Source: Candidatus Iainarchaeum sp. (lineage in GTDB: Archaea; Iainarchaeota; Iainarchaeia; Iainarchaeales; 1-14-0-10-31-34). Taken from it: a stretch of DNA of 64,000 nucleotides. The stretch's first letter is position 1, and every line of letters begins with the position of its first letter. This document shows positions 1 to 64,000 of the stretch, piece by piece. Under the pieces are notes generated by a model. That model was not told the DNA's origin, searched no databases, and was given only the letters and a program-made list of their open reading frames with translations. Location of the stretch: NCBI GenBank assembly GCA_017609625.1, contig JAFCDN010000002.1, positions 2,785 to 66,784 on the forward strand, written 5' to 3'. The translations under genes and the position numbers were made by a program.

Positions 1-1
1 C

Positions 2-166
2 CCAAAGTTTTTGAAAACCGGAGACGCTGCAATAATTAAAGTTGTTCCAACAAAACCTTTAGCAGCGGAAGAATACAAAAAATTCCCTCAACTGGGAAGA
101 TTTGCTATCAGAGATATGGGACAAACAGTTGCAGCAGGCATGATAGTAAAAGTAACCCCAAAATAG
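2..166 (+). CDS. tuf: Elongation factor 1-alpha, C-terminal fragment (5' end lies outside the window)
   Basis: Frame-2 translation ...[48 protein letters not shown] matches EF-1A domain III; S10 follows, as in the archaeal EF-1A/S10 cluster. Confidence 0.8.
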
Positions 167-248
167 GCAATTTAATAATTGCTTAATTTTTTATCTTTTT
201 TAAGTTTCTTTAAAAAAGAGAACACAGCACAGGAAAAAAAGTGATTAG

Positions 249-557
249 ATGCAAAAAGCTAGAATAAAACTTTCAAGTCCAGATTACAGAGTATTAGAAG
301 ACATTTGCGAGAAAGTAAAAGAAGTTGCACGCAGAACTGGAGTAAAGCATTCTGGAAGTATTCCTTTGCCAACAAAAAAATTAACTGTTCCAACTAGAAA
401 AGGCATGCCTGGAGGCGGAACAGCCTCAGTAGAAAAATGGCAGATGCGGATTCATAAAAGACTGATTGATATTGAAGCAGATGAAAGAACCCTGCGAAGA
501 GTAATGAGAGTAGAAATCCCAGAAAACGTACACGTAGAAATCGAATTACGTGAATAA
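249..557 (+). CDS. rps10: 30S ribosomal protein S10 (uS10)
   Basis: 102 aa, ...RIKLSSPDYRVLEDICEKV...TKKLTVPTRKG... typical uS10; directly follows tuf. Confidence 0.9.
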   Translation: MQKARIKLSSPDYRVLEDICEKVKEVARRTGVKHSGSIPLPTKKLTVPTRKGMPGGGTASVEKWQMRIHKRLIDIEADERTLRRVMRVEIPENVHVEIELRE

Positions 558-582
558 CTGCCCTTTCTTTTCTTCACAAGCA
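558..582 (+). terminator. Pyrimidine/T-rich tract immediately after the S10 stop (ACTGCCCTTTCTTTTCTTC); archaeal oligo-T terminator candidate
   Basis: The same ACTGCCC(C)TTTCTTTTC motif follows the dnaK stop at 54096. Confidence 0.35.
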
Positions 583-584
583 AA

Positions 585-690
585 CGTTTCGCCGTTTGAG
601 CACGAGGCACGACACAAGGTCGTGCTAGCACAGCTTTATGCTGTGCACTGGTGTCAAGCTGACAGTGGCAGTTGTTAGCCAAAGAAAAGA
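585..690 (+). ncRNA. GC-rich structured element of unknown identity (candidate small ncRNA or 3'-UTR structure)
   Basis: Local GC is visibly far above background. Nested hairpins include ggcacgac-acaa-ggtcgtgc and gcacagc-ttta-tgctgtgc, with an outer ctgcc...ggcag closing stem. No tRNA T-loop was found. Confidence 0.25.
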
Positions 691-712
691 AATCGAAAAA
701 TCTTATTAAAAA

Positions 713-1171
713 CTATTTTTTCTTTTTAAATTTTGTATAAAATACAAACCCTATAATTAATAAAGCAAAGAATAAAACAATCAGAGTTAAAAAAAAATGA
801 TGATAAAGAAGCTCGTCTATTCTTTCTTGAATAGAAACTTTTTGACAGGTGTCGTGTCCATAGTCTTGCGGCCCAAAATAAGGCTCTAAACCTTTACAGC
901 ATTTATCAAAATTAAAAACCATTTCTCCTTCTTTAACACATGGAAGTTCTTTTCTATATTCTGACCCACATTTTCCAGAACGAAATTCATAGGTAAGACA
1001 ACTTTTCCCGTCATCAAAAATGCAAACTTCATTTAAGTTATCGTCAAAACCCAATTTATATCCTTGGCGTTCACAAAATACTTTATCAGCTCCAAGAAAA
1101 GCTCCAGAAGAATAAGTCAATAAAGAAAGCAAAAACAATAAAACAACCAAGACCACAAGCAACTTTTTCAT
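713..1171 (-). CDS. DUF333-like Cys-rich protein with signal peptide and C-terminal TM anchor plus poly-Lys tail
   Basis: FCERQGYKLGFDD...CIFDDGKSC..EFRSGKCG resembles the DUF333 (YoaF-like) motif; N-terminal hydrophobic signal; C-terminal TM followed by KFKKKK. Confidence 0.55.
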   Translation of the reverse strand: MKKLLVVLVVLLFLLSLLTYSSGAFLGADKVFCERQGYKLGFDDNLNEVCIFDDGKSCLTYEFRSGKCGSEYRKELPCVKEGEMVFNFDKCCKGLEPYFGPQDYGHDTCQKVSIQERIDELLYHHFFLTLIVLFFALLIIGFVFYTKFKKKK

Positions 1172-1584
1172 GAACTTTGCCTCTTTTTCTTTCTTTTAAT
1201 ATAAAACAAAATAACAGCAGCTATTACTAAAATTATCAGCCAAACTTCTGGCTGAAATAAAATGTTTTTGCAGTGTGCCTGGCCAATCGACATAAATCCA
1301 AGATAAGGAGAGCTTCCAAAACAGCATTGCTCAAAACCAAAAACAGGGTTGCCTTCTTCAACACAAGAAAATTCTTTTTTATATTCTGCACCACAGCTTC
1401 CATCAAAAAACTCCCCTAAATCACATTTCTCCCCATCATCAAACACACAATACATTCCATCTTCAGATATCTCTACTTGATAACCTTGATGTTCACAAAA
1501 AGGAGGATAAGGATCCATAGCTCCAAAAACAAAAGCAGATAAAAAAACTAAAAATAAAATAAACAAACCAAAAAATCTTTTCAT
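1168..1584 (-). CDS. DUF333-like Cys-rich membrane-anchored protein (tandem paralog)
   Basis: FCEHQGYQVEISEDGMYCVFDDGEKCDLGEFFDGSCG; same architecture as the neighbouring gene; 4-nt overlap. Confidence 0.55.
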   Translation of the reverse strand: MKRFFGLFILFLVFLSAFVFGAMDPYPPFCEHQGYQVEISEDGMYCVFDDGEKCDLGEFFDGSCGAEYKKEFSCVEEGNPVFGFEQCCFGSSPYLGFMSIGQAHCKNILFQPEVWLIILVIAAVILFYIKRKKKRQSS

Positions 1585-1663
1585 GAATTTATGTAAGTTT
1601 AAACTCCTATTTAAACTTTCTCATCTTTAAAAACCTTTAATAAAAGCTTTACCTTATCACATT

Positions 1664-2044
1664 GTGCAAGTTTTAATTTCTTCATTAAAACAGTTTCTTT
1701 TTCCAATTTTAATCCCAAAAATATTAACTGTGTTTATCCTTCTTTTCTTATTAAAAAATAACTGGAAAATAGAATTTGAAAACAGACTTTATCTTTCTGT
1801 TATTATTTCTACTATAATATCCACTTTAATTTTTTTAGGCTTAATTTCTGTTGTAAGCATACAAATACCTTTTTTGCTCTTATTTTTCCTAATAATGATT
1901 ATTTTTGATGCAGCTTTTATTTATGCAGTATTAGCAAAAAAAGAAATTTTTTCACTTAAAAGAACCTTAATTCTAAGCTTGGTAATGAACATTATAGGTT
2001 TTGCTATTGCACTAAACTATTTTTTTAGATCAATAAACTATTAA
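1664..2044 (+). CDS. Hypothetical small integral membrane protein
   Basis: 126 aa with 3-4 hydrophobic segments; no recognisable motif. Confidence 0.35.
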   Translation: MQVLISSLKQFLFPILIPKILTVFILLFLLKNNWKIEFENRLYLSVIISTIISTLIFLGLISVVSIQIPFLLLFFLIMIIFDAAFIYAVLAKKEIFSLKRTLILSLVMNIIGFAIALNYFFRSINY

Positions 2045-2083
2045 AAACTCACTTATAAAAAAACAACTTCACTACTTTTTATA

Positions 2084-2545
2084 ATGCAATTTGAATATTT
2101 AGAGCACACAGCAGATTTAAAGTTTCGAGCTTTTGGAGAGACAAAAAAAGAGTTAATAGAAAACTCTGGAAAAGCTTTATGCAATGCAATAATTGATTCT
2201 GGCAGTGTGGAAGAAAAAGGAAAAGGAATTATTGCAGTGCAGGCAGAAAACTTTGAACAGGTTTTGTTTGATTTTTTAAAAGAAGTTTTGTTTCAGATTG
2301 ACACGCAAGAAATTATTTTTTCAGAGTTCAAAGTAACTGAATTAAAAGAAGCTGAACCGCCTTTTTCAGAAAAAGGCAGGTTGCCAAAAACCAAAAAAGG
2401 GATTTTTCTAAAAGTTGAAGCATCAGGAGAAAAAATAAATTTAGATAAACATGAAGTGAAAACAGAAATCAAAGCAATAACAAAACATGATTTTAAAGTA
2501 GAAAAAAAAGAAAAATGGATTGCAGAAGTTTTAGTTGATGTGTGA
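2084..2545 (+). CDS. Archease (RtcB activator) carrying a palindromic-repeat-encoded insert
   Basis: MQFEYLEHTADLKFRAFG... archease N-terminal signature; RtcB lies 600 bp downstream; insert EAEPPFSEKGRLPKTKKG is encoded by the repeat at 2355-2392. Confidence 0.85.
   Translation: MQFEYLEHTADLKFRAFGETKKELIENSGKALCNAIIDSGSVEEKGKGIIAVQAENFEQVLFDFLKEVLFQIDTQEIIFSEFKVTELKEAEPPFSEKGRLPKTKKGIFLKVEASGEKINLDKHEVKTEIKAITKHDFKVEKKEKWIAEVLVDV
2355..2392. repeat. Type-B palindromic repeat (GCCTTTTTCAGAAAAAGGC + AGGTTGCCAAAAACC) in frame inside the archease CDS
   Basis: Near-copies at 17468-17503, 24983-25018, 26076-26114 and 26303-26340. Confidence 0.7.
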
Positions 2546-2586
2546 AAAACAAGCAAAATCAATACATATTTAAATCAAAATCCATA

Positions 2587-2604
2587 CAAATACTATAGTA
2601 TTTG
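2587..2604. promoter_or_regulatory. Perfect 9-bp-arm inverted repeat CAAATACTA|TAGTATTTG 24 bp upstream of the RHH antitoxin gene; candidate autoregulatory operator
   Basis: Palindrome read directly from the sequence; its position relative to the toxin-antitoxin start is typical of a RHH operator. Confidence 0.4.
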
Positions 2605-2627
2605 GTTTTGTAAGGTGTGGTGATCAT

Positions 2628-2870
2628 ATGAATGTAATTTTAAGAGGAAAAACTAAAGAAATCCTTGAAGACATGGTTGAAGACGGCTATGCAAACACAC
2701 AGTCTGAAGCAGTAAGATTAGCTATAATAAATTTTGGGGAAGACCACTTTAACGAAGAAGAAATGGTTAACAGAAAACTAGATTTAATAGATGAACAGAT
2801 AAAGAAAGGAAAAAGAAAACTGCTTAAAGCAGACAAAGGTCTTGGAAAATATGCAAAGTATTTGAAGTAG
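2628..2870 (+). CDS. Ribbon-helix-helix (CopG-like) antitoxin
   Basis: 80 aa; N-terminal beta-strand NVILRGKTKEIL followed by a helix with SEAVRLAIINF; immediately upstream of a RelE-like gene. Confidence 0.55.
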   Translation: MNVILRGKTKEILEDMVEDGYANTQSEAVRLAIINFGEDHFNEEEMVNRKLDLIDEQIKKGKRKLLKADKGLGKYAKYLK

Positions 2871-2875
2871 TTTAT

Positions 2876-3136
2876 ATGTATTCAGAAGCGTTTGATGAGG
2901 AATGGCCAAAATATTTTGACAACCTTGAAGAACAAATAAAAGGAAGGACTGCTAAAAAAATAAAAAAGATTCTGGAAAATCCACAAAAAAGACATCTTAA
3001 AAAAGCAAAATATTTTGTAGACGAAATAGGGCAAAACAGAATTGTTTACAGAGTTTTTGAAGAAGAAAAACAAGTAAGATTTTATTTTGTGGGGAATCAT
3101 AAAGAATACAAAAAATGGTACAAAAAGCTCTTTTAA
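2876..3136 (+). CDS. RelE/ParE-family toxin
   Basis: 86 aa; ...IGQNRIVYRVFEEEKQVRFYFVGNHKEYKK matches the RelE/ParE C-terminal core (R..Y R....v.il.ig.Hk.vY). Confidence 0.65.
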   Translation: MYSEAFDEEWPKYFDNLEEQIKGRTAKKIKKILENPQKRHLKKAKYFVDEIGQNRIVYRVFEEEKQVRFYFVGNHKEYKKWYKKLF

Positions 3137-3173
3137 AAAAATCATTTGTATTATATCCTATTGAAGGCATTTT

Positions 3174-4598
3174 ATGAAGCAAATAAGTAAAGGCATTTGG
3201 GAAATTCCAAAACAAGGAAAAATGCTAGTTCCAGGAAGAGTATATGGAACAAAAAAAATAGTTGAAGAAATCGAAGACAATGCAATAACACAATTAACTA
3301 ATGTAGCTGAACTTCCAGGGATACAAAAATATTCTATTGCCATGCCTGATGCTCACCAAGGATATGGAATGATAATCGGCGGGGTAGCAGCATTTGATGC
3401 AGAAAATGGAATAATTACTCCTGGCTCGATTGGTTTTGATGTAAACTGTGGGATCAGACTAGTAAAAACAAATTTAACAGAAAAAGATGTTAAAGGAAAA
3501 GAAAAAGAAATTTTAAATGAATTGTTTAATCAGGTCCCAGCTGGCTTGGGTTCAAAAGGGCAGTTCAGAGCTAATAAAGAACAGCTACAAGAGGTAATGC
3601 TAAAAGGTTCAGCTTGGGCAATAGAAAACGGTTTTGGATGGAAAGAAGATTTAGAGAAAACAGAAGAAAACGGAAAAATGCAGGAAGCTGATCCGAAAAA
3701 TGTTTCAGAAAAAGCAATTCAAAGAGGGTTGCTGCAGTTAGGTTCTTTAGGTTCAGGAAACCATTTTTTAGAGATACAAAAAATTGAAGAAATCTTTGAT
3801 GAAAAAACTGCAAAAGAGTTTGGTCTGCAGAAAGGAAAATTATGTTTAATGATTCACTGTGGAAGCAGAGGCTTTGGACATCAGATTGCATCAGATTATC
3901 TTGATACAATGGAAAAAGCAATGAAAAAATATGGAATAAAAGTGAGTGACAAGCAGTTAGCGTGTGCTCCGATTAATTCAGAAGAAGGAAAAAAATATTT
4001 CAGTGCAATGGCTTGTGCAGTAAACTATGCTTTTGCAAACAGGCAGATGATTTTGCACTGGACAAGAAAAAGCTTTGAAAAAGTTTTAGGAAAAACAGCA
4101 GAAGAAATGCAGCTGCATTTAGTTTATGATGTAGCACATAATATTGCAAAATTTGAAGAACACGAAATTGACGGCAAAAAAATGAAAGTTTTAGTGCACA
4201 GAAAAGGAGCTACAAGGGCTTTTCCTGCAGGAAAAAAAGAAAATCCTTTATCTTATATGAAAACAGGCCATCCTGCATTAATTCCTGGTTCAATGGGGAC
4301 TGCTTCCTGGGTTGTAGTTGGAACAGAAAAAGGACTGGAAGAAACTTTTGGTTCTGTCGCGCACGGAGCAGGCAGGGTTATGAGCAGATCAAAGGCAATT
4401 AAAACCAAAAGAGGAGAACAAGTGCAAAAAGAACTTGAACTGCAGGGAAAATTTGTTAAATCCAGAAGCCCAAAAACTCTGGCAGAAGAAATGCCTGAAG
4501 CATACAAAGACGTGGATGAAGTGATAAAATCTTTAGAGATTTCAGGGATAGCAAAAAAGGTTGCAAGAATGATTCCGATTGGAGTAGTAAAAGGTTAG
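3174..4598 (+). CDS. rtcB: tRNA-splicing ligase RtcB
   Basis: 474 aa; AMPDAHQGYGMIIGGV, GIDVNCGIRL, HRKGATRAFP and GSMGTASWVV motifs of RtcB. Confidence 0.95.
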   Translation: MKQISKGIWEIPKQGKMLVPGRVYGTKKIVEEIEDNAITQLTNVAELPGIQKYSIAMPDAHQGYGMIIGGVAAFDAENGIITPGSIGFDVNCGIRLVKTNLTEKDVKGKEKEILNELFNQVPAGLGSKGQFRANKEQLQEVMLKGSAWAIENGFGWKEDLEKTEENGKMQEADPKNVSEKAIQRGLLQLGSLGSGNHFLEIQKIEEIFDEKTAKEFGLQKGKLCLMIHCGSRGFGHQIASDYLDTMEKAMKKYGIKVSDKQLACAPINSEEGKKYFSAMACAVNYAFANRQMILHWTRKSFEKVLGKTAEEMQLHLVYDVAHNIAKFEEHEIDGKKMKVLVHRKGATRAFPAGKKENPLSYMKTGHPALIPGSMGTASWVVVGTEKGLEETFGSVAHGAGRVMSRSKAIKTKRGEQVQKELELQGKFVKSRSPKTLAEEMPEAYKDVDEVIKSLEISGIAKKVARMIPIGVVKG

Positions 4599-5017
4599 TT
4601 TGAACCATCCTTTCTTCTTTTTCTCTTTTTTTCCTCAATTTTCATACCAGCTAAAAGTTCGTCTGCAGTTATCCTCATTTCTCTAAATTGTTTCTTTAGA
4701 ATTGCTGTCCTTGCACCGAGTTCATTTGTGCTATGAGAAGCTGCTTGAAGTTTTGAAAACGCATCAAAAATTGGCAACTGGCTTTCTGCATACTGTTCAG
4801 CTTGTTTTTTATTGCTTCCTAAATTCCTGGAATGCCTGTAAAATATTCTTGCTGCTTGTTCTCTTTCTAAACCTAAACGAACAAGTGCCACTGCTAAAGG
4901 CAGACTTTTGTCGCCTGCTTTTTCAAGATAATACTCTCCAATAGGTCTTTTTCTGGCGGGTTTTTTGTTAACAGGTTTCCTTTTTAATCGTCCGAATATA
5001 CTGCGCTTCTTAGCCAT
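4595..5017 (-). CDS. Hypothetical basic protein, Arg-rich and GC-richer than its surroundings
   Basis: 140 aa ORF convergent with rtcB; R/K-rich termini; possible HTH at SLPLAVALVRLGLEREQAARIF; composition is atypical for this Lys-biased genome. Confidence 0.4.
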   Translation of the reverse strand: MAKKRSIFGRLKRKPVNKKPARKRPIGEYYLEKAGDKSLPLAVALVRLGLEREQAARIFYRHSRNLGSNKKQAEQYAESQLPIFDAFSKLQAASHSTNELGARTAILKKQFREMRITADELLAGMKIEEKKRKRRKDGSN

Positions 5018-5111
5018 TTTCTCTTCAATATAAAGTCAAAGATATATTTAAATACCTTCAATCACAGACTTATATATAATTTACCACTTTAGAGTGGTTA
5101 AGGGTGGTCTG

Positions 5112-7997
5112 ATGAAAAAATTTCTTGCTTTGATAATCTCTTTGATTTTTGTTTTAAGCTCAGTTAATGCTGCAGTTTTAGTTGATACTCATGATACATA
5201 TGAAGTTGAAGTCACTTCAGTTCAATTAAGAAGCTATTATGATTCTCACTGGAGCAATTCAATTACAGCAAACGACAATGATCCAATAGATATAAGGGCA
5301 GACATTTTTTTGGATTACTATAACTATTACGGAGACAGATATTATCCTTATGATTGGGTTGAAGTATGGGCTGAAGTTTATGCCTGGGACAACGGCGACT
5401 GGGTTTTTATTAAAGAAACCAATACACGACAGGTAAACCTTTATTATGCAGACCATAAAAGCGTTTACTGGTATGATGCTTTTTTTATTGACAATTATTA
5501 CAGCGAATACAAGGTTATAGTTAAGGCAAGAAATTATGAATACTACCAAGATTACAGCGAAAACTATGCTTTTATCAGTGTAAGAGAAGGCGGATTTGAT
5601 TCATACTGCAATGATATAGAAATTTTTTCAAATTCAATTGCCTTAAATGAAAATGAAGAAAAAAAAGTCACTTTTACAATAAAAAACAATTCAGATGAAA
5701 GGTTTTACATTGAACCAGATTCTTATGTGGATGAAATATACGGCGGCTCTTTTTTCAATGCATGGATTTATGATTATGACCGGTCAATTTCCGCAGGCGG
5801 AAGAGGAGAAGTAACAGTTAAAGTAAGAAGTCAAGAAGTAAGCGAAAATGAAGAAGGAAAAGCAAGACTAACAATTAAAGGAAAGTTTTACAGCGGAAAA
5901 ACATGCGATTCTGATATTAAAAGAGATTTCATTGTAAGAGTAGATAATGAATCAGAATATGAATCCTGCAAAGACATTAAAATTAATGCTTCAGATGAAA
6001 GAATGGAAGAAAACTCAACTGAATACTTTTCTTTTACTGTAAGAAATTATTCTAACACTGCATTCTATGCAAGGGCTGATGTAAGCAGTAACAACTCATT
6101 TTTTAATGCAACAGAAGAGCATTCAAATCAGGTTTACATTTCTCCAAACTCCACAGAAACATTTAGATACAAAGTAAAAAGCGATTATGTTTCTTACAAA
6201 GAAAGAGGAAAAATTTACATTAAGATTTCAGGCAATTACTCTGGCGGAGACAATTGCTCTTATTCAGAAATAGGACAAAAAACAGTTTATTTGACAGTAG
6301 AAGATAATTATTGGGAAGGAGAACAATGCGATGATTTGTCTTTGAGAACAAAAACTTTGTATGTTGATGAACAAGATGTTTATTCTGCTTCTTTTACAAT
6401 AGAAAACAATTCAAGCAGAAAATTTTACATTGAAGATATAGATTTTGATGAATACAGTTCAGAACTGGAATTCAGAAATGTAGATTACTCTTCACAAATT
6501 TCAGGAAACTCTGACAGCAAAGTTTCTTTTGATGTAAAAACAGGAAACATAAGTTCAGACAAAACAATTACTTCATACTTTAAAGTTGAAGGAAGTTTTG
6601 AAAACGGAAGAAGCTGTTCTTTTTCTGATACAAGAAAAAGATTTGATGTAAAAATAGATGCAGATTCTTCAGGCTCTTATTCAGAAAGCTGTAATGAAAT
6701 AGATGTAATCACTAGAACAGTTTCTTTGGATAAAGGAAAAACAGAATACTTTGAATTTACAATAGAAAATAATGAAGACAAAAAATTCTATGTTGATTAT
6801 GTAAATGCATATGACAATGATTCAAAGATTGAAACATCAGAATATGATTTTCCTTCAATAGTTTACGCAAACTCTGATGGAAAAATAAAAGTTAGAATTA
6901 AAGCAAACCAGACAGGAACAGCAACAGCATATATTGAAGTCAGAGGGCATTTTAGCAACGGAAAAAGCTGTTCTATTTCTGCAATAGGAAAAGAAAGCTT
7001 TACAGTAAAAGTTGAAACAACCACAAGAGACAGCTGTTCAGAATTTTATTTAGATACCCCTGCAACCAAAAGTGTTTTGGGAAGAGAAAAAATTGTTTTA
7101 AACATTGATAATCCAACAAACAAAAGCGGAACAATAAGAATCAGCGGAACAGATTTGTCAGTGAGTCCGCATACAATTGATGTTCCAAAAAACACTTCTT
7201 TTACTAAAACAATTGAAGTGGAATTACTTGAAGGAAAAGAAAGCTATTTAGTTTATAACATTTCTCTGGATGGATGTAATATTACCTCTAAAACCACAAA
7301 GATTTTTTCAACAAAAGAATCTTTTGAAGTTACAGGATATCCAAGGGAAAAAACTATTGGATTAGAAGACACAATTTCTTTTACCTTAGTAAACAATTCT
7401 GCTGTAACAAGAGACTTTAAGGTTTCATTGGAAAACCTGCCTTCTGGATGGAAAGCAAACCAGAAAAGCATTTCAATTCCAGGAAACTATGACAGAAGAG
7501 CAAGCATTTCATTAGAAGCAGATTCAGCAGGAACATACAGTGTTCTTTTGGTGGTTGAAACCGCAGGAAGAACAATAGAAAAAGAAATTGAATTAAGAGT
7601 AGAAGAAAAAGAAGTAACTGTTTCAGCTGAAACCACAAGTGGTTTCTTAAACGATTTGCAGTTAAAGATAACAATCGAAAATGAAACAGAACAAGACATT
7701 GAAGGAAATCTGATTGTAGATCTTCCAGAGAATTGGACCATGGAAGGAAACCCAAACATTGAAGTTAAAGCAAACAGCAAAAAAGAAATCTTCTTTTCTT
7801 TAAAAACTGACGGTACAGAAAAAGAATTTGATGTTTTATTAGAGTTAGAAGATGGAAGAGAAGTTTCAGCTACAGCTGACACAAAAGAAATTGGAAGCGG
7901 GACTGCATTGATTTCTTTAGGAAACAACGCAGGCTTGGTTGTTGGCTTGCTTGCAATAGTAATAGTAGTAGTAATTTTGCTTGTGAAAAGGCAATAG
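5112..7997 (+). CDS. Large secreted cell-surface protein with about 8 internal ~110-130-aa repeats and a C-terminal TM anchor
   Basis: Signal peptide MKKFLALIISLIFVLSSVNA; recurring ...F(T/S)(I/V)(K/E/R)NNS..(K/R)FYIE... modules with paired Cys; C-terminus GLVVGLLAIVIVVVILLVKRQ. Confidence 0.7.
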   Translation: MKKFLALIISLIFVLSSVNAAVLVDTHDTYEVEVTSVQLRSYYDSHWSNSITANDNDPIDIRADIFLDYYNYYGDRYYPYDWVEVWAEVYAWDNGDWVFIKETNTRQVNLYYADHKSVYWYDAFFIDNYYSEYKVIVKARNYEYYQDYSENYAFISVREGGFDSYCNDIEIFSNSIALNENEEKKVTFTIKNNSDERFYIEPDSYVDEIYGGSFFNAWIYDYDRSISAGGRGEVTVKVRSQEVSENEEGKARLTIKGKFYSGKTCDSDIKRDFIVRVDNESEYESCKDIKINASDERMEENSTEYFSFTVRNYSNTAFYARADVSSNNSFFNATEEHSNQVYISPNSTETFRYKVKSDYVSYKERGKIYIKISGNYSGGDNCSYSEIGQKTVYLTVEDNYWEGEQCDDLSLRTKTLYVDEQDVYSASFTIENNSSRKFYIEDIDFDEYSSELEFRNVDYSSQISGNSDSKVSFDVKTGNISSDKTITSYFKVEGSFENGRSCSFSDTRKRFDVKIDADSSGSYSESCNEIDVITRTVSLDKGKTEYFEFTIENNEDKKFYVDYVNAYDNDSKIETSEYDFPSIVYANSDGKIKVRIKANQTGTATAYIEVRGHFSNGKSCSISAIGKESFTVKVETTTRDSCSEFYLDTPATKSVLGREKIVLNIDNPTNKSGTIRISGTDLSVSPHTIDVPKNTSFTKTIEVELLEGKESYLVYNISLDGCNITSKTTKIFSTKESFEVTGYPREKTIGLEDTISFTLVNNSAVTRDFKVSLENLPSGWKANQKSISIPGNYDRRASISLEADSAGTYSVLLVVETAGRTIEKEIELRVEEKEVTVSAETTSGFLNDLQLKITIENETEQDIEGNLIVDLPENWTMEGNPNIEVKANSKKEIFFSLKTDGTEKEFDVLLELEDGREVSATADTKEIGSGTALISLGNNAGLVVGLLAIVIVVVILLVKRQ

Positions 7998-8175
7998 AAA
8001 GCTTTAAATAAGTTTTAGAAGAGAGATTCTTATTACTACTTTTATTAGTAGACTGTGTTCCGAAAGGAGCATAAATGCTAAAAAAAACAGCATAAACTGT
8101 TTTTTTAATGCAGTTATCATTGGTTCATACTTCACTATTCTTTATGGCTGAAGCTTGAATTTTAAAAGTGATGCA

Positions 8176-9144
8176 ATGGGAAAAAAACACAAGCCGCGTT
8201 CAGGGTCAATGGCTTATTATCCAAGAAAAAAAGCCAAAAAAGAAACACCTAGCTTTCAGACTTTTCCAGAAATAAGCAAAGAAGAAACCAAACCATTGAA
8301 TTTTTTTGGATACAAAGCAGGAATGATTCAGGTTACAGCAAAAAACGACCGGAAAAAATCCACTGGATTTGGACACGAAGAAGTTTTTGCAGGAACAATA
8401 ATTGAATGCCCTGCAATAGAAGTTTTTGGAATAAGATTATACAAAAAAACCACTTCTGGATACAAGGTTTTAGGAGAAGCCCTGGTAGAAAAAACAAAAA
8501 AGAATTTAAGCAGGAAAATAATAAGTGCAGGAAAGAAAAAGAAAAAACATTCAGTTGAAGATCTTGAAAAAAAACTTCCAGAAGCAGAATATGTCTCTTT
8601 ATTAATTCATACAAATCCTGAACAGACAGGAATAGGAAAAAAGAAACCTGATGTAAGCGAAATACGCTTGTCAGGAGAAAAAGAAAAACAGTTTGCCTTC
8701 TCAAAAGAGAAATTAGGCAAGGAACTGAAAATAAAAGACGTTTTTAAGGAAATGCAGTTTATTGATGTAAAAGCAGTAACAAAAGGAAAAGGAATGCAGG
8801 GAGTAATAAAAAGATTTGGAGTGAAAATGGAAAGACCAAAAGCAAAAAAAAGAAGAGCTGTTGGTTCAATTTCTCCTTGGAGCCCTGCAACAGTAATGTA
8901 CACTGTTGCAAGAGCAGGGCAGATGGGATATCATTCAAGAACAGAATACAACAAAAAAATCTTTTTGATTGGAGAAGGAAAAGAATTAAACGAATTCAAA
9001 AAATATGGAAAAGTAAAAAGCGATTTTGTTTTGATTGTAGGTTCAATTCCGGGCCCTAGCAAAAGATGCATTGCATTAAGATACAATATAAGACCGGTTG
9101 AAGAAAACAAAACAAAAGTAGTTGAAGTAAATATAATAAAGTGA
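8176..9144 (+). CDS. rpl3: 50S ribosomal protein L3 (uL3)
   Basis: MGKKHKPRSGSMAYYPRKKAK... is the archaeal L3 N-terminus; an in-frame upstream ATG at 8155 is less likely. Confidence 0.9.
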   Translation: MGKKHKPRSGSMAYYPRKKAKKETPSFQTFPEISKEETKPLNFFGYKAGMIQVTAKNDRKKSTGFGHEEVFAGTIIECPAIEVFGIRLYKKTTSGYKVLGEALVEKTKKNLSRKIISAGKKKKKHSVEDLEKKLPEAEYVSLLIHTNPEQTGIGKKKPDVSEIRLSGEKEKQFAFSKEKLGKELKIKDVFKEMQFIDVKAVTKGKGMQGVIKRFGVKMERPKAKKRRAVGSISPWSPATVMYTVARAGQMGYHSRTEYNKKIFLIGEGKELNEFKKYGKVKSDFVLIVGSIPGPSKRCIALRYNIRPVEENKTKVVEVNIIK

Positions 9145-9151
9145 TTTTAAA

Positions 9152-9961
9152 ATGAAAGCTCAAGTTTTATCTTTAGAAGGGGAAAAAAAGAAAGAAATGG
9201 AACTTCCAAAAATATTTGAAACAGAATATTCCCCGGAACTGATTAAAAGATCAGTTTTAGCAATCGAATCAAATGCAATGCAACCAAAAGGATCTGATGT
9301 ATGGGCTGGAAGAAAAACAACTGCAGTATACATTGGGGCAAGAAGATATTCTCAGGGAGACAGAACCATTAACACCGGAAGAGCAAGAAGACCAAGAACA
9401 AAAAACAGGAGACATTTATTATATGGGAGAGTTGCAGGAATTTCAGGATCAGTAAAAGGACCAAAAGCTTTTCCTCCTCAAACAGAAAAAAACATTAAAG
9501 AAAAAATAAACAAAAAAGAAAAAAAGAAAGCATTAGAATCAGCAATAGCAGCGACTGCAAAAAAAGAATTAGTTGAAAAAAGAGGGCACAAAGCAAATGG
9601 AATAGAACTGCCATTGATAATTGAAAACGAATTTGAAAACTTAAAGAAAACAAAAGAAGTAAGTTCTGTATTAAAAAAGCTTAATTTGTGGGAAGATGTT
9701 TTAAGAGCAAAAAAAAGGAAAACAACAAGAGCAGGAAAAGGAAAGAGAAGAGGAAGAAAATACAAAAGAGCAAAAAGTGTTTTGATTGTAACAGGAGAAA
9801 AAAGCGAATTAGCAAAATCTTCAAGAAACATTGAAGGCCTAGATGTAGTTAATTCAAGAAACCTGAATGCAAAACTTCTTGCACCTGGAACAGTTGCAGG
9901 AAGACTGACTTTATGGACAGAAAATGCAATAAAAGAACTTAATGCGAGGGAAACCAGATGA
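9152..9961 (+). CDS. rpl4: 50S ribosomal protein L4 (uL4)
   Basis: 269 aa; ...AIESNAMQPKGSDVWAGRKTTAVYIGARRYSQGDRTINTGRARRPRTKNRR...; position after L3. Confidence 0.9.
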   Translation: MKAQVLSLEGEKKKEMELPKIFETEYSPELIKRSVLAIESNAMQPKGSDVWAGRKTTAVYIGARRYSQGDRTINTGRARRPRTKNRRHLLYGRVAGISGSVKGPKAFPPQTEKNIKEKINKKEKKKALESAIAATAKKELVEKRGHKANGIELPLIIENEFENLKKTKEVSSVLKKLNLWEDVLRAKKRKTTRAGKGKRRGRKYKRAKSVLIVTGEKSELAKSSRNIEGLDVVNSRNLNAKLLAPGTVAGRLTLWTENAIKELNARETR

Positions 9962-10227
9962 AAGAACTCAAAGAATACGAAATAATAATCCATCCGTTAA
10001 TTTCAGAAAAATCAGTTAATATGATTGAAACAGAAAATAAAATATGCTTTATTGTAAACGAAAAAACAAACAAGCCTGAAGTAAAAAAAACAGTTGAAAA
10101 ACTGTATAAAGTAAAAGTTGACGCTGTAAAAATTTTAAGAGACAGGAAAGGAAGAAAAAAAGCAATAGTAAAGCTTTCAAAAGAATTCAAAGCAGGCGAT
10201 GTAGCAATAAAATTAGGTGTGTTGTAG
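9958..10227 (+). CDS. rpl23: 50S ribosomal protein L23 (uL23)
   Basis: 89 aa; IIHPLISEKSVNMIETENKICFIV; 4-nt overlap with L4. Confidence 0.9.
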   Translation: MKELKEYEIIIHPLISEKSVNMIETENKICFIVNEKTNKPEVKKTVEKLYKVKVDAVKILRDRKGRKKAIVKLSKEFKAGDVAIKLGVL

Positions 10228-10230
10228 TTT

Positions 10231-10953
10231 ATGGGAAAAAGAATTAAAACCCAAAGAGCAGGAAAAGGCTCTCCGAAATACCGAGCCACGCATAGAGCAG
10301 AACATAAAATAAAATATATTTCTTACGGAGACCAGCAAAAAAAAGAGAAAAAAATAGGAGAAATAATCAGAATACTTACAGACAAAGGAAAAACAGGCGT
10401 GCTGGCAGAAATAGTTTTTGAAGATAATTCCAAAGGAATTGCTTTTGCAGCAGAAGGGGCAATGACAGGGCAGAGAATAGAATACGGAAAAGAAGCAGAA
10501 ATAAACTTGGGAAATGTACTGCCTTTAAGAGAACTGCCAGAAGGATGTCCTGTGTTTAACATAGAATTAACTCCAGGAGACGGAGGAAAATTAATTAGAA
10601 CAGCAGGCTCTTATGCATTGATTTTGTCAAAAGACAAAAAAAATGTTTACATAAAACTTTCTTCAGGAAAAAAAGTTTCTTTCCTTCCAGAATGCAGGGC
10701 AACAGTAGGCTGTGTTGCAGGAGGCGGAAGAAAAGAAAAACCATTTGTTAAAGCAGGAAAAGCTTATCATTTAATGAAATCAAAAAAGAAACAATATCCA
10801 ACAGTAAGAGGGGTTGCAATGAACCCAAACAGCCATCCATTTGGAGGAGGACAACACCATCCGGGAAAAAGCAAAAGCACTTCAAGACACGCACCTCCAG
10901 GAAGAAAAATAGGGGCAATTGCATCAAAAAGAACAGGGAGAAAGAAACGGTAA
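10231..10953 (+). CDS. rpl2: 50S ribosomal protein L2 (uL2)
   Basis: 240 aa; MGKRIKTQRAGKGSPKYRATHRAEHK... GGGQHHPGKSKST. Confidence 0.95.
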   Translation: MGKRIKTQRAGKGSPKYRATHRAEHKIKYISYGDQQKKEKKIGEIIRILTDKGKTGVLAEIVFEDNSKGIAFAAEGAMTGQRIEYGKEAEINLGNVLPLRELPEGCPVFNIELTPGDGGKLIRTAGSYALILSKDKKNVYIKLSSGKKVSFLPECRATVGCVAGGGRKEKPFVKAGKAYHLMKSKKKQYPTVRGVAMNPNSHPFGGGQHHPGKSKSTSRHAPPGRKIGAIASKRTGRKKR

Positions 10954-11001
10954 AACAAACTTTTAGAAAAAGTTTGATCAAAACAAAAATTAGGTGAAAA
11001 A

Positions 11002-11403
11002 ATGGCAAAAAAATTTACTTTCAAAGGAAAAGAAATGCAAGAGCTTGAAAAAATGAGCATAGAAGAATTTTCAAAATTAGTTAATTCAAGAATAAGAAGA
11101 AGCCTGAAAAGAAACCAAAACAAAAACCTGGACAAAAGAATAGAAAAAGCATTGAAAGTAAAAACCGGGGGAAGAGAACCAAAACCAATCAGAACACATT
11201 TAAGAGACACAGTTGTTGTTCCAAAAATGATTGGATTAAAGTTTGCAATATACAATGGAAAAGAATTCCAGACAATGGAAGCCCTTCCAGAAATGTTAGG
11301 CCATTACTTTGGAGAAGTTGTTTTAACAAGAAAAAGATTATTGCACGGAAAAGCAGGAATTGGAGCAACAAAATCCAGTACTGCAATAACCGCAAGAAAG
11401 TGA
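11002..11403 (+). CDS. rps19: 30S ribosomal protein S19 (uS19)
   Basis: 133 aa; ...RRSLKRNQNK...GHYFGEVVLTRK...; position between L2 and L22. Confidence 0.9.
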   Translation: MAKKFTFKGKEMQELEKMSIEEFSKLVNSRIRRSLKRNQNKNLDKRIEKALKVKTGGREPKPIRTHLRDTVVVPKMIGLKFAIYNGKEFQTMEALPEMLGHYFGEVVLTRKRLLHGKAGIGATKSSTAITARK

Positions 11404-11407
11404 TAAA

Positions 11408-11881
11408 TTGAGCAAGAAAAATTATAACTTTCAGGAAAAACTAAACAAGAAAAAAACAGCCAAAGCATTCAAAAGCAATGCAAATGTTTCACTTAAATAT
11501 GCAACAGAAATAGTAAACAGAATAAAAGGAAAACCAGTAAAAAAAGTTGAAAGGTTCTTGCAAGGAATTATTGAAAAAACAGAATACCTTCCACTGAGAA
11601 AATACAACAAAAAAGTAGCGCACAGAAAAGGAACAGCAAAATCAAAAACAAAATCAGGAAGATATCCGAAAAAAACAGCAAAAATTTTCCTTGAGTTGAT
11701 TAACAGCGTAAAAGCAAACGCAGATTATAAAGGATTAGGTGAAGAAAATCTTTTGGTAAAACACTGTTTTGCTTCAAAAGGTTTCTCCAGACAAGGGCAC
11801 CAGCCAAAAGGAAAAATTTCAGGAAAACCTAGGGCAAAAAAATCAGCCCATATTGAAATAATAGTGCAAGAGGGAAAATAA
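11408..11881 (+). CDS. rpl22: 50S ribosomal protein L22 (uL22), TTG start
   Basis: 157 aa; AKAFKSNANVSLKYATEIVNRIKGKPVKKVERFL matches the L22 core. Confidence 0.85.
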   Translation: MSKKNYNFQEKLNKKKTAKAFKSNANVSLKYATEIVNRIKGKPVKKVERFLQGIIEKTEYLPLRKYNKKVAHRKGTAKSKTKSGRYPKKTAKIFLELINSVKANADYKGLGEENLLVKHCFASKGFSRQGHQPKGKISGKPRAKKSAHIEIIVQEGK

Positions 11882-12754
11882 ATGATTGAAAGAACATTCA
11901 TAAAACAAGGAATAAAAAAAATTGAAATGGAAAATTATTTGAAGAAAGAACTGTATAAAGCAGGCTTTACAAAACTGGAAACAATGAAAACCCCTTTAGT
12001 AACAAGAATTGTATTAAATGTAACTCACCCAGGCCTTGCAATAGGAAAAGGCGGAACAAACATAAAAAAGCTTACAAGGGTATTAGAAGAAAGATTTAAA
12101 GTGCAAAATCCTCAAATTGAAATAAGAGAAATTACTGTGCCGGAATTGGATGCACAGGCAATGGCAGACAAAATATCTTCTTTAATAGGAAGAGGATTCA
12201 GCTGGAGAAGTGTAGTTTACAGAACATTAAAAGCAATAAGAGGCGCAGGAGCACAAGGAGCAGAAATAGTTTTATCAGGAGCATTAGGCGGAAAAGGAGT
12301 AAGAAAAAGAAAACAAAGAATAGCAGAAGGGTATATGAAAAAAATAGGAGAACAGGCAAAATTAGTTGATTACGGTTGTGCGCCGGCAAAAGCAAAATTC
12401 GGAACAATAGGAGTAAAAGTAAGAATAGTAAAGCCAGAAACAGTTTTTCCGGATAAGATTGATATTAAAGAAATAATTGAAAGCAGAAAAGACAAAGCAG
12501 AAGAAGAAAAGAAAAACAAAAAAGAAAAAGAAGAGAAAAAGGAAGAAAAAAAAGACAGTAAAGAAGAAAAAGAAGACTCAAAAGAAAAACACAAAAAACA
12601 CGAGAAAAAAGAAAAAGAAGACAAAGAAGAAAAGAAAAAACACCAAACAAAAAAAGAAGATAATAAAAAAGAAAAGAAAAAAGAACATCCAAAAAAAGAA
12701 ACTGAAAAAAAGAAAGAAGAAAAAAAAGAAGACTCAAAAGCGGAAAAGAAGTGA
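11882..12754 (+). CDS. rps3: 30S ribosomal protein S3 (uS3) with a ~90-aa Lys/Glu-rich C-terminal low-complexity tail
   Basis: KH domain LVTRIVLNVTHPGLAIGKGGTNIKKL...; the tail is KEEKKDSKEEKEDSKEKHKK... Confidence 0.9.
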   Translation: MIERTFIKQGIKKIEMENYLKKELYKAGFTKLETMKTPLVTRIVLNVTHPGLAIGKGGTNIKKLTRVLEERFKVQNPQIEIREITVPELDAQAMADKISSLIGRGFSWRSVVYRTLKAIRGAGAQGAEIVLSGALGGKGVRKRKQRIAEGYMKKIGEQAKLVDYGCAPAKAKFGTIGVKVRIVKPETVFPDKIDIKEIIESRKDKAEEEKKNKKEKEEKKEEKKDSKEEKEDSKEKHKKHEKKEKEDKEEKKKHQTKKEDNKKEKKKEHPKKETEKKKEEKKEDSKAEKK

Positions 12755-12758
12755 TTAA

Positions 12759-13073
12759 ATGGTGGCAATAAAAGGAAAAGAACTAAGAGGGCTGCCTGCA
12801 GAAGAACTGGAAGAAAAAGTAGTTTCTCTAAAAAATGAATTATCAAAAGAAAAAACACAAATTAGTTCAGGGACAAGAGCAGAAAACCCTGGAAAAATAA
12901 AAAAAATAAGAAGAGAAATTGCAAGAACGCTTACAATAATTAATGAAAAGAAAAAAACAAAAGCTTCTAAAGAAACAGAAAAACAACCTTTAAACCTTTT
13001 AGAAAAAGCTTTACCAAAACAAAAGGTTGAACAAAAAAAGGAAGAAAAAAATAAAAAGGAGGTAAAAAAATAA
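12759..13073 (+). CDS. rpl29: 50S ribosomal protein L29 (uL29) with a K-rich C-terminal extension
   Basis: LRGLPAEELEEKVVSLKNELSKEK...IKKIRREIARTLTIIN. Confidence 0.85.
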   Translation: MVAIKGKELRGLPAEELEEKVVSLKNELSKEKTQISSGTRAENPGKIKKIRREIARTLTIINEKKKTKASKETEKQPLNLLEKALPKQKVEQKKEEKNKKEVKK

Positions 13074-13074
13074 A

Positions 13075-13377
13075 ATGAACGAAGTATGTCAAACCTGTGG
13101 GCTTCCAAAAAATCTCTGTGTATGCCAGGAAATAGCAAAAGAAAGCCAGAGAATCCAGATAAACGTGAGAAAAAGGAAGTTCAGGAAATGGATTACAGAA
13201 ATAAAAGGGCTTGAAAGCAATGAAGCCGCAAAAAACCTTGAAAAAACTCTGAAAAAAAAATTCGCATGCGGGGGAACAGTAAAAGGAACCAAAATAGAAC
13301 TACAAGGAGACCACAAGAAAAACATTATGAAAGTCTTGCTGGAACAAGGCTACAAAGAGGAATTAATAGATGTTTGA
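13075..13377 (+). CDS. sui1: Translation initiation factor SUI1 (aIF1)
   Basis: 100 aa; ...FACGGTVKGTKIELQGDHKKNIMKVL... SUI1 family; canonical position after L29. Confidence 0.85.
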   Translation: MNEVCQTCGLPKNLCVCQEIAKESQRIQINVRKRKFRKWITEIKGLESNEAAKNLEKTLKKKFACGGTVKGTKIELQGDHKKNIMKVLLEQGYKEELIDV

Positions 13378-13666
13378 AAAAAAATACAGCATCACAGAAA
13401 AAAACATAAAAGCCCATGAACTAAACGGCTTAAAAGTCAAAGTTTATAAGAGCAGTGATTCAGGAAAAGAAATTTCAGGAAAAATAGCGAAAGAAACAAA
13501 AAATTTATTGGTAATAGAAACAAAAAAAGGAGAAAAAAAGATTCCAAAAAAAGAAGCAGAAATAGAATTTAATCTAAAAGGAAAAAAAATAAAAATTGAA
13601 GGAAAAAAAATTATGTTCAAACCAGAAGACAGAATAAAGATGTTCTGGAGGAAAAAAAATGAGTAA
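13370..13666 (+). CDS. rnp1: RNase P protein component 1 (Rpp29/Pop4)
   Basis: 98 aa; HELNGLKVKVYKSSDSGKEISGKIAKETKNLLVIETKKGEKKIPKK...KPEDR; canonical position between SUI1 and S17. Confidence 0.75.
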   Translation: MFEKKYSITEKNIKAHELNGLKVKVYKSSDSGKEISGKIAKETKNLLVIETKKGEKKIPKKEAEIEFNLKGKKIKIEGKKIMFKPEDRIKMFWRKKNE

Positions 13667-13931
13667 AAAAAGAGAAGAAAAAAGCATCAAAGTCAGAGGC
13701 AACATATTCAAAGGAATAGTAGTTAGCAGCAAGCCAAGCAAAACAGTAATAATTGAAAGAATTATTACAAAAAAAGTTCCAAAATACGAAAGATACAAAA
13801 AAACAAAATCAAAAATCTCTGCGCATAATCCTGAATGGATTAACGCAAAAGAAGGGGACACAGTAAAAGTAGGAGAAACAAGAAAATTAAGCAAAACAAA
13901 AAATTTTATAGTATTAGAGGTAGAAGACTAA
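13659..13931 (+). CDS. rps17: 30S ribosomal protein S17 (uS17)
   Basis: 90 aa; GIVVSSKPSKTVIIERIITKKVPKYERYKKTKSKISAHNPEWINAKEGDTVKVGETRKLSKTKNF. Confidence 0.9.
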   Translation: MSKKREEKSIKVRGNIFKGIVVSSKPSKTVIIERIITKKVPKYERYKKTKSKISAHNPEWINAKEGDTVKVGETRKLSKTKNFIVLEVED

Positions 13932-13967
13932 CCTTTTAAGAAAAGGTTAAACAAAAAGGAGAAAAAT

Positions 13968-14366
13968 ATGAAAGCAATTAATGCAAACTCAGTAAAGTGT
14001 TTAACACAAAAATCAAAATGTATTTGTGCAGACAACAGCGGGGCAAAAATAGTGGAAATAATTACAGTGTTCAACTTCAAAACAAGAAAAAGAATGCAGC
14101 CAAAAGCAGGAATTGCAGACATGGTTAATGTAGTAATAAAAAAAGGAAAACCAGAAATAAGAAAAAAAGTTGAAAGAGCAGTGCTAATCAGAGTAAAAAA
14201 AGCCTACAAAAGGAATGACGGAACAAGAATAAAATTTGAAGATAATGCAGTTGTATTGGTAGACGAAAAAGGGCTTCCAAAAGCTTCAGAAATAAAAGGA
14301 GTAGTAGCAAAAGAAGTAGGAGAAAGATGGCCAAAAGTCGCAGGAATCGCCCAAGGAATAGTTTAA
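13968..14366 (+). CDS. rpl14: 50S ribosomal protein L14 (uL14)
   Basis: 132 aa; CADNSGAKIVEII...AVLIRVKK...DNAVVLVDEKG. Confidence 0.95.
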   Translation: MKAINANSVKCLTQKSKCICADNSGAKIVEIITVFNFKTRKRMQPKAGIADMVNVVIKKGKPEIRKKVERAVLIRVKKAYKRNDGTRIKFEDNAVVLVDEKGLPKASEIKGVVAKEVGERWPKVAGIAQGIV

Positions 14367-14367
14367 A

Positions 14368-15000
14368 GTGATTAAAATGAAAACAAAAAAACCTTCAAAG
14401 CAAAGAAGAAGATTATACAAAGGAAAACTCCATGAAAGGAAAAATGTTTTAAGTGCACATTTAAGCAAAGAGTTAAGAAAAGAAACAGGAAAAAGAAGTT
14501 TAATGGTAAAAAAAGGAGACAAAATTAAAATAATGAGAGGACAGCACAAGAAAAAAGAAGGAAAAATACTTCAGGTTGATCATAAAAAAGCAAAAATTTT
14601 CATTGAAAAAATTACAAGAAAAAAAGCAGACGGAACAGAAAAACTGATTCCATTTAAGGCAAGCAATTTGGTTTTATTGGAACTGGAAAGAAAAGATGAT
14701 AAAAGATTGAAAAGAGCAAAACAACCTTTTTCAAAGAAAAAGCTTGACCAAAAAACTGAAAAAGAAGAAAAGGAAAAAGAAACAAAAACTGAAGAAAAAC
14801 AACCTTTTTTAGAAAAAAAGGTTGCAACTCAAACCAAAAGTTTGAGTGCACAACAAAATCAAGATTTTGTTAGTGAACAAAAAACTGACCAAAAAAAAGA
14901 AGCACCAAAAGAAACACCTTTTTCAGAAAAAGGGGTAACAAAAACACCAGAAAAAAAAGAAACAGTTAAAGAAGAAAAGAAAGAGGAAAAAAAGGAGTGA
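14368..15000 (+). CDS. rpl24: 50S ribosomal protein L24 (uL24) with a ~100-aa C-terminal extension built from palindromic repeat elements
   Basis: KOW core MVKKGDKIKIMRGQHKKKEGKILQVD; the tail contains ...KQPFLEKKVATQTKSLSAQQNQDFVSEQK... and ...TPFSEKG... Confidence 0.9.
   Translation: MIKMKTKKPSKQRRRLYKGKLHERKNVLSAHLSKELRKETGKRSLMVKKGDKIKIMRGQHKKKEGKILQVDHKKAKIFIEKITRKKADGTEKLIPFKASNLVLLELERKDDKRLKRAKQPFSKKKLDQKTEKEEKEKETKTEEKQPFLEKKVATQTKSLSAQQNQDFVSEQKTDQKKEAPKETPFSEKGVTKTPEKKETVKEEKKEEKKE
14791..14885. repeat. ~95-nt composite three-hairpin repeat element, copy A, in frame in the rpl24 3' extension
   Basis: AACCTTTTTTAGAAAAAAAGGTT + CTCAAACCAAAAGTTTGAG + ACAAAATCAAGATTTTGT; a copy at 51911-52005 differs by 1 nt. 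Confidence 0.8.
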
Positions 15001-15005
15001 ATTGA

Positions 15006-15740
15006 ATGGCAAAAAAAGGAGCAAGGAAAAGTGAAAAAAGACTTTCAGCAAGCAAAACAAAAATGGTTAAAAGAAAAGAAAACACTTTTACAATAAAAGC
15101 CAGTTCTGGCCCTCATAATGCCCAACAGTCAATTCCATTAGGTTTTTTAGTAAGAGATTTGCTTGAACTTTCAACAAACAGAAAAGAAACAAACGAAATT
15201 CTCAATGCAGGAGAAATAAAAATTGACGGAAAATCCAGAAAAAACGGAAAATTTCCTGTCGGGTTGTTTGATTTAATTTCAGTTGAAAAAAAGAAAGAAA
15301 ACTACAGAATGATTTTGGATACAAAAGGAAGATTAACTCCAGTGAAAACAGAAGAAAAGAAAGCAACAAAATTATGCAAGATTACAGGGAAAAAAATGAA
15401 CGGAAAAAAAATTCAGCTGAATACAAACGACGGAAGAACTTTTGTTGAAGCAAAAACAGACTTAAAATTAGGGGATTCAATAAAAATTTCCCTGCCAGAA
15501 CAAAAGATTCTGGAAAAACTAGTGCAAAAAAAAGGGAATCTGGCATATGTTACCGGAGGAAAACACACAGGAGCACAAGGAACAATAGAAGAAATCATTA
15601 AAGGAGACATAAACAGACAAAAAACAGTAAAACTGAAAGCAAAAGAAAAAGAATTCAAAACCAACGCAAAAAACGTGTTTATTATAGGAGAAAAAAAATC
15701 AGAAATTGAATTACAGGTGAACTCATGGAAAATCCAATGA
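15006..15740 (+). CDS. rps4e: 30S ribosomal protein S4e (eS4)
   Basis: 244 aa; ...GPHNAQQSIPLGFLVRDLLELSTNRKE...KFPVGLFDLISV... Confidence 0.9.
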   Translation: MAKKGARKSEKRLSASKTKMVKRKENTFTIKASSGPHNAQQSIPLGFLVRDLLELSTNRKETNEILNAGEIKIDGKSRKNGKFPVGLFDLISVEKKKENYRMILDTKGRLTPVKTEEKKATKLCKITGKKMNGKKIQLNTNDGRTFVEAKTDLKLGDSIKISLPEQKILEKLVQKKGNLAYVTGGKHTGAQGTIEEIIKGDINRQKTVKLKAKEKEFKTNAKNVFIIGEKKSEIELQVNSWKIQ

Positions 15741-16237
15741 AAGAAATCAAAGTCGAAAAAGTTGTAGTAAACATGGGCGTCGGCGAATCAGGCGAAGAAT
15801 TAAAGAAAGGAAAGCAGATAATCGAAAAAGTTACCGGAAGCAAAACAATAGAAACAAAATGCAAAATAAAACAGCCACTCTGGGGAATAAGACCCGGGCT
15901 TCCAATAGGAATAAAAGTTACTTTAAGAAAAGAAAAAGCAATTGAATTCCTAAAAACTACATTAAAAGCAAAAGAAAACACATTGGAAAGCAGCAATTTT
16001 GACCCAAGAGGAAACTTTGGTTTTGGAATAAAAGAATACATTGACTTACCTGGAACAAAATACGACCCAAAACTGGGAATAAAAGGATTCAACGTTTTAG
16101 TGAGCCTGGAAAAAAAAGGATACAGGATTAAAAGAAGAAAAATGCACAAAAAAAAGATTCCGGAAAAACACAGAGTAACAAAAAAAGAGGCAATAAATTT
16201 TATGAAAGAAAAATTCGGGGTTGAAATAAATGATTAA
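15725..16237 (+). CDS. rpl5: 50S ribosomal protein L5 (uL5)
   Basis: 170 aa; ...[18 protein letters not shown]...[18 protein letters not shown]... Confidence 0.9.
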
Positions 16238-16364
16238 CAAAAAAGAAACAAGATGCACAGTCTGCAAAAGCACCAGAGGGGTAATAAGAAAATACGGTAT
16301 GCAGATCTGCAGAAGATGCTTTAAGGAAAGAGCAAACAAAATGGGGTTTGAAAAATATAATTAA
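16230..16364 (+). CDS. rps14: 30S ribosomal protein S14 type Z (uS14), 44 aa, zinc ribbon; below the ORF-track cutoff
   Basis: Hand translation gives [44 protein letters not shown]; the ATG overlaps the L5 stop; canonical position between L5 and S8. Confidence 0.8.
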
Positions 16365-16373
16365 GGTGAAAAT

Positions 16374-16766
16374 ATGAGTTTAACAGATCCAATATCAGAT
16401 ACTCTGATAAACATAAAAAACCATGAAATTGCATCAAAAAAAGAATGCACTTTCAAGCCGGCATCAAAATTGATTTCAGAGATACTGAAAATTCTGATGA
16501 AAAAAGGATTCATAGAAAAATATGAATTAATTGATGACGGAAGAGACGGAATGATTAAAGTTAAATTAAACGGAAAAATAAACCAATGCAGAACAATAAA
16601 ACCAAGGTATGCAGTGAAAAAAAATGAATATGAAAAATACGAGAAAAGGTTTTTGCCATCAAAAGATATTGGAATAATTATTGTTTCAACTCCACAAGGG
16701 GTAATGACACACAACGAAGCAAAAAAGAAAGAAATTGGCGGAAGGTTAATCGCTTTTGTTTATTAA
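16374..16766 (+). CDS. rps8: 30S ribosomal protein S8 (uS8)
   Basis: 130 aa; MSLTDPISDTLINIKNHEIASKKEC...GGRLIAFVY. Confidence 0.9.
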   Translation: MSLTDPISDTLINIKNHEIASKKECTFKPASKLISEILKILMKKGFIEKYELIDDGRDGMIKVKLNGKINQCRTIKPRYAVKKNEYEKYEKRFLPSKDIGIIIVSTPQGVMTHNEAKKKEIGGRLIAFVY

Positions 16767-16776
16767 GGTGCAGAGA

Positions 16777-17313
16777 ATGAAAGGACAGGAAAAAATAACT
16801 GAAGTTCCGGAAGGAACAAAAGCAGAAGTCCAAGGGAACACAGTAAAAATCAGCGGAAAGCTGGGAACACTAGAAAGAGATTTTACCCACAACAAAGTGA
16901 AAATAGAAATACAGGAAAACAAAATAAAAATTTCAACAAAAGAAGTTTCAAAAAGAACAAAAAAAAGGATAAACACAGTTAACGCACACATAAAAAATAT
17001 GATTATAGGAGTAACAAAAGGTTATACTTACAAAATGCAGATTGTTTTCTCACACTTTCCAATAAATGCGACAGTAAAAGGAGATACAGTTGAAATAGTA
17101 AACTTTGTGGGAGAAAAAAACCCAAGAAAATCAAAAATAGTCGGACAGACAAAAGTTGAAATAAAAGGAAAAGAAATTACAATAACAGGAAACAACAAAG
17201 AAGACGTTGGACAGACAACAGCAAATATAGAAAAAGCAACAAAAATAAAAAACAGGGATTCAAGGGTTTTTCAGGACGGAATATATTTAACAGGAAAAGC
17301 GGTGAGCGAATAA
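16777..17313 (+). CDS. rpl6: 50S ribosomal protein L6 (uL6)
   Basis: ITEVPEGTKAEVQGNTVKISGKLGTLERDF...; ATG at 16777 is preceded by AAGGTG; the ORF track extends to 16756. Confidence 0.85.
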   Translation: MKGQEKITEVPEGTKAEVQGNTVKISGKLGTLERDFTHNKVKIEIQENKIKISTKEVSKRTKKRINTVNAHIKNMIIGVTKGYTYKMQIVFSHFPINATVKGDTVEIVNFVGEKNPRKSKIVGQTKVEIKGKEITITGNNKEDVGQTTANIEKATKIKNRDSRVFQDGIYLTGKAVSE

Positions 17314-17954
17314 TGCCAGAAGAAACAAAAAAACAAACAGAAGGAAAAAAAGAATCACCAAAAGAAAAGAAAAAAGAGATACTTACAGAAAAAGAGGAAG
17401 ATTTAGCCAAAGAAGAAAAGAAAACCACAAAAAAAAATGATAAAAAAGAAACCAAACCAACAACTGAAAAACCTGCTTTTGAGAAAAGCCAGGTTGCCAA
17501 AACCAAAGAAGAAAAAAAGCCTGCTGAGAAACCCAAACCAAAAAAACCAGAGAAGCCAAAAGCAGTGAACAAAATAGAAAAAACAAAAGAACAGAAAAAA
17601 TTGCAGGAAAAAATAAAAGAAAAAAAAGTCCCAGTGATAAGGGGAAACTTTGGAAAAGCATGGTTAAGAAGAAAAGCAATAAAAAAATGGCAGAAATGGA
17701 GAAAACCAAGAGGAATAGATTTTAGATTAAAAAAAGAGAACGGAGCAAAACCAAAAATGGGTTTCAGATCTCCAGCAGAAATAAGAGGACTGCACCCCTC
17801 AGGCCTGCAGGAAGTTTATGTGAGAAATTTAAATGAACTGAAAGAAATAAAAGAAAAAAATAAAGTAATAAGATTAAACGGAAATATCGGAAAGAAAAAG
17901 AAAAAAGAAATACTAAAAAAAGCCAAAGAAAAAAAAATGAGGATACTAAACTAA
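17313..17954 (+). CDS. rpl32e: 50S ribosomal protein L32e (eL32) with a ~100-aa K/E-rich N-terminal extension containing a palindromic repeat
   Basis: Core GKAWLRRKAIKKWQKWRKPRGIDFRLKK...GFRSPAEIRGLHPSGLQEVYV; the extension includes KPAFEKSQVAKTKEEKK, encoded by the repeat at 17468-17503. Confidence 0.85.
   Translation: MPEETKKQTEGKKESPKEKKKEILTEKEEDLAKEEKKTTKKNDKKETKPTTEKPAFEKSQVAKTKEEKKPAEKPKPKKPEKPKAVNKIEKTKEQKKLQEKIKEKKVPVIRGNFGKAWLRRKAIKKWQKWRKPRGIDFRLKKENGAKPKMGFRSPAEIRGLHPSGLQEVYVRNLNELKEIKEKNKVIRLNGNIGKKKKKEILKKAKEKKMRILN
17468..17503. repeat. Type-B palindromic repeat variant (AAACCTGCTTTTGAGAAAAGCCAGGTTGCCAAAACC) in frame inside rpl32e
   Basis: Differs by 2 nt from the copy in rps4 at 24983-25018. 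Confidence 0.7.
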
Positions 17955-17955
17955 A

Positions 17956-18402
17956 GTGATTAAAATGCAGTTAAACAAAATCAGAAGAATGGCAGCAGAA
18001 ATAATGAAAGTAGGAAAAACAAAAATTGTTTTTTCAGAAAAAGACCGGGAAAGAATAGCAGAAAGCATGACAAAAGAAGATGTAAGGGCGCTTATAAAAG
18101 AAGGAATAGTAAAAAAAAGAAAAGACAAACATCAAAGCAAAGGCCGGGCAAGAAAACTTAAAGAAAAAAAAACAAAAGGAAGAAAAAGAGGAAAAGGAAA
18201 AAGAAAAGGAAAAAAAACTGCAAGAACAAAAAAGAAAAAAGAATGGATGAAAAAAGTAAGAGCGCAGAGAAAAAAACTGAAAGAACTGAAAGGAAAAATA
18301 AAAGAAAAAGGCGAATACGGAAGAATGTACAAAATGATTAAAGGAAATTATTTCAAAGGAAAAAAATACGTTGAAACAATGGTTAAAGGTGACAAAAAAT
18401 GA
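17956..18402 (+). CDS. rpl19e: 50S ribosomal protein L19e (eL19)
   Basis: 148 aa; MQLNKIRRMAAEIMKVGKTKIVF...DVRALIKEGIVKKRK... Confidence 0.9.
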   Translation: MIKMQLNKIRRMAAEIMKVGKTKIVFSEKDRERIAESMTKEDVRALIKEGIVKKRKDKHQSKGRARKLKEKKTKGRKRGKGKRKGKKTARTKKKKEWMKKVRAQRKKLKELKGKIKEKGEYGRMYKMIKGNYFKGKKYVETMVKGDKK

Positions 18403-18980
18403 GCCACAAATCCACTTATGAAGTAAAATTCAGAAGAAGAATAGGAAACACAGACTACAAAAAAAGACTTGCATTGCTTAAAGGAAAAAAACCAAGACTT
18501 GTTGTAAGGAAAAGCAACAAAATAGTTACAGCCCAGCTTGTGGAATACAAAAAAGAAGGCGACAAAGTTATTTCTTCAGCAAACTCAAAAGAACTATCAA
18601 AATTTGGATGGAAACTGAATACAAAAAATATTCCTGCAGCATATTTAACAGCATTTTTGTGCGTGAAAAAAGCAAAAGGAAAAACAAAAGAAGCATTACT
18701 GGATATTGGCAGGAATACCCCCACAAGAGGTTCAATAGTTTTTGCTGCATTAAAAGGAGCAGTAGACGCAAAATTAAATATTCCATTTGAAGAAAAAGCA
18801 TTTCCAAAACCAGAGAAAATAAACGGAAAAGAACTGGAAAAATACTTAAGTTCATTAGAAGAAGAAAAATACAAGAAACTGTTTGCAGAATATGAAAAAA
18901 AAGGAATTGACAGAAGCAAAATAAGCCAGTACTTTGAACAAACCTTAAATGAAATAAAGAAAAAATACGGTGAGGATTAA
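18399..18980 (+). CDS. rpl18: 50S ribosomal protein L18 (uL18)
   Basis: 193 aa; ...RRRIGNTDYKKRLALLKGKKPRLVVRKSNKIVTAQLVEY... Confidence 0.9.
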   Translation: MSHKSTYEVKFRRRIGNTDYKKRLALLKGKKPRLVVRKSNKIVTAQLVEYKKEGDKVISSANSKELSKFGWKLNTKNIPAAYLTAFLCVKKAKGKTKEALLDIGRNTPTRGSIVFAALKGAVDAKLNIPFEEKAFPKPEKINGKELEKYLSSLEEEKYKKLFAEYEKKGIDRSKISQYFEQTLNEIKKKYGED

Positions 18981-19660
18981 TGAGAGAAAAAAGAGAAGAT
19001 AGAGAAAAAAGAAAGGAAACCCAAAAAAAAGAAGAATTGGCTGAATGGATTCCAAAAACAACTCTTGGAAAAAAAGTTAAGAATGGAGATATTGCCTCAA
19101 TGAATGAAGTAATTGAATCAAAGCTTCCGTTAATTGAACCGCAAATAGTAGATTATTTACTTCCTGATTTAGAGGAAAAAATGGTTGACTTCAAGAAAAC
19201 AACAAAAGTAAGAAGAGCAGGACGGCAGTTTTCTTTCAGAGCAACAGTTTTAGTCGGAGACAAAAACCAGTTTATCGGAGCAGGAACAGGAAAACACAAA
19301 GAAAAATGGCCTGCAGTAAGGAAAGCAACAAGAAGAGCAAAACTGAATTTGATTAGAGTAAGAAAAGGCTGCGGTTCATGGGAATGCACATGCGGAACAG
19401 GACATTCAATTCCATTCAAAGTTAAAGGAAGCTGCGGAGCAGTGAAAATAGAATTAATGCCTGCGCCAAAAGGGACAGGATTAGTAGTTGGAAATAAAAT
19501 AAAAGACGTTTTTGATTTTGTCGGAATAAAAGATGTATGGAGCAGAACAAGAGGTGCAACAGACACAAGACTGAATTTTATTAGAGCAACAATTAATGCT
19601 TTATCAAAAACAACTTCAATGAAAGTTTCAGAGGAGATAAGGAAAAAAGCTTTAAAGTGA
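18980..19660 (+). CDS. rps5: 30S ribosomal protein S5 (uS5)
   Basis: 226 aa; ...RRAGRQFSFRATVLVGDKNQFIGAGTGKHKE...GHSIPFKVKGSCGAVKIELMPAPKGTGLVVG... Confidence 0.9.
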   Translation: MREKREDREKRKETQKKEELAEWIPKTTLGKKVKNGDIASMNEVIESKLPLIEPQIVDYLLPDLEEKMVDFKKTTKVRRAGRQFSFRATVLVGDKNQFIGAGTGKHKEKWPAVRKATRRAKLNLIRVRKGCGSWECTCGTGHSIPFKVKGSCGAVKIELMPAPKGTGLVVGNKIKDVFDFVGIKDVWSRTRGATDTRLNFIRATINALSKTTSMKVSEEIRKKALK

Positions 19661-20127
19661 TAAAAATGTTGACAGTAATTAGAGTAAGAGGAAGTATTAG
19701 AGTAAAAAAAGAGATAAAAGACACAATGAAAATGCTAAGATTGTTTAGAGCAAACCATTTGGTTCTGGTTTCAGAAGAAAAGAGAACAAAAAAAATGGTT
19801 GAAAAAGTAAAAGATTATGTGACTTTTGGAGAGATTAATGCAGAAACTTTAGAAAAGCTTTTGGAAAAAAGAGCTTTAATTAAAGGAAACAAAAAAGTTA
19901 CAGCAGAATTTTTAAAGGAGAAAAAAATAAACTCGTTTAAGGAACTCTCAGAAAAGATTTTGAAAGGAGAAGCAAAACTGAAAGAATTGGAAATAAAACC
20001 TGTATTCAGGTTAAGGCCTCCGAGAAAAGGATTTGAAAGAGCAGGAATAAAAAAAGCTTTTTCTGTCGGCGGCGTATTAGGTTACAGAGCAACAGAAATA
20101 AACAGTTTAATTAACAAAATGTTATAG
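19657..20127 (+). CDS. rpl30: 50S ribosomal protein L30 (uL30, archaeal long form)
   Basis: 156 aa; MLTVIRVRGSIRVKKEIKDTMKMLRLFRANHLVLV... Confidence 0.85.
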   Translation: MIKMLTVIRVRGSIRVKKEIKDTMKMLRLFRANHLVLVSEEKRTKKMVEKVKDYVTFGEINAETLEKLLEKRALIKGNKKVTAEFLKEKKINSFKELSEKILKGEAKLKELEIKPVFRLRPPRKGFERAGIKKAFSVGGVLGYRATEINSLINKML

Positions 20128-20135
20128 GTGTAAAA

Positions 20136-20549
20136 ATGGTTATAAGAAGAAAGAAAAAAACAAACAAAGTCAGAGGCAACAGATACCATGGAAAAGGAAA
20201 CACAAAAAACAAAAGGGGAGCAGGAACAAGAGGCGGAAGAGGAAAAGCCGGAAGCGACAAACACAAATTTAGTAAATATTATGTTGATTTTGGAGTGAAA
20301 AAAAGATTAAAACCAAAAACAAAAGGGGATACAGTTAATTTGACAGAACTTGAAAAGTATCTTGAAAAAAAAGCAGAGAAAAAATTAGTGGAAAAAAAGG
20401 AAGAAGTTTTTATTGTGAACGGAAAAAAATGCGGTTTGCATAAAATTTTAGGAAGAGGCACAACAAAAATTAAAGTTGAAGCAGTAAATGTTAAAGCAAC
20501 AGCAGATGCAAAAGCAAAAATTGAATCTTTAGGAGGAAAAATCCAATGA
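20136..20549 (+). CDS. rpl15: 50S ribosomal protein L15 (uL15)
   Basis: 137 aa; ...RGNRYHGKGNTKNKRGAGTRGGRGKAGSDKHKF... Confidence 0.9.
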   Translation: MVIRRKKKTNKVRGNRYHGKGNTKNKRGAGTRGGRGKAGSDKHKFSKYYVDFGVKKRLKPKTKGDTVNLTELEKYLEKKAEKKLVEKKEEVFIVNGKKCGLHKILGRGTTKIKVEAVNVKATADAKAKIESLGGKIQ

Positions 20550-21937
20550 GCATACTGGATATATTAGAACCAGTTTATAAAATGCTTCCAGAGGTTAAAG
20601 CACCAGAAGTTGCACCTCCGTTAAAAAAGAAATTAATCTGGAGCGGACTGGCTTTGCTTTTGTTTTACATAATGGGAAACATTGCTGTAATTGGATTAAG
20701 CGCTTTCTCGGAAGGAGCTCTTGGAAATTTACAGGTAATTTTAGCATCAAAAATAGGTTCACTGGTTACAGTTGGAATCGGACCGATTGTATTAGCATCA
20801 ATTATTTTGCAATTGCTTGTAGGCGGAAAAATACTAAATATTGATTTAAGCAACCCAAAAGACAAAGCAAGATTTTCCGGATTGCAGAAATTGTTTGCAA
20901 TAATTTTATGCTTTTTTGAAGCCGGAGTTTATGTTGCTTCAGGAATGCTTTCACCTTCACCAGGAATGTTTGTGCCAGTAATACTGCAGGTAGCATTGGG
21001 TTCAATTATTTTATTGTATTTAGATGAAGTTGTATCAAAATATGGAATCGGCTCCGGAATTGGATTATTTATTGCAGGAGGAGTTTCAGAAACAATCTTT
21101 TGGAGAATATTTGGATTCCAGACATTAGCAGACGGATTAAATGGAACAGGAATTCTATGGGTTTTTTTGGAATCACTTGCAACAGGAGCAGATTTTTTGT
21201 TATTACTTCCAATAATTTCAACTTTGATTGTGTTTTTTGTTGTAGTTTATGCTGAAGGAATGCATGTAAATATCCCGATTACAATGGGAAGAAAAGGAAC
21301 AGGAGGAAGGTTTCCAGTAAAACTATTGTATGTTTCAAACATTCCGGTTATTCTGGCTGTAGCATTGTTTGCAAACATCCAATTATGGGCAATGGTTATC
21401 CCAGAATTTGCATTTGATTTGCCTGATATTACGATTCCGATTATAGACTTTACTATAAGGGAAATAGGAACAAAATCTTTTATGGGCGGAATTGCAGCAA
21501 TGGTTACATCTCCTTATGGCTTAATTGAAACACTTGCCAGGGGAGGATTTGAATTAGGAATGGTGTTGCAAGGACTAGGATATTTGATAATCTTGGTTGC
21601 AGTTTGTATTGTTTTCGGAAGGTTTTGGGTTGAAATGGGAGGCCAAGGACCAGAAGCAGTAAGCAACCAGTTAAGCAATTCAGGAATGTATATTCCTGGA
21701 TTTAGAAGAGACCCAAGAATTATAAGAGGAATATTAGAAAGGTATATTCCACCAATAACAATTCTGGGTTCAGCGTTTGTTGGATTATTGGCAGGACTGG
21801 CAGATTTTACTTCTGCATTAGGTTCAGGAACAGGAATTTTATTGACAGTAGGAATTGTTTATAGGTTATATGAAGAACTTGCAAAACAGCAGTTAATGGA
21901 AACAAACCCATTAATGAGGAGATTATTTGGTGGTTGA
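20546..21937 (+). CDS. secY: Preprotein translocase subunit SecY
   Basis: 463 aa, 10 TM; ...KKKLIWSGLALLLFYIMGNI...; canonical position after L15. Confidence 0.95.
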   Translation: MSILDILEPVYKMLPEVKAPEVAPPLKKKLIWSGLALLLFYIMGNIAVIGLSAFSEGALGNLQVILASKIGSLVTVGIGPIVLASIILQLLVGGKILNIDLSNPKDKARFSGLQKLFAIILCFFEAGVYVASGMLSPSPGMFVPVILQVALGSIILLYLDEVVSKYGIGSGIGLFIAGGVSETIFWRIFGFQTLADGLNGTGILWVFLESLATGADFLLLLPIISTLIVFFVVVYAEGMHVNIPITMGRKGTGGRFPVKLLYVSNIPVILAVALFANIQLWAMVIPEFAFDLPDITIPIIDFTIREIGTKSFMGGIAAMVTSPYGLIETLARGGFELGMVLQGLGYLIILVAVCIVFGRFWVEMGGQGPEAVSNQLSNSGMYIPGFRRDPRIIRGILERYIPPITILGSAFVGLLAGLADFTSALGSGTGILLTVGIVYRLYEELAKQQLMETNPLMRRLFGG

Positions 21938-22015
21938 AAGGTTTAAAACTATGATGTTGAAGAAAATATTATGTGTTTAAACCTATTTTTTTTATGGTTT
22001 TTTAAGTGATTTAAT

Positions 22016-22492
22016 ATGGTTGTATTTAGTGCAGTATTAGATGTAACATTATTTGCAGTGATTGTAGGATTAATTTCCCAGGCATTGCAGAGAAAGTTAA
22101 TGGACAAAAAAGCCCAGAAAGCTAAACAGCAGGCAATGAAAGAAAAACAAAAAAAACTAAAAGAATTAATGAAACAAGGAGATGAAGCATCAAAAAAAGA
22201 AGCAGAAAGACTTAACATGGAATTAATGGGCGACATGAAAGACATGTTCAAAGGAATGCAAAAATTCATGATTGCATCATTGATTGTAATAATGCCTATA
22301 TTTTATTTAGGAGTAAGCACTTATGCAAAGGAAACATTTATTGTATTTGGATGGAAAGTACCTCAGTTTATTTTTCCGCCGTATATTGTATGGTATTTTA
22401 TTTCCAGCATAATTTTCAGCATAATTTTTAATTTGATAATGAAAGCAGTAGAACCGGCTCTTGAAAAAAGACAGTTAGCCAAAACCCAATAA
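22016..22492 (+). CDS. DUF106 / EMC3-Oxa1-like membrane insertase homolog
   Basis: 158 aa; TM, a charged coiled-coil segment (KKAQKAKQQAMKEKQKKLKEL...), then 2 TM; archaeal DUF106 normally follows secY/adk. Confidence 0.55.
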   Translation: MVVFSAVLDVTLFAVIVGLISQALQRKLMDKKAQKAKQQAMKEKQKKLKELMKQGDEASKKEAERLNMELMGDMKDMFKGMQKFMIASLIVIMPIFYLGVSTYAKETFIVFGWKVPQFIFPPYIVWYFISSIIFSIIFNLIMKAVEPALEKRQLAKTQ

Positions 22493-22590
22493 GTGATTTT
22501 ATGACACAACACACCTTTTTTGAAAAAAGCTGTACCAAAAACGTTTTCGCTAAAGCGAAAACTTGCTTTCTTTTCTTTGGGCAACCTACA

Positions 22591-22619
22591 CTTTCTTTTC
22601 TTTATGAAAGAAAAGAAAA
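22591..22619. promoter_or_regulatory. Perfect 13/3/13 palindrome CTTTCTTTTCTTT-ATG-AAAGAAAAGAAAG in the DUF106/L34e intergenic region
   Basis: A related hairpin CGTTTTCGC-TAAA-GCGAAAAC lies at 22542-22562; a similar CGTTTTCG...CGAAAAC motif also occurs in the tRNA-Leu intron. Confidence 0.35.
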
Positions 22620-22635
22620 GACAGAGTGAGATTAA

Positions 22636-22977
22636 ATGACAAAACCAAGCGACAAAAACAAGAAAAAAAAATTCAGAAGAAGCGTTAAAGGAAAAAGCAA
22701 AGCGTACTACACAAGAACAAAAAAAGCAAAACACAAATGTGCGCTCTGCAAAAAAGTACTGCATGGAGTGCCGCATTCAAAAAACGTTGCAGAGATTAAA
22801 AAGCTTGGAAAAACAGAAAAAAGACCTTCAGTTCCTTTTGGAGGCATTCTTTGTTCAGAGTGCAGAACAAAAACAATAGATGAAGCAGTAAAAGTAATAG
22901 AAAAAGAAAAAAAAGAGGAAACTTTGGAACTAAAAGGAAAAACATACACAAAACAAATGATTGAGATGATAAAATGA
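22636..22977 (+). CDS. rpl34e: 50S ribosomal protein L34e (eL34)
   Basis: 113 aa; CALCKKVLHGVPH...EKRPSVPFGGILCSECR (four-Cys zinc ribbon). Confidence 0.85.
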   Translation: MTKPSDKNKKKKFRRSVKGKSKAYYTRTKKAKHKCALCKKVLHGVPHSKNVAEIKKLGKTEKRPSVPFGGILCSECRTKTIDEAVKVIEKEKKEETLELKGKTYTKQMIEMIK

Positions 22978-23486
22978 TTATAACAGTCACAAGCTATCCG
23001 GGAACAGAAACAAAAGAACTAAGCAAACTATTAGCACTGCAAGTGGGTTTGAAATATTTTTCTGCAAACGAAATAAAAAAAAGAATTGCAGTTGAAACAA
23101 ACCTCCCAATAGAAAAAATAAAAGAAGAAGAATTCACAGAAAAAATAAAACAAATAATAGAAGGAGAATCAAAAAAAAACGACATAATCATTGATCATTT
23201 ACTTGCAGCATGGACAATAAACAATGCAGATTTGAAAGTTTTTTTAAAGTCACATAACAAGGCAAGGGCAAAAAAAATGTCAGAAAAAAAGAAAATTCCA
23301 GTGGGAAACGCATTAGATGAAATAGAAATGCAGGAAAAAGAACAGGAAAGAAATTTTTTGAACAACTATGGAATAAACATTTATGATTTGCAGGTATATG
23401 ATCTGGTAATAAACAGCGATAAACTGGACCAAGACAGCGTAATAGGAATAATAAAAAAATACCTGGAAAAAATGCACAAAGAGTGA
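22974..23486 (+). CDS. cmk: Cytidylate kinase homolog (archaeal CMK family) with a disrupted Walker A motif
   Basis: MIITVTSYPGTETKELSKLLA aligns to the archaeal MIITISGLPGSGKTTVAKLLA; the C-terminal YGINIYDLQVYDLVINSDK motif is conserved; the P-loop GKT is replaced by ETK. Confidence 0.7.
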   Translation: MIITVTSYPGTETKELSKLLALQVGLKYFSANEIKKRIAVETNLPIEKIKEEEFTEKIKQIIEGESKKNDIIIDHLLAAWTINNADLKVFLKSHNKARAKKMSEKKKIPVGNALDEIEMQEKEQERNFLNNYGINIYDLQVYDLVINSDKLDQDSVIGIIKKYLEKMHKE

Positions 23487-23490
23487 AAAA

Positions 23491-23667
23491 ATGGCAGTAA
23501 TAGAAGCAGGAAGAGTATGCATTAAAAGAAAAGGAAGAGAAGCAGGAAAAAAAATAGTTGTAACTTCAGTTAAAGGAAATTATGCATTTATTGAAGGAAA
23601 AGGAGTAAAAAAAAGGAGATGCAATATAATCCATTTATATCCGACAAAAGAAAAGAAAAAGGTGTAA
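23491..23667 (+). CDS. rpl14e: 50S ribosomal protein L14e (eL14), 58 aa; below the ORF-track cutoff
   Basis: Hand translation gives MAVIEAGRVCIKRKGREAGKKIVVTSVKGNYAFIEGKGVKKRRCNIIHLYPTKEKKKV* (KOW motif GRVC.K..GREAG); canonical position after cmk. Confidence 0.75.
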   Translation: MAVIEAGRVCIKRKGREAGKKIVVTSVKGNYAFIEGKGVKKRRCNIIHLYPTKEKKKV

Positions 23668-23711
23668 CATGAAATGAATTTTGGTACAGCTTTTAAGAAA
23701 AGGTGTAAAAT

Positions 23712-24179
23712 TTGGCAGAATTAAGATTAATTGTAAGAATAGCAAACAAAGATTTAAGCGGAGAAAAAAGAATAGCAAAAGCTTTAATGGAACTAAAAGG
23801 AATAAGCCAGAGAATGGGAAAAATAATAGCAAAAGAATTTGAAAAAGAAACAAGAATAAAAGAAGATACAAAATTAGGAGATATTCCGGAAAATATGGAC
23901 AAAAAAATGGAAGAAATAGTATTGAACCCTGAAAAATTCGGAATACCAAAATGGAGTTTAAACAAACAAAAAGAATATGATTCAGGAGAAGACAAGCATT
24001 TAATAATGTCAGAATTGGAATTTGATGAAAGAAAAAACTTTCAAAGAATGAGCAAAATAAAAAGTTACAGAGGATTAAGAAGAGGCTGGGGTCTTACAGT
24101 AAGAGGACAAAAAACAAAATCCACTCACAGAGGAAAAGGCCCAGTAGTAGGAGTAATGAAAAAAGACGCAAAAAAATAG
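23712..24179 (+). CDS. rps13: 30S ribosomal protein S13 (uS13), TTG start
   Basis: 155 aa; LRLIVRIANKDLSGEKRIAKALMELKGIS...SYRGLRRGWGLTVRGQKTKS. Confidence 0.9.
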   Translation: MAELRLIVRIANKDLSGEKRIAKALMELKGISQRMGKIIAKEFEKETRIKEDTKLGDIPENMDKKMEEIVLNPEKFGIPKWSLNKQKEYDSGEDKHLIMSELEFDERKNFQRMSKIKSYRGLRRGWGLTVRGQKTKSTHRGKGPVVGVMKKDAKK

Positions 24180-24187
24180 GTGAATAA

Positions 24188-25048
24188 ATGGGAGACCCAA
24201 AAAAAACAAAAAAGAAATACATCAGGCCAAGAAAACCTTGGGACAGAACCAGGCTAGATGAAGAAAGAAAACTAAAAGAAACTTATGGACTGAAAAACAA
24301 AAAAGAGCTTTGGGGATTGGAACAAATACTAAAAAGCAAGAGACAAAACGCAAGAAAACTGCTTGCATTAGAACTGGAAAGAAGGCTTAAAAGAGAAAAA
24401 GAATTAATGGACAGCCTGAAAAAAATAGGTTTAGTAAAAGAAAATGCTTCACTGGATGACATTTTAAGTTTAAGAATAGAAGAGTTTCTTGAAAGAAGGC
24501 TTCAGACAATAGTCTGGAGAAAAGGACTTGCAAACACAGTAAAACAGGCAAGACAATTCATTGTTCACGGACATATAGCAATAAACGGAAAAAAAGTAAC
24601 AAAACCCTCATATATTGTTAAAACAGAAGAAGAAGGAAAAATAAATTACTACAAAAAACCTCTCAAACTGAAACAGGAGAAACCTAAAACAAAAAAAGAC
24701 TTGAAAAAAGAATTCAAAAAAGCAGAATCAACAGAAGGGGCTGAAAAGCAATTAAAAACAGAAGGAAAAAATAAAGATTTAGTTAAAGAAAAAACTGAAA
24801 CAAAAAAAGAATCTCCTAAAGCAGAAAAAGAAACCCCAAAAACTAAAAAAAAGAAAGAAGAAAAACCAAAAAAAGAAAAAACTGAAGATAAAAAAACAGA
24901 AACAAAAGAAAAGGAAGAAAAAGAACCTCAAAAAACTGAAGAGAAACCAGCAGAAAAATCAGATGAAAAACCAAAAACAGAAAAACCAGCTTTTGAGAAA
25001 AGCCGGGTTGCCAAAACCAAAGAGAAAGAACAAGGTGAAGAAAAATGA
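24188..25048 (+). CDS. rps4: 30S ribosomal protein S4 (uS4) with a ~130-aa K/E-rich C-terminal extension ending in a palindromic-repeat-encoded peptide
   Basis: Core ...[34 protein letters not shown]...; the tail ends ...[24 protein letters not shown]. Confidence 0.9.
24983..25018. repeat. Type-B palindromic repeat variant in frame at the 3' end of rps4
   Basis: AAACCAGCTTTTGAGAAAAGCCGGGTTGCCAAAACC; encodes [12 protein letters not shown]. Confidence 0.7.
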
Positions 25049-25428
25049 GCAAAAAAGGAATAATTCATATTTACGCATCACACAATAACACAATAATTTT
25101 GCTGACAGATATTACAGGACAAGAAACAATAGCAAAATGTTCAGGAGGCCAAGTGGTTAAAGCACAACACAAAGAAGGTTCTCCTTATGCTGCAATGAAA
25201 GTAGCAGAAATCGTTGCAGACAGAGCAAAAGAAAAAGGAATATACGAAGTAATAGTAAAAGTAAGAGGCCAGGGGGGAATAAGATCAAAAAACCCAGGGC
25301 AAGGCGCAGAAGCCTCAATAAGAAGCCTTACAAGAGCAGGAATGAGAATAAGAACAATAGAAAACGTAACTCCAGTTCCGCACAATGGATGCAGAAAAAA
25401 GAAAAGATATAGAGGAAAGAAAAAATAG
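25045..25428 (+). CDS. rps11: 30S ribosomal protein S11 (uS11)
   Basis: 127 aa; [23 protein letters not shown]...[22 protein letters not shown]... Confidence 0.95.
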
Positions 25429-25436
25429 GTGGTAAA

Positions 25437-26009
25437 ATGGAAATGAAAAAATTGGAGAAAAAAGACAGAAAAATAAGGTTTTCTCTAAAAGGGGTTACCC
25501 CTGCATTTGTTAATGCAATAAGAAGAATGATTACAACAAACGTAAAAACATTTGCAGTAGACAATGTCAATATTTACGAAAACACTTCAGTAATGTTCAA
25601 CGAAATGTTTGCACACAGATTAGGAATGCTTCCAATCCAGACAGACACAAAAACATACAAGAAAAAAGAAAAAGTTACTTTAATGGCGGAAAAAGAAGGA
25701 CCATGCACAGTGTATTCAAAAGACATTAAAAGCACTGATCCCAAAATAGAAGTAATAGACAAAAAAATTCCGATTGTAAAACTCGGAAAAAATCAGAAAA
25801 TAAAAATAGAAATGGAAGCAACAGTTGATTCCGGAAAAAGACACAGCAAATGGACACCAGGAATAATGACCTACAACTACAACAAGGACACATTTACAGT
25901 TAACATGGAATCTTTTGGAGGAATGGAACCAAAAGAAATACTTGAACAGGCAACAGCGGAGCTGATAATAAAAACAGAGGAGCTGAAAAAGGCTTTAAGC
26001 AAGGTTTAA
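25437..26009 (+). CDS. rpoD: DNA-directed RNA polymerase subunit D (Rpo3)
   Basis: 190 aa; ...GVTPAFVNAIRRMITTNVKTFAVDNVNIYENTSVMFNEMFAHRLGMLPI...; canonical position after S11. Confidence 0.8.
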   Translation: MEMKKLEKKDRKIRFSLKGVTPAFVNAIRRMITTNVKTFAVDNVNIYENTSVMFNEMFAHRLGMLPIQTDTKTYKKKEKVTLMAEKEGPCTVYSKDIKSTDPKIEVIDKKIPIVKLGKNQKIKIEMEATVDSGKRHSKWTPGIMTYNYNKDTFTVNMESFGGMEPKEILEQATAELIIKTEELKKALSKV

Positions 26010-26010
26010 A

Positions 26011-26225
26011 GCAGGGGTACCCAAGCGGTCAACGGGGCAGGACTTAAGAAACCTTTTTCAGAAAAAGTTTCATCAAAACTGCCTTTTTCACAAAAAGGCA
26101 AGCTGCCAAAAACGTTTTCGTTTCACGAAAACACGCAAAGCGTTTTTTGGTAAATCTTTTTTGAAAAAAGATTTTGGGAGATCCTGTGGCTTAGTGCCTT
26201 CGAGAGTTCGAATCTCTCCTCCTGC
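26011..26225 (+). tRNA. tRNA-Leu(UAA), class II with a long variable arm, containing a 132-nt intron at the canonical 37/38 position (26049-26180)
   Basis: Acceptor GCAGGGG pairs with CTCCTGC, discriminator A; U8, A14, G18G19 present; anticodon stem CAGGA/TCCTG; loop CTTAAG|A with anticodon TAA; 15-nt variable arm TGGCTTAGTGCCTTC; T-arm GAGAG-TTCGAAT-CTCTC; no encoded CCA. Confidence 0.8.
26049..26180 (+). other. tRNA-Leu intron composed largely of palindromic repeat units
   Basis: Contains AAACCTTTTTCAGAAAAAGTTT, a type-B unit (26076-26114), a CGTTTTCG...CGAAAAC hairpin and AAATCTTTTTTGAAAAAAGATTT. Confidence 0.65.
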
Positions 26226-26302
26226 ATAAACTTTTTAGAAAAAAGTTTAATCAAAAAAAAACCTTTTTAGAAAAAAGGTTGAACAAAAACAAAGTTTAAT
26301 CA

Positions 26303-26340
26303 AAACCGCCTTTTTAGAAAAAAGGCAGGTTGCCAAAAAA
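26303..26340. repeat. Type-B palindromic repeat, intergenic copy, inside a cluster of three hairpin units at 26229-26345
   Basis: AAACTTTTTAGAAAAAAGTTT, AACCTTTTTAGAAAAAAGGTT and CCGCCTTTTTAGAAAAAAGGCAGGTTGCCAAAAAA occur in series. Confidence 0.7.
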
Positions 26341-26357
26341 TAAAAAAACGTGAAAAT

Positions 26358-26714
26358 ATGAAAAGAACAGGGCCAACAAAAGAAAAAACAAAAAAAATTA
26401 TTTCCCTCTTAAAAAAAGAAGGAAAAAAGAAAAAAATCTGGAAAGAAATAGCTAAACAAGTTTCTGCTCCAAGAAGAAAAAGAGCCAGCATTAATTTATG
26501 GCAATTAGAAAAGCTCTCAGAAAAATTCCAGAACAAAACATTTGTTGTTGCAGGAAAAGTTCTTGGAAAAGGAGAAATAAACAAAACAGTGAACATTGCA
26601 GCATTAGAGTTTTCAGAAAAAGCAGGAAAAAAAATAAAAGAAAAAAATGGAAAAACATTAAGCCTGGAAGAAGCAGTAAAGATTAACTCAAAAGAATTAA
26701 TGATAGTAAAATAA
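26358..26714 (+). CDS. rpl18e: 50S ribosomal protein L18e (eL18)
   Basis: 118 aa; ...NKTFVVAGKVLGKGEINKTVNIAALEFSEKAGKKI... Confidence 0.8.
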   Translation: MKRTGPTKEKTKKIISLLKKEGKKKKIWKEIAKQVSAPRRKRASINLWQLEKLSEKFQNKTFVVAGKVLGKGEINKTVNIAALEFSEKAGKKIKEKNGKTLSLEEAVKINSKELMIVK

Positions 26715-26724
26715 TGGTGAAAAA

Positions 26725-27141
26725 ATGATAGTAGATGCAAAAGGAAAAGTAATGGGAAGGCTTGCATCAAAAGTAAGCGAAAAACTATTGAAAGGAGAAC
26801 GCATTGAAATAATAAATGCAGAAAAAGTTCTCATTACCGGAAAAAGAAAAGTAATTGTAAAAAGATACAAAGCAAAAAGAGATGCTTCAGTTAAATCAAA
26901 TCCAAGATATGGCCCAAAATATCCAAGAAAACCGGATGCATTGATGAAAAAAGCAGTTATTGGAATGCTTCCAAGAAAAACAAAAAGAGGAAGAGAAGCC
27001 ATAAAAAGACTGAAAGTTCATATTGGAAAACCGGAAGAAGTAAAAGGAGAATCTATTTCAATAAAAGAAGCAGAAATCAAAACAAACAAGAAAAAAATAT
27101 TTTTAGAAAAGATAAGCAAATCCCTTGGAGCAAAATGGTGA
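26725..27141 (+). CDS. rpl13: 50S ribosomal protein L13 (uL13)
   Basis: 138 aa; MIVDAKGKVMGRLASKVSEKLLKGERIEIINAEKVLITG... Confidence 0.9.
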   Translation: MIVDAKGKVMGRLASKVSEKLLKGERIEIINAEKVLITGKRKVIVKRYKAKRDASVKSNPRYGPKYPRKPDALMKKAVIGMLPRKTKRGREAIKRLKVHIGKPEEVKGESISIKEAEIKTNKKKIFLEKISKSLGAKW

Positions 27142-27145
27142 TTTA

Positions 27146-27670
27146 ATGCCTGAAGAAAAAAAAGAAGAAGAAAAAGAGAAAATGAAAAAAGAATTTGAAG
27201 AGATGACAAAAGAAACAGAAGAAAAAGAAAAGCAAAAAAAGAAAGGAAAGAAAAAAGCAAAGAGAAGCAAAAAATACGGTATGCTTGTAAAATCAAAGAA
27301 AAAAGAAGCAATCGCAAGGGCAGTTGTAAAAACAGGCAATGGAAAGATTACTATAAATAAAAGAAGCATTGAGTTCATTGAACCAGAATATGTAAAAGAA
27401 TTAATTTTAGAGCCAGTAAAACTAGCTGGAGATGCATTAAAAGAAGTAGACATAAAAATAAATGTTAAAAGCGGAGGCTTTATGGGCCAAGCGGTTGCTG
27501 CAAGAAGCGCAATAGCAAAAGCAATAGTAGAATACACTAACGACAAAAAACTAAAAGAACAGATGATAAAGTATGACCGATTATTGATAGTTGATGATCA
27601 TAGAAGAGTTGAACCAAAAAAACCTTTAGGAAAGAAAGCAAGGAAAAAAAGACAAAGCTCTAAGAGGTGA
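27146..27670 (+). CDS. rps9: 30S ribosomal protein S9 (uS9) with a ~45-aa K/E-rich N-terminal extension
   Basis: Core ...[27 protein letters not shown]...[12 protein letters not shown]; the extension is [20 protein letters not shown]... Confidence 0.85.
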
Positions 27671-27678
27671 AAAGAAAA

Positions 27679-27873
27679 ATGATGATACCTGTGAGATGCT
27701 TTTCCTGTGGAAAAGTTGTAGGAGAATATTACGAAGAATTTGAAAAAAGAACTTCAAAAGGAGAGCCTGCAGAAAAAATATTCAAAGATTTAGGAATAGA
27801 AAGATACTGCTGCAGAAGAATGCTGTTAAGCCATGTGGATTTAATAGATGATATAATAAAATACAGCAAATAA
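27679..27873 (+). CDS. rpoN: DNA-directed RNA polymerase subunit N (Rpo10)
   Basis: [21 protein letters not shown]...[16 protein letters not shown] matches the Rpo10 zinc-bundle signature. Confidence 0.85.
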
Positions 27874-27885
27874 AAGGAGATTAAA

Positions 27886-28593
27886 ATGGAAAAAGAAACA
27901 ACAACCGAAACAGAAAGATACCTGAAAACAGGAGCACATATCGGAACAAAATACAAAACAGGAAATATGCTGAAATATATTTACAAAAGCAGAGAAGACG
28001 GATTAAAAGTAATGGATATTAAGACACTAGATGAAAGAATAAACATTGCTGCGAAATTTATTTCAAAATATGAAAAAGAAAAAGTAGTTGTTGTTTCAAG
28101 AAAACTATATGGAAAAACCCCAATAAAAGAATTTGGAAAAGCAACCGGAACAAAAGCAGTTCACGGAAGGTTTGTTCCAGGATCATTCACAAACCCTGAA
28201 GGAAAAAAATTTATTGAACTGGCTTTATTGATTGTAACAGAACCAGATACAGATTTTCAGGCAATAAAAGAAGCAAAAAAGTTGAAAGTTCCTATTATTG
28301 CATTATGCTCAACAAACAACTCAACAAAAGACGTTGATTTAGTTATTCCAGTGAACAATAAAGGAAGAAAAAGCCTTGCTTTAGTTTACTGGACGCTTGC
28401 AAAAATAATTTTACTTGAAAGAGAAGAAATAAAAAACGAAAAAGAATTCAAAAAAACAACTGAAGACTTTGAATACAAAATAAAGGAAGGCAAAGAAGAA
28501 CTAATGAAAGAAAGAATGGCAATGGAAAGCAAAAGAAAAGGCAAAGGAAGAGGCAGAAGAGGCCCTCCAATTAAAAGGCCTATGAGGCGCTAA
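27886..28593 (+). CDS. rps2: 30S ribosomal protein S2 (uS2)
   Basis: 235 aa; ...YLKTGAHIGTKYKTGNMLKYIYKSREDGLKVMDIKTLDERI... Confidence 0.9.
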   Translation: MEKETTTETERYLKTGAHIGTKYKTGNMLKYIYKSREDGLKVMDIKTLDERINIAAKFISKYEKEKVVVVSRKLYGKTPIKEFGKATGTKAVHGRFVPGSFTNPEGKKFIELALLIVTEPDTDFQAIKEAKKLKVPIIALCSTNNSTKDVDLVIPVNNKGRKSLALVYWTLAKIILLEREEIKNEKEFKKTTEDFEYKIKEGKEELMKERMAMESKRKGKGRGRRGPPIKRPMRR

Positions 28594-28595
28594 AC

Positions 28596-28690
28596 CTTTT
28601 TAAAAAAAAGGTTTAACAAAAACAAACTTTTAGAAAAAGTTTGATCAAAAAAACCTTTTAAAAAAAGTTTCACTAAAAAGATTAATGATA
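28596..28690. repeat. Intergenic array of three palindromic hairpin units (AAACCTTTTTAAAAAAAAGGTTT, AAACTTTTAGAAAAAGTTTG, AAACCTTTTAAAAAAAGTTTC)
   Basis: Same family as the 10953-10990, 13922-13950 and 26229-26345 copies. Confidence 0.65.
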
Positions 28691-28694
28691 AGGA

Positions 28695-29498
28695 ATGAAA
28701 AGAGAAGCGATTTTGAAAGGAAGCTTTTATCCTAAAACAAAAGAAGAAATAGAAAAGCAACTAGAAACTTTTTTTTCTAAAGTGAAAACAGAAAAAAAAA
28801 CTGATTTTATAATTTCACCCCACGCAGGAACAATTTATTCAGGGCAGACAGCAGCATATGCACACTCTCTGCCAAACAAACCAGAAACAATTGTAATTCT
28901 CTCTCCAAACCATACTGGATATGGAGAAGAAATTTCAGTTTATCCAGAAGGAACATGGGAAACTCCATTAGGAGAAACAGAAGTTGATACAAAAGCTGCT
29001 GAATCTATAGTGAAAAATTTTTCTAAAGCAAGAAAAGATGAATCAGCACATTTGCAAGAGCATTCAATTGAAGTCCAGCTTATTTTTCTTCAGTTTTTGT
29101 TTAAAAACTTTAAAATCATTCCAATCACTTTAATGACAGAAAAAGCTGAAGATTTAAAAAAGCTTTCAGATGCATTGCTCTCAGCAGAAAAAGAAAGCGG
29201 AAAGAAGTTTAGTGTGATTGCTTCAAGCGATTTTTCACACTTCATTTCAGCAGAAAAAGCAAAAGAAAAAGACTTTAAGGCAATAGAATTGATAAAAAAA
29301 ATAAATGTGCAGGGATTTCACTCACTGGTTGCAGAAGAAAGATTAAGCATTTGCGGGCATTCTCCAATAGAAGTTTTAATGAATTACTGCAAAAACAAAG
29401 GTTTAACAAAAGCTGAACTCATAAAATACAGTAATTCAGGCGATGTCACTGGAGACAAAAACGAAGTTGTAGCATATGCTGCAATAGGGTTTTTTTAG
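28695..29498 (+). CDS. MEMO1-family (AmmeMemoRadiSam system B-like) protein
   Basis: 267 aa; ISPHAGTIYSGQTAAYAH...IVILSPNHTG; conserved archaeal neighbour of rps2. Confidence 0.7.
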   Translation: MKREAILKGSFYPKTKEEIEKQLETFFSKVKTEKKTDFIISPHAGTIYSGQTAAYAHSLPNKPETIVILSPNHTGYGEEISVYPEGTWETPLGETEVDTKAAESIVKNFSKARKDESAHLQEHSIEVQLIFLQFLFKNFKIIPITLMTEKAEDLKKLSDALLSAEKESGKKFSVIASSDFSHFISAEKAKEKDFKAIELIKKINVQGFHSLVAEERLSICGHSPIEVLMNYCKNKGLTKAELIKYSNSGDVTGDKNEVVAYAAIGFF

Positions 29499-29505
29499 TG
29501 ATTAA

Positions 29506-30534
29506 ATGAAAACAGAAAAAAGAAAAGATAAACACATAAAAACTGCGCTGAAAAAAGAAAGCCAGTTTAAGAAAACAAACTTGTTTGAAGAAGTTGAACT
29601 GATTTATAATGCTTTAACAGATTTTGAATTAAATAAAGTTAAAACTTCAACAAAATTTTTTGGAAAAAAATTTTCTATTCCTTTAAGTGTAAGGCCAATC
29701 ACAGGCGGGACAGAAAAATCCTTCAAATTCAATAAAAATATTGCGCTTGCTTGTGAAAAAAAAACAATTGGATTTTCTTTGGGTTCAATGCGTACTGGGC
29801 TGGAAAAAAAATCAAAAATAAAATACTTTAAGTTCAGAAAATTTGCTCCAAGTGTTTTTCTGGAAGCCAATATCGGCGCATTAGAACTGCAAAAATATTC
29901 AGCTGAAAAAATTGATGATTTTGTCTCAGAAATTAAAGCAGATGCAGTTTCAGTTCATTTGAATATTGCACAAGAATTAATGCAGAATCCAAAAACAAAA
30001 GGTTTTTCCAAACAATTTGGAAATATAAAAAAATTCGCTGAAAAAAGCTGTTTTCCTGTAATAGTAAAGGAAGTAGGAAACGGAATTTCATTTGAGACAG
30101 CAAAAAAACTGAATAAGACTAAAGTGAAAGCAATAGACGCAGCAGGAAGAGGCGGAACTTCTTTTGTAAGAATCGATTCAATCCTTTATTCAAGAAAAAG
30201 ATTTAAAGAAACTTTTGGAGAGTTTGGAATCCCAACTGCAGCTAGCGTGTTAATGACAAAAAAAGCATGCAATAAAAAAATTATTGCTTCAGGAGGAATA
30301 AGAAATGGTTTAGATATTTGCAAGAGCCTTGTTTTAGGAGCAGATTTAGCTGGAATTGCAGTTCCTGCTTTACAGCAGGCAAAAAAAGGGGAAAAATCAG
30401 TTGAAAAACTAATTGAAGTTTTAGAACAGGAACTGAAAATCTCAATGTTTTTAATCAGCGCAAAAAATCTGAAAGAGCTGGGAAAAAAGAAATTTGTTTT
30501 GCAGAAAAATCTGCAAAAATGGACTGATACATAA
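29506..30534 (+). CDS. fni: Isopentenyl-diphosphate delta-isomerase type 2 (FMN-dependent IDI-2)
   Basis: 342 aa; ...AIDAAGRGGTSF...IIASGGIRNGLDICKSLVLGADLAGIA... Confidence 0.8.
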   Translation: MKTEKRKDKHIKTALKKESQFKKTNLFEEVELIYNALTDFELNKVKTSTKFFGKKFSIPLSVRPITGGTEKSFKFNKNIALACEKKTIGFSLGSMRTGLEKKSKIKYFKFRKFAPSVFLEANIGALELQKYSAEKIDDFVSEIKADAVSVHLNIAQELMQNPKTKGFSKQFGNIKKFAEKSCFPVIVKEVGNGISFETAKKLNKTKVKAIDAAGRGGTSFVRIDSILYSRKRFKETFGEFGIPTAASVLMTKKACNKKIIASGGIRNGLDICKSLVLGADLAGIAVPALQQAKKGEKSVEKLIEVLEQELKISMFLISAKNLKELGKKKFVLQKNLQKWTDT

Positions 30535-30593
30535 TTCTTTAACTGTAAAGAGTAAATTTATATAATGATTTGTGCATTTCATTAATTGATTTT

Positions 30594-31316
30594 ATGAACC
30601 CAGAGAAAGTCAGCCATTTAGTTTCTTTAGGTCTGACAGAATATGAATCAAAAGCACTTCTTTCTTTAACAGAAAAAGAATCTTTAGAGGCTCCAGACAT
30701 CAGCAGAAGAGGCGGAATACCAAAAACAAGAGTTTACGATATTTTAGAAAAGCTCGAAGAAAAAGGTTTGGTTATTTCAATGCAGGGAAGGCCGAAAAAA
30801 TACCAGGCAATCGAAACAGAAAAAATTGTCAGAAAACTGGTTGAAAAAAACAGGAAAAAATTCAAAGAGATAGAAGAAAATGCGCTTAAATTAAAAGAAA
30901 TGCTTTCTTTTGAGGAAAAAGAAGAAGCAAAAGAAAATATTCTAAGAGTAAAGCAGTTAACTGATTTTGACAAGATTTTGCAGCAAGAAGTTTTGAAAGC
31001 AAAAAAATCTGTAATAGGTTTTACTGAAATAAAGGAAAAAAACTTTTTACAGGAAGCACTGGAAAAAGCAGTTGAAAAAAAAGTTAAAGTTCAGCTTATT
31101 TCAAACAAAGGAACTGAAAATTTCTTTAATGAAAAAATTTCCTCAAAAAATTCTGCACATTCATTAAATGCATTTGTGATTGACGGAAAAAAAACTGTTT
31201 TAGGTTTGGATAGCTTTAATGAAAAAAAACCACACTACCATTTTGCTATACTGCAGAATAAAAGCCTTGCAGAAGCCATTACAAGCCATTTTAACGAGAA
31301 ATGGAACAAAAGATAA
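30594..31316 (+). CDS. TrmB-family transcriptional regulator
   Basis: LGLTEYESKALLSLTEKESLEAPDISRRGGIPKTRVYDILEKLEEKGLV is the TrmB N-terminal wHTH. Confidence 0.7.
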   Translation: MNPEKVSHLVSLGLTEYESKALLSLTEKESLEAPDISRRGGIPKTRVYDILEKLEEKGLVISMQGRPKKYQAIETEKIVRKLVEKNRKKFKEIEENALKLKEMLSFEEKEEAKENILRVKQLTDFDKILQQEVLKAKKSVIGFTEIKEKNFLQEALEKAVEKKVKVQLISNKGTENFFNEKISSKNSAHSLNAFVIDGKKTVLGLDSFNEKKPHYHFAILQNKSLAEAITSHFNEKWNKR

Positions 31317-31342
31317 GTATTTTAAATAAAGAAAAACAATGA

Positions 31343-31612
31343 TTGATTATGGAACCTTTCTTGGAAAAAATAAAAAAAGAAATAGAAAAAGGCTCAGTGA
31401 AAAGATACGGTACTTTTGTATTAATTTTTGTTACTGCTGCGCTACTTACTAATGTAATTGCAGGGGACCCTGTGGGAAACGCAATTCAGCCAAAAGATAA
31501 AACCTGTGAAGAAATAAAAGGAATATGCTCTGCAGAACCCTGTGGAGAAAGTTATACAGAACTGGAAAACTCCTGCCCTAATAAAGAATACTGCTGCAAG
31601 AAAAAAGCATAG
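31343..31612 (+). CDS. Small membrane-anchored Cys-rich protein (hypothetical)
   Basis: 89 aa; one TM, then CEEIKGICSAEPCGESYTELENSCPNKEYCC. Confidence 0.35.
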   Translation: MIMEPFLEKIKKEIEKGSVKRYGTFVLIFVTAALLTNVIAGDPVGNAIQPKDKTCEEIKGICSAEPCGESYTELENSCPNKEYCCKKKA

Positions 31613-31661
31613 AATTAAACTAATTTTCTTTAAAAGTAAATATGGTTAAGGGGAATTATAA

Positions 31662-33353
31662 ATGGATGAGAATCTGAAAGAACTTGCATTCAAATATGCA
31701 GTGAAAAACGCAATAGAACACGAAGGAAAAGCAAATTTAAAGGCAGTTATAGGAAAGCTTTCAGCAATAGATGCAGAATTTGGAAAAAACCTGAGTCAGC
31801 ATATAAAAGAATTAACAGAAATAGTTGAAGAAATAAATGAATTAAGCAAAAAAGAACTGAAAGAAAAATTCAACTCTTTTTCTTTTGATGAACTTCCAGA
31901 AAGAAAAGAAAAAGAAGAAATGCAGTTAGAATGGGGCGACAAAGAAAAAGTTGTTACTCGTTATGCTCCAAACCCTAATGGCCCTTTTCATTTAGGGAAT
32001 GCAAGAGCATTACTGAATTCTTTTGAGTATGCAAAAAAATACAACGGAAAATTTATTTTAAGGTTTGATGATACTGACCCAAAAGTAAAAAAGCCGATAA
32101 AAAACGCTGAACAGGTTTTCAAAACAGACTTGGAATGGTTAGGCGTAAAAGTGGATGAAACATATTTTGCTTCAGACAGAATGGAACTATACTATGACTA
32201 TATGAAAAAAATAGTTGAAAAAGGAAAAGCTTATGTTTGCAGCTGCAACAGAGAAGAATGGAAAAAACTTATTAACCAAGGACAAGCATGTCCTTGCAGG
32301 GAAAGAAAAGAAAAAGAACAAAAAAAAGAACTGGAAAAAATGTTTTCACATGAACTAAAAGAAGGACAAGCAGTTTTAAGGATTAAAACAGACTTAAATG
32401 CAAAAGACCCTTCTTTAAGAGACTGGTGGGCAGCAAAAATTGTTGATAAAGCAGAACACCCAAGAGCAGGAGACAAGTATTTTGTATGGCCTTCATATAA
32501 TTTTGCTTCAGCAATAGACGACCATGAAATGGGCGTTACATTGATTATTCGCGGGCAAGAGCATGCACAAAATGCAGAAAAACAGAAATTTTTGTATGAC
32601 TTTTTGGAATGGGAATATCCTCACACTTTCCATACAGGAAGGATTAAACTAAAAGAAATGGTTTTAAGCACTTCAAAAATAAAAGAAGGAATAGAAAATG
32701 GAACTTACACAGGCTGGGATGACCCAAGACTAGGAACAATTCAGGCTTTGCGCAGAAGAGGTTTTGTTGCAAAAACAATAAAAGAAATTATCAGAGAGAT
32801 TGGAGTTAAGAGTTCAGATGTTACAGTGGATTTTTCCAGAATAATTGATTTAAATAAAGGATTTATTGACAGCAAAGCAGACAGATATTTTTTTGTTGAC
32901 AAAGCAATCAGATTAGATGTAAATTTTGTTCCTGGAATAGAAATAGAAAAGCCATTGCATCCGGACTTTCCAGACCAGACAAGGACATTTTTATTAAAAG
33001 AAGGCTCGCAGAGTTTTATTATTTCAAGAAAAGATTCTGAAAGACTGGAAGAAGGAGAGATTGCCCGCTTGAAACATGCACTGAATTTTCGTGTAATAAA
33101 AAAAGAAGAAATGCAGATTTTCGGGGAGTTTGTCGGCACACAAAAACTTGAAAGCAAGCCATTGCTCCCGTGGGTTCTAGAAGAAACTACAGCAGAAATT
33201 GTAATGCCAGATGCAGTCAGAAAACACGGATTAATAGAAAAATTTATTTTAGATGAAAAAGAAAACTCTCATGTCCAGCTGGAAAACTTTGGCTATGCAA
33301 GGATTGACGAAATAGAAGACAAAAAAATAGTTTTATGGTTTACTCATAAATGA
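31662..33353 (+). CDS. gltX: Glutamyl-tRNA synthetase (archaeal type)
   Basis: 563 aa; HIGH-region RYAPNPNGPFHLGNAR; WPSYNFASAIDDHEMGVTLIIRGQEH; KMSKS-like VLSTSK. Confidence 0.9.
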   Translation: MDENLKELAFKYAVKNAIEHEGKANLKAVIGKLSAIDAEFGKNLSQHIKELTEIVEEINELSKKELKEKFNSFSFDELPERKEKEEMQLEWGDKEKVVTRYAPNPNGPFHLGNARALLNSFEYAKKYNGKFILRFDDTDPKVKKPIKNAEQVFKTDLEWLGVKVDETYFASDRMELYYDYMKKIVEKGKAYVCSCNREEWKKLINQGQACPCRERKEKEQKKELEKMFSHELKEGQAVLRIKTDLNAKDPSLRDWWAAKIVDKAEHPRAGDKYFVWPSYNFASAIDDHEMGVTLIIRGQEHAQNAEKQKFLYDFLEWEYPHTFHTGRIKLKEMVLSTSKIKEGIENGTYTGWDDPRLGTIQALRRRGFVAKTIKEIIREIGVKSSDVTVDFSRIIDLNKGFIDSKADRYFFVDKAIRLDVNFVPGIEIEKPLHPDFPDQTRTFLLKEGSQSFIISRKDSERLEEGEIARLKHALNFRVIKKEEMQIFGEFVGTQKLESKPLLPWVLEETTAEIVMPDAVRKHGLIEKFILDEKENSHVQLENFGYARIDEIEDKKIVLWFTHK

Positions 33354-33354
33354 A

Positions 33355-34302
33355 TTAGTTCTTTTTCTTTCTTCTTTTGTTTGGCCATCTTTTTTGTTTC
33401 TTTTTGGTTTTTAATTGGACTTCTCTCCCCCTGTTTCTTCTGTTAGTTCTCACTGAAGGATAAGCTTCTTTCTGTTGCATTAACGCTAAAGGGTCTTTGA
33501 AAACAAAATGAAATTTTCCGTTTTTGTCAACAGATTCTACAATAAGATTATGAAAAGCAGGAGTGCTAAAAGCAGGGCCTGTAAAATCAAACATAAAATT
33601 TGAGTTTAAAAATCTTTTTCTAGCATTATTTTTAAATTCTGAACTTGCCGTCTCTAAGTCTTCTATTGCCTGAGTGGCAATTGATTCAAGAGCTCTTGCA
33701 AGTTGTTGGTTAAAAAGTTGTTTAAGACTGTCTGATTTTAAGGGAGGGTATAATTTTTGTTTTTCAATAAATCTTTGACAGCGCGCATCAGCGAACTTTC
33801 CTCTTTTTGAGGCCCCTTGCCTAAGATAACGAATTAGCTCTAAAGCATTTGGTTTATCCAAAAATTCTTCAATAATAAAATTTTCTGCAGCACTGGCTAT
33901 ACTTGTGTTTACCCTATAGATTTTAACAGGTCTCAAAAAATAGTCAGTTATTCTGATTCCTGACCTGTCTCTAGCATAAATTCTCTGAAACGCGCCTTTT
34001 CTTAAAAGTCTGGAATAGATTCTCCAGATGCCTCTTAAAGCAGAAGATTCCCCTAAAGTCATTTGCCTGGCAAGCCCTGGATCATCTGCACGGAAAGCAT
34101 CATGCTTGTGTTTTTTCCATGTAGCAGAAGGCGTTTTTTTAACAAACTTTTCTCCATTAATTGTAACCAATTCTATTGCCTTCTCAATTGGAATTAACAA
34201 ACCATGACTTCGCATTTCTATTCTTTTTCTTCCTGCAAACCATTTTGAATGAAACCTCTGCTTTTTCTTCAAAGATTTTCTCGCAGCTTTTCTTCTGGAC
34301 AT
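33355..34302 (-). CDS. Hypothetical Arg-rich basic protein, antisense between gltX and rpl7ae; compositionally atypical
   Basis: 315 aa; N-terminus MSRRKAARKSLKKKQRFH..., C-terminus ...RRNRGREVQLKTKKKQKRWPNKRRKKKN; Arg-rich in a Lys-biased genome; no recognisable family. Confidence 0.45.
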   Translation of the reverse strand: MSRRKAARKSLKKKQRFHSKWFAGRKRIEMRSHGLLIPIEKAIELVTINGEKFVKKTPSATWKKHKHDAFRADDPGLARQMTLGESSALRGIWRIYSRLLRKGAFQRIYARDRSGIRITDYFLRPVKIYRVNTSIASAAENFIIEEFLDKPNALELIRYLRQGASKRGKFADARCQRFIEKQKLYPPLKSDSLKQLFNQQLARALESIATQAIEDLETASSEFKNNARKRFLNSNFMFDFTGPAFSTPAFHNLIVESVDKNGKFHFVFKDPLALMQQKEAYPSVRTNRRNRGREVQLKTKKKQKRWPNKRRKKKN

Positions 34303-34420
34303 ACAAAAGACAGCGTAAAATACCTTTTTAAAGCTTTTTTTACACGCTTATTTAGTTCAAAATCTTATTTTGCCGATGACAATGAACAGCAAAGAACGGC
34401 TGTAAGGAGGTTGATTTTTA

Positions 34421-34786
34421 ATGGCAGAATACGTTAAGTTCAGCGTAGGCAAAGAACTAAAAGAAAAACAATTTGACTTGATAGAAAAGGCAAAAAAAAC
34501 AGGAAAAATCAGAATCGGAGTAAATGAAACAACAAAAGCAGTGGAAAGAGGAAAAGCAAAAATAATTTTCATTGCAGAAGATGTTTCTCCGGCAGAAATA
34601 GTAATGCATTTGCCTTTGCTGTGCGAAGAGAAAAAAATTCCCTTTAGTTTTGTTTCAACAAAAAAAGAATTAGGCGAAAAAACAGGAATCGGAGTTGGAA
34701 CAGCATCAATTGCATTAACAGAAGAAGGGAATGCAAAAAAAGAATTAGAAGAAGTAGTGAAAAAAGTAAATGAGTTAAAGAAGTGA
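34421..34786 (+). CDS. rpl7ae: 50S ribosomal protein L7Ae
   Basis: 121 aa; ...KKTGKIRIGVNETTKAVERGKAKIIFIAEDVSP... Confidence 0.95.
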   Translation: MAEYVKFSVGKELKEKQFDLIEKAKKTGKIRIGVNETTKAVERGKAKIIFIAEDVSPAEIVMHLPLLCEEKKIPFSFVSTKKELGEKTGIGVGTASIALTEEGNAKKELEEVVKKVNELKK

Positions 34787-34790
34787 TAAA

Positions 34791-35000
34791 ATGGGAGAAG
34801 AAAGAGGAACACCGGCAGAAGTAGTTGAAGTAATCCAAAGAACAGGAGTTCATGGAGAGATAATTCAAGTACTCTGCAAAATACTTGAAGGCCCTGAACA
34901 AGGAAGAGTAAAAAGAAGAAACGTAAAAGGAAACCTGAAAAAAGGAGATATAATAATTTTGCTTTCAACAGAAAGAGAAGCAAAAGAAATCAAAGCATAG
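34791..35000 (+). CDS. rps28e: 30S ribosomal protein S28e (eS28)
   Basis: 69 aa; [57 protein letters not shown]. Confidence 0.9.
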
Positions 35001-35005
35001 GGGGA

Positions 35006-35197
35006 ATGAAAGTGAACTGTAGCTTTTGTGGCAAAGAAATCAAAAAAGGAACAGGAACAATGTTTGTAAAAAAAGACGGCACTACATTTAATTTTTGTTC
35101 TTCCAAATGCGAAAAAAATTTACTAAAACTCAAAAGAAACCCAAGAAAAATTAAATGGACAAAAGAATACCACAAAATAAAAAAAGCAAAAAAATAA
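35006..35197 (+). CDS. rpl24e: 50S ribosomal protein L24e (eL24)
   Basis: 63 aa; [34 protein letters not shown]. Confidence 0.9.
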
Positions 35198-35211
35198 TAA
35201 AAGGTGATAAA

Positions 35212-35775
35212 ATGGAAAGAACCTTAATTTTAATAAAACACGACGGAGTTCAAAGAGGATTAGTAGGAGAAATAATTAAAAGATTTGAACAAAAAGGATT
35301 AAAGATTGCAGGAATGAAAATGATTCAGGCAACAGAAGAAATGACAAAAAAACATTATGTAATAACACCAGAGTGGACTAAAAAACTTGGAGATAATACA
35401 AGAAAGTCAGCAGAAAAAAAAGGAAAAAAAGTAACAGAAACAGACGAAGAAATAGCAAAAAGAATTCACTCGTGGAACTCAGAGTATTTAATGGAAGGGC
35501 CATTAATAGCAATAGTGTTTGAAGGATACCATGCAATAGAAATCGGAAGAAAATCAATTGGAAGCACTGAAGCAAGAAAAGCAGATATAGGAACAATAAG
35601 AGGAGACTATTCAGTTGACTCATATGAAATAGCAGAAGACAAAAAAAGGTCTGTAAGAAATTTAATCCATGGTTCAGAAGATTCAATACAAGCAGACAAT
35701 GAAATCAATTTGTGGTTTACAAAAAAAGAACTGTATGACTACAAGAAAAAAGACTGGGAAATAATTTTTAAGTGA
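35212..35775 (+). CDS. ndk: Nucleoside diphosphate kinase
   Basis: MERTLILIKHDGVQRGLVGEIIKRFEQKGLKIAGMKM...NLIHGSED; ATG preceded by GGTGATAAA; the ORF track extends upstream to 35155. Confidence 0.85.
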   Translation: MERTLILIKHDGVQRGLVGEIIKRFEQKGLKIAGMKMIQATEEMTKKHYVITPEWTKKLGDNTRKSAEKKGKKVTETDEEIAKRIHSWNSEYLMEGPLIAIVFEGYHAIEIGRKSIGSTEARKADIGTIRGDYSVDSYEIAEDKKRSVRNLIHGSEDSIQADNEINLWFTKKELYDYKKKDWEIIFK

Positions 35776-35779
35776 TTAG

Positions 35780-36205
35780 ATGAAAGTACAGGTAAAAAAA
35801 CTACATCCAGACGTGAAAATGGAGTTTGCACACAAAGGAGACTCAGGAATAGATTTGTATTCAGCAGAAACAACAGAAATTTCTCCAGGAGAAATCAAAC
35901 TAATAAAAACAGGAATAAAGATTGCAATCCCAGAAGGATTTGAAGGGCAGATAAGACCAAAATCCGGTTTAGCTCTGAATAAAGGAATCACAGTATTAAA
36001 CACTCCAGGAACAATTGACTCAGGATACAGAGGAGAAATAGGAGTAATAGCAATCAACCATGGAAAAGAAAAATTTACTGCAGAAAAAGGAAAAAAAATT
36101 GCACAGTTAGTTTTTAACAAAATTGAAACTCCAGAAATAGAAATAGTAGAAGAGCTAAAAGAAACCACAAGAGGAGAAGGCGGATTTGGTTCAACAGGGT
36201 TGTAG
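35780..36205 (+). CDS. dut: dUTP diphosphatase
   Basis: 141 aa; GDSGIDLYS...GTIDSGYRGEIGVIAIN...RGEGGFGSTG. Confidence 0.85.
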   Translation: MKVQVKKLHPDVKMEFAHKGDSGIDLYSAETTEISPGEIKLIKTGIKIAIPEGFEGQIRPKSGLALNKGITVLNTPGTIDSGYRGEIGVIAINHGKEKFTAEKGKKIAQLVFNKIETPEIEIVEELKETTRGEGGFGSTGL

Positions 36206-36208
36206 TAT

Positions 36209-37945
36209 ATGATAAGAAAACCAATAATCACAGTTTTAGGACACGTTGACTCAGGAAAAACTAGTTTCTTGGATATGATTAGAGGAACAAAAATTGTTTC
36301 ACAAGAAGCAGGAGCAATAACACAACATATTGGAGCAACAGAAGTTCCAATAGAAGTAGTAAAAGAAATGGCAGGAGAACTTACAAAAAAATACGGTTTT
36401 GAATTAAAGATTCCTGGATTGTTGTTTATTGATACTCCAGGGCACCAGGCGTTTTCAAATCTGAGAAAAAGGGGGGGAAGCATTGCAGACCTTGCTGTTT
36501 TAACTGTAGACACAATAAAAGGATGTGAACAACAGACACTGGAAGCAATTGATATACTCAATGCATTTAAAGTTCCGTTTATTATTGCAATGACAAAAAT
36601 AGACAAACTACAGGGATGGGAATCAAAAAAAACAAGCTTTACTGAAAGCAAAAAAAATCAAAGCAAAACAGTTTTAGATGAGCTGGACAAAAAATTATAC
36701 TGCATTGTAGGAGAAACACACAAAAAAGGATTTCAGACAGAAAGAGTCGACAGAATAGAAGATTTCACAAAAGAAATTCCAATAATTCCAATCTGCAATA
36801 AAACAGGGGAAGGGTTTCCAGAAGTATTATTGTTTTTGGCAGGGTTAAGCCAAAAGTATCTGGAAAAAAAATTAACAATAGAAGTAAGCGGAAAAGGAAA
36901 AGGAACAGTATTAGAAGTAAAAGAAGAAAAAGGATTAGGAAAAACAATTGATGTTATTTTGTATGACGGAAAAATAAAAACAGGAGACAGGATTTTATTA
37001 GGCGGAAAAGAAGGAATAATAGAAACAAAAGTCCGTGCAATTTTACTGCCAAACCCTTTAGATGAAATAAGGGCTCCGCAGGAAAAATTCAATTCAGTTA
37101 AAGAAGTTCATGCGGCTTCAGGATTAAAAATTGCAGCACCAAATCTTGACAAGGCCTTAGCAGGTTCTCCAATTAGAGTTGAAGCAGGGCATGAAGCAAT
37201 AGAAGAAATAAAAAAAGAAATTCAGTCAATCAAGATTGATTCAGAAGAAGCAGGAGTAATAGTAAAAACAGATACACTTGGCTCATTAGAGGCAACAGTA
37301 AAAATGCTTGAAGAAAAAGAAATTAAAGTAAGAAAAGCAGATGTAGGAGAAGTAACAAGAAGAGATGTAATAGAAGCAGAAGGAGTAAAAGAAAAAGACA
37401 AAATAAAAGCAGTGATACTCTCATTTAACACTAAAGTTAATCCAGAAGCAGTAGAAGAAGCAAAAAAAAATGAAATAAAAATTTTCAGTGAAAAAATAAT
37501 TTATGCTTTAATAGAAAACTATGAAAAATGGATTTTAGAAGAAAGAGATAAAGCAAAAAAAGCTTTTTTGAGTGAAATAGTTTTGCCTGCGAAAATAAAA
37601 TTAATGCCGGAAAATGTTTTCAGGAATTCAAAGCCGGTTATAATCGGAGCAAAAGTATTGGAAGGAAAACTAAAAGCAGGAGTAAAAGTAATGAAAAAAG
37701 GAAAAATAATAGGAAAAGTCCAGGCAATACAAGATAAAGGAGAAAACATTCAGGAAGCAGAAAAAGGAAGCGAAGTTGCAATTTCAATCAGCGATGCTAC
37801 GCTTGGAAGGAATATAGAAAAAAACGATGAACTAATGAGTTTTGTTCCAAAAGAACATATAGAGAGATTAGAAAAAAGTGATGTTTTAACTGAAGAAGAA
37901 AAAAAATTACTGGAAAAAATAAAAGATGCTATAAAGGAGGAATAA
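36209..37945 (+). CDS. infB: Translation initiation factor aIF5B (IF-2 homolog)
   Basis: 578 aa; VLGHVDSGKTSFLDMIRG...DTPGHQAF...; canonical ndk-infB order. Confidence 0.9.
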   Translation: MIRKPIITVLGHVDSGKTSFLDMIRGTKIVSQEAGAITQHIGATEVPIEVVKEMAGELTKKYGFELKIPGLLFIDTPGHQAFSNLRKRGGSIADLAVLTVDTIKGCEQQTLEAIDILNAFKVPFIIAMTKIDKLQGWESKKTSFTESKKNQSKTVLDELDKKLYCIVGETHKKGFQTERVDRIEDFTKEIPIIPICNKTGEGFPEVLLFLAGLSQKYLEKKLTIEVSGKGKGTVLEVKEEKGLGKTIDVILYDGKIKTGDRILLGGKEGIIETKVRAILLPNPLDEIRAPQEKFNSVKEVHAASGLKIAAPNLDKALAGSPIRVEAGHEAIEEIKKEIQSIKIDSEEAGVIVKTDTLGSLEATVKMLEEKEIKVRKADVGEVTRRDVIEAEGVKEKDKIKAVILSFNTKVNPEAVEEAKKNEIKIFSEKIIYALIENYEKWILEERDKAKKAFLSEIVLPAKIKLMPENVFRNSKPVIIGAKVLEGKLKAGVKVMKKGKIIGKVQAIQDKGENIQEAEKGSEVAISISDATLGRNIEKNDELMSFVPKEHIERLEKSDVLTEEEKKLLEKIKDAIKEE

Positions 37946-37946
37946 A

Positions 37947-38438
37947 ATGAACATAGTAATAAGTGACCCAAAAACAGGAAAAGCTTATGGAAAAAAAATA
38001 GAAACAACTGCATTATTGCTTAATAAAAAAATAGGAGAAGAAGTAAAGCTGGATTCAATTGGATTAGAAGGATATACAGCAAAAATTACAGGCGGAAGCG
38101 ACAAACAAGGTTTTCCAATGAGACAAGATGTTCCAGGATTAATGAGAAAAAAGATTTTCACAAGCGGTGGAGCAGGATTTCATCCTGAAAAAAAAGGCCA
38201 AAGGAAAAGAATAAGTGTAAGAGGAAATGTAATAGGAGAAGAAACAGAACAAGTTAATTTAGCAATAATAAAACAAGGAAGCAAAAAGCTGGAAGAATTA
38301 TTTAAAACAGAAGAAAAACCAAAAGAAGAAAAAAAAGAAACAGCAAAAGAAAAACTGGTTAAAGAATCATTAGAAACAGCTGGAAAAGTTGAAGTAGCAG
38401 GAGACTCAAAAACAGCAAAAGGAAAAGTAAGAAAGTGA
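37947..38438 (+). CDS. rps6e: 30S ribosomal protein S6e (eS6)
   Basis: 163 aa; MNIVISDPKTGKAYGKKIE...GGSDKQGFPMRQDV... Confidence 0.9.
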   Translation: MNIVISDPKTGKAYGKKIETTALLLNKKIGEEVKLDSIGLEGYTAKITGGSDKQGFPMRQDVPGLMRKKIFTSGGAGFHPEKKGQRKRISVRGNVIGEETEQVNLAIIKQGSKKLEELFKTEEKPKEEKKETAKEKLVKESLETAGKVEVAGDSKTAKGKVRK

Positions 38439-38439
38439 T

Positions 38440-39645
38440 GTGTTGAAAAAAGTGCAGAAAATAGAACAAGCAGAAGCAAACATTGGATTAATAGGCCATG
38501 TAGACCACGGCAAAACCTCAATAACAAAAGCTTTAAGCGGAAAATGGACTGACACTCATTCAGAAGAACTGAAAAGAGGAATTTCAATCAGATTAGGTTA
38601 TGCTGATGCAGTGTTCTATAAATGCACCAAATGCAAAGGAGCAGAAGCATTTATGACAGAAGAAACCTGCCCCTCATGCGGAAAAAAAGCAAAAAAATTA
38701 AGGAAAATAAGTTTTGTTGACGCGCCAGGGCACGAAACATTAATGACTACAATGCTTTCAGGCGCTGCATTAATGCACGGAGCAATACTAGTGATTGCAG
38801 CAAACGAAAAATGCCCTCAGCCAAGAACAAAAGAACACCTTATGGCATTAAAAATCAGCGGAATAAAAAACATTGTTGTAGCACAAAACAAAATAGATTT
38901 AGTTGACAAAAAAACTGCAGTGCAAAACCATAAAGACATAGAAAAGTTTCTGAAAGAATTTGGTTTTGATGCTCCAATAATTCCAACAGCAGCACACTTT
39001 GGAACAAACATGGATCTGCTAATAGAAGCAATAGAAAAAAATATTCCTTCACCAAAAGTTGACCCAAAAAAACCTGCAAAAATGTATGTTGCAAGAAGCT
39101 TTGACATAAACAAGCCAGGAGCAAGACCAAAAGAAATTGTCGGCGGAGCATTAGGCGGAACAATAGTTCAAGGAAAAATAAAAGAAGGAGAAGAATTAGA
39201 ATTAAGCCCTGGAATAAACAACAAAAAAACAAAAATAAAAGTTGTAGAGCTGAATATAGCAGGCGGAAAAATAAAAGAAGCAGTTCCAGGAGGACTGATT
39301 TCAATTAAAACACTGATAGACCCTAATCTGACAAAAAATGACCAGATGAAAGGGAATATCATAGGAAAAATTGACACATTGCCTGAAGCAGTTTCAAACA
39401 TAAAAATGAAAATAAATTACTTTAAAAGAGAAATAGCAGACATTAATATAGAACTAAAACAAGGAGAAACAATAGTTTTAAGCGCAGGAACTTCCACAAC
39501 AATAGGAAATATTGTTTCAATGAAAAAAGGTTTAGTTGAAGTGGAATTAAAAGTTCCGGTTACAGTAGAAAAAAACCAAAAGATTGCAGTAAGCAAAAGA
39601 GACGGAACAAGATGGAGACTGATAGCATATGGAGAAGTTGAATAA
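38440..39645 (+). CDS. eif2g: Translation initiation factor aIF2 gamma subunit, GTG start
   Basis: 401 aa; NIGLIGHVDHGKTSITKAL...zinc ribbon CTKCKG...CPSCG...DAPGHE. Confidence 0.9.
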   Translation: MLKKVQKIEQAEANIGLIGHVDHGKTSITKALSGKWTDTHSEELKRGISIRLGYADAVFYKCTKCKGAEAFMTEETCPSCGKKAKKLRKISFVDAPGHETLMTTMLSGAALMHGAILVIAANEKCPQPRTKEHLMALKISGIKNIVVAQNKIDLVDKKTAVQNHKDIEKFLKEFGFDAPIIPTAAHFGTNMDLLIEAIEKNIPSPKVDPKKPAKMYVARSFDINKPGARPKEIVGGALGGTIVQGKIKEGEELELSPGINNKKTKIKVVELNIAGGKIKEAVPGGLISIKTLIDPNLTKNDQMKGNIIGKIDTLPEAVSNIKMKINYFKREIADINIELKQGETIVLSAGTSTTIGNIVSMKKGLVEVELKVPVTVEKNQKIAVSKRDGTRWRLIAYGEVE

Positions 39646-40005
39646 GGTTGTATTAGATACAAATATGCTGCTGGCAATAGGAGAATTAAAGATAGATGTA
39701 ATTGAGGAACTAGAAAAAGAACTGGGAAGAACTGAATTTTTTGTGCCAGAAGAAGTAACAAAAGAACTGGAAAAACTGAAAAAAACAGGAAGAACAAAAA
39801 AAGTTAATGCAGAAATTGCAGAAAAGATTATAGAAAAACATTGCAGGATATTAAAAGGTAAAAAAAAAAAGCTGATAAACGAATGGAAGAATTAGCAGGA
39901 GAATATATTATAGCAACAAATGACAAAGAGCTGAGAATGAAGATAAAAAAGAAAGGTTTTAAAACAGCATTCATAAGGCAAAAAAAGCTTATTGTTGTTG
40001 AATAG
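39629..40005 (+). pseudogene. PIN-domain protein (conserved archaeal aIF2gamma/RpoE' neighbour) interrupted by a -1 frameshift at an A11 homopolymer
   Basis: N-terminal ORF 39629-39895 (MEKLNKVVLDTNMLLAIGEL...) ends just after AAAAAAAAAAA at 39861-39871; the -1 frame continues ...LAGEYIIATNDKELRMKIKKKGFKTAFIRQKKLIVVE*; inserting one A restores a ~125-aa PIN protein. Confidence 0.5.
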
Positions 40006-40020
40006 ATAAGGAGGAAGAAA

Positions 40021-40620
40021 ATGTATGCAATAATTTCTTTGAAAGACACTGTAAGGGTTCCGCCAAAAGAATTCGGAAAAAAACTAGAGCAATCCATACT
40101 CAAAATACTAAAAGAAGAGTATGAAGGAATCGTGGATGAAAGCATTGGAGTAATGGTTGCAGTACTGGAAGTAGAAAAAGTAGGCGAAGGCAAAGTAATT
40201 CCAGGAGACGGAGCAGCATATTATGAATCAGAATACAAGGCTCTAGTGTATAAACCAGAAGTAAAAGAAATAGTTGAAGGAACCATAACAGAAATAACAG
40301 AATTCGGTGCATTTGTAAGAACCGGGCCAATAGAAGGATTAATTCACGTAAGCCAGATAATGAACGACTATATTAATTACGATGCAAAAGGACCAGGGTT
40401 TATCGGAAAAGAATCAAACAAAAGGCTTGGATTAGAAGACGAAGTAATAGCAAAAATTGTAACATGCAGTCTAAAAGGGAATATTCCAAACTCAAAATTA
40501 GGCTTAACAATGAGACAGCCAGGATTAGGAAGAGAAGAATGGTTAGGAATTGACTTGAAAAAAAAGACAAAAGAAAAAAAAATAAGAGAAGCAAAAAAAG
40601 AGGAAAAAAAGAAAAAATAA
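40021..40620 (+). CDS. rpoE: DNA-directed RNA polymerase subunit E' (Rpo7) with a K-rich C-terminal tail
   Basis: 199 aa; ...GIVDESIGVMVAVLEVEKVGEGKVIPGDGAAYYESEYKALVYKP...S1 domain; preceded by AGGAGG. Confidence 0.85.
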   Translation: MYAIISLKDTVRVPPKEFGKKLEQSILKILKEEYEGIVDESIGVMVAVLEVEKVGEGKVIPGDGAAYYESEYKALVYKPEVKEIVEGTITEITEFGAFVRTGPIEGLIHVSQIMNDYINYDAKGPGFIGKESNKRLGLEDEVIAKIVTCSLKGNIPNSKLGLTMRQPGLGREEWLGIDLKKKTKEKKIREAKKEEKKKK

Positions 40621-40634
40621 AAGAGAGTGGTTAA

Positions 40635-40829
40635 ATGGCAAAAGGAAAAGCATGTAGGGATTGTAGAAAAGTAATAGAAGAAGGAGACAAATGCCCTAAC
40701 TGCGGAGGAACAAGCTTTACAACATTCTGGAGAGGCTATGTAGTAATAACTGATCCTGAAAATTCAGAAATCGCAAAAAAAATGGGTATAACTACAACAG
40801 GAAAACATGCACTAAGATTAAGCAGATAA
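40635..40829 (+). CDS. spt4: Transcription elongation factor Spt4 (RpoE'')
   Basis: 64 aa; KACRDCRKVIEEGDKCPNCGGTSFTTFWRGYVVITDPENSEIAKKMGI. Confidence 0.85.
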   Translation: MAKGKACRDCRKVIEEGDKCPNCGGTSFTTFWRGYVVITDPENSEIAKKMGITTTGKHALRLSR

Positions 40830-40850
40830 AAAAAAGGAGATGAAACACAA

Positions 40851-41213
40851 ATGAAAGTAGAAATAACTAGCAAAAAAACCAATCCATTGCTTTCAAGAGA
40901 AGAAATAGAATTCACAGTAAAAGAAATAACAGCAACACCAAAAATAGAAGACTTAAGAGTGAAAGTTGCTTCATTAACAGAAGGAAACAGCGATACAACA
41001 GTAATAACAGAAATAAAACAAAAATTCGGAAGAAAAGAATTCACTGGAAAAGCAAGAGTGTATAAAGAAAAAGAAAAAATGAAAAAAACAGAATTAAAGC
41101 ATATTTTAGGAAGAAACTTCAAGGAAGAAGGAGAAAAACAGAAAAAAGAAAAAACAGAAAAAAAAGCAGCAAAAGAAAAAAAGAAACTGGAAAGCAAAAA
41201 GAAAAAAAAGTAA
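40851..41213 (+). CDS. rps24e: 30S ribosomal protein S24e (eS24) with a K/E-rich tail
   Basis: MKVEITSKKTNPLLSREEIEFTVKE...TVITEIKQKFGRKEFTGKARVYK. Confidence 0.85.
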   Translation: MKVEITSKKTNPLLSREEIEFTVKEITATPKIEDLRVKVASLTEGNSDTTVITEIKQKFGRKEFTGKARVYKEKEKMKKTELKHILGRNFKEEGEKQKKEKTEKKAAKEKKKLESKKKKK

Positions 41214-41225
41214 ATAGGTGAAGGC

Positions 41226-41423
41226 ATGGCAAAAAAAACCAAAAAAAAACATAAGAAAATAAAGAAAGGCGAAAAATACACAGTAAAAGATTCAGAGCTG
41301 AAAAGAAAAGGCAAATTCTGCCCTAAATGCGGTTCAGGAGTTTTTATGGCAGAACACAAAGACAGGCATTCATGCGGAACCTGCTCTTACACTGAATGGA
41401 AACAAAAAGGGGAACAAAAATAA
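41226..41423 (+). CDS. rps27ae: 30S ribosomal protein S27ae (eS31)
   Basis: 65 aa; [29 protein letters not shown]. Confidence 0.85.
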
Positions 41424-41956
41424 TCCAAAAAATACTTTCAATAATTTTTCTTGATTTAATCCTCCTATTGCCTTTAATCTACTATTACGGAAAACATAAA
41501 AGAGCAGGAAAAGCTTTAGCTGAGATTGGAATAAAAAGAATTGACAGCAAAGAACTCACAATAAAATCTCTGCAATTAATTGCAATACTGCTTTTGATTG
41601 CATTGTCTGTTTCGTTTTTTACTTCACTGCTTGGATTAAATGACTTGGAAAAAGTAACAGAAGTAATTGAACAAATAGGAAGAACCTCTCCAATAATTTT
41701 TTTATATTATTTGACTGTAAGGGTTGTTACAGAAGAGATTTTTTTCAGGGGATTTTTAGTTAAAAAAACAGGAGTGTTTTTTTCTGCAGTACTTTTTGGG
41801 CTTGCGCATTTTATGTATGGTTCAATAACAGAAGTTTTCGGCGCATTTGTTGCAGGATTGTTTTTGGCTTGTTACTATAAAAAAAATAATAACTTGCTTC
41901 CAAACATTATAGGGCATATGGCATACAACGCAGTTGTATTTTTGCTGGTGTTTTAA
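41396..41956 (+). CDS. CPBP-family intramembrane metalloprotease (CAAX protease / Abi-like)
   Basis: [18 protein letters not shown] and [10 protein letters not shown] motifs; multi-TM; the true start may be an internal Met. Confidence 0.65.
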
Positions 41957-42540
41957 TGAATCCAAAAGTAAAAACAGCCGTTTTTGTGCTGAAAAAAAAA
42001 GGAATAATAGTTTATCCAACAGAAACAAGCTATGGAATAGGCTGTAAAATTTCTGACACTAAATCAGTAAAAAAAATACGGGAAATAAAAGGCAACAGGG
42101 AAAAGCCGTTTATTGTTCTTGTTTCAGGAAAAGAGATGGCAAAAAAAATTGGGGAAATTAACGGAAAAGCAGAAAAGCTTATGGAAAAATTCATGCCAGG
42201 CCCGCTTACAATTGTCGTGCAGGCAAAAAATATTCCAAAAGAAGTCTGCGGAAAAACAATTGCAATAAGAATTTCTTCAAATGAAATTGCAAATGAAATA
42301 GTAAAAACACTTGAAGAACCTTTGATTTCAACCAGTGCAAATTTATCCGACGAAAAGCCTATTTTTTCTTTTAAAAAAGCTGTTGAAGTTTTTGGAAAAA
42401 AAGTTGACTTTATTCTCAACGCTGGAGAATTAGAAGAAACAGAGCCAAGCACTATTTACAGCATTCCTGAAAAAAAGGCTTTAAGAAAAGGAAAAATTTC
42501 AGAAAAAGAAATTGAAAAAGTTTTGGAAGGGAAAAATTAG
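41956..42540 (+). CDS. tsaC: L-threonylcarbamoyladenylate synthase (Sua5/YrdC/TsaC)
   Basis: 194 aa; VYPTETSYGIGC, REKPFIVLV, PGPLTIVV, ISTSANLS. Confidence 0.8.
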   Translation: MNPKVKTAVFVLKKKGIIVYPTETSYGIGCKISDTKSVKKIREIKGNREKPFIVLVSGKEMAKKIGEINGKAEKLMEKFMPGPLTIVVQAKNIPKEVCGKTIAIRISSNEIANEIVKTLEEPLISTSANLSDEKPIFSFKKAVEVFGKKVDFILNAGELEETEPSTIYSIPEKKALRKGKISEKEIEKVLEGKN

Positions 42541-42998
42541 GTTAAATCCTTTTCCAGCTGAATTAAATCCATTTTAACTCCATATTTTTGTGCAGTAATT
42601 TTTCTTCTAATTTTATACCCAAAATGCTGTAAAACTTTTATTAACTGTTTAGATTCCGGATTAACTCGGGATATTGCTTTATTATGCCCTGCTCTTCTTA
42701 CGATTTGTTCAGCGCTTTTTAAAGCAGAAAGTGAACCTCTTACATTTCTATGTTGCGGCAATACAGAAAACCCGCCTATTTCTGCTGTCTGCAAATCAAT
42801 TGAAACTGTTCCAATTTTGTTTCCTTTACTGTCTCTCATAAAATACCAGTTTCTTTTATCTGAAACTAATTCCTGTCTGTTTCTAGGAACAACAAGAAAA
42901 CGAGAATTTATCTTTTTCATTAAATCAATAGCTAATTGAGGCTGGACAGTTTTTGGCCCTTTTCTGACAGGAACAAGATTAACAGGCTTTTTTGGCAT
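42537..42998 (-). CDS. GNAT-family N-acetyltransferase (RimI-like), antisense between tsaC and kae1
   Basis: 153 aa; ...GTVSIDLQTAEIGGFSVLPQHRNVRGSLSALKSAEQIV... acetyl-CoA-binding Q/RxxGxG/A-type motif. Confidence 0.55.
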   Translation of the reverse strand: MPKKPVNLVPVRKGPKTVQPQLAIDLMKKINSRFLVVPRNRQELVSDKRNWYFMRDSKGNKIGTVSIDLQTAEIGGFSVLPQHRNVRGSLSALKSAEQIVRRAGHNKAISRVNPESKQLIKVLQHFGYKIRRKITAQKYGVKMDLIQLEKDLT

Positions 42999-43058
42999 GA
43001 AAGAAATTAACCACTATAAGAATAAAAGATTAAGCCAACCAAAAAAATATGAGAAAAA

Positions 43059-44042
43059 ATGATTTCACTTGGAATTGAAAGCACTGCACATACTTTTGGA
43101 ATAGGAATAGTAAATGAAAAATGCAGAATTCTTGCAAATGAAAAAGAAAGCTATGTGAAAAAAGATTCAGTTGGAATTCATCCAAGAGAAGCAGCAGATT
43201 TTCATTATAAAAACGCAGGGAAAGTAATTGAAAGCGCACTGGAAAAATCTGGAGTTTCTTGGAAAGAAATTGATTTAGTTAGCTTTGCTAGAGGTCCGGG
43301 GCTTGGAAACTGTTTACGGGTAGGAGCAGTAGTAGCCAGAACAAAGGCTCTTCTACATAAGAAACCTTTGGTTGGAGTCAACCACTGCATATCACACATT
43401 GAAATTGGAAAGAAATTAACCAAAGCAAAAGACCCTGTAACCTGTTATGCTTCCGGCGCCAATACGCAGATTATTGCTTTGGAAAAAGAAAGATACAGGA
43501 TTTTTGGGGAAACATTAGATATTGGAATAGGAAATTTTTTGGATGTTTTTGGAAGAGAAATTGGATTAGGTTTTCCTGCAGGGCCAAAAATGGATAAAAT
43601 TTATTTTACTGCAAAAAATTTTTTAGAACTGCCTTATACTGTTAAAGGAATGGATCTGGCTTTCTCCGGACTGCTTACTGCAGGAAAGCAAAAAATTGGA
43701 AAATTTGAAAAAGAGGATTTGGTTTTCAGTTTAATGCATAATGCTTTTGCAATGCTTACTGAAGTAAGTGAAAGAACTCTGGCGCATACCGGAAAAAAAG
43801 AATTACTGCTTACAGGAGGAGTTGCTGCAAGCAAGGCTTTAAGAGAAATGATGGAAAAAATGTGCAGGCAGAGGAAAGCAAAAATGTTTGTTCCTCCAAG
43901 AGAAACTTGCGTGGACAACGGCGGAATGATAGCCTGGCAAGGACTGTTAGAATTTAAGGCAGGAAAAAGAAATAGAATAAAAGACAGCAGAATTCTGCCA
44001 AAACAGAGAACTGACCAGATTAAAGTCAGCTGGAAGAATTAA
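43059..44042 (+). CDS. kae1: tRNA N6-adenosine threonylcarbamoyltransferase Kae1/TsaD (not fused to Bud32)
   Basis: 327 aa; MISLGIESTAHTFGIGIV...VNHCISHIEIGK... Confidence 0.9.
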   Translation: MISLGIESTAHTFGIGIVNEKCRILANEKESYVKKDSVGIHPREAADFHYKNAGKVIESALEKSGVSWKEIDLVSFARGPGLGNCLRVGAVVARTKALLHKKPLVGVNHCISHIEIGKKLTKAKDPVTCYASGANTQIIALEKERYRIFGETLDIGIGNFLDVFGREIGLGFPAGPKMDKIYFTAKNFLELPYTVKGMDLAFSGLLTAGKQKIGKFEKEDLVFSLMHNAFAMLTEVSERTLAHTGKKELLLTGGVAASKALREMMEKMCRQRKAKMFVPPRETCVDNGGMIAWQGLLEFKAGKRNRIKDSRILPKQRTDQIKVSWKN

Positions 44043-44262
44043 AGCGTTTTGTAAGGAAGTACGAAATTAAGAAAGCAATTATTCCTATAATAAATGCAAT
44101 AATTAAGAGAGTCGGATGAAACAATGTTGAATTAAAACAGGCTTCTTTTGAAATATCTGTGCAAATATTAGAGTCTGCCACAAAAAAAAGCACTAATGCA
44201 AAAACTATTACTGCAATCACTAAACTAATTACAACATTCTTTTTCATAAATAAGTTATACAA
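44026..44262 (-). CDS. Hypothetical small membrane protein
   Basis: 78 aa, 2 TM. Confidence 0.3.
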   Translation of the reverse strand: MYNLFMKKNVVISLVIAVIVFALVLFFVADSNICTDISKEACFNSTLFHPTLLIIAFIIGIIAFLISYFLTKRFNSSS

Positions 44263-44333
44263 AAAGAGATATTTAATGCTTTTGTTTTTCTTAGGAAAAG
44301 TTTTTTCTATAAAAAAAATAGGGAAAGAGGGGT

Positions 44334-45038
44334 TTAGCCCTCTAAAAGTTTTTCTATTACTGCTCTGAATTCTTTTGCTTCTGAATCCAAATCGTTTTCT
44401 CTTTCATAGCCGTTTCCTATTCTAGAGTATTTACAGCCAAAAATAAAATTCGGAACATAGCCTTTTGGATTGAATTGCTGATAAATTGCTTTCTCTGAAG
44501 CCGGAACAGAAGTTTCAACTTCTGAAGTCAAAGTATTGTCTCCAGTATCCAGTTTCCAATGAAATGCAACAATTTTTTCTTCATCAATTAATTCTTTCAT
44601 TGCAGAATCAAAGGTTTCTAAAATCCAAGTGCAGTGAGGACAGCTAGTAGTTGAAAACAATCTTACAACAGGTTTTCCGTCTTCCAAACAAATTTCACCG
44701 TCTGTTTCAATAAAAGTTCCAAAAGTTCCAATGTCTTTTGGTTCTATTGTTTCTTCTCCATTTTCTCCTGGATCATTTGTCGTGTCAGAACCATCTATTG
44801 TATCAGAACCATCTATTGTATCAGAACCATCTATTGTATCAGAACCATCTATTGTATCAGAACCATCTATTGTATCAGAACCATCTATTGTATCAGAACC
44901 ATCTGTCGTGTCGTCAGTTTGTTCCTGCTGAGCAGAAGTGTTTGTTGTGTTTGTTACTGACTGGTTTATGCATCCGCTGACCAAAACAAACAAAATTAAA
45001 GTTACTATAATTAATTGTTTAATGATTTCGCCCTCCAA
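44334..45038 (-). CDS. Thioredoxin-fold (CPHC) lipoprotein-like protein with a (DGSDTI)x7 linker
   Basis: N-terminal TM then LVSGC lipobox-like; 7 tandem DGSDTI units; ...RLFSTTSCPHCTWILETF... thioredoxin CxxC. Confidence 0.6.
   Translation of the reverse strand: MEGEIIKQLIIVTLILFVLVSGCINQSVTNTTNTSAQQEQTDDTTDGSDTIDGSDTIDGSDTIDGSDTIDGSDTIDGSDTIDGSDTTNDPGENGEETIEPKDIGTFGTFIETDGEICLEDGKPVVRLFSTTSCPHCTWILETFDSAMKELIDEEKIVAFHWKLDTGDNTLTSEVETSVPASEKAIYQQFNPKGYVPNFIFGCKYSRIGNGYERENDLDSEAKEFRAVIEKLLEG
44785..44910. repeat. Seven tandem 18-bp repeats (TCAGAACCATCTATTGTA on the + strand; 6 perfect and 1 variant) inside the thioredoxin-like gene
   Basis: Direct reading of the sequence; encodes (DGSDTI)n on the - strand. 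Confidence 0.9.
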
Positions 45039-45230
45039 AAAAGTACTCTTAAAAAAAATTCAAATGAAATCCTTTAAAAACAAACTATAAAAAACAAGCA
45101 TATAAATTAAAAGGCATAAAAGAGTAAATTACAGGGAATTTTCAGTTTTTTCCCTCTAAGAAGTGGAAGGTTTAAATATAGTTTAAGTCTTAATCTAATA
45201 CTTTTAATTGACTTTTTAGGAGGAAATAAA

Positions 45231-45386
45231 ATGGCAGCAAAAAAACCATTTGGTGGATATGCAATTTGTTTTAAAGGATGCAACGATTCAATGGAGAAAG
45301 TTTTCGGAACAGGAAAAGTTACTCCAAGTGAAATGACAAAAAAGTTGTGGAAATACATTAAATCAAAAAAAATAGCCGGAAAATAA
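45231..45386 (+). CDS. Small hypothetical protein (51 aa) with a weak SWIB-like W.YIK motif
   Basis: MAAKKPFGGYAICFKGCNDSMEKVFGTGKVTPSEMTKKLWKYIKSKKIAGK*; preceded by AGGAGGAAATAAA; preferred over the antisense track ORF 45107-45358. Confidence 0.3.
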   Translation: MAAKKPFGGYAICFKGCNDSMEKVFGTGKVTPSEMTKKLWKYIKSKKIAGK

Positions 45387-45518
45387 ATGGCTTATGAATT
45401 GAAGGAAATTTTCCTTCATTACTTTTTCTTTTTTTATTCACCTATTTTTTCAAATACAAATGTTTAAAAATAATTAGCTTTAGGAATTATTTGTATTTTT
45501 CTCTAAGAGGGGGAAAAA

Positions 45519-45704
45519 ATGAAAGTTCAATGCCCTAAATGCCAAGGAAATTTTGAATTAGATGCAGAACTGCACGAAGAAGGAGATTCAGTTGAATGCT
45601 CTTCCTGCGGAACAGAATTGTTTGTAGTAAAGAAAGGAAAAAAGTTAGGCGTAGCAGAAAGCTTTGAAGAAGAAGATGAAGACTCCCAAGGATGGGAAGG
45701 CTAA
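45519..45704 (+). CDS. LysW/ArgW-like zinc-ribbon protein with an acidic C-terminal tail
   Basis: MKVQCPKCQGNFELDAELHEEGDSVECSSCGTELFVVKKGKKLGVAESFEEEDEDSQGWEG; two CxxC pairs and a terminal ...ED..GWEG resembling the LysW EDWGE tail. Confidence 0.45.
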   Translation: MKVQCPKCQGNFELDAELHEEGDSVECSSCGTELFVVKKGKKLGVAESFEEEDEDSQGWEG

Positions 45705-45991
45705 GCTTTTGATTTCCTTTCTTCTCTGAATTCTTTTGTTTTATGAAACACCATAGCCAAAAGAACCATTAAAACAATAAAGATCGGAATGCCCCAAGGA
45801 AAAGGAACTATATCTGTTTCAGGGTCTAAATAGAAAAAAATGCTTACAGCAATAGCAACAGAAATTAAAAACTCAACAAAAAGCAAAGCAAAAATTCTTG
45901 TGTCTTTTTTTGCTTCAAAAAAACCAAATTTCAGTTCATCCTTTTTTTTTATCAAATGGTTTTTTTCTTTCAGAACTTTTTCTTTAATCAT
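45701..45991 (-). CDS. Hypothetical small membrane protein
   Basis: 96 aa, 2 TM. Confidence 0.3.
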   Translation of the reverse strand: MIKEKVLKEKNHLIKKKDELKFGFFEAKKDTRIFALLFVEFLISVAIAVSIFFYLDPETDIVPFPWGIPIFIVLMVLLAMVFHKTKEFREERKSKA

Positions 45992-46047
45992 ACTTATAAG
46001 AATGCATTAGTTAAATAAAAAGTTTGCTATGGATTAAGAACCATATT

Positions 46048-46413
46048 TCACTTTTTACTAAATCTGCCTATTATTTTCCGTGCAATAGTTTTATTTTCTT
46101 CTGGCTGAGTTTTCAATGCAAAAGATTTTTTCAATTTCTTTTTTTCTAAATAAAGCTGCCAAGATAAAACAAACACCAAAAGAAAAGCTATTAAAACACT
46201 AAAAAAAAGAACAAACCATTGCTGACCAAAATAATCTGATAAGATAAAATAAACTACAATAAAAACACCCAAAGCCAAAAAGATAACAAAAGTTCCTGCA
46301 GAATGAGTCTTAAATTCTGGTTCTTTCATTTCCTCAAAATCTACCTTGAGCACAATTTCAAAAAACCGAGTTAAAAAGCGCTCTGGCAAAGATTCTTCCT
46401 TTTCTTCTTTCAT
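46048..46413 (-). CDS. Hypothetical small membrane protein
   Basis: 121 aa; cytoplasmic N-terminus, then 2 TM. Confidence 0.3.
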   Translation of the reverse strand: MKEEKEESLPERFLTRFFEIVLKVDFEEMKEPEFKTHSAGTFVIFLALGVFIVVYFILSDYFGQQWFVLFFSVLIAFLLVFVLSWQLYLEKKKLKKSFALKTQPEENKTIARKIIGRFSKK

Positions 46414-46491
46414 GCTTTATTTTAGTTTAAACTATTATTTTATGATTTCGGTTAAGGGATTTTTGCAAATAAAGAATTTTCTATTATACAA

Positions 46492-47109
46492 TTATCTAAA
46501 TAATGGTTCAAAAATTAGTTTGTGTAGTTCTGAGGAAAGAACCTTTACAGATAACACAGAACCAATTGTCATTAACAATAAATTTGTTAAAATTCCAGCT
46601 ACTATTAAAGTGGCAATTATTTTCCCTAATTTGAAACCATGTATTTCTTTTAAAAATAAATATGTGATAAACAAAGAATACACGCCAACTGCAAACAAAA
46701 CAAAAATTTGTAAAAGACCCAAGCTCACAGCAAAGTTACTTACCAGACTTACTATAAAGATAAGAGGAGCAAAAGGAATAGACATCAAATAAAATTGTTC
46801 AACAAATTTTGCTTTTCCAGAAAATATTTTTGCTCCACAAAACAAAGTAAGCTGGGAAAAAAGAACATACAAAAAATAAACAAAAATTGACACCACAAAA
46901 TACAAAATAATGCTAACCAGTCCTTCTAAACTAAAACCAGGTTGAATTATGTTGGCAACAAAGATAGAAATAATTCCAGCAAGTATGAAAGCACCTAAAT
47001 AATTCGCTGCCCCTCTTTTAAACGAAGAATTTACTATTTCTTTACTGAAAGTCTCTTTTGGATGCAAAAGAGAATCAAACCAAAAACCAAAAAAATTATT
47101 CAGATCCAT
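46492..47109 (-). CDS. Yip1-domain-like multi-pass membrane protein
   Basis: 205 aa, 5 TM; topology and length fit Yip1/DUF1282; weak call. Confidence 0.4.
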   Translation of the reverse strand: MDLNNFFGFWFDSLLHPKETFSKEIVNSSFKRGAANYLGAFILAGIISIFVANIIQPGFSLEGLVSIILYFVVSIFVYFLYVLFSQLTLFCGAKIFSGKAKFVEQFYLMSIPFAPLIFIVSLVSNFAVSLGLLQIFVLFAVGVYSLFITYLFLKEIHGFKLGKIIATLIVAGILTNLLLMTIGSVLSVKVLSSELHKLIFEPLFR

Positions 47110-47146
47110 ATTTAAATAAAGCTTTCAATATTTAAAAACCTTTGGC

Positions 47147-47719
47147 TCACAAATTCAAAAAAGAATAAAGATAATTAACCAATTCAAAGGCATAAGCCTG
47201 GTTAAAGGAAAAAACAAACAAACAGAGAAGCCAGAGAAACCTTAAAGTAGAAGAACGGTTGAAAATCAGCATAAAACCCAAAACAACAAATAAAGGAACA
47301 AACACAAAAGGAATTGAAATTATAAGCAAAAGCTTGATGAAAAGATTTCTTTTCACTAAATTCACTGAATAAAATCTCTGAAAAGAATCAAAAGTGTTTT
47401 TTGCATCTTCATCTGAAGGAAAAGAATACAAAGCAAGGCTTAAAGCCAGCCACAAAAAAATAAAGCCGATAAAATTTGAAAGGAAAAGCAGTTCAAACGC
47501 ATAAGAGAAAAAATAAAATGCAACCCAATTTCCTAAAATAAAAGGAGCTAAAGTGATAATGATTGATTTTAATGCATTAGGCTGTTCATGAACAACATAA
47601 GCTTCCTGAAAACCTAAAAATTTTACTTTCCTAACTTTTACTCCAAAAAGAACACATGCAATTAAATGACTGAACTCATGGAAAATCATTCCAGGAAAAA
47701 AAATAAGATTTGCTTTCAT
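47147..47719 (-). CDS. Putative membrane-embedded zinc metalloprotease (HExxH)
   Basis: 190 aa, multi-TM; FHEFSHLIACVLFG carries an HExxH motif next to the first TM. Confidence 0.4.
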   Translation of the reverse strand: MKANLIFFPGMIFHEFSHLIACVLFGVKVRKVKFLGFQEAYVVHEQPNALKSIIITLAPFILGNWVAFYFFSYAFELLFLSNFIGFIFLWLALSLALYSFPSDEDAKNTFDSFQRFYSVNLVKRNLFIKLLLIISIPFVFVPLFVVLGFMLIFNRSSTLRFLWLLCLFVFSFNQAYAFELVNYLYSFLNL

Positions 47720-48003
47720 AGAAAAAGAACGTTATAGGAGAATAAAAAAATAACTATTTGAATAAATGAAAGATTGCAAGAGAAAAAAGCAAAACCATTA
47801 CTCCAATCTGCACAAAAGCAATTTCATTAATCCTGTGCCATTCAATTACTCCGGTAGCTGAATAAAAAGCTGTTACCCCTAAAACCAGCATTACTGCACC
47901 AAAAAACCTTGAAGCCATTTAACCACTTTAAAGTAAAAACAACCTATATTCTGTTTAGATGTTTTTATAATTTTTTCCTCTTTTTAAATGATGAGGTGAG
48001 GAG

Positions 48004-49368
48004 ATGGAAGTTCCGAATTTCAAGATTAAAAGCGTTGAAGGAATCAAATTAATTCCAAGAGAAGAAAGAATTAAATCAATAGAAAAAGCAGGATTAAATG
48101 TTTTTCTGTTAAAGTCTGATGAAATATTTATTGATTTGCTGACAGATTCAGGAACAAATGCAATGAGCCAAGAGCAGTGGTCTGCAATAATGAAAGCAGA
48201 TGAAAGCTATGCAGGCGCAAGAAGCTTTGATAATTTCAAGAACTCAATAAGCAAAGTTACTGGGTTTGAGTTTATTCTGCCAGTGCATCAGGGCAGGGCA
48301 GCAGAACATATATTAGACCAGGTTTTGATTGAAGAAGGACAGAGTGTTCTAGGCAATATTCATTTTGATACAACAGAAGCGCATATCCAGCATAGAAAAG
48401 GAATTCCAGTTAACTGTGTAATAGAAGAAGCATTTGACTGTGAAAAAGAACTGGATTTTAAAGGAAACATTTGTTTAAAAAAATTAGAGAAACTGCTGGA
48501 AAAAAATAAAGAAAATACAGCTTATGTTTTGCATACTGTTACATGCAATTCAGGAGGAGGCCAGCCGGTTTCAATGCAGAATATAAGAGAAGCAAGTGAA
48601 CTCTGCAAAAAATTTGGAGTGCTGTTTTTTTTGGATGCAGCAAGGTTTGCAGAAAACGCTTTTTTCATTAAACAAAGAGAAAAAGGTTTTCAGAATAAAA
48701 GCATTGCAGAAATTGTTTTAGAAATGTTTTCTTTTGCAGACGGCTGTACTATGAGCGCAAAAAAAGATGCAATAGTAAACATGGGCGGGTTTATTGCCTT
48801 CAGAAAAAAAGAGTTGTATGAAAAGTGCGTTCCATTTGGAATATTATTTGAAGGCTTTCCAACTTACGGAGGAATGAGCGGAAGAGATTTAGAAGCAGTT
48901 GCAGTTGGAATCAAAGAAGGAATCCAAGAAGATTATTTAAGTTACAGAATTGGGCAGGTAAAATATTTAGGAGAAAAATTGAGTGAAGCAGGAATTCCTG
49001 TGATGAAGCCGATCGGAGGCCATGCAGTTTTTGTTGACGGAAAAAAGTTTTTAGAGCATCTTCCTCAAGAACAGTTTCCTGCTCATACTCTTGCAGCAGA
49101 ACTTTATATTGAATCTGGAATTAGAGCTGTAGAAATCGGAACGCTTTTGGCTGGAAGAGATCCAGAAACCAAAGAAAATAAAATGCCTGCGCTGGATTTA
49201 ATGAGGCTGACTATTCCTCGCAGAGTTTATTTGCAAGAGCACATGGATTATATTGTTGAAGCAATGAAAAAACTCAAAGAAAGAAAAGAAAAAATCAAAG
49301 GACTGAAATTTACTTTTGAAAGTCCAGTGTTAAGGCATTTCTGGTCTAAATTTGAAAGAGTAAAATAA
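48004..49368 (+). CDS. tnaA: Tryptophanase / tyrosine phenol-lyase (beta-eliminating lyase family, PLP-dependent)
   Basis: 454 aa; ...TCNSGGGQPVSMQNIREASELCKKFGVLFFLDAARFAENAFFIKQRE...; PLP-Lys motif SAKKDAIVNMGG. Confidence 0.8.
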   Translation: MEVPNFKIKSVEGIKLIPREERIKSIEKAGLNVFLLKSDEIFIDLLTDSGTNAMSQEQWSAIMKADESYAGARSFDNFKNSISKVTGFEFILPVHQGRAAEHILDQVLIEEGQSVLGNIHFDTTEAHIQHRKGIPVNCVIEEAFDCEKELDFKGNICLKKLEKLLEKNKENTAYVLHTVTCNSGGGQPVSMQNIREASELCKKFGVLFFLDAARFAENAFFIKQREKGFQNKSIAEIVLEMFSFADGCTMSAKKDAIVNMGGFIAFRKKELYEKCVPFGILFEGFPTYGGMSGRDLEAVAVGIKEGIQEDYLSYRIGQVKYLGEKLSEAGIPVMKPIGGHAVFVDGKKFLEHLPQEQFPAHTLAAELYIESGIRAVEIGTLLAGRDPETKENKMPALDLMRLTIPRRVYLQEHMDYIVEAMKKLKERKEKIKGLKFTFESPVLRHFWSKFERVK

Positions 49369-49448
49369 CTTTTTAAACCTGCGAAAAGCTTTTTATTAAG
49401 AATTGTACCCAAAAAGAAATGTAGTTTTTGCTACTAAGGAGGGGGAAT

Positions 49449-50765
49449 ATGAAAAAATTAATGATTTTAGTTTTATTGATTTTATTTTTTGGAGCAGTTA
49501 ATGCAAAAGAGCTTAAAGCTCTTGATTCAGATGTAATGGAAATTAATACTATTTTAGGAATTAATAATGAAACTGCAGCAGACTGCGGAGGAGCAGTTCA
49601 ATGCAACTGCGAAGACCGTTTAGTGGAAGACCAAGTTTTATGGTATGACTTGACTGGCTGCAGTTATGGAATAAGAATCAACGACAGCAATATTACATTA
49701 GACTGTAATGGCCATACAATAGAAGGAGACTATACAGGCGGAGAAGGTTATGGAATATTTTTTGCCGGCAAACAAGGAGTCACAGTTAAAAACTGCATTA
49801 TAAAAGGATTTTTTACAGGAGTATACAGTTACTCCAACAACTATTCTGAATTTTCAGACAACAGCGTAAGTGACAACCAGAATTTAGGAATCTGGTTAAA
49901 CCATTCAAACAACAACAATTTATTCAATAACACAACACACAACAATGAAGAAATAGGATTTTTTCTGGATGATTCAAACAACAACACAATATCAGAAAAC
50001 ACAAGTTATGATGAAATAGAAACTGGAATATCATTAGAAGACTCTTTTGGAAACGAATTAACAGGAAACAATATCAACAACATTGGCGGAATATTTTATC
50101 AATACGGCGTAGCAATTTTATTGAAGGGAAGCAACAACAACATCATTTCAGACAACAACTTATCAAACAACGGTTATTCAGGGCTTAGTTTGTTTGAAAG
50201 TAGCAACAACCAAGTAAACAACAACGAAATCTTTGGAAACGATCTTTATGGAATAGAACTTGCTTATGCTAACACCAAATACAACACTTTATGGAACAAT
50301 AATTTTTCAGACAATGCAACAAGCGCACCTGATGGAGGAAGTGCATATGAACACAATCTTGACTCAAACAGCAATGACTGGAATTTCGGAGAACAAGGAA
50401 ATTTTTGGGATGACTTTGAATCAAATCCAGGCTATCCAGACTATTATAAAATCTCAGGAAACGGATATGGAATAGACTGGCATCCAAACAAAGAAGTATT
50501 TGAATGCGGAATGTGGGGGGATGTAACAGGAGACGGGCAAGTAAATCCAGTTGACGTAGTGTATATGGTCAACTATGTATACAAACAATTAGATGCAAGA
50601 GTACAGCCTCCAAACTGTCCATTCCAAGCAGGAGATGTTGACTGCAATGACAATGTAAATCCAGTTGATGTAGTTTACATGGTAAACTTTGTATACAAAC
50701 AGCTTTATGGATTCTCTGACCCATGTGAAGGACTGCCAAACTGCAATGTAGAATTTCCAGTATAA
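49449..50765 (+). CDS. Secreted right-handed beta-helix protein with a C-terminal type-I dockerin (two Ca-binding repeats)
   Basis: Signal peptide MKKLMILVLLILFFGAVNA; repeated N-rich beta-helix turns (NCIIKGFFTGV...SDNSVSDNQNLGIWLNHSNNN...); dockerin repeats GDVTGDGQVNPVDVVYMVNYVYKQL and GDVDCNDNVNPVDVVYMVNFVYKQL. Confidence 0.65.
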   Translation: MKKLMILVLLILFFGAVNAKELKALDSDVMEINTILGINNETAADCGGAVQCNCEDRLVEDQVLWYDLTGCSYGIRINDSNITLDCNGHTIEGDYTGGEGYGIFFAGKQGVTVKNCIIKGFFTGVYSYSNNYSEFSDNSVSDNQNLGIWLNHSNNNNLFNNTTHNNEEIGFFLDDSNNNTISENTSYDEIETGISLEDSFGNELTGNNINNIGGIFYQYGVAILLKGSNNNIISDNNLSNNGYSGLSLFESSNNQVNNNEIFGNDLYGIELAYANTKYNTLWNNNFSDNATSAPDGGSAYEHNLDSNSNDWNFGEQGNFWDDFESNPGYPDYYKISGNGYGIDWHPNKEVFECGMWGDVTGDGQVNPVDVVYMVNYVYKQLDARVQPPNCPFQAGDVDCNDNVNPVDVVYMVNFVYKQLYGFSDPCEGLPNCNVEFPV

Positions 50766-50828
50766 AAAATAAAACAGATTTTAAAGTGCTGGGCAGCCAG
50801 CACAATTTTTTTTTATTCTTTTAAAATT

Positions 50829-51341
50829 TTATTCCCTTAAAAGTTCATCCATTTCTTTATCTAATTCTTTTGCAGTTTCTTCCATTTTCTTAAACACTAA
50901 ATCAATTTCATCTTGAAGCTCTTTAACAGTCCTAAGCATAGACTTGCTTCTTGCTCTGAATTTGCTTCCTTCTTTTAAGATTAAGCCAGATCTGTGAAGA
51001 TTATTTAAATGATTTGTAACTGCTCCTCTGCTCATATTGACTCTTTTAGCTATTTCACTGGAAGAAAGAGCATTCCCTGTTCCCCCGCCCTGCTGCAGCT
51101 GCCCAGTAGCTTTAACCAGTTCTTTAAACACAGAAGCAGCTGTTTTTCCTTTATCAATAGGCTCAAAAAAGCCCAAACACTGCAATAACCAATTAAATTC
51201 TTCATCTGCATGAGCCGAAAAAGGCTGTTCAACTCTTCTTATTACTACCTGAAAGCCATGCCTATCTGGAACAGGTTTTCTTCTGGTTAATTGAAGCCTA
51301 TGACAAAAAGTAAGTAGTTTTTTTTCATTTTCTTCCTGCAT
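50829..51341 (-). CDS. Winged-HTH transcriptional regulator divergently transcribed from grpE-dnaK-dnaJ (candidate heat-shock regulator); Arg-rich
   Basis: 170 aa; ...SSSEIAKRVNMSRGAVTNHLNNLHRSGLILKE... HTH. Confidence 0.5.
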   Translation of the reverse strand: MQEENEKKLLTFCHRLQLTRRKPVPDRHGFQVVIRRVEQPFSAHADEEFNWLLQCLGFFEPIDKGKTAASVFKELVKATGQLQQGGGTGNALSSSEIAKRVNMSRGAVTNHLNNLHRSGLILKEGSKFRARSKSMLRTVKELQDEIDLVFKKMEETAKELDKEMDELLRE

Positions 51342-51415
51342 AAAACTACTTTAGTACAAAAGGTTTAAAAAGATTTTGATTAAAGAGTTTAGTCATTGAT
51401 GAATCTTTTTGAGCA

Positions 51416-52021
51416 GTGATTAATTTGGTTGAGCATAAACAAGAAAAAGAAGCAGAAAAGCATAAAGACAAGAAAAAACAAAAAAAAGACCCTAAAGATG
51501 TAAAAATTGAAGAACTGACTGAATTAGTTAAAAGAGTTCAGGCAGAATTTGAGAATTTCAAGAAAAGAGAAGAAAAAGACAGGAAACAATTTGTAGAGTA
51601 CAGCAATGCAGAATTGATTTCCAATTTGCTTCCTGTTTTAGATTCAGTCCAAGCAGCCGAAAATACAGAAGAAGCAAAAAAATTAATTCAACCAATAAAA
51701 ACACAATTAACACAAGTATTAGAAAAATATGGATTAAAAGAAATAGAAGCTCTAGGAAAAAAATTCAATCCAGAATTGCATGACTGTTTAATGCAAGAAA
51801 ATGATTCAGAAAAAGAAAATAATATTGTATTAGAAGAACTGCAAAAAGGATATACTTTGAAAGACAAAGTTTTAAGGCATGCAAGAGTGAAAATCAACAG
51901 AAAAAAAACAGAAGAAAAACAACCTTTTTTAGAAAAAAAGGTTGCAACTCAAACCAAAGGTTTGAGTGCACAACAAAATCAAGATTTTGTTAGTGAACAA
52001 AAAAAAGGAGAAGAAAAATAA
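51416..52021 (+). CDS. grpE: Nucleotide exchange factor GrpE with a palindromic-repeat-encoded C-terminal tail
   Basis: ...LLPVLDSVQAA...GKKFNPELHDCLMQE...; the tail KKTEEKQPFLEKKVATQTKGLSAQQNQDFVSEQKK is encoded by repeat copy B. Confidence 0.8.
   Translation: MINLVEHKQEKEAEKHKDKKKQKKDPKDVKIEELTELVKRVQAEFENFKKREEKDRKQFVEYSNAELISNLLPVLDSVQAAENTEEAKKLIQPIKTQLTQVLEKYGLKEIEALGKKFNPELHDCLMQENDSEKENNIVLEELQKGYTLKDKVLRHARVKINRKKTEEKQPFLEKKVATQTKGLSAQQNQDFVSEQKKGEEK
51911..52005. repeat. ~95-nt composite three-hairpin repeat element, copy B, in frame at the grpE 3' end
   Basis: Differs from 14791-14885 by 1 nt (AAAGG vs AAAAG). Confidence 0.8.
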
Positions 52022-52218
52022 TAGTAAAAAATTAAATTCAAAATTTTTAGGAGATAAATTTTATGAATATAGAAGTTCAAGAAGAATTTGAGGAAGAAGA
52101 AATTCCAGAGATTCCAGAAGATGCAAAACCAGAACCTTTTTCAGAAAAAGGTTCAGAAAAAAACCAGAAAAAATTAAGGTTTGAGATTTATGCAAATTAA
52201 AAAAAAAGGTGATAAAAA

Positions 52219-54093
52219 ATGAGTAAAATAATAGGTATTGATCTTGGCACAAGCAATTCTGCAGCAGCAGTATTAGAAGGAGGAAAACCAAAAATAATTC
52301 CTTCAGCAGAAGGAGCAAGCCTTTATGGAAAAGCTTTTCCTTCAGCAGTGGCATTTACAAAAGACAAGCAGATACTTATAGGAGAGCCGGCAAAAAGGCA
52401 GGCAGTAAGCAATCCAGAAGGAACAATTACAGGGGCAAAAAGAAAAATGGGAACCATTTTCAAATACAAAACACAAGGAAAAGAATACACCCCTCAGCAA
52501 ATTTCAGCTTTTATTCTGCAAAAAATAAAAAAAGATGCAGAAAGCTTTTTAGGAGACAAAGTAGAAAAAGCAGTAATAACAGTTCCAGCATACTTTGACG
52601 ACAACCAAAGACAGGCAACAAAAGATGCAGGAAAAATTGCCGGATTAGATGTAATAAGAATAGTTAACGAGCCGACTGCTGCATCACTTGCATATGGTTT
52701 AGATAAAAAAGAAAAAGACCAGAAGATTTTAGTGTTTGACTTTGGAGGCGGAACTTTAGATGTAACAGTAATGGAATTCGGAGAAGGAGTTTTTGAGGTA
52801 AAGTCAACTTCAGGAGACACACAATTAGGCGGAAGAGACATGGATGAAAAATTACAGGAATACATTATAGCAGAATTCAAGAAATCTGACGCAGTGGATT
52901 TAACTAAAGACAAAATGGCTTTGCAGAGATTAAATGAAGCAGCAGAAAAAGCAAAAATTGAATTGTCTAATGTAATTGAAACAGAAATTAATCTTCCATA
53001 TATTACTGCAACAAAACAAGGGCCAAAACATTTAGTAATGAAATTAAACAGGGCAAAATTGGAAGAACTTGTAAAACCTATTGTAGAAAAATGCGAAAAA
53101 CCAGTAAACCAGGCTCTTGCAGATGCAAAACTGACTCCAGCAGATATTCACAAAATAATTTTAGTTGGAGGGCCAACAAGAATGCCTTTAGTGCAGGAAT
53201 TTATTGAAAAAATCGCAGGAAAAAAAGTTGAAAGAGGAGTTGACCCAATGGAATGCGTTGCAATGGGAGCAGCAATTCAGGCAGGGGTTCTTTCAGGAGA
53301 AGTAAAAGACATTCTGCTTTTAGACGTGACTCCATTGAGTTTAGGAATAGAAACTCTTGGAAGTGTTTTCACTAAATTAATTGAAAGAAACACTACAATT
53401 CCAACGAAAAAAAGCCAGATTTTTTCCACTGCAGCAGACAACCAGACAGCAGTCGATATTCATGTTTTACAAGGAGAAAGAGCAATGGCTTCAGACAATA
53501 AAACTTTAGGAAGATTTCAGTTAATCGGAATTCCTCCATCACCTCGCGGTATTCCACAGATTGAAGTGACTTTTGATATAGATGCAAACGGAATAGTACA
53601 TGTAACAGCAAAAGACATGGGAACAGGAAAAAGCCAGAAAATTTCAATTGTTGCCTCAGAAAAATTAAACGAAACAGAAATAGAAAAAATGAAAAAAGAA
53701 GCAGAACAGTTTGAAGAAACAGACAAAAAGAAAAAAGAAGAAGTAGATACAATCAACCAGGCAGATGCAGTAGTTTACCAAACAGAAAAAACACTCAAAG
53801 AAATGCAGGGAAAAGTTGATTCAGGAAAAATTCAGGGAATAAAAGACAAGGTTGCAGAACTGAAAAAACTTTTGGAAGCAAAAGAAAAAGATGCTTCTGC
53901 AATCAAAGTGAAACTGGATGAAGTGAATAAATTATTCCAGGAAGCTTCAACTGAATTATACCAAAAAGCAGCACAGCAACAGCAGGCACAGGCAGGAGCA
54001 CAAAAAGAAAAAAAAGACAAACCAAAAGATGAAAAAGTAGTGGACGCAGACTATAAAGTAGAAGACGAGAAAAAAGATGAAAAGAAAAAATAA
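52219..54093 (+). CDS. dnaK: Chaperone DnaK (Hsp70)
   Basis: 624 aa; [37 protein letters not shown]. Confidence 0.95.
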
Positions 54094-54095
54094 GA

Positions 54096-54135
54096 ACTGC
54101 CCCTTTCTTTCTTTTCCAAAAAGAAAGAAAGTGGT
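54096..54135 (+). terminator. T-rich palindromic tract after the dnaK stop (ACTGCCCCTTTCTTTCTTTTCC-AAAAAGAAAGAAAG)
   Basis: Shares ACTGCCC(C)TTTCTTTTC with the post-rps10 tract; hairpin plus oligo-T. Confidence 0.35.
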
Positions 54136-54255
54136 AAGTTAGCCCAAAGAAAGAAAAGGTAAAAAATTAGAAAAAGGAAAGAAAAAACAAAATTCAATTC
54201 ACTTAAATTCTTTTCTTTTCCTTTTTATTTTCTAGCAAAAAGAAAAATAAACTGA

Positions 54256-55392
54256 ATGAGCGGTTTTATGACAACAAAAAAAGACTATTATGAAATTTTA
54301 GGATTAAAAAAAGGCGCTTCAATTGATGAAGTGAAATCTGCATACAAAAAGCTGGCAAAAAAATATCATCCAGATATTTCAAAAGAAGAACACGCAGAAG
54401 AAAAATTCAAAGAAGTGTTAGAAGCTTATTCTGTTTTAAGTGATGAAAAAAAGAAATCAAATTATGACCAGTTTGGACATGCAGCAGAAGGATTCCAAGG
54501 ATTTGAAAGAGGCTTTGAAGGATTTGATTTCTCTGGAATGGGATTTGACGATGTTTTCAGCAGTTTTGGCTTTGGAGATATTTTTGGCGGAAGAGGAAGA
54601 AAAAGAGGGCCAAGAAAAGGAGTGGATTTGAGATTTGACTTGAATATTTCTTTTGAAGAAGCAGTATTTGGAATAAAAAAAGAAATTGAAATTGAAAGAG
54701 TTGAATCCTGCGATAAATGCAATGGGACTGGATCAGAAAAAAAAGATGGTTTGGTTGACTGCCCGCAATGCAATGGTTCTGGAATGCAGACTAGCGCACA
54801 GAGAACTCCTTTTGGGACATTCACTACTAGAACTACCTGCAGGAAATGCAGAGGAGAAGGAAAAACAGTAAAAAATCCCTGCACTAAATGTAATGGCGCA
54901 GGAAGAATGAAAAAAAGAAGAAAGATTTCTGTAACAATTCCAGAAGGAATCCGGAATGGAGCTTATTTAAGGTTAGCAGGAGAAGGAAATGCAGGGGAAA
55001 GAGGAGCAGGAAACGGAGATTTGTATGTAATCATTTTTATTGAACCTCACGAGTTTTTTAAAAGAGATGAAGCAGACATTTATGGAGAAGTTCCAATAAC
55101 ATTTTCTACAGCTGCACTTGGAGGCGAAATAGAAGTTCCAACCCTGAAAGGAAAAGCTGAATTAAAAATTCCTTCTGGAACCCAGACAGGAACAATTTTC
55201 AGGTTAAAAGAAAAAGGAATTAAAGACCTTGAAGAAGGCGGTTTTGGAGATGAATATATTAAAGTTATTGTAAGGACTCCAGAAAAGCTTTCAAAAAAAC
55301 AAAAAGAACTGTTTGAAGAAATAAAAGAAAAAGAACAAGAAACAGAAAACGGTTTCTTTAAGAGATTTAAAAAAGCATTCAAAAAAGAATAA
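54256..55392 (+). CDS. dnaJ: Chaperone DnaJ
   Basis: J-domain [31 protein letters not shown]; Gly/Phe-rich region; four CxxCxGxG zinc repeats. Confidence 0.9.
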
Positions 55393-55417
55393 ATAAAACA
55401 AAGTTTATCTTATTCTG

Positions 55418-55993
55418 ATGATGCCAAAAAAAATCAAAGGAGATTTTATAATCAGCTTTGCTTTTCTTATATTTATAATAATTGTAAGTTATTATTTGAT
55501 TCTGCAGGAAGAGCCTTTCTTTAATTCTCTTCAGGCAAGAATTTATTTTGTTTTAATGACTTCTTCAATGCTAGGTTTTGTTTCATTGCTGGAAAATTAC
55601 TGGAGATGGGATAAAAGCAGGCCGGAAAAACTAAAAGAAAGATTTAAGCAGATAACTTTTCTGCTTGCAGTTCCATACTTGTTTCTTGTTTTGACTGACT
55701 GGGGATACACTTTATTTTTAATGTGGGTAATGGGAATTCCATTAGGTTTGTCTGTTGCAGAAGGAATTCCGGTTTTTCATTATATAAAAATAACAAAAAA
55801 GAAAGCAATCCTCACTGCAATGCTTTTTGTTTTACTTTACTGGCTTATAAAAAGTGTTTACGGCTTTGGCTTTTTCCAGAAAGAAATTTTTTACATTTTA
55901 CTTATAAGCCATATGATTTCAAGTATTATCTCAAATTTTTTGTTCAGAATAGAAAGCATAAGAAAAAAGCTTAAAAAGAAGAAAATGTATTAA
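55418..55993 (+). CDS. Hypothetical multi-pass membrane protein
   Basis: 191 aa, ~5 TM. Confidence 0.35.
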   Translation: MMPKKIKGDFIISFAFLIFIIIVSYYLILQEEPFFNSLQARIYFVLMTSSMLGFVSLLENYWRWDKSRPEKLKERFKQITFLLAVPYLFLVLTDWGYTLFLMWVMGIPLGLSVAEGIPVFHYIKITKKKAILTAMLFVLLYWLIKSVYGFGFFQKEIFYILLISHMISSIISNFLFRIESIRKKLKKKKMY

Positions 55994-56009
55994 TAGTACA
56001 AGTGAAAAA

Positions 56010-56537
56010 ATGGGAAGCACAAAAAAACTTTTACTGGTATTGCTTGCAGCAGTGGTTTTACTGTATTTTGCTTATACAAACGGTTTCTTTAATTCAATGG
56101 AATTTGAATATGGATTAAGCAAAGTAAAAGAAATAGATGAAGAATTCGGATTAGATGAACAAAAATTAGTTCCAGATGAAAAAACTGAATTAGAAGAATA
56201 TAATGAAAAAATTTTGGAACTGAAAAAAGAGTTCAGCGGGAAAAACCAGAATGATACAACCCAAGCACTAAATTATTTGCTTGATGCAAAAAAAGAACTG
56301 GCATTATTGCAGATGAATATTATTTCATTACATGAAAGCACTGACTGTGAAGAGCAATTAGAATTGGCAGGAATAATTGCAGAAAGCGCAACTTCAGTAA
56401 AAGACTCAATGGAAAACTATTTAGATTTTGATTTTTCTGAAGAAACAAAAGAATGGAATGAAAATGCATTAGATACAAGCATTTCATTGATTGCTTCTTT
56501 TACAGAATTAGGGCAAAGCTTAGAGCAAAGCTGTTAA
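56010..56537 (+). CDS. Hypothetical N-terminally anchored/secreted acidic protein
   Basis: 175 aa; signal/anchor MGSTKKLLLVLLAAVVLLYFAYT. Confidence 0.35.
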   Translation: MGSTKKLLLVLLAAVVLLYFAYTNGFFNSMEFEYGLSKVKEIDEEFGLDEQKLVPDEKTELEEYNEKILELKKEFSGKNQNDTTQALNYLLDAKKELALLQMNIISLHESTDCEEQLELAGIIAESATSVKDSMENYLDFDFSEETKEWNENALDTSISLIASFTELGQSLEQSC

Positions 56538-56561
56538 AACCTTTTTTTATTCAATTAACTT

Positions 56562-57164
56562 ATGAAGAAACTAATTTTTGAAGGAGCAGAAGCAAAAACT
56601 TTTCTGACAGAATTTGCAGGAAAAAAAGCAATAGAAAAAGTCAGGGCAGAAAAGAATTACAGAAGAAAAGAATTAGATGAAAAAATCAGGAAAAACAGAA
56701 CAAGAGACGAGGCAAATCTTCTTCACAAAGCAAAAACTGTCGGAGTGCGAACTCCGGTTATTTTTGGGGTAGACAAAAAAAATTCAGTTATTTTAATGGA
56801 ATATATCAAAGGAAAAAAGATTGGAGAAAAAATAGATTCTTTAAAGAAAAAGAATTTTCAGGAGATTGGAAAACAGATTTCTTTACTTCATTTAAATTCA
56901 ATAGTTCACGGGGATTTGACTACAAACAATATTTTAATAAAAAAAGAAAAGCTTTTTTTTGTGGATTTTGGTTTGGGATTTAATTCAAAAAAAACAGAAG
57001 ACTTTGCAGTTGATTTATTGGGATTTAAAAGGACTTTTCTTTCGAGCTTTCCGCAAAAAGAAAAAGAATGGAAACAAGTGGAAAAAGGGTATTGCAAAAA
57101 AGCCAGAGGAAAAGAGGTGTTAAAAAGAATCAAAGAAGTGGAAAAAAGAGGCAGATATCTTTAA
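56562..57164 (+). CDS. bud32: KEOPS kinase Bud32 (RIO-type), 12 kb away from kae1
   Basis: 200 aa; GAEAKTF...RRKELDEKIRKNRTRDEANLLHKAKTVGVRTPVIF...LMEYIKG...IVHGDLTTNNILI...FFVDFGLG. Confidence 0.8.
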   Translation: MKKLIFEGAEAKTFLTEFAGKKAIEKVRAEKNYRRKELDEKIRKNRTRDEANLLHKAKTVGVRTPVIFGVDKKNSVILMEYIKGKKIGEKIDSLKKKNFQEIGKQISLLHLNSIVHGDLTTNNILIKKEKLFFVDFGLGFNSKKTEDFAVDLLGFKRTFLSSFPQKEKEWKQVEKGYCKKARGKEVLKRIKEVEKRGRYL

Positions 57165-57283
57165 ACCCCTTAAAAACCTATAAAAACCTAATGTTTCTAA
57201 AATAATAGTGTAGCAAGCATTTGATTTAATGCTATTTTTTTGAAATAATGCATTTTACAAAGCGCATTCAATAATGTATTAAA

Positions 57284-57748
57284 GTGATTAATTTGGCAAG
57301 AATTCATGGAAGAAGCAAAGGAAAAAGCGGTTCAAAAAAGCCGATTAAAAAAGACAATCCAGACTGGGTTGAAATGAAAGAAAAAGAAATAAAAGAAAAA
57401 ATAATTGAAATGGCTCACAAAGGACATGCTGCTTCAGAGATAGGAATAATTTTAAGGGACGAATTTGCTGTTCCTTCAGTCAAAAGCGCGACAAAAAAGA
57501 AAATCCAGAAAATAATTGACGAAGAAGGATTAAAAGCAGATTTTCCAAGAGATTTGTTAAACCTTATTACAAAATCTGTTAAAGAAAAAAAGCACATGGA
57601 AAAAAACAATCATGATAAGACAGCAAAAAGAGGATATCAGTTAACTGTCTCAAAAATCAGAAGGCTGACTAAATACTACTCCAAAAGAAACCTTATTCCA
57701 GAAGGCTGGAAGTATTCAGAAGAAGAAGCAGAATTGATGGTGAAATAG
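57284..57748 (+). CDS. rps15: 30S ribosomal protein S15 (uS15)
   Basis: ARIHGRSKGKSGSKKP...PDWVEMKEKEIKEKIIEMAHKGHAASEIGIILRDEFAVPSVKS...SKIRRLTKYYSKRNLIPEGWKYSEEEAELMV; the likely start is the TTG at 57293. Confidence 0.9.
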   Translation: MINLARIHGRSKGKSGSKKPIKKDNPDWVEMKEKEIKEKIIEMAHKGHAASEIGIILRDEFAVPSVKSATKKKIQKIIDEEGLKADFPRDLLNLITKSVKEKKHMEKNNHDKTAKRGYQLTVSKIRRLTKYYSKRNLIPEGWKYSEEEAELMVK

Positions 57749-57861
57749 TGAAATACGATTTAAAGATTTCCGGAAAAAAATTTTCAGAAAAAACTGAAGG
57801 AAACAGATTAAAAAAAATGCTTGAAGACTGCGAAAAAATAATAACAGAAAAATGTGATTAA

Positions 57862-58482
57862 ATGGTAAAAAAAGACTTAAAAAAAGAAAAAACAAAACCA
57901 AAAAGAACTGAATCAAGAAGAACAGCAGACAAATGGAAAAAAAAGAAATGGTTCACTATTTTTGCGCCGAAATTGTTTGACCAGAAAGAAATAGCAGAAA
58001 CAGTTGCAGAAAAACCAGAAACAATAAAAGGAAGAGTCATTAATTTCAACGCAAGGGAATTAACCGGCAACCCAAAAAAAAACCATATCACATTATACTT
58101 TAAGGTATTTGATGTTCAGGGACTCAAAGTGTATACTAAACTTATTGGCCATGAAATTAACCAGAGTTTTTTGAAAAGGCTTGTAAGAAGAAGAACAAGC
58201 AAAATGGAAACAAACCAGATAGTTAATTTGAAAGGCAACGAAAAAGCAAGGGTTAAAACAGTTGTTGTTTCAGGCAGAAAATTAACCAGAATAAAAGAAA
58301 CTGCGGTAAGAAAAATAATGCTTGAAAAAATTGAGTATTCAGCAAAAAAAAGAGACTTTGATGATTTTGTAAATGAAATGGTTTTTGGAAATATTTCAAT
58401 AAAGATCCAGAATGAAGCAAAAAAAATAGGATTGATTAAAAGAGTTGAAGTAGTAAAAACAAAACTGATTGAAGGTAAATAA
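57862..58482 (+). CDS. rps3ae: 30S ribosomal protein S3Ae (eS1)
   Basis: 206 aa; ...RRTADKWKKKKWFTIFAPKLFDQKEIAETVA...; canonical S15-S3Ae pair. Confidence 0.9.
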   Translation: MVKKDLKKEKTKPKRTESRRTADKWKKKKWFTIFAPKLFDQKEIAETVAEKPETIKGRVINFNARELTGNPKKNHITLYFKVFDVQGLKVYTKLIGHEINQSFLKRLVRRRTSKMETNQIVNLKGNEKARVKTVVVSGRKLTRIKETAVRKIMLEKIEYSAKKRDFDDFVNEMVFGNISIKIQNEAKKIGLIKRVEVVKTKLIEGK

Positions 58483-58484
58483 AA

Positions 58485-59171
58485 GTGTTAACTTTAATCG
58501 AAAGTGCAATTGTAATTCTAGTTCTTGGATTTTTTTCTTTTATTTCAATAAAGAAAAAAAGCTTTGACAAAAAAGGAATAGTTATTGGAATTCTGATTGG
58601 GCTGGTTACAATTTTTTTAGGAGCAGGAACTTCAGTTGGAGGTTTTGCTGCATTTCTTTTTGTTGTATATTTTTTTATTATAGGGGAATTAAGCACAAAG
58701 TATGGCTCAAAAATCAGGAAAAAAGAGCATGAAACCAGAACAACAGGAAATGTTTTAGGGAATTCTCTTGCAGCATTGATTGCACTTGGCCTGAATTTTC
58801 CAATTGGATTTTTTGCAGGAGTTTCAGCTGCACTGGCTGATACAATGAGTTCAGAAATCGGAATGCTTTCAAAAAGAAAACCTGTTTTAATCACTACACT
58901 GGAAAAAGTTGAAACAGGCACTGACGGGGGAATAAGTCTGCTTGGCTCAGTTTCTGCTTTAATCGGAGCAGCACTTATAGCAGGAATGCATTATTTTCTT
59001 TATTCAAATCTGTTTTTTGCAGGAATAATTCTACTTGCAGGAGTAATTGGCGCTTTTGTTGACAGTTTTTTAGGAGCAGTGTTTGAAAGAAAAGGACAAT
59101 TAACAAACACTTGGGTGAACTTTTTATCTACTTTAACTGCAGTAATAATTGCAATAGCAATTGCCGGCTGA
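58485..59171 (+). CDS. DUF92/TMEM19-family integral membrane protein, GTG start
   Basis: 228 aa; ...TTGNVLGNSLAALIA...ALADTMSSEIGMLSKRKPVLITT...GTDGGISLLGSVSALIGAALIA. Confidence 0.55.
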   Translation: MLTLIESAIVILVLGFFSFISIKKKSFDKKGIVIGILIGLVTIFLGAGTSVGGFAAFLFVVYFFIIGELSTKYGSKIRKKEHETRTTGNVLGNSLAALIALGLNFPIGFFAGVSAALADTMSSEIGMLSKRKPVLITTLEKVETGTDGGISLLGSVSALIGAALIAGMHYFLYSNLFFAGIILLAGVIGAFVDSFLGAVFERKGQLTNTWVNFLSTLTAVIIAIAIAG

Positions 59172-59209
59172 ACTGATTCTTTTTTAAAGATTGAAAATAG
59201 AATATAGGT

Positions 59210-59824
59210 ATGCCTAAAGTTACTGCTAAAAAAAGAAATGCACTAAGAGTTTTTCCTGACAAAAAAGTTAGCAGAAAATATATAGCAGAGTTTGAAGAAA
59301 GTTGGCAGGATGGAAATAGAGCTAAAAGAAAATTGAGTGGCTACCCTACTTTTTGGAAGAGGGAGGTCATTAGATTTTCTCCTTCAACTGTTGTAACTGT
59401 AAGAAAATTTAGATCTACTGAAAGTGCAATAGCTTACATGAAAAATCAAAGAATAATTGAAAGAAAAATGGCAAAAAGTAATCTAAAACACGCAGTTATT
59501 CAGCCAATACAGTTTTTTGGAAGAAGTGGAAAAAACGTTTTTGAAAGAGTCTATACAGGGGTTGATTTTCATTCTTTCAAAGGAAAAAGCGGGCATAATT
59601 ACCCTGCACTTAAAAGAAGATTGAAAAGAAAAAGAATTGATTTAGATAAGCAAAGAGATTACGAAAAAATAGAAAAAATAGTAAATGACACAAGGGGAGA
59701 ATTATATGGTGTTGTGAGTAGTTCTTCTTCTAATGTGCTTATTCTTGATGTTGACCCAAAAGGAAAGAAAGTGTTAATAGGAGTAATTGACCATGAAAGC
59801 CCTCCGTCAATTAGAGAAGAATAA
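59210..59824 (+). CDS. Hypothetical protein (basic, Arg-containing)
   Basis: 204 aa; no recognisable motif. Confidence 0.35.
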   Translation: MPKVTAKKRNALRVFPDKKVSRKYIAEFEESWQDGNRAKRKLSGYPTFWKREVIRFSPSTVVTVRKFRSTESAIAYMKNQRIIERKMAKSNLKHAVIQPIQFFGRSGKNVFERVYTGVDFHSFKGKSGHNYPALKRRLKRKRIDLDKQRDYEKIEKIVNDTRGELYGVVSSSSSNVLILDVDPKGKKVLIGVIDHESPPSIREE

Positions 59825-59827
59825 TCA

Positions 59828-60721
59828 TTATTTTGCCTGCAAAGAAAATTCGTCGTTAGATGATTTTATTGCAGAAATAAAGCCTGTTCCAAAAGAATAG
59901 CCCATCTGAGAAAGAGCAGTGAATAAATCTGTTTCTACAACTCCATAATCCACTAAAACAGGTTCTCCTTCAATGCCTGCAAGCTCTGCAGTTTTGTCTA
60001 TAGCAAAATCTCTGCTTCCGGTAAAATCAATTAAATTATATTCCAAAGCTTTTCTTCCGGAAAAAATTCTTCCATCAGCAACTTCATTGAATTCTGATTC
60101 TGAAAGCTTGTCTTCTCTGAATTCTAAAATATCCAGCTTGAATTTTTCTGAAGCTTCAGAAATCAGTTCCTGCAGCAAAGCTTCTTCTTCTATAGTTAGT
60201 TCTCTAAACATTGAACCCATGTCTTTGAATTCTCCGTCTTTCATTACCTTAACTTTTACTCCAAGTTTTTCCATTAAGCCTTCAATGTTTGTAGACATGC
60301 TTATTACTCCAATGCTTCCAGTTAAAGAATCTTCATCTGCAATAATCAAATCTGAAGCAGCTGCAATATAATAGCCTCCAGATGCACCTATTTCTCCGAT
60401 ATAAGCCACAACAGGCTTTTCTGCCTTGCGCACCGCATAAACAACTTCTTTTGTTGCAACAACACTTCCCCCAGAAGAATCAATATCCAAAAAGATTGCA
60501 CTTACTAAAGGATCTGAATCTGCTTGTTTTATTTTTTCTGCAATATTAGTTGAAGTCATTGCAAAAGAAAAAGAACCCTGAGAAGAAACAATTTCTCCTT
60601 TAATTGGAATAACTGCAATCTGCCCGGAAAAAGTTAAGTCAGATAAAAGGAAAGAAAAAAGCAAAGCAATAATAATTAGAAAAGTTACGCCTGCAACAAC
60701 GACCAAAACCAGTTTGTCCAT
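59828..60721 (-). CDS. sppA: Signal peptide peptidase SppA (S49 family)
   Basis: 297 aa; N-terminal TM; IDSSGGSVVATKEV and IGEIGASGGYYIAAASDLIIA motifs. Confidence 0.8.
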   Translation of the reverse strand: MDKLVLVVVAGVTFLIIIALLFSFLLSDLTFSGQIAVIPIKGEIVSSQGSFSFAMTSTNIAEKIKQADSDPLVSAIFLDIDSSGGSVVATKEVVYAVRKAEKPVVAYIGEIGASGGYYIAAASDLIIADEDSLTGSIGVISMSTNIEGLMEKLGVKVKVMKDGEFKDMGSMFRELTIEEEALLQELISEASEKFKLDILEFREDKLSESEFNEVADGRIFSGRKALEYNLIDFTGSRDFAIDKTAELAGIEGEPVLVDYGVVETDLFTALSQMGYSFGTGFISAIKSSNDEFSLQAK

Positions 60722-60802
60722 AAAAAAACAATTTTACAAAAAATTAATAAAGGAGACAGAACTTACTATTAATGAAATAAAAACTTATAATAAAGTGATT
60801 AA

Positions 60803-61315
60803 ATGGATTATTCTTTTTTTATTGAAATTATTCTGGTTTTGATTCCATTGTATCTTGCAAATTCTTCTGCAATGCTTTTAGGAGGAAAAACTCCAATAGA
60901 CTTAAACCAGCATTTTGTTGACAAAAAACCTTTTTTAGGGAAAGGAAAAACAGTAAAAGGAACTTTGTTTGGAATAAGCATTGGAATACTTGCAGTTTTG
61001 TTGATTGACTTTTATTTCCAGGGAAAAGTTCCAATAATAAACAATTATCTGCATTATGGAATCCTTGTTTCTATAGGGGCAATTTTAGGAGACCTGATTG
61101 GAAGCTTTTTAAAGAGAAGAATGAATATTGAAAGAGGAAAACCTGTATTGCTTTTAGACCAGTTGGATTTTGTTATTGTAGGGATTTTATTTGGAAGTTT
61201 AGTGCATAAGGTTTCAGTTGAATTGTTTTTATTGGTTTGTGTTATTACTTTAATCGCGCACAGAATAGCAAATTTTGTTGCATTCAAATTCAAACTAAAA
61301 AAGGTTCCGTGGTGA
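60803..61315 (+). CDS. carS: CDP-archaeol synthase (CarS, DUF46)
   Basis: 170 aa; ...KKPFLGKGKTVKGTLFGISIGIL...GAILGDLIGSFLKRR... typical CarS. Confidence 0.7.
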   Translation: MDYSFFIEIILVLIPLYLANSSAMLLGGKTPIDLNQHFVDKKPFLGKGKTVKGTLFGISIGILAVLLIDFYFQGKVPIINNYLHYGILVSIGAILGDLIGSFLKRRMNIERGKPVLLLDQLDFVIVGILFGSLVHKVSVELFLLVCVITLIAHRIANFVAFKFKLKKVPW

Positions 61316-61316
61316 A

Positions 61317-61802
61317 ATGAAAATAGAAAAAAAAACTTTAATGTTTCTGGTAAAGTTTGGAATAATTTTTTCTGCACTGCATTTATTGGTTTGGACTGTT
61401 CCCACTTATTTTCTGCAGGACTGGATTGCATCACTTCAGGCAGGCTTTACAGGATTACAGGTTCACGGAAACCTTATTTTTTTAGGAGAACATAAAATTC
61501 TGATTAACCCTTCCTGCACTGGATTAATCAGTTCAAGCATTATTGCAGCAATAATTTTTTCTTTGCGAAAACCTGAAATTAAAAAAAAGATTCAGATTTT
61601 TTTGCTTGCAGCAATAATAATGTTTTTTTTGAATCTGATAAGAATTTACATTGTTCTGCTTGCAGGAATGCAGTTTGGCGGAGAATGGATTGGAATAATG
61701 CATGAAGCTTCCTGGCTTATGACCGCAGTTTTTATTGTGGGGTTATGGTATTATTTTACCAAAAAAATCACTAAAATAGAAGAGTTTAACGAGTTGCTCT
61801 AG
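61317..61802 (+). CDS. Short exosortase/archaeosortase-family protein
   Basis: 161 aa; INPSCTGLISSSIIAAIIF (Cys motif) and FFLNLIRIYIVLLAG (N..R motif) correspond to the sortase catalytic core. Confidence 0.5.
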   Translation: MKIEKKTLMFLVKFGIIFSALHLLVWTVPTYFLQDWIASLQAGFTGLQVHGNLIFLGEHKILINPSCTGLISSSIIAAIIFSLRKPEIKKKIQIFLLAAIIMFFLNLIRIYIVLLAGMQFGGEWIGIMHEASWLMTAVFIVGLWYYFTKKITKIEEFNELL

Positions 61803-61865
61803 CTTTTCAGCTCTATCGAGCGCAGCGAAGATGGTGCATCGTACTCAACTGACGAAACAGTTGCT

Positions 61866-63482
61866 TTAGTTTTTTGAAAGCAAATACTTTACTATTTCAC
61901 CAAACGCAGGCCTAGTGATAAACACACCGACTAAAACTCCAACAATAGTTGTAATAGCAAACCCGACTAATTTTCCCAAGCCAAAGCCGAAGAAAATAAT
62001 TGGAAACATTGTAACCAGAGAAGTTGCAGCAGCAGCAAAAATAATAAAGAAAGCCCGCCTTACACGACTTACAAAAGAGGTTTCATAGTCTGCTTCTTTT
62101 CTTAATAATTCATCTGAAATAATTATCTGATGGTCAACTCCTGTTCCGACTGCAGCAATAATTCCTGCAAGAGAAGCTAAATCTAAATTCCATTTAATAA
62201 AAGAAGCAAAACCTAAAATAATTATTACTTCAGAAAAAACAGTAAAGCCAATTGGAATAATTAATCTGGGTTCCCTGTAGCGAATGAATAAAACAATTAA
62301 TACAACAAGCAATGCAAGAACTCCTATCCAAATTACAATTGAAAGAAATTCTTCACCTAAATTCGGGGAAATAGTTTCTTTTCCGATTGATTCAACTCCG
62401 ATTGGAAGAGAACCTGATTCCAAAATAATTGCAAGGTTTCCTAATTTGGTTAAAGCATCTTTTTCATCTGAACCAAAACCTCTTATAACTAATTCAGAAT
62501 AAGTTTTTGCATCAGCAATGTTTTCAATATAAGGATTCATGTTTGTTACGTCTTCGCTTAAAGAAATAACTTCTTTTGTCCCGACTGCAGTCCAAATCCA
62601 GGGAATTGCTTTTTCCTGTTCAATCTGGGAAACCTTAAATCCAAAAGAATTCAAATCCTGCAGAAAAGATTCAGAATAAACTCCTGACGGAACAATAACG
62701 TTTTCATATTCAGAAGAAAGCTGGGCTAATTTGTTTTTGTCTGAATCAGAAATATTTGAATCAGCTAAAATTAAAGGAGTCTGTGCATTCAATAAAAGCT
62801 CATCTATTTCTGTTCCTAAAGGAATGTTTTCAATAAAATTTCCTGCAAGCAACAAGTCCTTGTCTTTTTCATGCAACACTGAAGGCATTAAAATTACTGC
62901 TTCAGGCCTGTCAATGAAAAAATAAGTTTTTTCGCAGTCATAGGTTCTTCCTGTACTTGCTTCAAAACCAGAGATAGTGCATTGATGAAAAGTTTTTTCA
63001 GTAAAACGATGCGCTCCTTCCTGGCTTAACATAAAAGGCAGACGCCATTCAAAACCTTCTCCTTGTTTTAGTATTCCATAACCTTTAGAAAAGTCTTTAG
63101 AAATATGAATTATGTCTTTTCCAGTAAAAAGAACTTCACCATTTAATGTTGCTTCAAACTTTCCCTGTTTTTTCAGGAGAAGCTCAATTCTTTCAACCTG
63201 TTCTGGAGAAGTTTCTGCAATCTGTGCAAGAATAAATTCATTTCCCCATGCAGTAACTTTAGTGTCTTTTAATCCAGTCCAGTCTAATCTATGGGAAATA
63301 ATTGAAGTAACCTGTGCAATTTCTGCCTGAGACTGCAAAGGCTTTTCTAAGTGGATTTGAAACTGCGTTCCTCCACTGAAATCAATTCCATATTTTAAGC
63401 CATTAAAAGAAATTGAAAGAACAGAAACAAAAAGAAAAACCAAAAGCAAAATTATTTTCCAGTTTTTGAAAAGGTCTCTCAT
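61866..63482 (-). CDS. secD: Protein-export membrane protein SecD
   Basis: 538 aa; N-terminal TM, large periplasmic domain, C-terminal 6 TM with ...GIIAAVGTGVDHQIIISDELL... Confidence 0.8.
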   Translation of the reverse strand: MRDLFKNWKIILLLVFLFVSVLSISFNGLKYGIDFSGGTQFQIHLEKPLQSQAEIAQVTSIISHRLDWTGLKDTKVTAWGNEFILAQIAETSPEQVERIELLLKKQGKFEATLNGEVLFTGKDIIHISKDFSKGYGILKQGEGFEWRLPFMLSQEGAHRFTEKTFHQCTISGFEASTGRTYDCEKTYFFIDRPEAVILMPSVLHEKDKDLLLAGNFIENIPLGTEIDELLLNAQTPLILADSNISDSDKNKLAQLSSEYENVIVPSGVYSESFLQDLNSFGFKVSQIEQEKAIPWIWTAVGTKEVISLSEDVTNMNPYIENIADAKTYSELVIRGFGSDEKDALTKLGNLAIILESGSLPIGVESIGKETISPNLGEEFLSIVIWIGVLALLVVLIVLFIRYREPRLIIPIGFTVFSEVIIILGFASFIKWNLDLASLAGIIAAVGTGVDHQIIISDELLRKEADYETSFVSRVRRAFFIIFAAAATSLVTMFPIIFFGFGLGKLVGFAITTIVGVLVGVFITRPAFGEIVKYLLSKN

Positions 63483-64000
63483 TCTTTCACCTTTTGTTTT
63501 CTTTCAACATACCATAAAAGAATCGGAGCATTCATCATCCAGGTAATAATAAGGTCTCCAATTAAACCAAACAAAATAACTGCAGCAATATTAAACATCA
63601 CTTCAATCTGATACCAAAAAGAAAGCAAAAGCATAACCAAAACAACAGCAATTGTAGTAAAAGTCATTGTTAAACCTGTTTTCATTGAATCAAGAGTTCT
63701 CTTTCTAGGGGTTTTGTCTCTTCTTTTCAGCAGTCTGGTTGTTAAAAGAATGTCTGTGTCAACACTGTAACCAATTAAAAGAAGAAGAGCTGGAATGGAA
63801 TTTAATCCTAAAGGAATTCCGGTTAAAGCCATTAAAGCTAAAGCAGTTAAAACATCAAAAATTCCTGCATAAATTACTGCAACAGAAGGAATTATTTCTC
63901 TAAAGAAAAAGAAGATTACAATAATGATTCCAAAAAAAGCAATAATGCTTACAAGCAATGCATTATCCCAAAAAGTTTGTCCTAAAACCGGAGGCACTTC
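63479..64000 (-). CDS. secF: Protein-export membrane protein SecF (C-terminal part; N-terminus lies beyond the window end)
   Basis: ...IGYSVDTDILLTTRLLKRRDK...; overlaps the secD start; secF-secD order. Confidence 0.7.
   Translation of the reverse strand, partial: EVPPVLGQTFWDNALLVSIIAFFGIIIVIFFFFREIIPSVAVIYAGIFDVLTALALMALTGIPLGLNSIPALLLLIGYSVDTDILLTTRLLKRRDKTPRKRTLDSMKTGLTMTFTTIAVVLVMLLLSFWYQIEVMFNIAAVILFGLIGDLIITWMMNAPILLWYVERKQKVKE

Follow-up and report, generated by a model that had tools for sequence, protein, structure and literature searches.

How does the same short palindrome come to lie in frame inside archease and two ribosomal proteins, in the intron of a tRNA gene and in a spacer between genes? 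The window analysed here is a stretch of 64,000 nt from a contig of Candidatus Iainarchaeum sp. (JAFCDN010000002.1). An earlier note had placed five related copies of a palindromic element in it and had proposed that the element occupies three niches: intergenic, intronic and exonic in frame. All five copies are present where that note had placed them, and both the three niches and the palindromic nature of the element at the DNA level are supported. We think it likely that the element is a non-autonomous, REP/RPE/MITE-like nucleic-acid repeat whose copies multiplied as DNA in a group of DPANN archaea and are tolerated in these three kinds of site. The copies in the window, with their scores under a covariance model, and the tRNA gene that hosts one of them are as follows.

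2352 to 2393, forward strand: copy 1, 42 nt inserted in frame into archease and encoding AEPPFSEKGRLPKT (59.3 bits at 2354-2393).
17469 to 17506, forward strand: copy 2, in frame in L32e, within its N-terminal extension rich in K and E, KPAFEKSQVAKTK (48.7 bits).
24983 to 25020, forward strand: copy 3, in frame near the C-terminus of S4, a 13-residue peptide (44.6 bits).
26011 to 26226, forward strand: tRNA-Leu(UAA) gene, found by ARAGORN with introns allowed; intron at about 26049-26170, 122 nt.
26076 to 26115, forward strand: copy 4, inside the 122-nt tRNA-Leu(UAA) intron, which was located by ARAGORN with introns allowed (55.2 bits).
26303 to 26342, forward strand: copy 5, intergenic (61.4 bits).
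22451 to 22488, forward strand: decayed sixth copy, the last 13 codons of an EMC3/TMCO1-like gene, EPALEKRQLAKTQ followed by the stop (10.7 bits).

The 54 copies behind the covariance model come from many genomes, and five of the 54 belong to this window. With filters off, the model gave exactly five strong full-length matches in the window, all on the forward strand, at 44.6-61.4 bits (E-values 8e-16 to 6e-11). The next-best match scored 19 bits and covered the hairpin part only. The pattern of the 13-nt tail matched six times in the window, against 0.75 matches expected from shuffles. Pfam identified the host reading frames as Archease (2084-2545), Ribosomal_L32e (17313-17954, with the domain at aa 117-213) and S4 domain (24188-25048, with the domain at aa 103-148), and the coding copies give in frame the peptides EPPFSEKGRLPKTK and KPAFEKSQVAKTKE and a 14-residue segment. 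Copy 1 consists of the hairpin CCGCCTTTTT-CAG-AAAAAGGC(A)GG and then TTGCCAAAAACC; its DNA folds at -9.8 kcal/mol (z -3.7), and alignment to PDB 4n2p and 15 orthologs places the insert in a variable loop. Copy 2 is a T4/A4 variant with one G-C pair swapped, and it differs from copy 3 by 2 nt over ~41 nt, in agreement with the two differences counted before. The tail of copy 4, CCAAAAAC, can pair with GTTTTTTGG later in the same intron. Some 80 nt separate copy 5 from the end of tRNA-Leu, and the start codon of L18e follows 18 nt after the copy; two type-1 hairpins (26227-26249 and 26260-26280) stand before copy 5, and its P-x-F frame contains a TAG. The sixth copy no longer has a palindrome (fold z -0.5). 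Arrays of hairpins between genes are frequent in the window.

The structure of the element is best seen across all copies. It is 36-42 nt long and consists of a hairpin, C-Y-GCC-T(4-5)-loop-A(4-5)-GGC-[bulged A]-R-G, and a 3' tail, TTGCCAAAA. The base of the hairpin is conserved (CYGCC / GGC-A-RG, with the A bulged) and its top is variable; the stem is A/T-rich, with GTTGCCAAAA following on the 3' side, and the 5' flank shows only a weak AA. Paired cells amount to 99.1% in the alignment of the copies. Pair 5-38 covaries as Y-R (UA in 29 copies, CG in 21, UG in 3), pair 7-35 is CG in 49 copies and GC in 3, and the bulged A is conserved. The outer positions of the left arm were left free in the search patterns. 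The hairpin is thus under structural constraint. Conservation of the tail is partly built in, since the copies were collected with patterns that fix it. Both Y-R states occur with both T-run lengths. The hairpin variant with 2 additional nt always goes with the tail variant with 1 additional nt, and the length of the T-run in the hairpin covaries with the A-run of the tail, in non-coding copies as well, which we count against our main reading. The element is also poor in stop codons, with 4.62 of six frames open per element compared with 2.69 in shuffles. A REPIN-like organisation in inverted doublets was rejected: just 6 of the 48 copies have a partner, chiefly those in Leu and Trp introns.

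Could the segment simply be a peptide, P-x-F-E-K-x-Q-V-A-K-T-K, which is selected in K/E-rich tails, with the DNA palindrome and its non-coding look-alikes incidental? When the insertion phase was checked, all 15 phased copies (12 internal ones found by pattern, two from the model search and the S4 copy of the related locus L173) shared the same reading phase of the hairpin, (P/L)-x-F, in sense or antisense, and this agreement speaks for a peptide. The variant AAAAGCC (Ser) occurs in coding copies only, and two decayed copies, EPALEKRQLAKTQ in the window and KPSFEKKHTAKTEK in the L32e of L173, keep a similar peptide despite the loss of the hairpin; together these are a hint of some selection at the protein level. 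The tail, on the other hand, is translated in two frames. Copy 1 reads GGTTGCCAAAA as aGG TTG CCA AAA, whereas copies 2 and 3 read it as G GTT GCC AAA, and the result is RLPKT or QVAKT. The GatD copies of L124 and L152 are in frame but antisense, about three quarters of all copies are non-coding, some of these with stops in the frame of the coding copies, and the base pairs covary. The hosts (archease, L32e, S4, GatD, fumarase and a Zn-ribbon protein) are unrelated, their close orthologs lack the peptide, and the composition of K/E-rich tails makes matches such as E-K and K-T cheap. Reading in two frames, copies in antisense, a majority outside coding sequence and covarying pairs led us to reject the peptide as the primary explanation, and we regard it as very improbable. 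By its sequence, the element is a repeat at the DNA or RNA level rather than a conserved peptide.

Comparison with relatives points the same way. The earlier note had reasoned that orthologs sharing the peptide without palindromic DNA, together with a lack of further copies, would make the segment an ordinary conserved motif; the orthologs compared do not have the peptide in common. The closest archease ortholog (L001, ~90% nucleotide identity) has a clean 42-nt empty site, the closest orthologs of L32e (L172) and of L24 are without the respective segments, and the GatD insert is missing in eight orthologs at 74-80% identity. L173 has a decayed copy in its L32e and a full copy in its S4 (L173:7256-7295), the latter at a different site from that of the window. 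The EMC3 ortholog of L173 ends ~12 codons earlier, which implies an insertion of 35-39 nt at the stop codon of the gene in the window. At the site in L119 that corresponds to copy 5, the copy is missing. Archease and EMC3 have their filled and empty sites in A-rich DNA, where no target-site duplication is readable. An apparent 62-nt indel between L065 and L121 proved to be a run of N and was discarded. Orthologous spacers exchange modules freely.

Hairpin modules of a related kind lie in frame in two further genes of the window.

14788 to 14888, forward strand: three-hairpin composite (hairpin-GGTTGCAAC-hairpin-GTGCA-hairpin), in frame in the C-terminal tail of L24, peptide QPFLEKKVATQTKSLSAQQNQDFVSEQK.
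14912 to 14955, forward strand: hairpin-only relative (CCTTTTTCAGAAAAAGG) in the L24 tail, peptide TPFSEKGVTKTPEK, repeat family D19 (16.5 bits, hairpin only).
51908 to 52008, forward strand: second three-hairpin composite, in frame in the C-terminal tail of GrpE.

The two composites differ by 2 nt over ~100 nt. The L24 composite is missing from the L24 tail of the closest relative, and a homologous composite with a compensatory change is found in intergenic DNA of L095.

Are the coding copies translated at all? The cbf5 intron of Crenarchaeota is an mRNA intron removed by the tRNA splicing endonuclease, and the coding copies could likewise be introns of the bulge-helix-bulge (BHB) type, cut by that enzyme. 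The same element is present in bona fide tRNA introns, and the EndA of DPANN archaea accepts relaxed motifs (PMC5829648). Every verified coding copy, however, has a length of 3n, keeps the downstream frame, is free of in-frame stops and is read as P-x-F-(S)-E-K, and splicing would need neither the kept frame nor the lack of stops. Pfam domains also run in frame across the inserts, in archease, in L123 (Fumerase 15-307) and in L124 (GatD_N, then Asparaginase). A strict scan, which A/T-rich DNA makes noisy and which does not see relaxed motifs, found no BHB bracketing the element in L32e, S4, L24, the S4 of L173 or GatD, and only weak candidates of 3+2 to 3+3 bp in archease and fumarase. We find removal by splicing hardly credible, and because every verified copy keeps both the downstream frame and the P-x-F-(S)-E-K frame, the coding copies are predicted to be translated rather than spliced.

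Further copies, whose lack would have told against the proposal of the earlier note, do exist outside the window: database scans gave ~58 distinct ones in related DPANN MAGs and metagenomes. The metagenome scan contributed 54 loci. In the genome scan the first pattern was over-degenerate, and ~100 of its 114 matches were bacterial chance matches without a hairpin; 15 of the 114 were in DPANN MAGs, and only those 15 had a matching left arm. The element was not found in IMG/VR viral contigs, and a viral or plasmid origin was rejected. At the gathering threshold, Rfam had no match in the window, and in the related loci it matched only tRNA and rRNA. Of the ~58 copies, 15 lie in tRNA introns (in the anticodon loop and in the T-arm, often in tandem), seven adjoin tRNA genes within ~100 nt, 12-14 are internal to coding sequence and in frame, and five are at or on the 3' ends of reading frames (L122, L126, L128, L137 and L158); the remainder are intergenic in either orientation. 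The element is often part of larger multi-hairpin mosaics.

The copies at gene ends raise the question of whether the element is a regulatory hairpin between the genes of long operons, acting as a terminator, as a stabiliser of mRNA 3' ends or as the binding site (core GGCAAGTTGCC) of a dimeric DNA-binding protein. The T-run is an archaeal termination signal, and the hairpin has a run of T4-5 on each strand. The sequence GGCAA-G-TTGCC is itself palindromic, and the five copies at 3' ends and the hairpin arrays of the window spacers would suit such a role. What follows the hairpin, though, is an A-run and not a T-run, and the hairpin is not a G+C-rich one with a T-run next to it, as in an intrinsic terminator. 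Between genes, copies point either way and lie at 5' and 3' gene ends alike, modules are swapped between orthologous spacers, and the copies in essential coding genes and in introns would end transcription early. The terminator reading was rejected as inconsistent with the orientation and position of the copies relative to genes, and a regulatory role as a whole seems improbable to us.

More questions are raised by the tRNA introns. The intronic niche proposed by the earlier note is real, but it is favoured rather than incidental: tRNA introns are strongly over-represented among the copies. The intron of tRNA-Leu in the window is built of four or five hairpin modules, and the gene was missed by default ARAGORN and by Rfam at the gathering threshold. 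The tRNA-Leu of L119 has identical exons and an intron whose 3' half has been swapped for other hairpins, with copy 4 kept, as it also is in the orthologous intron of L132. The element is present in introns of tRNA-Leu, Gly, Thr, Ser and Trp, and similar intron sequence recurs in different tRNA genes and at different positions, in the anticodon loop of these five and in the T-arm of tRNA-Pro and others; removal of a 167-nt insert from the T-arm in L159 restores a tRNA-Pro. The tandem runs in the T-arm repeat the whole unit of 41-55 nt with no unique spacers. No strict BHB motif coincides with the element's own boundaries; the element is a module within introns and not a whole intron.

Is it possible that function came first, and that the element is a structural RNA part of DPANN tRNA introns, kept by selection and spread by intron transposition? 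It might then serve as an intron-proximal helix that presents the bulge of the 5' splice site to a relaxed-specificity endonuclease, or as a handle for a binding protein, and the intergenic and coding copies would be by-products. The 15 intronic copies and the seven near tRNA genes are in accord with this, as is the position of the left arm: in the Gly, Thr, Trp and Leu (L132) introns, 0-7 nt lie between the 5' splice site and the start of the arm. Common termini, CTGCC...GGCAG(G/A)...GGAGRAAGT, are found in the T-arm introns of at least five tRNAs; in the tRNA-Ser intron of L081 the intron-initial CTGCC makes the inner helix of a strict BHB; and in Leu and Trp introns the tail pairs with downstream TTTTGGTAA. 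In introns 14 copies are sense and one antisense. DPANN archaea are known for marked disruption of tRNA genes and a broad-specificity EndA (PMC5829648, PMC3239211). Together, the 22 of 58 copies in or beside tRNA introns and the 14:1 sense ratio exceed what random insertion plus purifying selection would give, and an RNA-level role or intron-specific propagation may be involved. Against an RNA part as the origin of the element, the copy in the tRNA-Leu intron of the window has an internal position, with another hairpin in front of it; between L127 and L140, the canonical copy of the orthologous tRNA-Trp introns lies at opposite ends and in opposite orientations; and most real introns here are not strict BHBs that involve the element. 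Over half of all copies lie elsewhere than in tRNA genes, in both orientations, and the in-frame coding copies are left unexplained. We consider such an origin rather unlikely, and an RNA-level role could coexist with our main reading.

The repeat that we favour would have multiplied at the DNA level within a group of DPANN archaea, by transposition or recombination and perhaps with the help of a hairpin-specific enzyme, and its copies would persist only where they are harmless. In tRNA introns they would be removed by the splicing endonuclease; there they would often have been amplified in tandem, usually abutting the 5' splice site. Short intergenic spacers would accept them in either orientation, often in mosaics with other hairpin modules. 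Coding genes would accept an insert of 3n in a loop at the protein surface, in a linker between domains or in a tail rich in K and E; the tolerated frame would be the one in which either strand of the palindrome gives (P/L)-x-F-(S)-E-K, and after such an insertion the palindrome would decay. In ~0.5 Mb of related loci we found no mobilising enzyme and no autonomous parent element. An approximate query followed by Pfam gave one IS200-like Y1_Tnp reading frame there (L128:139-663), which was rejected as the mobiliser, its terminal hairpins being unique and unrelated to the element.

Perhaps the hairpin module is also an agent or a fossil of the gain and growth of DPANN tRNA introns, which at the same time remodels essential proteins in frame. 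Selfish repeats would enter tRNA genes at canonical and T-arm positions and then amplify in tandem, and they would be tolerated because a relaxed-specificity splicing endonuclease removes them. We put this forward tentatively, as a possibility which we think somewhat less probable than its opposite. How archaeal tRNA genes gain introns is a long-standing question, and a 40-nt module which is both in introns and dispersed makes it testable; if the proposal is true, it would be direct evidence that archaeal tRNA introns come from mobile repeats. As far as its sequence context goes, the element appears to link dispersed repeats with the way in which tRNA introns grow. Genes whose introns are packed with repeats escape default tRNA finders and Rfam, and counts of tRNAs and estimates of the completeness of DPANN MAGs are biased as a result. 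Sites with and without the element could serve as strain markers. More broadly, in archaea with ultra-small genomes, short selfish or structural repeats would seem to reshape even ribosomal proteins, as well as archease, GatD and a fumarase domain.

Which known repeats does the element resemble? The literature, searched for its sequence and for the topic, yielded no account of the element. CRISPR was rejected, as the copies are dispersed and have no unique spacers. Like MITEs, the element is short, non-autonomous, multicopy, structured and polymorphic for presence and absence, and some bacterial MITEs form in-frame fusions (PMC10969869). It differs in being below the usual MITE size and in that its inverted repeat is the hairpin itself; no parent IS with matching ends was found in the loci examined, and in the A-rich flanks no target-site duplication is readable.

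The likeness to REP/REPIN-RAYT systems and BIMEs lies in an imperfect hairpin (20-40 nt) whose base is conserved, in an extrahelical base, in a single-stranded flank that is likewise conserved, and in mosaics with other hairpin motifs and occasional inverted doublets. REPs, however, are extragenic and carry a 5' GTAG flank, whereas the element has no such flank, carries TTGCCAAAA on its 3' side and is also found in coding sequence (12-14 internal copies) and in introns (15). RAYTs are known from bacteria, and no cognate RAYT accompanied by the same repeats was found in the ~0.5 Mb of related loci, in which the lone Y1_Tnp has unrelated hairpins.

The intron transposition described for the tRNAs of Thermoproteales (Fujishima et al. 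2010, summarised in PMC4090602) has its counterpart here, in the introns of Leu, Gly, Thr, Ser, Trp and Pro and in T-arm introns. In the present case the shared unit is a 40-nt module in tandem within introns, not the whole intron; the module is also intergenic and coding, which that account of Thermoproteales does not report, and the hosts are DPANN archaea, not Crenarchaeota.

Finally, RPEs are repeated palindromic DNA found in frame in unrelated and often essential genes, where they encode a peptide compatible with the fold, and also in non-coding DNA (review PMC10969869). By its length and hosts the element falls outside RPE-1 to RPE-10: it is 36-42 nt long, archaeal (DPANN) and probably unrelated to them in sequence, whereas RPEs are ~100-150 bp long and bacterial. 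It further differs in its conserved non-palindromic 3' tail, its occurrence in both orientations and its concentration in tRNA introns. But the element, too, lies in frame in unrelated genes (archease, L32e, S4, GatD, fumarase and others), and in this it would form a parallel to the RPEs of Rickettsia in another domain of life.

The five related palindromic copies that the earlier note had reported are all present in the window. A covariance model of the element (R1), trained on 54 copies from many genomes and run with its filters off, returned exactly five strong full-length matches there, all on the plus strand, and its sixth-ranked match (19 bits) covered a hairpin alone. The tail pattern by itself matched six times against 0.75 expected, in DNA with 42.6% A and 33% G+C. 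A sixth, decayed copy closes the gene of an EMC3/TMCO1-like protein.

Copies of the element in the window
2354-2393, plus strand: copy 1, in archease, 59.3 bits with R1
17469-17506, plus strand: copy 2, in L32e, 48.7 bits
22451-22488: decayed sixth copy, last 13 codons (C-terminal) of the EMC3/TMCO1-like gene
24983-25020, plus strand: copy 3, in S4, 44.6 bits
26076-26115, plus strand: copy 4, in the tRNA-Leu intron, 55.2 bits
26303-26342, plus strand: copy 5, intergenic before L18e, 61.4 bits

The window carries an archaeal ribosomal-protein cluster whose encoded proteins have long K/E-rich extensions, and Pfam bore out the identities of the coding hosts archease, L32e and S4. The intron placement also stood: with introns allowed, ARAGORN calls a tRNA-Leu(UAA) at 26011-26226 whose 122-nt intron contains copy 4. 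Neither ARAGORN at default settings nor Rfam at its gathering score detects this gene, and tRNA counts for metagenome-assembled genomes (MAGs) of such kind are probably underestimates.

The consensus of the element is (AA)C-Y-GCC-T(4-5)-loop-A(4-5)-GGC-A-R-G-TTGCCAAAA(A). Among 54 distinct copies, collected with search patterns in which the tail was fixed, stem pairing reaches 99.1% and an A in the right arm is bulged without exception; because these patterns left the outer left-arm positions free, the complementarity was observed independently of the search. At pair 5-38, 29 copies have U-A, 21 have C-G and three have U-G; at pair 7-35, 49 have C-G and three have G-C. Each Y-R state was found with each T-run length, so the covariation reflects more than one inherited change. 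Stems may be longer at the top and still fully complementary, as in CCTTTTCTCTTTT-AGA-AAAAGAGAAAAGG. Folded as single-stranded DNA, copy 1 reaches -9.8 kcal/mol (z -3.7) and copy 5 -10 kcal/mol (z -4.5). The fold is weaker in the coding copies 2 (z -2.6) and 3 (z -1.5), and it is missing from the decayed copy in the EMC3 tail (z -0.5). The length of the T-run covaries with that of the A-run in the tail, non-coding copies included: at least five T go with a tail of at least five A in 17/17 copies, and at most four T with a tail of four A in 19 of 24, so that the two main variants lie exactly 3 nt apart.

Is it the nucleic acid or the peptide that is conserved? Archease reads the conserved GGTTGCCAAAA as aGG-TTG-CCA-AAA (RLPK), whereas L32e and S4 read it as G-GTT-GCC-AAA (QVAK), and 2 extra nt in the hairpin are compensated by 1 extra nt in the tail. 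Copies 4 and 5 are non-coding, and the P-x-F frame of copy 5 has a TAG. In two related loci (L124 and L152) the gene for GatD contains the element in antisense orientation, yet in frame, which adds FGNLPFSEKG to the linker that joins GatD_N to the asparaginase domain; this insert is absent from eight orthologs of 74-80% identity. The similarity is thus one of nucleic acid, not of peptide.

Could the coding copies be spliced out instead? Every one of them keeps the downstream frame, which counts for translation since splicing would need no such thing. Pfam domains continue in frame through the inserts in fumarase, GatD and archease, and the Fumerase match spans residues 15-307 for 267 profile positions, leaving about 26 extra residues that correspond to the element plus two hairpins. 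The phase bias raised in the earlier note was also found, as 15/15 phased coding copies read the hairpin as (P/L)-x-F-(S)-E-K, whichever strand codes. Of six frames, 4.62 are open in the element, more than in shuffles (2.69) or in random 40-mers from the window (3.40), and the stop codons of the element are confined to the loop. A strict scan for bulge-helix-bulge splicing motifs, which correctly located the splice sites of two control introns and is insensitive to relaxed motifs, found none around the element in L32e, S4, L24, GatD and the S4 of the related locus L173, and weak candidates only in archease and fumarase. The coding copies are translated.

Comparison with relatives revealed filled and empty sites. 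At exactly 2352-2393 the closest archease ortholog (L001, about 90% nucleotide identity) shows a clean gap of 42 nt, in a loop that is variable among 16 orthologs and in comparison with PDB 4n2p. EMC3 in L173 stops about 12 codons sooner, the window having an insertion of 35-39 nt at the stop codon, and the L24 tail of the closest relative, L172, is without two hairpin-bearing window insertions of 21 nt and about 135 nt. The L32e copy is absent in L172 and decayed in L173 (KPSFEKKHTAKTEK), and in the S4 of L173 a copy with a full score (53 bits, KPLFSEKSRLPKT) lies some 90 codons further upstream than the site in the window. At the site of copy 5 another relative, L119, has unrelated hairpins instead, and upstream of aIF2-gamma L095 has a hairpin array of about 220 nt that includes the element, against 10 nt in the window.

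Of the 114 loci from a first database scan, with one genome per species, about 100 are bacterial chance matches without the hairpin; matches in DPANN MAGs (named by their depositors Iainarchaeum, Diapherotrites, Micrarchaeota, Pacearchaeota or plain archaeon) had a matching left arm in 15/15 cases. A stricter pattern gave 54 loci in metagenomes, many sharing samples with the closest relative of the window. IMG/VR had no match. Among 58 distinct copies, 15 lie inside tRNA introns, seven no more than about 100 nt from a tRNA gene, 12 in frame and internal to coding sequences (plus two from the model search), five at ORF 3' ends and 19 in other intergenic DNA in either orientation; hosts other than the Pfam-verified ones are gene calls from ORFs.

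Introns in the anticodon loop hold the element in tRNA-Leu (window, L119, L132), tRNA-Gly (L026) and tRNA-Trp (L127, L140), with two copies in tRNA-Ser (L081) and two in tandem in tRNA-Thr (L051). On two related contigs, of 759 kb and 170 kb, 2-4 tandem copies fill introns located where the T-loop meets the T-stem, and removal of a 167-nt insert from L159 lets ARAGORN call tRNA-Pro(UGG). A single tRNA gene at L142:9980-10190 has three introns, in the D-loop, anticodon loop and T-arm, each assembled from hairpin modules. The left arm usually starts 0-7 nt past the 5' splice site. L127 and L140 have orthologous tRNA-Trp introns, in which the canonical copy stands at opposite ends and in opposite orientation; the L127 intron has an additional decayed inverted copy at its 3' end. 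Markedly disrupted tRNA genes and splicing endonucleases of broad specificity are reported for DPANN archaea (PMC5829648; PMC3239211), and intron transposition is described in Thermoproteales (PMC4090602). Since tRNA introns are a tiny fraction of non-coding DNA, their share of the copies is far above neutral expectation. This excess and a bias to the sense orientation would allow a role of the element at the RNA level in introns, the main rival to, and compatible with, spread at the DNA level. Further along the tRNA-Leu and tRNA-Trp introns lies a TTTTGGTAA with which the tail pairs; such a partner accompanies 6/48 copies against a background of 3.3%.

Other hairpin modules also occur in the window. 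A three-hairpin composite of 100 nt (hairpin-GGTTGCAAC-hairpin-GTGCA-hairpin) occurs at 14788-14888 (L24) and 51908-52008 (GrpE), the two being 2 mismatches apart and both in frame in C-terminal tails; a homologous composite in intergenic DNA of L095 shows a compensatory C-G to T-A change. The EMC3-L34e spacer (22493-22635, compared with L173:5095-5228) is conserved above its flanking genes. Its hairpin GTTTTCGCTAAAGCGAAAAC differs by a compensatory change from G-C to A-T, and it has a long stem CTTTCTTTTCTTT...AAAGAAAAGAAAAG; the spacer resembles the module 3' of the element in the tRNA-Leu intron and may be a structured leader or a small RNA. Arrays of type-1 hairpins, xxCTTTT(T)-NNN-(A)AAAAGxx with A(A/T)CAAAA linkers, lie in spacers at 10956-10976, 13929-13949, 26227-26280 and 28591-28667, and the orthologous spacers of relatives hold other modules. 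Between grpE and dnaK, a putative small ORF (MNIEVQEEFEEEEIPEIPEDAKPEPFSEKGSEKNQKKLRFEIYAN, 52064-52201) contains the hairpin GAACCTTTTTCAGAAAAAGGTTC, and at 44756-44930 an 18-nt unit (CATCTATTGTATCAGAAC) is repeated seven times in tandem, probably coding on the minus strand.

The best-supported explanation is that the element is a non-autonomous repeat spreading at the DNA level. Such a repeat would multiply as DNA, and its copies would persist where they are harmless or removable, namely in introns and spacers, and in loops, linkers or tails where 3n insertions are tolerated. With its conserved hairpin base, bulged base, single-stranded flank and variable top, the element resembles the substrates of hairpin-specific enzymes such as the IS200/RAYT Y1 transposases, and by this analogy we infer a possible link to enzymes of that type. 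One IS200-like Y1_Tnp gene lies 4 kb away from an element copy in L128; its end hairpins are unique and unrelated to the element. This gene (L128:139-663) is flanked by CCACTGGTTTGTAACCAGTGG and CCACCGGTCTCCGACCGGTGG, and the adjoining 720-1400 holds a HicA/HicB-like pair bracketed in cassette-like fashion by three copies of AAATGATTAGCAGC.

No description of the element turned up in literature searches by sequence or topic. Its closest analogues are the Rickettsia RPEs, which are palindromic inserts in frame (PMC10969869), the REP/BIME elements and the transposed introns of Thermoproteales, from which it differs in size, host domain and 3' tail. It is likewise set apart from all three by the occurrence of a single module in intron, spacer and exon.

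Follow-up and report, generated by a model that had tools for sequence, protein, structure and literature searches.

An ordinary, probably mobile RelE-type toxin-antitoxin pair between archease and rtcB in a Candidatus Iainarchaeum contig

Why do two small genes lie between archease and rtcB in this archaeon, and do they have anything to do with the RNA ligase beside them? The question was posed by a window (the whole stretch of DNA that was analysed, 64,000 nucleotides) from a contig of Candidatus Iainarchaeum sp. A sequence-only reading had proposed that the two genes encode a ribbon-helix-helix (RHH) protein and a RelE/ParE-like toxin, controlled by an operator palindrome and linked to RtcB in a damage-and-repair arrangement. 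The coordinates confirmed an 80-aa and an 86-aa open reading frame on the plus strand between archease and rtcB, and the residues RIVYRV...VGNHKEYKK were found within the 86-aa frame, as claimed. The features of the locus were as follows.

2084-2545, plus strand: archease gene, left flank of the insertion (Pfam PF01951, E 1.5e-37)
2546-3173, plus strand: inserted 628-bp segment, consisting of promoter region, antitoxin, toxin and a 37-nt spacer before rtcB
2551-2591, plus strand: pair of 19-nt direct repeats at a 22-nt lag, AAGCAAAATCAATACATAT (2551-2569) and AATCAAAATCCATACAAAT (2573-2591), from a repeat scan
2562-2577, plus strand: conserved block ATACATATTTAAATCA with the TATA-like TTTAAAT (2569-2575), from the alignment of copies
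2587-2604, no strand: perfect 18-bp palindrome (9+9), CAAATACTATAGTATTTG, from sequence reading
2619-2625, plus strand: Shine-Dalgarno-like (SD-like) GGTGATC, 2 nt before the antitoxin ATG, from sequence reading
2628-2870, plus strand: antitoxin, 80 aa, from homologues, an AlphaFold2 (AF2) model and weak profile matches
2876-3136, plus strand: toxin, 86 aa, RelE fold, from Pfam PF05016, an AF2 model and Foldseek
3137-3173, plus strand: 37-nt spacer from the toxin stop to rtcB, from sequence reading
3174-4598, plus strand: rtcB, right flank (Pfam PF01139, E 3e-178)

The rtcB gene of the window carried no intein. Rfam, scanned over positions 1-8000 with E values up to 1 allowed, matched no RNA family, and known ncRNAs are thus absent from the intergenic pieces. 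The spacer contained a TATA-like TATTATAT at 3149-3156 and an SD-like GAAGG at 3163-3167, which may contribute to rtcB expression; it was not conserved among the other copies of the cassette.

By its fold, the 86-aa protein belongs to the RelE toxins. It matched the Pfam model ParE_toxin (PF05016) with 23.8 bits and an E value of 7e-5 (residues 2-77 on profile positions 3-87 of 89), passing the curated gathering threshold of 23.0 bits, and the same model was matched by 29 of 37 members of the toxin family with a best E of 5.3e-7. When the family profile was searched against PDB sequences, the sole toxin found was E. coli RelE, with a full-length alignment (E 5.5e-4). The AF2 model (pLDDT 89.7, pTM 0.79) consisted of E3-6, H10-14, H19-34, E47-51, E54-61, E66-74 and H75-85, showing the N-terminal strand, two helices, three-stranded antiparallel sheet and C-terminal helix of the RelE fold. 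Foldseek placed this model on RelE 4fxe at TM 0.73-0.77 and assigned a probability of 1.00 to RelE structures; the top 11 hits were all RelE structures, archaeal ones included, and RelE, YoeB and HigB ranked well ahead of ParE, which appeared from rank 40 downward. The RelE/ParE-like assignment of the earlier reading was thus borne out by both the Pfam threshold and the structural matches.

The invariant residues of the toxin family were W10, K28, R39, Q53, R55, Y58, F69, F71, G73, H75, K76 and Y78. K52, K54, R61, R81 and Y87 are catalytic in E. coli RelE, and His and Tyr serve as catalysts in YoeB-type toxins. In the profile alignment, R55 fell on RelE R61 and H75 on RelE R81. Y78 was located in the C-terminal helix, out of register with RelE Y87, and E. 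coli RelE K52 and K54 were aligned with non-basic residues, leaving the catalytic set of RelE mapped only in part. Further basic residues, invariant or nearly so, were present in the preceding loop (K38, R39 and H40). The dN/dS ratio was 0.07-0.15 for the toxin and 0.11-0.19 for the antitoxin, with synonymous sites saturated, pointing to strong purifying selection on both genes.

The N-terminal part of the 80-aa protein looks like an RHH domain. A total of 119 homologues were 53-78% identical to it and nearly all were 80 aa long. The AF2 model (pLDDT 86.6) had a beta-alpha-alpha topology, with residues 1-6 extended (strand 2-6), helices at 7-18 and 25-40, and further helices at 43-59 and 68-78. 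The turn between the two N-terminal helices was GYANTQSEA (G20-Y-A-N-T-Q-S), giving the order of strand, helix A, G-x-[S/T/N] turn and helix B that is expected of the RHH topology, and the strand residues MNVILRG were nearly invariant across the family. The best Foldseek matches were PrpA/ParD, ParD1 and NikR, all of them RHH proteins, at E of about 1 or more. Among 52 family members, NCBIfam CdrS was matched by 46 and ParD TIGR02606 by 38, all below threshold with a best E of ~1e-4; RHH_1 (3/52) and VapB (4/52) were matched weakly. No Pfam model exists for this uncurated family; the window antitoxin gave no Pfam match, and no significant match to a curated RHH/antitoxin profile or an RHH structure was found with Pfam, NCBIfam and Foldseek. 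The RHH call was therefore made on the topology together with the consistency of the weak matches; of the earlier RHH claim, the beta-alpha-alpha topology stood, while its profile matches (ParD and CdrS) stayed below threshold. As a lead, hhalign put the helix-B motif ANTQSEAVRLAII in register with GVTPSEALRLMLE of RelB over 13 residues at a probability of 10%; the antitoxin family aligned with CopG gave nothing. A search of PDB sequences with the antitoxin returned only tau and chorismate mutase, which were rejected as spurious low-complexity matches. The C-terminal helices were conserved and probably wrap the toxin; together with the conserved promoter repeats they lend indirect support to a predicted antitoxin that neutralises the toxin and autoregulates the operon.

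The two genes were separated by 5 nt in the window and by a 4-nt overlap or a 5-7-nt gap in relatives, where GGTG(A/G) was found at the same position ahead of the antitoxin gene. In every distinct locus examined, whatever its neighbours, they were adjacent and co-oriented with the antitoxin first, and the pair was found in Diapherotrites- and Micrarchaeota-like archaea, always with both genes. Small co-oriented genes that have the antitoxin first and appear to be translationally coupled and inherited as a unit have the organization of a type II toxin-antitoxin. The toxin-antitoxin reading was thereby supported by the ParE_toxin match, the RelE-like model, the antitoxin topology and the constant joint travel of the genes; their folds and conserved residues predict toxicity, RNA cleavage, neutralisation and DNA binding.

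The distance from the archease stop to the rtcB ATG was only 1-12 nt in six close relatives (L012, L013, L019, L021, L022 and L025/26), showing that the window carries a 628-bp insertion. The junction was empty in 6 of the 10 distinct close alleles, a small sample, and in all 4 distant ones. In boundary alignments, homology to other copies of the cassette began at ~2551 and ended at the toxin stop codon. Nine other contexts of the pair were all different, with neighbours including FEN1/FmrO, an acetyltransferase, GmrSD, Fic/Q_salvage, thioredoxin, another ParE pair, GatB and nitroreductase, and one further neighbour that is probably ribosomal protein S15 (identified by eye only). Neither archease nor rtcB was present in any of the nine (0/9), and in one MAG (GCA_024277355) the pair was on contig 4 and the archease-rtcB junction on contig 5 was empty; conservation of the archease-toxin-antitoxin-rtcB order was not found. 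No convincing target-site duplication or terminal repeats were found around 2546-3173, and no integrase, target-site duplication or other scar was found that accounts for the entry of the cassette into the gap. The D2/D4 repeats (2491-2516 and 3055-3080) were considered as an insertion scar and rejected as A-rich coding look-alikes. The pair is probably an ordinary mobile RelE-type toxin-antitoxin.

The same junction was occupied by other elements in related genomes. In L014 (=L023) and L024, an unrelated pair of the YoeB family (96 aa + 117 aa) was found there, and in L020 a 242-aa ORF with a LAGLIDADG endonuclease; two of the three occupant types were RelE-superfamily toxin-antitoxin pairs, co-oriented with rtcB. 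The YoeB-type family was also found in three unrelated contexts elsewhere, with rtcB or archease in none (0/3). Within the window, tblastn and family HMMs applied to all 590 ORFs of at least 45 aa detected no paralogue of the antitoxin, the toxin or the YoeB-type pair. All occupied alleles had an rtcB starting with MKQIS(K/N)GIWE and an archease with W(I/A)AEV, while all empty alleles had M(N/K)xKE... and WTA. Comparison of C-termini across relatives showed that the window archease ends in ...KWIAEVLVDV, the W-I/A-A variant seen only in occupied-junction alleles, and flank comparisons showed that its rtcB N-terminus, MKQISKGIWEIPK...VPGRVYGTKKIV, is the variant common to all of them. The rtcB of L024 was a mosaic: the first 25 aligned codons were 89% identical in nucleotides to the window, and the rest was 72% identical to the window and 86% to L022. 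L014 still carried 29 nt left over from the former start of rtcB. These patterns fit a permissive landing pad that would spread by recombination through its flanks. Descent of the occupied junctions as one vertical lineage was rejected, with the window archease 90% identical to that of the empty-site L019 and only 70-79% identical to those of the other occupied alleles.

Upstream of the antitoxin gene, the ATACATATTTAAATCA block was unchanged or almost unchanged in 7 of the 8 copies of the cassette that were aligned and in L034-L037, and is presumed to be the archaeal promoter of the cassette. Its TATA-like box was bracketed by the direct repeats, which were 16/19 identical at a lag of 22 in the window and in L035, a level reached in 0 of 500 shuffles. 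L035-L037, where the homologous pair has other genomic surroundings, had a near-identical repeat sequence of the same architecture ahead of the pair. The lag-22 repeat was significant only in the window and L035-37, indicating a sub-clade feature; as an operator of the whole family it was rejected, being not significant in L001, L005, L007, L008 and L034. An upstream ATTCATTTTGAAT inverted repeat was conserved in the family and truncated in the window. From these comparisons, the 22-nt-phased direct repeats are the best-supported operator candidate, better than the palindrome.

The inverted repeat at 2587-2604 is perfect, as had been claimed, and overlaps the 3' end of the second repeat and the predicted transcription start. 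Under a first-order Markov model of the window (32.7% GC), 0.86 perfect palindromes of at least 18 bp were expected per 64 kb and 2 were observed; it is not rare as a sequence feature, but its position is unlikely, the chance of falling in the 82-bp gap before the antitoxin gene being ~1e-3 (0.86 x 82/64000). It could be the functional operator of the window copy, on which a dimer of RHH dimers bound to the 9-bp arms would block RNA polymerase. Besides its perfection and position, such a role would suit its location between the TATA-like box and the SD-like sequence, where archaeal repressors commonly act, and a 16-bp palindrome, TATATCAATTGATATA, also lies close in front of the antitoxin gene of the unrelated YoeB-type cassette. 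However, no palindrome-like sequence (up to 4 mismatches) was found upstream of any homologous pair, and the palindrome was absent from 12 of 12 other family promoter regions even though the N-terminal DNA-reading strand of the antitoxin is nearly invariant; the elements that are conserved are instead the ATACATATTTAAATCA block, the 22-nt direct repeats and the upstream ATTCATTTTGAAT inverted repeat. We regard an operator role as rather unlikely; of the earlier claim the palindrome itself is real, and its occurrence in no relative's promoter tells against the operator.

Taking these results together, the segment at ~2551-3136 is probably a mobile toxin-antitoxin of the RelBE kind that regulates itself through the direct repeats and whose neighbourhood to RtcB is accidental. 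We propose a self-contained, horizontally mobile type II cassette of a family that, as sampled, would be confined to Diapherotrites-/Micrarchaeota-like (DPANN) archaea. Its antitoxin would dimerise by the N-terminal RHH domain, bind its own promoter and wrap the toxin with its C-terminal helices; once freed, the RelE-fold endoribonuclease would most likely cut mRNA in the ribosomal A site. Autoregulation would most likely rely on the conserved promoter block and its direct repeats with their 22-nt phase. Further repression could come from the 18-bp palindrome, which is private to this copy and overlaps the predicted transcription start, but which is not the operator of the family. The cassette would have entered the tRNA-splicing operon of archease and rtcB, two genes that are tightly coupled in relatives, at a gap that may have become permissive once rtcB had gained its rebuilt 5' end (MKQIS...). 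The same gap hosts other selfish elements in related genomes, and the occupied allele would spread by homologous recombination through the 3' end of archease and the first ~30 codons of rtcB. A permissive gap, other selfish occupants and recombination through the flanks would mean that chance insertion, rather than a dedicated role in damage and repair, put the pair next to RtcB.

Two other explanations bear on what the toxin does. It might be a ParE-type poison of gyrase or topoisomerase, the pair being a ParDE system unconnected to RNA. The matching Pfam model is named ParE_toxin, ParD TIGR02606 is the toxin-system model most commonly matched by the antitoxin family, the best structural matches of the antitoxin are ParD/PrpA, and no basic residue corresponds to RelE K52 and K54. 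PF05016, however, spans RelE as well as ParE, and the family profile found RelE and no ParE in the PDB. Compared with ParDE of M. tuberculosis (ParDE1, 8c24) and Caulobacter (3kxe), which share PF05016, the weak ParD-family matches and the RHH domains, ParE stood at rank 40 or below with E above 0.01, and R55, H75 and Y78 fit an RNase site, not a gyrase poison (R55 on the catalytic RelE R61; the invariant H75-K76-x-Y78 where RelE has R81 and YoeB-type toxins have their His/Tyr catalysts). We consider a ParE activity improbable.

The other explanation, in which the RNase toxin was placed purposefully beside the ligase, was judged about equally improbable. The toxin-antitoxin promoter, derepressed under stress, would read into rtcB and so raise the supply of ligase at the time when the toxin makes 2',3'-cyclic-phosphate and 5'-OH ends, and RtcB with archease would seal the damaged RNAs again. 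Two different RelE-superfamily cassettes, the window's and the YoeB type of L014, L023 and L024, did enter one junction, both co-oriented with rtcB, with only 11-37 nt from toxin stop to rtcB ATG, SD-like sequences before that ATG and no strong terminator apparent. A predominance of such pairs among the occupant types is also what selection for an RNase beside a ligase would predict. RelE-type toxins cut mRNA on the ribosome, however, leaving pieces that, in contrast to tRNA and rRNA substrates, do not stay together for religation. There are precedents for a ligase acting against a toxin: in E. coli, RtcB undoes the cleavage of 16S rRNA by MazF (PMC5416887), and colicin E3 damage is repaired by RtcB2-PrfH (PMC9223846). 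In those bacterial systems the RNA ligase can reseal toxin-made ends, which is the idea behind the earlier proposal, but it acts on structured rRNA and the gene for the nuclease lies away from rtcB. In the window the two are neighbours, an arrangement that is not conserved, and a toxin of this type would be expected to cut mRNA. A conserved co-occurrence of the toxin with rtcB or archease across genomes was not found: rtcB was missing from each of the other contexts, nine for the window's family and three for the YoeB family, the junction was empty in most close relatives, and the third type of occupant was a homing endonuclease, not an RNase toxin. The likeness to bacterial RtcB stress loci did not hold either, as archaeal archease-RtcB is a constitutive, housekeeping tRNA-splicing operon (PMC3973293), unlike the stress-induced bacterial rtcBA repair locus. 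The flanking genes of the window belong to this operon (PMC3973293, PMC4604427), lying 1-12 nt apart in close relatives as for a coupled pair; in the window, by contrast, 628 bp of foreign DNA separate the two genes and the rtcB 5' end is rebuilt. With none of nine other contexts containing archease or rtcB and the two genes directly adjacent in close relatives, the proposed damage-and-repair link was not supported by conservation, and the present evidence speaks against a dedicated toxin-RtcB link. Still less probable is a broader form, that RelE-superfamily RNase toxin cassettes dock preferentially at the junction in this DPANN clade, an insertion that would put the essential tRNA ligase under a stress-derepressible promoter. 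If true, toxin release would be coupled to RNA-ligase supply, and the two unrelated co-oriented cassettes and the flank-recombining allele would reflect selection, not a neutral landing pad.

As a toxin-antitoxin module the mobile RelE-type pair is ordinary, and it adds an uncurated, DPANN-restricted RelE/RHH family. A modest added value lies in the locus: an essential tRNA-splicing gene pair, normally tightly coupled, has been broken up, selfish elements of at least three kinds have made use of the gap, and the allele with the occupied junction is marked by diagnostic flank changes and a recombination breakpoint ~30 codons into rtcB. As a small and clean case, it illustrates how addiction modules, like homing endonucleases, find safe harbours beside essential genes in reduced archaeal genomes. 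If the promoter of the cassette drives rtcB, the locus would be a natural test case for coupling between a toxin and RNA repair in archaea.

Among known systems, E. coli RelBE (RelE 4fxe, 4fxh, 4v7j/k) resembled the pair in having a small RHH-type antitoxin gene followed by a gene for a toxin of ~90 aa, in sharing the toxin fold (TM 0.73-0.77) and the R55/R61 position, and in being the one family of toxin sequences that the profile picked out of the PDB. It differed in an identity of only ~25%, in R81, which is replaced by an invariant His, in K52/K54, which have no aligned basic residues, and in a longer C-terminal helix with R-x5-Y where the window toxin has H-x-x-Y. The window antitoxin was closer to ParD/CdrS-type RHH proteins than to RelB, and its host is an archaeon with a TATA-type promoter. 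The archaeal systems (P. horikoshii aRelE-aRelB, 1wmi; M. jannaschii RelBE, 3bpq) also combine a RelE-fold toxin with an antitoxin and were both in the top 10 structural matches. Their identity was only 14-15% at TM 0.62-0.68, a weaker match than to bacterial RelE, and the family of the window is separate from them, restricted, as sampled, to DPANN-like lineages.

The two small ORFs seen between archease and rtcB in the sequence-only reading were borne out by ORF listing and direct reading, with 5 nt between them.

Genes at the archease-rtcB junction of the window
2084-2545, archease (Pfam PF01951, E 1.5e-37)
2628-2870, + strand, antitoxin ORF, 80 aa
2876-3136, + strand, toxin ORF, 86 aa
3174-4598, RtcB (Pfam PF01139, E 3e-178)

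When genome and metagenome contigs with archease were scanned for relatives, the archease of close relatives was 62-81% identical to that of the window by tblastn and 68-90% by global alignment. In six close alleles (L012, L013, L019, L021, L022 and L025/26) only 1-12 nt separated the archease stop from the rtcB ATG, and the order archease-pair-rtcB was not conserved. Archease and rtcB were also adjacent in four distant genomes (L015-18), indicating that the window carries a 628-bp insertion within an otherwise coupled archease-RtcB tRNA-splicing operon (PMC3973293). In MAG GCA_024277355, the toxin-antitoxin (TA) homologue P0007 was on another contig than the empty junction (L013). The pair was recovered in nine other distinct contexts, and archease or rtcB was absent from its vicinity in all nine.

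Neighbours of the pair in the other contexts
L001, FEN1/FmrO
L002-4, acetyltransferase/3-dmu-9_3-mt
L005/6, GmrSD
L007, Fic/Q_salvage
L008, thioredoxin/PQQ
L009/10, a second ParE pair
L011, GatB
L034, probable ribosomal protein S15 (identity judged by eye alone)
L035-38, nitroreductase/MgtC

At every locus examined the antitoxin and toxin genes adjoined and pointed the same way, either overlapping by 4 nt or lying a few nt apart. Both genes were under purifying selection, with dN/dS of 0.07-0.19 against six or seven homologous copies, synonymous sites being mostly saturated. Cassette copies were conserved at the DNA level from some 25 bp before a TATA-like box to the toxin stop codon, limits that point to a mobile unit of about 640 bp comprising the promoter and two genes. 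No paralogues of the pair were found within the window, and no Rfam families in its positions 1-8000. Three cassette contigs (L009 1858-5396, L033 1780-2729, L008 9184-10110) were dense in other TA/defence-like genes (ParE-like toxins, PIN, SocA/Panacea, AbiEii), which suggests that modules of this kind are generally common in the small genomes of these archaea.

The 86-aa protein reached 23.8 bits against Pfam ParE_toxin (cutoff 23.0) and matched HigB more weakly; PF05016 was matched by 29 of 37 aligned family members. Its 55 homologues (86-90 aa, 55-77% identical) came from metagenomes and MAGs labelled 'archaeon' or Diapherotrites. W10, K28, R39, Q53, R55, Y58, F69, F71, G73, H75, K76 and Y78 were invariant in the family alignment. 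When the family profile was compared with the PDB, E. coli RelE was the sole toxin sequence found (E 5.5e-4, full length); R55 fell on the catalytic RelE R61, and G73-N-H75 on G79-K-R81. The AlphaFold model (pLDDT 89.7) had RelE topology. Foldseek placed E. coli RelE at the top (TM 0.73-0.77), followed by M. tuberculosis RelE1, T. thermophilus RelE and archaeal RelEs (P. horikoshii, M. jannaschii); YoeB and HigB came after the RelEs, and ParE from rank 40 only. From the Pfam, profile, model and Foldseek results together, we conclude that the protein is a predicted RelE-like RNase toxin. A gyrase-poisoning ParE, as the name of the matched Pfam family might suggest, is unlikely given that ranking, and a RelE-like toxin is more likely. 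Whereas E. coli RelE has R81, the 86-aa toxin has a His (H75), which we infer to work as in YoeB-type toxins. The self-complementary 12-mer CAAAATATTTTG occurred twice in the toxin ORF (2907-2918 and 3006-3017, 99 nt apart); it is probably a coding coincidence of an AT-rich genome, because both copies encode K-Y-F.

A Pfam scan of the 80-aa protein gave no match. Its 119 homologues, almost all of 80 aa and with 53-78% identity, were from Diapherotrites, Micrarchaeota and unclassified archaea, and several carried the JGI label Arc/MetJ-type RHH regulator. In the model (pLDDT 86.6) the N-terminus (MNVILRG) was extended, a G-Y-A-N-T-Q-S turn linked helices 7-18 and 25-40, and further helices lay at 43-59 and 68-78. 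The best structural matches were the RHH antitoxins PrpA/ParD (7ycs, 7ycw) and ParD1 (8c24), and also NikR, at E about 1. NCBIfam CdrS, an RHH regulator, matched 46 of 52 antitoxin members and ParD TIGR02606 matched 38 of 52, all far below the curated cutoffs. With the topology and consistent weak matches in favour and no significant match, an RHH fold of the N-terminal part is probable. The TA interpretation was thus supported by the ParE_toxin score, RelE fold and pairing, with the RHH half of the proposed RHH plus RelE/ParE assignment probable.

The perfect 18-bp palindrome CAAATACTATAGTATTTG at 2587-2604, previously read as the operator, was present. Under a first-order Markov model of the 32.7% GC window, 0.86 perfect palindromes of such length were expected and two were observed (the other being TTTCTGAAGCTTCAGAAA, 60145-60162), so its mere presence is nothing unusual; the probability that one would lie by chance in the 82-bp gap before the antitoxin was about 1e-3. 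Common to all family copies were ATACATATTTAAATCA (window 2562-2577), with TATA-like TTTAAAT, and a GGTG(A/G) Shine-Dalgarno before the ATG. The box has its centre at about 2572, which would put an archaeal transcription start near 2598, inside the palindrome. A 19-nt direct repeat (2551-2569 and 2573-2591; 16/19 identity, lag 22) was matched in 0 of 500 shuffles, and a near-identical one was found in L035-37, though the cassette context differs. The sub-clade of L005, L007, L008 and L011 had, in place of this, the inverted repeat ATTCATTTTGAAT immediately 5' of the box; its left arm was lost at the archease junction in the window. No relative had a counterpart of the palindrome, whereas the antitoxin strand presumed to read the DNA was nearly invariant; the conserved block and the repeats are thus preferred as candidate operator. 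The palindrome may have been added in this copy only, and a function for it is doubtful.

The same junction was used by other elements.

Inserts, flank polymorphisms and inteins
L014 (=L023) 5499-6231, YoeB-type pair
L024 2182-2903, YoeB-type pair
L020 3335-5058, 242-aa ORF and endonuclease
Window 2515-2545, archease flank polymorphisms (same region in L014, L020, L024)
Window 3174-3270, rtcB flank polymorphisms (same region in L014, L020, L024)
L012 2774-4281, RtcB intein
L020 5334-6841, RtcB intein
L022 5721-7228, RtcB intein
L019 from 3017, probable RtcB intein

The YoeB-type pair (96 aa and 117 aa, co-oriented with rtcB) had its own 16-bp palindrome, TATATCAATTGATATA, upstream and was not similar by BLAST to the pair of the window. 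Its 117-aa protein is named YoeB-family toxin by NCBI (Pfam YoeB_toxin 23.5 bits, below the cutoff of 27). This family, too, was promiscuous in context, adjoining RFC, TGT or patatin elsewhere. In L020, the 242-aa ORF of unknown family was accompanied by a LAGLIDADG homing endonuclease (Pfam E 6e-19) encoded on the opposite strand. In L014, 29 nt of the former rtcB start (ATGAATCCAAAAGAAATCTCAAAAGAATA, 5506-5534) survived upstream of the cassette. All four occupied alleles had the rtcB N-terminus MKQIS(K/N)GIWE...VPGRVYGTKKI and the archease C-terminus W(I/A)AEVLVDV; all six empty alleles had M(N/K)xKE... and WTA(E/T/I)V. The window archease was 90% identical to empty L019 and 70-79% to occupied alleles, so occupancy was not congruent with archease similarity; the flank polymorphisms tracked occupancy, not phylogeny. 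L024 rtcB was a mosaic (recombinant) gene with a breakpoint near codon 30: over the first 25 aligned codons its nt identity was 89% with the window and 73% with L022, and over the next 58 codons 72 and 86%, respectively. The simplest reading of the reuse is that one ancestral event would have rebuilt the rtcB 5' end and ended its tight coupling to archease, that the gap so formed would tolerate any small selfish cassette, and that homologous recombination between conserved flanking sequences would carry the occupied allele from lineage to lineage. Neither an integrase nor a target duplication turned up that might account for cassette exchange within the gap. The modest interest of the locus lies chiefly in the reuse of a landing pad within an essential operon. 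In several relatives, RtcB was split after GFDIN|C (residue ~92) by an intein of about 1.5 kb (Pfam Intein_splicing E 1.3e-18 in L020); window RtcB was without it.

In the cell, an antitoxin dimer would repress the promoter and neutralise the toxin, and free toxin would cut ribosome-bound mRNA. Cuts of the RelE type produce 5'-OH ends together with cyclic-phosphate or 3'-phosphate ends, and RtcB is in principle able to join such ends. RtcB repair of MazF- and colicin-damaged rRNA is documented (PMC5416887, PMC9223846), a precedent for the damage-and-repair link proposed from the sequence. However, the pair-rtcB neighbourhood is not conserved, the pair being found elsewhere without either gene and most close relatives' junctions being empty; one junction occupant is a non-RNase, and mRNA fragments are poor religation substrates. 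Functional coupling with RtcB is thus an unlikely reading of this mobile cassette. The 37 nt that precede rtcB include an SD-like GAAGG and lack an obvious terminator, so transcription from the TA promoter may continue into rtcB as a side effect.

The spacer from S10 to archease (window 558-2083) was a second variable spot; S10 and archease directly adjoined in L012 and L013, and other genes, among them a large membrane protein, occupied it in L014 and L020. In the window it held three small membrane-protein ORFs.

ORFs of the S10-archease spacer
713-1171, - strand, tandem paralogue, weak DUF333 match
1168-1584, - strand, tandem paralogue, weak DUF333 match
1664-2044, + strand, small membrane protein

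A 967-aa ORF at 5094-7997, with an N-terminal signal-like segment, several mutually similar modules of about 120 aa and a C-terminal hydrophobic anchor, may encode a surface protein.

Follow-up and report, generated by a model that had tools for sequence, protein, structure and literature searches.

A three-hairpin palindromic repeat carried in frame by unrelated genes of Diapherotrites (DPANN) archaea and its likeness to the palindromic elements of Rickettsia

The Rickettsia palindromic elements (RPEs) described by Ogata et al. (2000, 2002) are palindromic repeats lying in frame within housekeeping genes of Rickettsia; they also occur in tmRNA and RNase P RNA, and they have no known transposase (PMC10969869, PMC2229807). 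In-frame palindromic repeats are likewise reported for Wolbachia and for the archaeon M. jannaschii (PMC2996958). PARCEL elements differ in forming tandem arrays that encode amphipathic surface-protein repeats (PMC2996958), while REPs are extragenic and G+C-rich, bear GTAG or CGTC tags and go with RAYT transposases (PMC3733652).

Here we analysed E95, an element found twice in a 64-kb window (the whole stretch of DNA under analysis, 64,000 nucleotides) from a tiny DPANN archaeon, and its relatives in other genes and genomes. E95 is probably a small, non-autonomous palindromic repeat of the RPE-like kind, which disordered protein segments tolerate, and would be a new archaeal case of this class. 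An initial annotation of this DNA had taken the mechanism for an in-frame hairpin element to be undescribed, a statement that does not hold given the accounts for Rickettsia, Wolbachia and M. jannaschii (PMC10969869, PMC2229807, PMC2996958).

The first copy of E95 lies at 14785..14884 (+ strand), in frame in the C-terminal tail of the gene for ribosomal protein L24, and the second at 51905..52004 (+), in frame in the C-terminal tail of grpE, with the stop codon 16 nt downstream; they score 114 and 116 bits, respectively, with covariance model R1. A near-identical element with one mismatch had been announced in these two genes at 14791-14885 and 51911-52005. The near identity was verified, but the interval was one base too long at its end, positions 14885 and 52005 being different as well. 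Between 14791-14884 and 51911-52004, the sole difference is an A at 14839 against a G at 51959, a site that belongs either to the hairpin 2 loop or to the pair closing it. The 84-nt core of E95 has two matches in the window, at 14801-14884 (no mismatch) and 51921-52004 (one mismatch), and no match in any of 100 shuffles. Weaker similarity (92 %) is seen between 14781-14901 and 51901-52021, outside which the flanks of the two copies are unrelated.

Three hairpins had been proposed for the element, and folding recovered all of them with perfect stems: 14800-14824, 14827-14847 and 14852-14871 in the first copy (+), and 51920-51944, 51947-51967 and 51972-51991 in the second (+). The stem measures 11 bp in hairpin 1, 8 bp in hairpin 2 (9 bp in the GrpE copy) and 8-9 bp in hairpin 3. 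The RNA fold reaches -26.5 kcal/mol (z = -5.7) and the DNA fold -23.1 kcal/mol (z = -7.6), and none of 200 shuffles was equally stable in either case. In the minimum-free-energy fold, single-stranded E95 forms three independent hairpins with unpaired ends. An intron of the bulge-helix-bulge type, spliced from the mRNA and with its ends joined by a helix bearing two 3-nt bulges, is not supported, as the ends of E95 are unpaired in both the minimum-free-energy and the centroid folds; a frame free of stops in all copies would, moreover, be needless in a spliced intron. The Rfam scan of the window gave nothing at the gathering threshold, E95 itself drawing only chance-level miRNA and PyrR matches. 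E95 has no terminal inverted repeats, the longest inverted match of its ends being 7-8 nt of a T/A run. The GrpE copy is flanked on each side by the 10-nt sequence AGAAGAAAAA, which would make for an in-frame insert of 99 nt, and the L24 copy by a repeated 9-nt word with a spacing of 97 nt; the flanks are of low complexity in both cases.

In both host proteins, E95 is located C-terminal to the conserved domain. The L24 (uL24) gene (14368..15000, +) encodes 210 residues, 6-115 of which match Pfam Ribosomal_L26/L24P, and grpE (51416..52021, +) encodes 201 residues, with Pfam GrpE at 8-161. The L24 tail (14713-14997) consists of 95 K/E-rich codons (285 nt) with no in-frame stop, whereas the other five frames have 2-7 stops each, and its frame stays open in 0.1 % of composition-matched shuffles. 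The start of S4e follows directly after the L24 stop, and the same arrangement is found in relatives. From the reading frames, we infer that the L24 and GrpE tails are translated. In the AlphaFold2 model of L24, the domain is confident, whereas residues 120-210 are unstructured, with pLDDT below 50 and no secondary structure; the tail is thus predicted to be disordered. The tryptic peptides predicted for the tails are SLSAQQNQDFVSEQK, GLSAQQNQDFVSEQK and VATQTK.

In order to find other copies, a 21-mer across hairpins 2 and 3 was used as a search probe and its matches were grouped by their flanks. Among 185,579 species-representative genomes, one match was obtained, in contig PFAI01000035 of Candidatus Diapherotrites archaeon CG10_big_fil_rev_8_21_14_0_10_31_34 (hereafter PFAI), and JGI metagenomes yielded five. 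E95 was found in the C-terminal tail of a 416-aa GT2 glycosyltransferase, present in three independent assemblies (L001 = L002 = L006), in a 313-aa K/E-rich protein whose zinc finger is C-terminal (L004; residues ~90-120), and at residues 29-59 of a 244-aa 5-formyltetrahydrofolate (5-FTHF) cyclo-ligase-family protein (P0121, in L005/L010). Gene order had suggested FtsY as the host of the L005 copy; this was rejected on the Pfam assignment to the 5-FTHF cyclo-ligase family. Locus L003, where the 21-mer alone matches by chance, is not an E95 copy. The hosts are therefore five unrelated genes with unrelated flanks and one shared reading frame; all five known copies are genic and none is intergenic. 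Recent copying among unrelated genes, with tolerance inside open reading frames, had been proposed from the two window copies and now extends to three more host genes in the same frame. The proposal that the element extends protein C-termini stands for the L24, GrpE and GT2 tails, where E95 lies 16 (GrpE), ~45 or 115 nt before the stop codon, but not for the other two copies, which are N-terminal or internal. With covariance model R1, no further strong copies were detected in the 64-kb window or in 64 kb of related loci, the other matches being weak and falling on other hairpin clusters. The viral contigs searched contained neither E95 nor the family-B module described below, so that no viral vector was found among them.

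The copies differ at few sites, which fall within loops or at the pairs that close them. For hairpin 1, the forms T6-AG-A7 and T5-CC-A5 are found, and the 3-nt change between them leaves palindrome and frame intact; the closing pair of hairpin 2 is C-G (GrpE, GT2), C.A (L24) or T-A (L004, L010). These variants are mosaic across copies. Nor is the shared block delimited alike in all copies: it reaches 15 nt further left in the two window copies, while in L001 and L004 an additional GTGCCTYCGGCAA is common to both at the right-hand end. A covariation test on the five copies, which vary too little for their structure to be tested in this way, gave one compensatory pair, matched by 153 of 500 shuffles and not significant.

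The recurrence of E95 in these loci bears on the possibility of an assembly artefact, i.e. a repeat-induced duplication or chimeric join in metagenome assembly. The two window copies do belong to a single assembly, its 68,822-nt contig being recorded in both NCBI and JGI. However, E95 is found in other genes of independent assemblies from other samples, the GT2 copy alone being in three assemblies, and at ~100 nt it is below typical read size. Both window copies have unique flanks and open reading frames. Around the L24 copy, the gene order S17-L14-L24-S4e-L5 matches that of the sister genome PFAI01 (L008) on both sides of E95, and around the grpE copy the order HTH-grpE-small ORF-dnaK-dnaJ matches that of the relative L007, again on both sides. 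Because the flanks are unrelated and the gene order is kept on both sides, the window copies are not an assembly duplication or a chimeric join; identical flanks, one of the signs by which the initial annotation would have recognised such an artefact, were not found. We consider an artefact extremely improbable.

The comparison of orthologues called for by the initial annotation showed L24 and GrpE orthologues devoid of the insert. In alignments and in the DNA of the sister genome, the E95 peptide is found in 0/14 of the nearest GrpE orthologues and 0/11 of the nearest L24 orthologues, a set that includes the syntenic PFAI01; these proteins have K/E-rich tails of varying length or are tailless. 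No E95 site with a checkable orthologue was found occupied in a second genome. Judged from these alignments, E95 is an insertion and not an ancestral segment.

The window genome is distinct from PFAI, which has its own L24 (P0123, 164 aa, 72 % identical). The two genomes are syntenic, with amino-acid identities of 70-88 %; over eight conserved genes, their DNA is 83.6 % identical and third codon positions 71 %. Between the window and PFAI copies of E95, in contrast, there is ~1 difference in ~60 positions outside the hairpin-1 loop, and copies of different genomes are 95-99 % identical. As copy identity far exceeds host-gene identity, the ancestor of the copies would be much younger than the split of the genomes, or else the copies have been homogenised or strongly constrained. 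A recent spread of E95 fits these comparisons.

One of the six frames of E95 is free of stops, and this same frame is used in all five copies. It would add ~30 residues to the host protein and encodes QPFLEKKVATQTK(S/G)LSAQQNQ(D/N)FVSEQK, the peptide noted from the start as common to the L24 and GrpE reading frames, where it was confirmed in frame. That every copy is genic and in one frame, and that the motif PF(S/L)(E/K)K recurs in a single phase in ~ten coding hairpin modules, could mean that the peptide itself is functional, as an interaction or localisation tag shuffled among proteins. This we regard as very unlikely. The same modules also turn up, in either orientation, in DNA that codes for no protein and in a tRNA intron; differences between copies are mostly nonsynonymous (S/G, D/N, LEK/S-K); and perfect palindromes are needless for a peptide. 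Furthermore, when the 32-aa peptide was run exhaustively with HMMER against 1.84 billion cluster-representative proteins, only the 5-FTHF cyclo-ligase-family protein was retrieved, and the tail is predicted to be disordered.

Short hairpin modules of the form CCTTTTT-loop-AAAAAGG make up a wider set, of which E95 is a member. Among perfect hairpins, the window contains 30 whose stem reaches 9 bp or more (6.0 +/- 2.5 expected) and 7 whose stem reaches 11 bp or more (0.57 expected), together with 29 matches to the motif CCTTTTTNNRAAAAAGG (5.5 expected). A second module family, family B, has the consensus AACCGCCTTTTTCAGAAAAAGGCAGGTTGCCAAAAA. In archease, a family-B module with the sequence AACCGCCTTTTTCAGAAAAAGGCAGGTTGCCAAAAA (2355..2398, +) is in frame and corresponds to a 13-residue loop insert, EPPFSEKGRLPKTKK, relative to the solved archease 4n2p. 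Degenerate family-B modules occur in the N-terminal extension of L32e (17468..17511, +; KPAFEKSQVAKTKE), the PFAI orthologue lacking this module, and in the EMC3-like/L34e spacer (22453..22620, +), a clean filled site whose ~155 extra nt are missing in the sister genome; there, the EMC3-like ORF ends in 13 codons supplied by the degenerate copy (EPALEKRQLAKTQ, then the stop codon), after which come three intergenic hairpins. The L24 tail also carries, besides E95, a single hairpin module CCTTTTTCAAAGAAAAAG (14725..14742, +; QPFSKKK) and a family-B-like module beginning with CCTTTTTCAGAAAAAGG (14912..14955, +; TPFSEKGV).

Modules are not confined to proteins. The tRNA-Leu(TAA) gene (26011..26226, +), which default ARAGORN and Rfam scans missed, has an intron of 122 nt (26049-26170) that is composed of four hairpin modules, one of them a family-B copy at 26077-26120. 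Directly 3' of it lies an intergenic mosaic of three hairpin modules (26227..26347, +), with another family-B copy at 26304-26347. A tRNA-Thr intron of the PFAI lineage carries a family-B copy too, and the module GTTTTCG-loop-CGAAAAC has opposite orientations in the two tRNA introns, which points to a unit that is palindromic at the DNA level. Between L2 and S19, a 41-nt hairpin-bearing insert beginning with CAAACTTTTAGAAAAAGTTTG (10954..10994, +) is a filled site for which the sister genome has the empty one. Two hairpin modules (28591..28643, +), 87 % identical to the 26259-26305 module, overlap the S2 stop codon and then pass it. The hairpin GAACCTTTTTCAGAAAAAGGTTC (52132..52154, +; EPFSEKGS) is in frame in a conserved 45-codon ORF between grpE and dnaK, and is absent from the orthologous ORF of L007. 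PFAI in turn carries hairpins in its S3 and L29 tails.

The L29 tail holds an older, nested element of hairpins, QPLNLLEKALPKQKVEQKK (12984..13040, +), common to the window and the sister genome at the orthologous site. Between the two genomes, 4 of its 55 nt differ, each change being nonsynonymous, which hints at constraint at the nucleotide level and would suit a functional cis-element or copy homogenisation alike. No transposase was found among the ~30 window ORFs scanned. ORF 5094-7997 had been a candidate for an intein-containing RtcB and was rejected, RtcB being encoded at 3174-4598 without an intein.

The placement of single modules raises the question of whether the hairpins are functional cis signals (oligo-T termination or attenuation, transcript stability, or sites for DNA- or RNA-binding proteins) absorbed into ORF ends in very compact genomes. 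Modules at 10956, 13929, 26227, 28591 and 54103 are located at, or 0-30 nt from, stop codons or a tRNA 3' end, and they carry T5-T7 on both strands. A scan for terminator-like sites gave 20, against 10.7 +/- 3.9 expected, and flagged hairpin 1 of E95, on the antisense strand; additionally, the elements are more conserved than neutral sites, with mostly nonsynonymous substitutions. Yet E95 keeps no fixed distance from gene ends, as seen from the three distances to the stop codon and from the copies at codons 29-59 of 244 and ~90-120 of 313. A terminator within the L14-L24-S4e operon or within archease would be harmful, the orthologous genes of relatives do without E95, and no Rfam family matches it. 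On the sense strand, E95 fails the intrinsic-terminator pattern: its T-run is inside the stem, the antisense strand alone fits, and two copies are far from gene ends. We hold the cis-signal reading to be unlikely.

The L24 tail also offers an argument for a local origin, in which template switching in A-rich K/E tracts makes palindromes in place and multi-hairpin blocks are then copied by gene conversion or by illegitimate recombination through A-run microhomology. At the place aligned with CCTTTTTCAAAGAAAAAG, the sister genome has CCAACATCAAAAAAAGAA, i.e. four adjacent substitutions that would create a palindrome if the sister form is the older one, although the alignment of this low-complexity tail is uncertain. 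Ordinary GAA-AAA coding sequence makes up the 3' arm GAAAAAGG, which keeps that phase in all coding copies, and the varying ends of the shared block and the mosaic variants would also be accounted for. However, there is no local source for hairpins 2 and 3 of E95, whose palindromes are not of the T/A-run type, and near-identical copies occupy non-orthologous sites of different genomes. A local origin consequently seems to us a rather improbable account of E95 as a whole.

The RPE-like reading would work as follows. E95, three tandem hairpins of ~85-100 nt with no coding capacity beyond one open frame, would be part of a larger population of T-run/A-run hairpin modules that has spread in a Diapherotrites (DPANN) group. 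Copying would take place at the DNA level, and copies would land or survive where they are tolerated: in spacers, tRNA introns, disordered K/E-rich tails, linkers and loops. Inside proteins, they would be read through in the sole stop-free frame to give ~30 unstructured residues. The spread may be selfish or neutral. Copies could be made by recombination, or by template switching, within GAA/AAA tracts rich in A; alternatively, a trans-acting enzyme could target a GAAGAAAAA-like sequence, which would make the codon phase automatic.

The immediate surroundings of the copies are consistent with such a target. GAA(A/G)A(A/G) precedes every E95 copy, and GAAGAAAAA precedes both window copies; over the whole window, this 9-mer is in codon phase 0 in 27 of its 43 occurrences, and intergenic in none. 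Insertion after a GAAGAAAAA-like target, or recombination through it, would place copies mostly in K/E tracts and already in frame, and a target preference of this kind would explain why all E95 copies are genic. The all-genic distribution is not predicted by random insertion followed by selection, for which spacers should be the safest sites. This distribution counts against the RPE-like reading, as do the low copy number, the variable block ends, the lack of terminal inverted repeats, the ambiguous target-site duplication, the lack of a transposase among the window ORFs scanned and the hint of nucleotide-level constraint in the L29 tail. A bolder version, which we put forward only as a doubtful conjecture, is that the hairpin modules constitute an active, transposase-independent and sequence-targeted mobile system that inserts in frame at GAA/AAA-rich codon tracts, passes from one co-occurring DPANN species to another, is under nucleotide-level constraint, and is a main builder of the K/E-rich ribosomal-protein extensions and unusually long tRNA introns of these archaea.

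Our literature search returned no report of in-gene palindromic repeats for DPANN. What is new here is the DPANN/Diapherotrites lineage, the modular three-hairpin architecture, the hosts (L24, GrpE, archease, L32e and tRNA introns) and the evident recency. Selfish palindromic DNA within protein-coding genes would now extend to DPANN archaea, with a bearing on the origin of ribosomal-protein extensions and of new peptide segments in reduced genomes. To our knowledge, the mechanism by which RPEs are copied is still unknown after 25 years. Since the copies of E95 are unusually recent (one base apart in the window, with little difference between species), the mechanism might be caught in action in time-series metagenomes. 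On the practical side, tRNA introns swollen by these modules let tRNA genes escape default ARAGORN and Rfam scans.

Among known systems, MITEs resemble E95 in being small, non-coding, repeated and structured, and in that in-frame fusions are possible. The initial annotation had called the element MITE-like, a label we do not retain: E95 has no terminal inverted repeats, no clear target-site duplication (the candidates are ambiguous), no parent insertion sequence or transposase identified among the ~30 window ORFs scanned, variable block ends and a low copy number. With REP/BIME, the modules share palindromic units of 17-25 nt and mosaic clusters of varied order and orientation (26227-26347; tRNA introns). 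Unlike REPs, the window modules are A+T-rich, without tags and inside genes; the five E95 copies are intragenic and no GTAG or CGTC tag is present in their sequences. PARCEL and E95 are alike as palindromic coding DNA spread among genes and genomes, but E95 occurs singly, as an interspersed insert of housekeeping proteins of the cytoplasm.

The elements of M. jannaschii (Suyama et al. 2005) provide an archaeal precedent, as in-frame palindromes in housekeeping genes, and are likened to E95 by description; M. jannaschii belongs to the Methanococcales and the host of E95 to DPANN. The RPEs too are among the closest systems, E95 being likened to them by behaviour and architecture. As RPEs are summarised in PMC10969869 and PMC2229807, both are palindromic repeats (~100-150 nt) of small reduced genomes, lie in frame in unrelated housekeeping genes, use one conserved-peptide frame in non-structured or surface segments, occur in RNA genes and spacers too, and have no known transposase. 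On the same descriptions, an RPE is one long stem-loop with ~12-bp terminal inverted repeats, whereas E95 comprises three short hairpins without terminal repeats; its fold therefore differs from that of RPEs sensu stricto (RPE-1 to -10). E95 is also built from modules that are found singly, unlike RPEs, and it has an archaeal host and far fewer copies, near-identical and hence recent, while many RPE insertions are described there as old. The traits of the class that E95 displays are nevertheless several: it resides in several unrelated genes, in one frame, is missing in orthologues, and occupies non-structured or surface sites, namely the L24 tail, the region after the GrpE domain and, for a related module, the archease loop.

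Perfect hairpins with a stem of at least 8 bp were counted over the whole window and over the syntenic regions of two relatives, namely the locus of a relative with the order HTH-grpE-small ORF-dnaK-dnaJ (L007) and that of the sister genome PFAI01 (L008). Their density reached 0.77 per kb in the window versus 0.34-0.39 per kb in the relatives, the latter values being near the density of about 0.30 per kb expected by chance. In the lineage of the window, hairpins appear to have increased in number.

Short hairpin modules were found within RNA genes as well as within coding sequences. The tRNA-Leu(TAA) gene (26011-26226) carries a 122-nt intron made of four modules, and was detected only when long introns were permitted: ARAGORN with default settings returned no tRNA across the whole 64-kb window, and Rfam at its gathering threshold found nothing there. 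The same modules compose the 121-nt intron of a tRNA-Thr(CGT) gene from the sister lineage (complement of 250-445 in the metagenome locus L002). Among protein-coding genes, many ribosomal proteins of the lineage (S3, L32e, L19e, S4, S9 and others) bear long low-complexity K/E-rich extensions, encoded by GAA/AAA/AAG runs (12461-12760, 17313-17600, 18100-18250, 24730-25048 and 27150-27270), and it is in these tracts that modules are located.

A nested hairpin element occupies the orthologous site in the L29 tail of both the window (12984-13040) and L008 (8443-8498). Between the two genomes, 4 of its 55 nucleotides differ, all four changes being nonsynonymous, against a background third-position identity of 71%; this pattern hints at constraint or homogenisation acting at the nucleotide level rather than on the peptide.

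Further ORFs were noted. Between grpE and dnaK lies a conserved, unannotated ORF of 44-45 codons (52063-52200; 10586-10720 in L007), whose product has an acidic N-terminal half and ends in ...IYAN, and for which Pfam gave no match. Pfam likewise gave none for a minus-strand ORF (44334-45038) containing a perfect 18-nt tandem repeat (44785-44904; 6.7 copies, 100% identity). Nucleoside diphosphate kinase (35155-35775) is 206 aa long, the typical length being about 140-150 aa, and its Pfam model matched in two stretches, which together suggest an internal insert.

Archease (2084-2545), a cofactor of RtcB, is encoded 630 nt upstream of RtcB (3174-4598) and has a 13-residue hairpin-module insert. 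The RtcB of the window (474 aa) is devoid of intein, and that of the PFAI sister genome (L008 1-601; 983 aa) contains one.
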